Source: a virus. From it: a stretch of DNA of 6,429 nt. Below the pieces are notes generated by a model that worked only from the letters and a program-made list of their open reading frames with translations, was not told the origin of the DNA and searched no databases. The stretch lies in the UHGV virus genome UHGV-0386119; one strand, given 5' to 3'. The first letter of the stretch is position 1. Every line of letters begins with the position of its first letter. Positions 1-6,429 of this stretch are shown here, in pieces. Position numbers and translations under genes: made by a program.

Positions 1-20
1 CCGCGTCTTGACTAATTGGC

Positions 21-52
21 GAAAAAAGAGAATGTTTTTTCTTTTTTTCTTC
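21..52 (+). other. A-tract/T-tract imperfect hairpin immediately downstream of the wrap-around VP1 stop (weak terminator-like element)
   Basis: GAAAAAAGAGAA (21-32), loop TGTTTT, TTTTCTTTTTTTC (39-49) pair as an 11-bp A:T-rich stem with one bulge. It lies 6 nt after the TAA at 13-15 that would terminate VP1 in a circular molecule. Confidence 0.3.
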
Positions 53-112
53 CGACACTGCCTCATCAAGCAGAACGAGCGATATGAACAAGGGTTCTTG
101 TAGTAAAAATTG

Positions 113-150
113 TTAAATGCGTGCGCGCGCTTGCGTGTGCGCGTATTTAA
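113..150 (+). repeat. GC-rich alternating purine-pyrimidine island with internal direct repeat, flanked by inverted TTAAAT/ATTTAA
   Basis: GCGTGCGCGCGC (119-130), TT, GCGTGTGCGCG (133-143) is roughly 85% GC in a genome below 40% GC. (CG/TG)n has Z-DNA and hairpin potential. The flanks TTAAAT (113-118) and ATTTAA (145-150) are reverse complements. A related TTGCGTGCG recurs at 272-280. Confidence 0.5.
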
Positions 151-171
151 TTATTTTTAGTGCAAGGTTCA

Positions 172-203
172 TTGGACATTTCGAGCGTTCTATCTTATCT
201 TTG
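172..203 (+). promoter_or_regulatory. candidate Bacteroidetes-type promoter (-33 TTG ... -7 TATCTTTG) upstream of the 103-aa ORF / VP2 operon
   Basis: TATCTTTG at 196-203 matches TAnnTTTG. TTG at 172-174 lies at the expected distance of about 21-24 nt. This is the only such match in the long 5' non-coding region. Confidence 0.3.
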
Positions 204-293
204 CAGTATCGTAAGATTAAAAGTAAAAAGATTCTCTCCCCAGCGTATGCTGGACAAAAACAGCAACTTTGTTGCGTGCGTTAGGGATTGACA

Positions 294-334
294 GCGGTAC
301 CGTGTACCGCAAAAAGCCCGACGGCTTTAGCCGT
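294..334 (+). other. tandem GC-rich stem-loops in the AT-rich intergenic region (candidate complementary-strand origin / primosome or primase recognition site, or a transcript-stabilising structure)
   Basis: Hairpin 1 is GCGGTAC (294-300), loop CGT, GTACCGC (304-310), a perfect 7-bp stem. Hairpin 2 is ACGGC (321-325), loop TTTA, GCCGT (330-334). Both are followed by an A-rich tract (335-373) and then the first gene. Confidence 0.4.
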
Positions 335-373
335 AACGCCCAAATAAAAATAAACAATTAAAAACAAAAGATT

Positions 374-685
374 ATGGCAAAGAGAATTTTTAAAGCACAG
401 CTTAGACTCTGTCAATGCGTGCACGATCCCAAAGTTGATCACATTTGTACAAAACCTGGCTTAGCACTTACGCCGAGTGATATTAAGGCTCTGACTGACA
501 AAGGCTTAGCCGTTTCTCTACCGAATGCGCAAAATTTCCTTTCACCGCAAGAAGGTGCCAGTTGGAGTGTTGAACCGCAATTCAGACGAGATGCAACTAT
601 GTGCTCTGTATGGGAAACTGAAAAGCTTTCACAAAGGCGTGTAATGAAAGCACAAAAGTCTGACATTCAATTATATGGAGATTAA
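374..685 (+). CDS. hypothetical small protein (103 aa), translationally coupled to the downstream VP2 gene; possible scaffolding or other virion-morphogenesis protein
   Basis: Intact 103-aa ORF with balanced, non-repetitive composition. Its stop (683-685) lies 3 nt before the VP2 ATG (689), and the VP2 Shine-Dalgarno GGAG (677-680) sits inside its last codons. Same strand as all other genes. I recognise no family motif. It occupies the position between capsid and pilot genes where other microviruses place small structural or scaffolding genes. Confidence 0.5.
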   Translation: MAKRIFKAQLRLCQCVHDPKVDHICTKPGLALTPSDIKALTDKGLAVSLPNAQNFLSPQEGASWSVEPQFRRDATMCSVWETEKLSQRRVMKAQKSDIQLYGD

Positions 686-688
686 CTT

Positions 689-1873
689 ATGGGATTTTTA
701 AGTAAATTAGACCCGAATAGTTGGTTTAGCTCTGCCCTTAGCGGCGGAGCTTCTCTTATTGGTAATATTGTTGGTAATCAACAGCAGAATGCCAATATTG
801 ATAAACAGATAGCCTTCCAACGTGAAGAAAATGAGAAAGCAAGAGCGTTTAATAGAGTTATGGCAGAACAAGCAAACCAATGGAGTATTGACCAATGGAA
901 TAGAGAAAACCAGTACAATAGTCCTGCAGCTATGCGTCAGCGTCTTCGTGATGCAGGTGTCAATGCTGATTTATTCTATGGTGGTAATGCTCTAAACACT
1001 GCTTCTTCTTCCCCTTCTGTTACTCCTGTTGCCCCTGCTACACCTACGGATGTTTCCGCTATTGGACAGAAAGCTACGATTGGAGACATCACTAACAATG
1101 TTGTAAATCAATCTCTTGCAGCTGCACAGATTCGGAAACTAGAAGCTGAGAAAGGTAAGACAAGGCAAGAAACTGAGAATCTTAAGGTTGAAGGCAAGAT
1201 CCTCTCTGCTGATGCTCTTACACGTGCTGCACAGAACGAGCAAGCTTTGGAGATTGGACGATCTGTCATTTATGTAAATCACTCTATTGGAGACTTGAAT
1301 CATAAAGAAGCTGAGCTAGCATCTGCCCGTATAACTGAAGCTGCTGCTAATACCGATTTGTTGTATAAGAAAGCGGAAGAAACCAAAGCTAACATCAGAA
1401 ATATTAATGCGAATACCGCAGCTACACGTTTTGGTATGATGATGCGTACGAAAGAGTTTCGACAGCGTGTGGCAGAATTTCAGGAACAAGTACGTGTTAA
1501 TGATTCCTCTATTCGCCTCAATTATGAGCAAGCAGCTACATATTTGGCTACCCGCTCCGCTACTGTATTGAACATTAATGCAGACACCGCCCTTAAGTCA
1601 GCAGGTATTAAGACCCAATACACTTCTAGGCATGAGATGCGTGCCCGTACCAGCATGTATGGTAAGCTCGACCGCCTCATTAATATACAAGGCGATCAAG
1701 CTGCGTTTAATCTTGACTCTGATAAGACGTATAAAAACCTTGAAAGAGGTGTTAACCTTGTTACAGGTGTAATAGATTCCGTTTCTGGTGTGATCGGCTC
1801 TGCTGGCTCGTTCATTTCCGGTACAGGAATTGGACTGCCCAAGCCTGTAGGCGTTAAAGGTCTACGTAGGTAA
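689..1873 (+). CDS. minor capsid / DNA pilot protein (Microviridae VP2-like, phiX174 H analogue)
   Basis: 394-aa ORF preceded by GGAG with an 8-nt spacer. The N-terminal block ...NRENQYNSPAAMRQRLRDAGVNADLFYGG... resembles, from memory, the conserved N-terminal motif of gokusho/alpavirus VP2 pilot proteins. A long central A/E/K/Q-rich predicted coiled coil follows (AAAQIRKLEAEKGKTRQETENLKVEGK...), then a Ser/Pro/Thr linker (ASSSPSVTPVAPATPTD), and a C-terminal glycine-rich hydrophobic segment (VNLVTGVIDSVSGVIGSAGSFISGTGIGLP) typical of pilot proteins that form a DNA conduit. Position immediately upstream of rep is also typical. Confidence 0.72.
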   Translation: MGFLSKLDPNSWFSSALSGGASLIGNIVGNQQQNANIDKQIAFQREENEKARAFNRVMAEQANQWSIDQWNRENQYNSPAAMRQRLRDAGVNADLFYGGNALNTASSSPSVTPVAPATPTDVSAIGQKATIGDITNNVVNQSLAAAQIRKLEAEKGKTRQETENLKVEGKILSADALTRAAQNEQALEIGRSVIYVNHSIGDLNHKEAELASARITEAAANTDLLYKKAEETKANIRNINANTAATRFGMMMRTKEFRQRVAEFQEQVRVNDSSIRLNYEQAATYLATRSATVLNINADTALKSAGIKTQYTSRHEMRARTSMYGKLDRLINIQGDQAAFNLDSDKTYKNLERGVNLVTGVIDSVSGVIGSAGSFISGTGIGLPKPVGVKGLRR

Positions 1874-1877
1874 CTCT

Positions 1878-1910
1878 GGCGCCCTTGTTCGGGCGCCTTT
1901 TACGATTTTT
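1878..1910 (+). terminator. rho-independent terminator-like hairpin downstream of VP2
   Basis: Perfect 7-bp GC stem GGCGCCC (1878-1884) / GGGCGCC (1891-1897) with 6-nt loop TTGTTC, followed by the T-rich tract TTTTACGATTTTTT (1898-1911), 5 nt after the VP2 stop codon. Confidence 0.6.
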
Positions 1911-1927
1911 TCCAAAATCGTTCGCTG

Positions 1928-1953
1928 GAACTTGATAATATATAAGCAACTGA
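1928..1953 (+). other. candidate rolling-circle (+)-strand origin / Rep nick-site motif (phiX174-ori-like AACTTGATA followed by an AT-rich spacer)
   Basis: GAACTTGATAATATATAAGCAACTGA. The phiX174 30-nt origin is CAACTTG|ATATTAATAACACTATAGACCAC, nicked after the G. The shared 9-mer AACTTGATA lies at 1929-1937 and is followed by an AT-rich stretch, in the intergenic region just upstream of the rep gene and just downstream of a strong hairpin. This is pattern resemblance only. Confidence 0.3.
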
Positions 1954-2029
1954 CACACCTTGTGTACCAACCGTTTACGGTCATTGCGATTTGATGTAAA
2001 GTGCTCCTTCCGTGAGCTAATAATTAGTT

Positions 2030-3418
2030 ATGAATAAAGATATATTTTGCCTTAACCCTGTTATCATACAAGCTCATACTCTTGCTTACAACTTGTCTTT
2101 GTATAAGCGTTATCATACTCCTAATGGTATGGTATTTATCGATGAGGATGTTGCTGCGACATATCGTTACTATTTTCCTAAATATAAATATTCTTGTCGT
2201 CGCTTAGGTGTAACTATTGATAATGTAGATGAATTCTACATACCCACATTCGATGGTGAGACCATATCTATGTTTATGGTCGTTCCCTGCGGCAAGTGTA
2301 ATCTCTGTCGTGATAAGAAAAAACGTGAATGGTCGTTCCGTGCCATTTGTGAGAATGTATATTCTACCTCTCAGCCTCTGTTTATTACATGTACATATAA
2401 TCCTAGGCATTTGCCTAAACATGGTGTATTTAAGGAAGAGTTTCAACTATTCATGAAACGTCTTCGCATAAACTTGACTCGCAAAGGTATTGATTCCTCG
2501 AATATTCGTTATTTTGCTGTTGGCGAATATGGTCATAAGTCTGGTCGTCCTCATTATCATGCTATATTATGGTCGTTCCCTTCTGCACAGTTCCCAAACA
2601 TTAGCGCTGTATTACATTTCATCGAACGTTGTTGGAGTGTACCCACCGGAGAGTATCTTCCTGACGGTACGCCTGTCACTGACTCCCTTGGTTTTTGTCT
2701 TGTAAAACCTTGCGATAAAGGTGTTATTTCCTATGTCATGAAATACATGAGAAAAGAGCCTGCTGTCCCTAAAGGATGTCGTCCTGTGTTCTTCTTGTCC
2801 TCTCGTAAAAATGGAGGTCTCGGTGCTCGCTATGCCCGTGATTATAAAGATTTTTATATGAAACACCCTGAGTGTCTGGATATATCTGTTACAGACCCGT
2901 TTTCCGGTAAGATTGAAACTGCATTCCTCCCGTCGTATTTTAAACGATTGTATTATCCTAGTAATTCCGCTGTATTAGATAAACCTACTCGTGATGCATT
3001 TAAGAAGTTTACGCTCCTTATTTCTGAACGTATTCAGAATGAATATCAATTAAATAAACTGCTCGGAGAACCTCTTCAGCCAAAGATTTCAAAGCTTGAA
3101 AAAGAAATTTATAAGAAATTTTGGTTTTTAAAAGTACAAACCTATTGCAAACCTGAAATACTTAATCCTGATTCTCATTACTATAATCGTATCTATAAAC
3201 GTAACCTTGCTATTGAGCTGGAATTAGACTATTATATTCGCTTCCTGTCATTGGTCACCTATGATGATTCATATATTTCTATCCGTTCTGAACTGCTTGA
3301 AAAAAGAGACTTTTCTCTTAGGCGTAGATTTGCTTCAAAAGAACCGCTATCTTTAAATGATGTTAATTATAACATAATTCAGAGCATAAAACTTGCATAT
3401 GAAAAAGAAATATTGTAA
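2030..3418 (+). CDS. rolling-circle replication initiation protein (Microviridae VP4 / phiX174 gpA-like HUH endonuclease)
   Basis: 462-aa ORF with all the hallmark RCR motifs. A Cys cluster PCGKCNLC sits at aa 86-93 (about 2285-2308), as seen near the N-terminus of gokushovirus VP4. Motif I is LFITCTYN (aa 117-124), motif II (HUH) is GRPHYHAILW (aa 172-181, about 2543-2572), and motif III with two catalytic tyrosines is VISYVMKYMRK (Y235/Y239, about 2732-2746). The conserved SSRKNGGLGARY follows. N-terminal (about 80 aa) and C-terminal (about 190 aa, K/E/Y/L-rich) extensions exceed the compact gokushovirus VP4 (about 300 aa). Alternative in-frame starts exist at 2270 and 2276 (MFMVVPCGKC). 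Confidence 0.9.
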   Translation: MNKDIFCLNPVIIQAHTLAYNLSLYKRYHTPNGMVFIDEDVAATYRYYFPKYKYSCRRLGVTIDNVDEFYIPTFDGETISMFMVVPCGKCNLCRDKKKREWSFRAICENVYSTSQPLFITCTYNPRHLPKHGVFKEEFQLFMKRLRINLTRKGIDSSNIRYFAVGEYGHKSGRPHYHAILWSFPSAQFPNISAVLHFIERCWSVPTGEYLPDGTPVTDSLGFCLVKPCDKGVISYVMKYMRKEPAVPKGCRPVFFLSSRKNGGLGARYARDYKDFYMKHPECLDISVTDPFSGKIETAFLPSYFKRLYYPSNSAVLDKPTRDAFKKFTLLISERIQNEYQLNKLLGEPLQPKISKLEKEIYKKFWFLKVQTYCKPEILNPDSHYYNRIYKRNLAIELELDYYIRFLSLVTYDDSYISIRSELLEKRDFSLRRRFASKEPLSLNDVNYNIIQSIKLAYEKEIL

Positions 3419-3423
3419 ATTTG
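3392..3423 (+). promoter_or_regulatory. candidate Bacteroidetes-type promoter (-33 TTG ... -7 TAAATTTG) for the small-ORF/capsid transcription unit
   Basis: TAAATTTG at 3416-3423 matches the Bacteroides sigma-AB -7 consensus TAnnTTTG. A TTG lies about 21 nt upstream (3393-3395). The predicted start near 3430 precedes the AGGGAG Shine-Dalgarno (3437-3442) and the ATG at 3451. The motif overlaps the VP4 stop codon. Confidence 0.35.
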
Positions 3424-3450
3424 TAGTGTAATCAAAAGGGAGATATAATT

Positions 3451-3633
3451 ATGAAACTAAAACTAACATTTAAATCAACAGAAAAAACTATTAAAAAAGA
3501 AATTGAAGTAGATGCCTTCACTTTAATGTCACTATTAAATGACAAAGCCGTTATTGAAATTGCCAAACAGGTATACAATGGCGTTTTTGAGAAATCTGGA
3601 TACTATCTTCATTCTATTTCTGATAATGACTAA
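3451..3633 (+). CDS. hypothetical small protein (60 aa)
   Basis: ORF preceded by AAGGGAG with an 8-nt spacer. Lys/Glu-rich with balanced composition (MKLKLTFKSTEKTIKKEIEVDAF...). First of four end-to-start packed small ORFs between rep and capsid. No recognisable motif. Confidence 0.45.
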   Translation: MKLKLTFKSTEKTIKKEIEVDAFTLMSLLNDKAVIEIAKQVYNGVFEKSGYYLHSISDND

Positions 3634-3634
3634 T

Positions 3635-3826
3635 ATGAAAAAAGAGTACATTGTTTTATATCTTACTGTTAGCAGAAGTTATTATGGTATTCATACGCTA
3701 ACTGCTTCTTCTTTCCCTCGCGCTTATAAAGCTGCTAGAGATTATTGCAAAGCTTCTAATTTCGAACTTGTAGGTGTTGTTGAAAAACAAACCTTTAAGG
3801 ATAATTGTCAAATTTTTAATAATTAA
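3635..3826 (+). CDS. hypothetical small protein (63 aa from the ATG at 3635; the ORF track's 3539 start would overlap the previous gene)
   Basis: ATG at 3635 lies 1 nt after the upstream stop (3631-3633). The product MKKEYIVLYLTVSRSYYGIHTLTASSFPRAYKAARDYCKASNFELVGVVEKQTFKDNCQIFNN has balanced composition. No recognisable motif. Confidence 0.4.
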   Translation: MKKEYIVLYLTVSRSYYGIHTLTASSFPRAYKAARDYCKASNFELVGVVEKQTFKDNCQIFNN

Positions 3827-3829
3827 GTT

Positions 3830-4057
3830 ATGGAAAAGCCAACTAAACTTTATGGATCTCTGGAAATTGTTTCACGTGAAACACTCCAAACGTTGCTCAC
3901 TATTAATATTGGTGAACTTCGAAGACCGTCTCAACTTGAAAGTATGCGTTCTTCTATTTCGGATAATAATCCGGATTTTATTGTTCTTGCTTCGTTTGAA
4001 GAGATTGTTAACCCTTCTTATTCCCCCCTAAAGGATGAAAAAAGAACAGATCTATGA
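3830..4057 (+). CDS. hypothetical small protein (75 aa)
   Basis: ATG lies 3 nt after the upstream stop. Hydrophilic, non-repetitive product (MEKPTKLYGSLEIVSRETLQTLLTINIGELRRPSQLESMRSS...). I prefer it over the overlapping, highly hydrophobic/basic 85-aa alternate-frame ORF 3774-4031. No recognisable motif. Confidence 0.4.
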   Translation: MEKPTKLYGSLEIVSRETLQTLLTINIGELRRPSQLESMRSSISDNNPDFIVLASFEEIVNPSYSPLKDEKRTDL

Positions 4058-4229
4058 GATTGTAAAAATTGTAGCTACAGCGATTATTTCTGTAGCTGCT
4101 GTACTTTTCTTGGATAGCTGCACTGCTAGCATGTCTATCTTCAAGAATAATTCAGGTAGTTCACAGAACACCGAACAGAGTTCAACGTTACGCGCTGATA
4201 GCACTAGTATAAATATTAAATATAAATGA
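4035..4229 (+). CDS. small secreted/membrane protein with lipoprotein-like signal peptide (64 aa); candidate lysis or superinfection-exclusion factor
   Basis: MKKEQIYEIVK (charged n-region), IVATAIISVAAVLFL (hydrophobic h-region), then DSC with a Cys at position 29 (a lipobox-like L-x-S-C, atypical with D at -2). After the Cys the sequence is a Ser/Thr/Asn/Gln-rich low-complexity tail (TASMSIFKNNSGSSQNTEQSSTLRADSTSINIKYK). It overlaps the 3' end of the previous ORF by 23 nt in another frame, and its TGA (4227-4229) lies 1 nt before the VP1 ATG. Confidence 0.45.
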   Translation: MKKEQIYEIVKIVATAIISVAAVLFLDSCTASMSIFKNNSGSSQNTEQSSTLRADSTSINIKYK

Positions 4230-4230
4230 T

Positions 4231-6429
4231 ATGTCAAACATTTGGAATGCAACCCTAGAACATAGTAATAATGTAAAGCAGAATACATTTGATTGGACAC
4301 ATATTAACAACTTGACTACTCAAATAGGTCGTATTACGCCTATTCAGTGTGAATTAGTTCCTGCAAAAACATCTTTTCGTGTGAAGCCTATTCCGGCATT
4401 ACAACTTATGCCTATGGTATTTCCTATACAAACACGTATGCGTGCTAGTATTGCTTACTTTCGTTACCCTCTTCGTGCTCTTTGGAAAGATTACAAAGAC
4501 TTTATAGGAAATTTTCGTGAAGGACTTGAGGAACCTTACCACGATTTTCGTAATCAGTCTATGATTGATAATATGTTAGGCACAGGTAAACTTATGGATT
4601 ATCTAGGTATTCCTACTACTATTGTTGGAGACTACGGTAATGTATTATATCAAACTGCACGTCCTATTATGAATGGTAATTCTACAGTTCCGTTTAAACT
4701 TCCTAATGCTTCTGGAGTTCCTAATAATCTAAGCGCCTTGGCTACTGTTGTTTCCGGAAAAACTTTTGATTCCTTGTATACCAAAGGTGATGTTTATGGT
4801 TATCCTTGGATTGTGCAACCTATTCCGCTGGCTCATGCTATTACTGATAAGAGTCAGACTTTAAAGTTTGATACTTATACACTTGGCAAGGTTACTGTTG
4901 ACAAGGTAAAAACCAACTTTTATTATTCCCTGTTTGATTCTAAAGGTGTTGAAAAAGGTACGTTCTCTATGAGTCAAGCTACCATAGAAGGTGATAAGGT
5001 AACTGTTGTGATCCCTGTTAAGCTGTCGGATATTTCTTATATTATGGTCTATGGCTATAATGGTGCAACTAATAATGAACTTATTAATTCCGGTCAGAAT
5101 CTCGAAATGGGTATCTCTTCTCTAGTTTACCCGTATAGCGATCCACAGGTAGCTACAGGTCTTACTGTTGGAACTTCTCCGTATTATAACAGTACATCTC
5201 CGAATAAGGATAAACAGATCAAAATTGCTGCTTATGCTGCGCGTGCTTATGAAGGTATTTATAACTCCGTTTATCGTGACAATCGTAACAATCCATATTA
5301 TATCAACGACGTTGTCCAATATAACCAATGGATTCCAACTTATGAAGGTGGAGCCGATACTCATGCTTATGAACTTCATTATGCTAATTGGGAAAAAGAT
5401 TTCCTTACGACTGCCGTTCAATCACCACAACAAGGTAATGCACCTCTTGTAGGTATTACTACTTATGACCAAGTTACTAGAGTTTGCGATGAACAAGGTA
5501 ACCCTACATTAACGCAGCAGACAAAAGTAGCTATGGTTGATGAAGATGGAAAACGTTACTCTCTTGAATTTGAATCTGATAATGAAGAGTTGAAAGGTGT
5601 CAAATATGTGGAACTTGATAACGGTACAGCCGTTCGTTCTGCACGTTCGCTTTTTGATTTGGTGACTAGCGGTATCTCTATTACTGATTTGCGTAATGTA
5701 AATGCCTATCAGAAGTTTCTAGAGTTTAATATGCGCAAAGGTTACTCATATAAAGAAATCATCGAAGGTCGTTTTGATATTAAAGTGCGTTACGCTGATT
5801 TATTGCTCCCTGAATTCTTTGGCGGCTTCGCTCGTGATATTAATATGAATGCCATTTCGCAAACTGTAGATCAGACTGTTGACGGTGACGGCTCTTACAA
5901 GGACGTTCTTGGTTCGCAAGCAGGTGTAGGATATTTCCGTGGCGGTTCTGATGCTAACATTGAATGTTTCTGTGATGAAGAAAGTATTATTATGGGTTTA
6001 TTGGTAATTACCCCGTTGCCTGTTTATACCCAATTGTTACCGAAACCCTTCTTATATCGTGGTCTCTTGGATCATTTTAATCCAGAGTTCAATAATATAT
6101 CATTCCAACCAATCACCTATAAGGAAGTATGCCCAATTCAGGCGTACAACGCTAATCCTGACTCATTGACGGAAACCTTTGGTTACCAAAGACCGTGGTA
6201 TGAATATTGTCAGCGTTATGATCAGGCTCACGGCTTATTCCGTACTGATTTGTCTAACTTCTTGATGCATCGAGTGTTTGATAAAAAGCCGGAACTTGCT
6301 CAAAGCTTCTTAACAATAGATCCTGACCAGGTTACAGATGTATTTAGCGTTACAGATGTTACGGATAAAGTCTACGGACAGATTTTAATTGATTGCACCG
6401 TAAAACTCCCTGTCGCTCGTGTTGCAATA
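4231..6429 (+). CDS. major capsid protein (Microviridae VP1 / phiX174 F-like), 3'-partial at the window edge (at least 733 aa); wraps to a TAA at 13-15 if the molecule is circular
   Basis: Uninterrupted frame-1 ORF from the ATG at 4231 to the last base of the window. The N-terminus ...FDWTHINNLTTQIGRITPIQCELVPAKTSFRVKP... resembles the conserved VP1 N-terminal jelly-roll strand of gokushovirus/alpavirus capsids. The length far exceeds gokushovirus VP1 (about 550 aa) and is consistent with Bacteroidetes-associated microviruses. Gly/Tyr/Asn-rich beta-rich composition throughout. Confidence 0.88.
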   Translation, partial: MSNIWNATLEHSNNVKQNTFDWTHINNLTTQIGRITPIQCELVPAKTSFRVKPIPALQLMPMVFPIQTRMRASIAYFRYPLRALWKDYKDFIGNFREGLEEPYHDFRNQSMIDNMLGTGKLMDYLGIPTTIVGDYGNVLYQTARPIMNGNSTVPFKLPNASGVPNNLSALATVVSGKTFDSLYTKGDVYGYPWIVQPIPLAHAITDKSQTLKFDTYTLGKVTVDKVKTNFYYSLFDSKGVEKGTFSMSQATIEGDKVTVVIPVKLSDISYIMVYGYNGATNNELINSGQNLEMGISSLVYPYSDPQVATGLTVGTSPYYNSTSPNKDKQIKIAAYAARAYEGIYNSVYRDNRNNPYYINDVVQYNQWIPTYEGGADTHAYELHYANWEKDFLTTAVQSPQQGNAPLVGITTYDQVTRVCDEQGNPTLTQQTKVAMVDEDGKRYSLEFESDNEELKGVKYVELDNGTAVRSARSLFDLVTSGISITDLRNVNAYQKFLEFNMRKGYSYKEIIEGRFDIKVRYADLLLPEFFGGFARDINMNAISQTVDQTVDGDGSYKDVLGSQAGVGYFRGGSDANIECFCDEESIIMGLLVITPLPVYTQLLPKPFLYRGLLDHFNPEFNNISFQPITYKEVCPIQAYNANPDSLTETFGYQRPWYEYCQRYDQAHGLFRTDLSNFLMHRVFDKKPELAQSFLTIDPDQVTDVFSVTDVTDKVYGQILIDCTVKLPVARVAI

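Follow-up and report, generated by a model that had tools for sequence, protein, structure and literature searches.

A conserved bipartite element upstream of the Rep gene as candidate (+)-strand origin of an Alpavirinae-like microvirus

The VP2-Rep spacer and the Rep protein of the window

The stretch of DNA analysed here, hereafter referred to as the window, comprises 6429 nt and represents a complete circular microvirus genome; its genes and the smaller sequence features discussed below are listed in Table 1. Homologues of its Rep protein are plentiful in gut viromes and are also found in elements integrated in Bacteroides, and on this basis the window phage is Bacteroides-associated and Alpavirinae-like. 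The prophage L082, for example, resides inside a 3.7-Mb contig of Bacteroides sp. f07 and has 20-nt direct repeats 6468 nt apart. These dif-like flanking repeats adjoin the Rep stop codon and the element described below lies internal and intact, so that integration at the motif was discarded as an explanation.

Table 1 Coordinates of genes, boxes and hairpins in the window.
Feature	Position	Strand	Remark
Capsid gene (VP1)	4231, past the window end, to stop at 13-15		Pfam Phage_F
VP2-like ORF	689-1873		
H1: GGCGCCC with GGGCGCC, loop TTGTTC, then TTTT	1878-1901 (stem-loop 1878-1897)	+	forms in DNA fold
H2: ACGATTTT with AAAATCGT, loop TTCC	1902-1921	+	directly 5' of nick core; DNA fold
Box 1, nick core AACTTGATA	1929-1937	+	predicted cleavage G1934/A1935; unpaired in folds
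AT-rich spacer ATATATA between boxes	1938-1944	+	in relatives, sequence variable and AT-richness kept
Box 2, AGCAACTGACAC	1945-1956	+	TGACAC (1951-1956) begins 16 nt past predicted nick
H-B: GCAA(C)TGAC (1946-1954) with GTCATTGC (1980-1987)	1946-1987	+	8 bp, one bulge; pairing read from sequence
Small hairpins inside H-B	1953-1965 and 1970-1981	+	folds
H4: GCTC with GAGC, loop CTTCCGT	2003-2017	+	13 nt before Rep ATG
Rep (VP4-like) gene	2030-3418	+	Pfam PF23343, E = 7e-18; predicted box 1 cutter
Rep HUH motif, H175-Y176-H177	2552-2560		
Rep catalytic tyrosines Y235 and Y239, in YVMKY	2732-2746		

Its motifs mark the window Rep as an HUH nuclease whose two tyrosines are spaced by four residues, and the residues H175, Y176, H177, Y235, K238 and Y239 are unchanged throughout 30 aligned Rep homologues. 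PF23343 was the sole profile match of the protein. The Rep_1 profile gave no match even at E values up to 10, the Phage_GPA profile matched at a sub-threshold level (E = 0.12) over the Rep stretch holding the HUH and tyrosine motifs, and a PDB sequence search with the Rep profile yielded no meaningful relative.

The initial annotation had proposed a motif resembling the phiX174 origin as candidate (+)-strand nick site. This motif, GAACTTGATAATATATAAGCAAC, is found on the + strand at 1928-1950, within the non-coding DNA that separates the VP2-like ORF (689-1873) from Rep (2030-3418); its placement and all other coordinates of the annotation proved correct on re-checking. The predicted nick is thus intergenic and located 95 nt upstream of the Rep ATG. 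By itself, the motif in this single window is no better than chance: with at most one mismatch, AACTTGATA has three matches in the window versus 3.08 expected, and the phiX174 18-mer has none in the window at up to three mismatches. The proposed likeness to phiX174 holds for the 9-mer core, which is identical, but not for the full 30-mer, to which the similarity is not significant (17/30 for an ungapped alignment of 1928-1957, with up to 18 at other window positions and 17-22 in shuffles). What exceeds chance is the composite together with its conservation, and not the 9-mer or the 30-mer similarity. CTTGAT-N13-16-TGACAC occurs once in the window (1931-1956, + strand) versus 0.01 expected, and one of 200 shuffles contained a match.

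Two further copies of the core were considered. The shorter copy CAACTTGAC noted earlier is indeed present at 4308-4316, while an exact copy of AACTTGATA at 5612-5620 inside VP1, embedded in the 12-mer GGAACTTGATAA at 5610-5621, had been overlooked. Both were rejected as origins: the former has no partner box, and the latter likewise lacks a TGACAC partner, encodes a conserved E-L-D-N and, in the closest relative as well as in six more, is disrupted by synonymous changes. We therefore treat the VP1 copy at 5612 as coincidental, though its Leu codon is unusually constant.

Several hairpins surround the boxes. H1 had been regarded as part of a rolling-circle origin arrangement; it is present and TTTT follows it, but this 7-bp GC stem is most simply read as a terminator-like element after VP2 and probably lies outside the origin core. 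A terminator scan requiring five T in eight bases did not list it, and relatives keep a GC hairpin plus T-run at its position with differing stem sequences. The outer helix of H2 is 93% paired, with compensatory versions in four relatives (L016, L033, L035 and L036) and a sequence kept within the clade, and H2 is absent in the L103-like clade. H2 might serve Rep as an accessory site or act as a signal for complementary-strand priming. H-B recurs in relatives as GCAACTG with CAGTTGC about 45 nt downstream, its helix being 96% paired and carrying compensatory changes in four of seven pairs (e.g. GTAACTG with CAGTTAC in eight sequences). H4 is 97% paired, shows compensatory pairs (ATTC with GAAT, ACTC with GAGT) in 12-15 sequences and probably exerts RNA-level control of Rep translation rather than being an origin element. 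Both H-B and H4 may well control Rep at the RNA level or act as single-strand signals, roles that are compatible with box 1 as the cut site. In the folds, 1922-1952 forms an unpaired stretch flanked by two hairpins. An enclosing hairpin around box 1 (GTTGCT with AGCAAC, perfect in L025-L030) was rejected as a conserved feature of the window's clade, as its candidate stem (columns 105-109 with 137-141) reaches 52.5% pairing, no more than shuffled and slid controls. An Rfam search returned no family match in the window.

Conservation of the boxes in related and distant microviruses

Genomes of relatives were gathered by Rep homology without use of the motif, and the DNA upstream of Rep was aligned. 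The resulting alignment A2 comprises 36 distinct VP2-Rep spacers and has a mean column identity of 56%. Conservation peaks in box 1 and box 2, which are nearly invariant and read AACTYGATA (1929-1937) and AGCAACTGACAC (1945-1956) on the coding strand with an AT-rich stretch in between. Conservation in syntenic spacers had been set beforehand as the test of the candidate site, and AACTYGA is kept on the Rep strand in 36/36 distinct VP2-Rep spacers. Variants of box 1 among relatives are limited to AACTCGATA, AACTTGATT and AACTTGACA, and AACTYGA is always found on the Rep strand at Rep identities down to about 37-45%. Four relatives with 37-44% identical Rep proteins (L087, L089, L090 and L091) carry AACTCGATA...GTAACTGACAC, the full string being TAACTCGATAAGTATATAGTAACTGACAC. 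Conservation is slightly higher in box 2 than in box 1, and in L040 box 1 is altered and box 2 retained (CTCTCGTCC...CAACTGACAC). The elements of the spacer follow one another in A2 as H1 with its T-run, H2, seven to nine variable bases, box 1, an AT-rich stretch of 7-8 nt and box 2. The composite is single-copy in Rep-oriented loci and lies on the Rep strand without exception.

The sequences of L013 and L014 are equal across the region except for an exact loss of CTTG in the former. The deletion ends at the predicted cut and may reflect either aberrant termination or a fault of assembly.

A hairpin loop in the region 16-373 had been named in the initial annotation as a rival nick site. This region was checked and does not contain the core-plus-TGACAC module; an origin at this place was rejected, its own conserved hairpin being a better fit to a terminator or a (-) origin.

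The distance between the boxes is conserved far beyond the closest relatives. Among 97 microvirus genomes fetched without reference to the motif, CTNG-N12-20-TGACAC was found on the Rep strand in 79, versus nine on the opposite strand, where the matches are heterogeneous, unrelated sequences. The interval between core and TGACAC amounts to 16-17 nt in 52 of 55 distinct modules (16 nt, n = 39; 17 nt, n = 13; 18 nt, n = 2; 15 nt, n = 1). The window has the register CTTG, ATAATATATAAGCAAC (16 nt), TGACAC, and phiX174 the register CTTG, ATATTAATAACACTAT (16 nt), AGACCAC, which is exactly its 30-nt origin. The window site thus shows the module layout of a CTNG/WY core (the slash marks the cut), an interval of 16-17 nt and TGACAC(C), in single copy, on the Rep strand, intergenic and upstream of Rep; it lacks the display of the core in a hairpin loop with the 3' arm ending at TGACAC.

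Such a display is common in distant microviruses. In 40 gokushovirus-like genomes, whose Rep is about 30% identical, only one 9-mer of the Rep strand is more widely shared than ACTGACACC from box 2. The CTTGAT-like core resides there in the loop of an 8-18 bp hairpin with box 2 (TGAC) at the 3' foot, and the stem sequences differ from lineage to lineage, as in GTGGGAACCAATA[CTATCTTGATA]TATTGGTTCCCAC-TGACACC, GGGACATATAGG[TTACTTGAT]CCTATATGTCCC-ACTGACAC and AGCAATGTA[GTTACTTGATAA]TACATTGCT-AACTGACACC (loops in square brackets). As loop length varies and the 5' arm is not alignable by column, detection per genome with shuffle and opposite-strand controls was chosen over a covariance model. A detector that demanded a stem of at least eight pairs, a loop containing the core CT[ACT]G[AT] and a foot with TGAC recognised the hairpin on the Rep strand of 34/44 gokushovirus-like genomes, on the opposite strand of 0/44 and in 10/880 shuffled genomes.

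Cultured phages follow the pattern, with the exact TGACAC missing in two of three. SpV4 has tggggcatat[ATTACTTGTTATA]atatgcccca-tTGACGAC, Chp2 a 14-bp hairpin with the loop TCTACTTGAT between VP3 and ORF8, and phiMH2K a loop with CTACTTGTTGTAA at 3307-3324 of NC_002643, all three loops being of CTTGAT or CTTGTT type. After the hairpin, Chp2 and phiMH2K have no TGACAC and carry TGATAG and TCACAG instead. Chp1 and a few other genomes examined showed no module. In two alpa-like genomes (L088 and L093), the hairpin gcattgtcta[ACTTGA]tagaaaatgc-ACAACTGACAC is positioned right after VP2 and 400 nt upstream of Rep, with no module next to Rep; its loop ACTTGA directly before ACAACTGACAC links box 1 of the window to the loop core.

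Modules are intergenic and located upstream of Rep in every genome examined, at distances of about 100 to about 2000 nt from the Rep start and sometimes with small genes in between, which argues against a function as Rep promoter or leader. The boxes occur in Bacteroides phages and, as recognisable variants, in phages of Spiroplasma, Chlamydia and Bdellovibrio. This host range points to recognition by a phage protein, and among the conserved proteins Rep alone processes DNA. When 2.9 million viral contigs were scanned for AACTTGAT-N6-14-AACTGACAC, 86 stretches matched. Microvirus contigs of 4-9 kb that share the flanking architecture account for about 70 of them; these include another large clade, in which about 530 nt separate the module from the downstream Rep. 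Roughly a dozen stretches from large non-microvirus contigs that lack this architecture were set aside as chance matches.

A candidate (+)-strand origin and its alternatives

But, what is the function of the two boxes? We suggest, with a probability of about three in four, that 1929-1956 is the core of the (+) origin, at which Rep would cut between G1934 and A1935, recognise TGACAC and initiate two-tyrosine rolling-circle replication. We favour this reading because of the conserved boxes, their single-copy strand bias and fixed spacing, and the HUH and YxxKY motifs of Rep, and because the core equals the known cut sites of phiX174 (CAACTTG/ATA) and pC194 (TCTTTCTTATCTTG/ATAATA). The exact position G1934/A1935 is predicted by analogy with these two systems. 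Comparison and analogy thus support the candidate nick site proposed in the initial annotation, its unit being refined to a bipartite one (core, 16 nt, TGACAC).

In the proposed mechanism, Rep would recognise the bipartite arrangement of AACTTGATA, seven AT-rich nucleotides and AGCAACTGACAC on the replicative form, and the AT-rich stretch would melt. One Rep tyrosine would then cut the + strand at G1934/A1935 and remain on the 5' phosphate, while synthesis by the host polymerase from the 3' OH would run through Rep and on around the circle. Cleavage of the regenerated site by the second tyrosine and joining of the ends by the first would finally release a circular + strand. Box 2 is predicted from its conservation and spacing to be a recognition, positioning or binding element for Rep, and H2 as well as H-B, which holds half of box 2, may be accessory or otherwise functional.

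The best surviving alternative, which we nevertheless regard as very unlikely, is that the module represents a complementary-strand (-) origin, i.e. a single-strand hairpin region read by host primase or RNA polymerase, as in G4. In phage G4, the primer made by primase starts at a CTG adjoining a hairpin. Box 2 of the window does contain a CTG (1950-1952), but this sits inside the H-B stem and no hairpin abuts it in the window. Gokushovirus-like hairpins have A/G-CTGAC or GTGAC at their 3' foot and in the window's clade the site is flanked by several covarying hairpins; this clade, however, retains the boxes without an enclosing hairpin. A (-) origin would also be in line with the nearest prior work, in which conserved, covarying Cap-Rep intergenic hairpins of two other microvirus clades were tentatively ascribed to (-) strand initiation (Olo Ndela et al. 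2022). Against this, the conserved loop CTNG/WY is the same as proven Rep cut sites, the boxes are spaced colinearly with the phiX174 (+) origin, and a host priming signal should not share loop and TGACAC across phages of Bacteroides, Spiroplasma and Proteobacteria. The (+) and (-) origins may just lie side by side, in which case H2 or H1 would be the (-) signal.

Likewise very unlikely, in our view, is an exclusive role of the boxes in transcriptional or translational control of Rep, as promoter, operator or mRNA leader and not as cut site. The constant location of the module upstream of Rep would fit such a role, yet the interval that separates it from the Rep start ranges from about 100 to about 2000 nt and can contain other genes. 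Half of box 2 lies in a covarying stem, which could mean an RNA or single-strand function instead, and H-B and H4 covary like RNA structures; a control function of these two hairpins is nonetheless compatible with a cut in box 1, and no Rfam family was matched. With a terminator-like hairpin after VP2, Rep may need its own promoter, TGACA is similar to the sigma-70 -35 box, and the Rep of pUB110, acting at the origin, also represses its own promoter. The consensus of Bacteroides promoters is -33 TTTG / -7 TAnnTTTG. A -7 box of this consensus (TAnnTTTG) is missing from 1874-2029 even with one mismatch allowed, whereas positions 196 and 3416 carry exact ones, and no sigma-70-type site is listed on the + strand of the spacer. 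The boxes are, moreover, common to hosts with different promoter types.

Equally improbable is that the region is the origin but that Rep cuts elsewhere, either in box 2 (AACTG/ACAC, which repeats box 1 in degenerate form) or within the loop of H1 (CTTGTT, 1884-1889). A cut in box 2 could be envisaged since this box is at least as conserved as box 1, resembles it (AAC-TGAcA) and survives the change of box 1 in L040. Hairpin-type modules, however, expose CTNG/WY in the loop and have TGACAC at or in the stem; L088 and L093, with ACTTGA in a loop directly before ACAACTGACAC, link box 1 to this loop core, and the proven sites of phiX174 and pC194 are CTTG/AT. H1 loops are often TTGTTA or CTGTTC, like the CTTGTT loops of some gokushovirus modules, but they vary widely (TGTCC, TATTA, CTTAT) and are followed by a terminator-like T-run. 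A chance resemblance without function, to which the chance-level 9-mer and 30-mer similarity in the single window would point, is already refuted by the comparative sequence data, namely the conservation of particular positions across dozens of diverged genomes, the preference for one strand, the fixed spacing and the shuffle controls.

Beyond the window, we lean towards the view that essentially all Microviridae share one ancestral (+) origin composed of CTNG/WY, 16-17 nt and TGACAC(C), colinear with that of phiX174, and that its hairpin was lost independently in the Bacteroides-phage clade of the window and in the phiX group. If so, a single assay design with one Rep and an oligonucleotide of about 45 nt would define the origin of the family, and the motif could serve for orienting, rotating and annotating metagenomic microvirus genomes by the thousand. 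Gokusho- and alpa-type microviruses dominate the ssDNA phages of gut and environmental viromes, and in the literature searched an origin is defined only for the phiX174 group. As assumed in the initial annotation, we found no description of an alpa- or gokusho-type (+) origin in this literature, which included the founding Alpavirinae papers and surveys and covered few of the older papers on Chlamydia phages and SpV4. With a precise, strand-specific candidate (1934/1935, partner box 16 nt away), the origin question becomes directly testable. The candidate origin would also provide a natural zero coordinate for circular microvirus genomes and a cis element for Bacteroides replicons or packaging vectors.

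Comparison with known rolling-circle origins

The site would be a rolling-circle origin of the phiX174/pC194 type, the newer part being the family-wide module, the TGACAC at fixed distance and the usual display on a hairpin. Nick sites in hairpin loops are classical for the nonanucleotide stem-loops of circo-, gemini- and nanoviruses and for pT181 and pMV158. The gokushovirus-like core in the loop of a hairpin with covarying stem resembles this arrangement; loop sequence and Rep family differ, and the window's clade is without the hairpin. To our knowledge, a 3' box at fixed distance such as TGACAC is not known from the origins of circo-, gemini- and nanoviruses, pT181 or pMV158.

The pC194 origin is quoted as TATTAT/CAAGATAAGAAAGA (PMC5037232), the other strand of which reads TCTTTCTTATCTTG/ATAATA. 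The sequence CTTGATAATA of the window equals the nick site CTTG/ATAATA of this double-strand origin at 10/10 positions (PMC5037232), and the location upstream of the rep gene is shared with the pC194 family. Origins of this family such as that of pUB110 have no hairpin at the nick, and a single-strand origin is usually situated just upstream of the double-strand origin (PMC5037232), a position that H1 and H2 occupy in the window. The initiators differ: pC194 RepA is a Rep_1 protein with one tyrosine and a glutamate and acts once per round, whereas the window Rep belongs to PF23343 and has two tyrosines. In the parts of the source consulted for pC194 (PMC5037232), a TGACAC box is not described.

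The 30-nt viral-strand origin of phiX174 and G4 reads CAACTTG/ATATTAATAACACTATAGACCAC and is cut by protein A. In phiX174 it extends from 4299 to 4328 with the origin feature at 4306 (sequence record), and the cut is placed at G4305/A4306 (2026 preprint); both agree with the origin and nick position given in the initial annotation. Synonymous changes in codons Q107 (CAA) to D115 (GAC) are deleterious in phiX174, and since this cost persists through D115, the functional element reaches the 3' box. Several differences separate the two sites. The phiX174 origin lies within gene A while that of the window would be intergenic, 95 nt upstream of Rep; the overall identity of 17/30 is at chance level and the whole 30-nt sequence is not conserved; box 2 reads TGACAC in the window and AGACCAC in phiX174; the Rep is only distantly related, with the sub-threshold Phage_GPA match (E = 0.12); and most other non-phiX microviruses display the core on a hairpin loop. 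The window's clade is in turn like phiX174 in having no enclosing hairpin. Its AACTTGATA is identical at 9/9 positions to origin positions 2-10 of phiX174 on the viral/coding strand, the preceding base being G (1928) in the window and C in phiX174. The cut is followed by an AT-rich stretch, with 1938-1944 of the window in register with phiX174 positions 11-17, and the layout is tripartite with a GAC(C)AC box starting 16-17 nt past the cut. Both initiators are HUH proteins with a tyrosine pair four residues apart, in protein A Tyr343 and Tyr347. The comparison thus provides evidence that CTTG/AT, the cut sequence of phiX174 and pC194, has been retained across very distant HUH initiators.

The predicted origin module in related microviruses

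The position at which the nick core is predicted to be cut is also where two otherwise identical contigs part: those of the related loci L013 (about 5157) and L014 (2864-2872) differ solely in CTTG missing in L013 from AACTTGATA, and the end of this deletion is the predicted cut position. A separate microvirus clade with genomes of 6.2-6.9 kb, to which L103, L105, L107-L109 and some 30 more loci of the viral-contig motif scan belong, carries a module of 28 nt (AACTTGATATATGTAGCACAACTGACAC) that is identical throughout and lies ~530 nt upstream of Rep. There, hairpin H2, which directly precedes the nick core in the window's own clade, is replaced by a different one (GGACCGGGTGAAACATCCGG).

The 12-mer GGAACTTGATAA has a second, perfectly matching copy within VP1, at 5610-5621, where it is read as codons V-E-L-D-N; no TGACAC follows it downstream. 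Of 26 conserved Leu columns (mean 0.56), the one holding its Leu codon is the most constant, with CTT in 27 of 29 relatives; synonymous changes nevertheless disrupt the copy in the closest relative (GAG CTC GAT) and in six others.

Further elements of the genome

Feature coordinates in the window and in the integrated relative L082
Feature	Position	Location or sequence
103-aa ORF	374-685	between non-coding region and VP2
18-pair hairpin, alternating CG/TG, then T-rich tail; T-rich block	16-373, especially 112-151 and 24-60	non-coding, past VP1
Hairpin	2003-2017	13 nt 5' of Rep start codon
-7 box	196-203	upstream of ORF 374-685 and VP2
-7 box	3416-3423	overlaps Rep stop; upstream of small ORFs and VP1
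Direct repeats flanking L082	4937-4956 and 11405-11424	ACATAATAATGATTATTCCC and ACATTATAATGATTATTCCC

The hairpin in front of Rep is 97% paired in the alignment of relatives, with many compensatory pairs, and in some of them its counterpart directly adjoins the ATG. A role in controlling translation of Rep is possible. Hairpin and T-rich block of the non-coding region past VP1 were both found again, with varied sequence, in relatives. This region, from which the CTNG...TGACAC module is absent, may act as a terminator or as a complementary-strand origin. The product of the adjoining 103-aa ORF gave no match in a Pfam search; its N-terminus (MAKRI...KAQL) and length are kept in relatives, and its counterpart in GenBank relatives is labelled hypothetical. 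In Bacteroides, the -7 consensus is TAnnTTTG. Exact boxes of this type in or touching non-coding DNA of the window are limited to the two listed, both of which are likely promoters.

An integrated relative

L082, a relative, is integrated in Bacteroides sp. f07 with its origin module intact inside the element. The flanking repeats are spaced by 6468 nt, the right one lying 25 nt past the Rep stop, a layout that fits dif/Xer-type integration as proposed by Krupovic and Forterre (2011).
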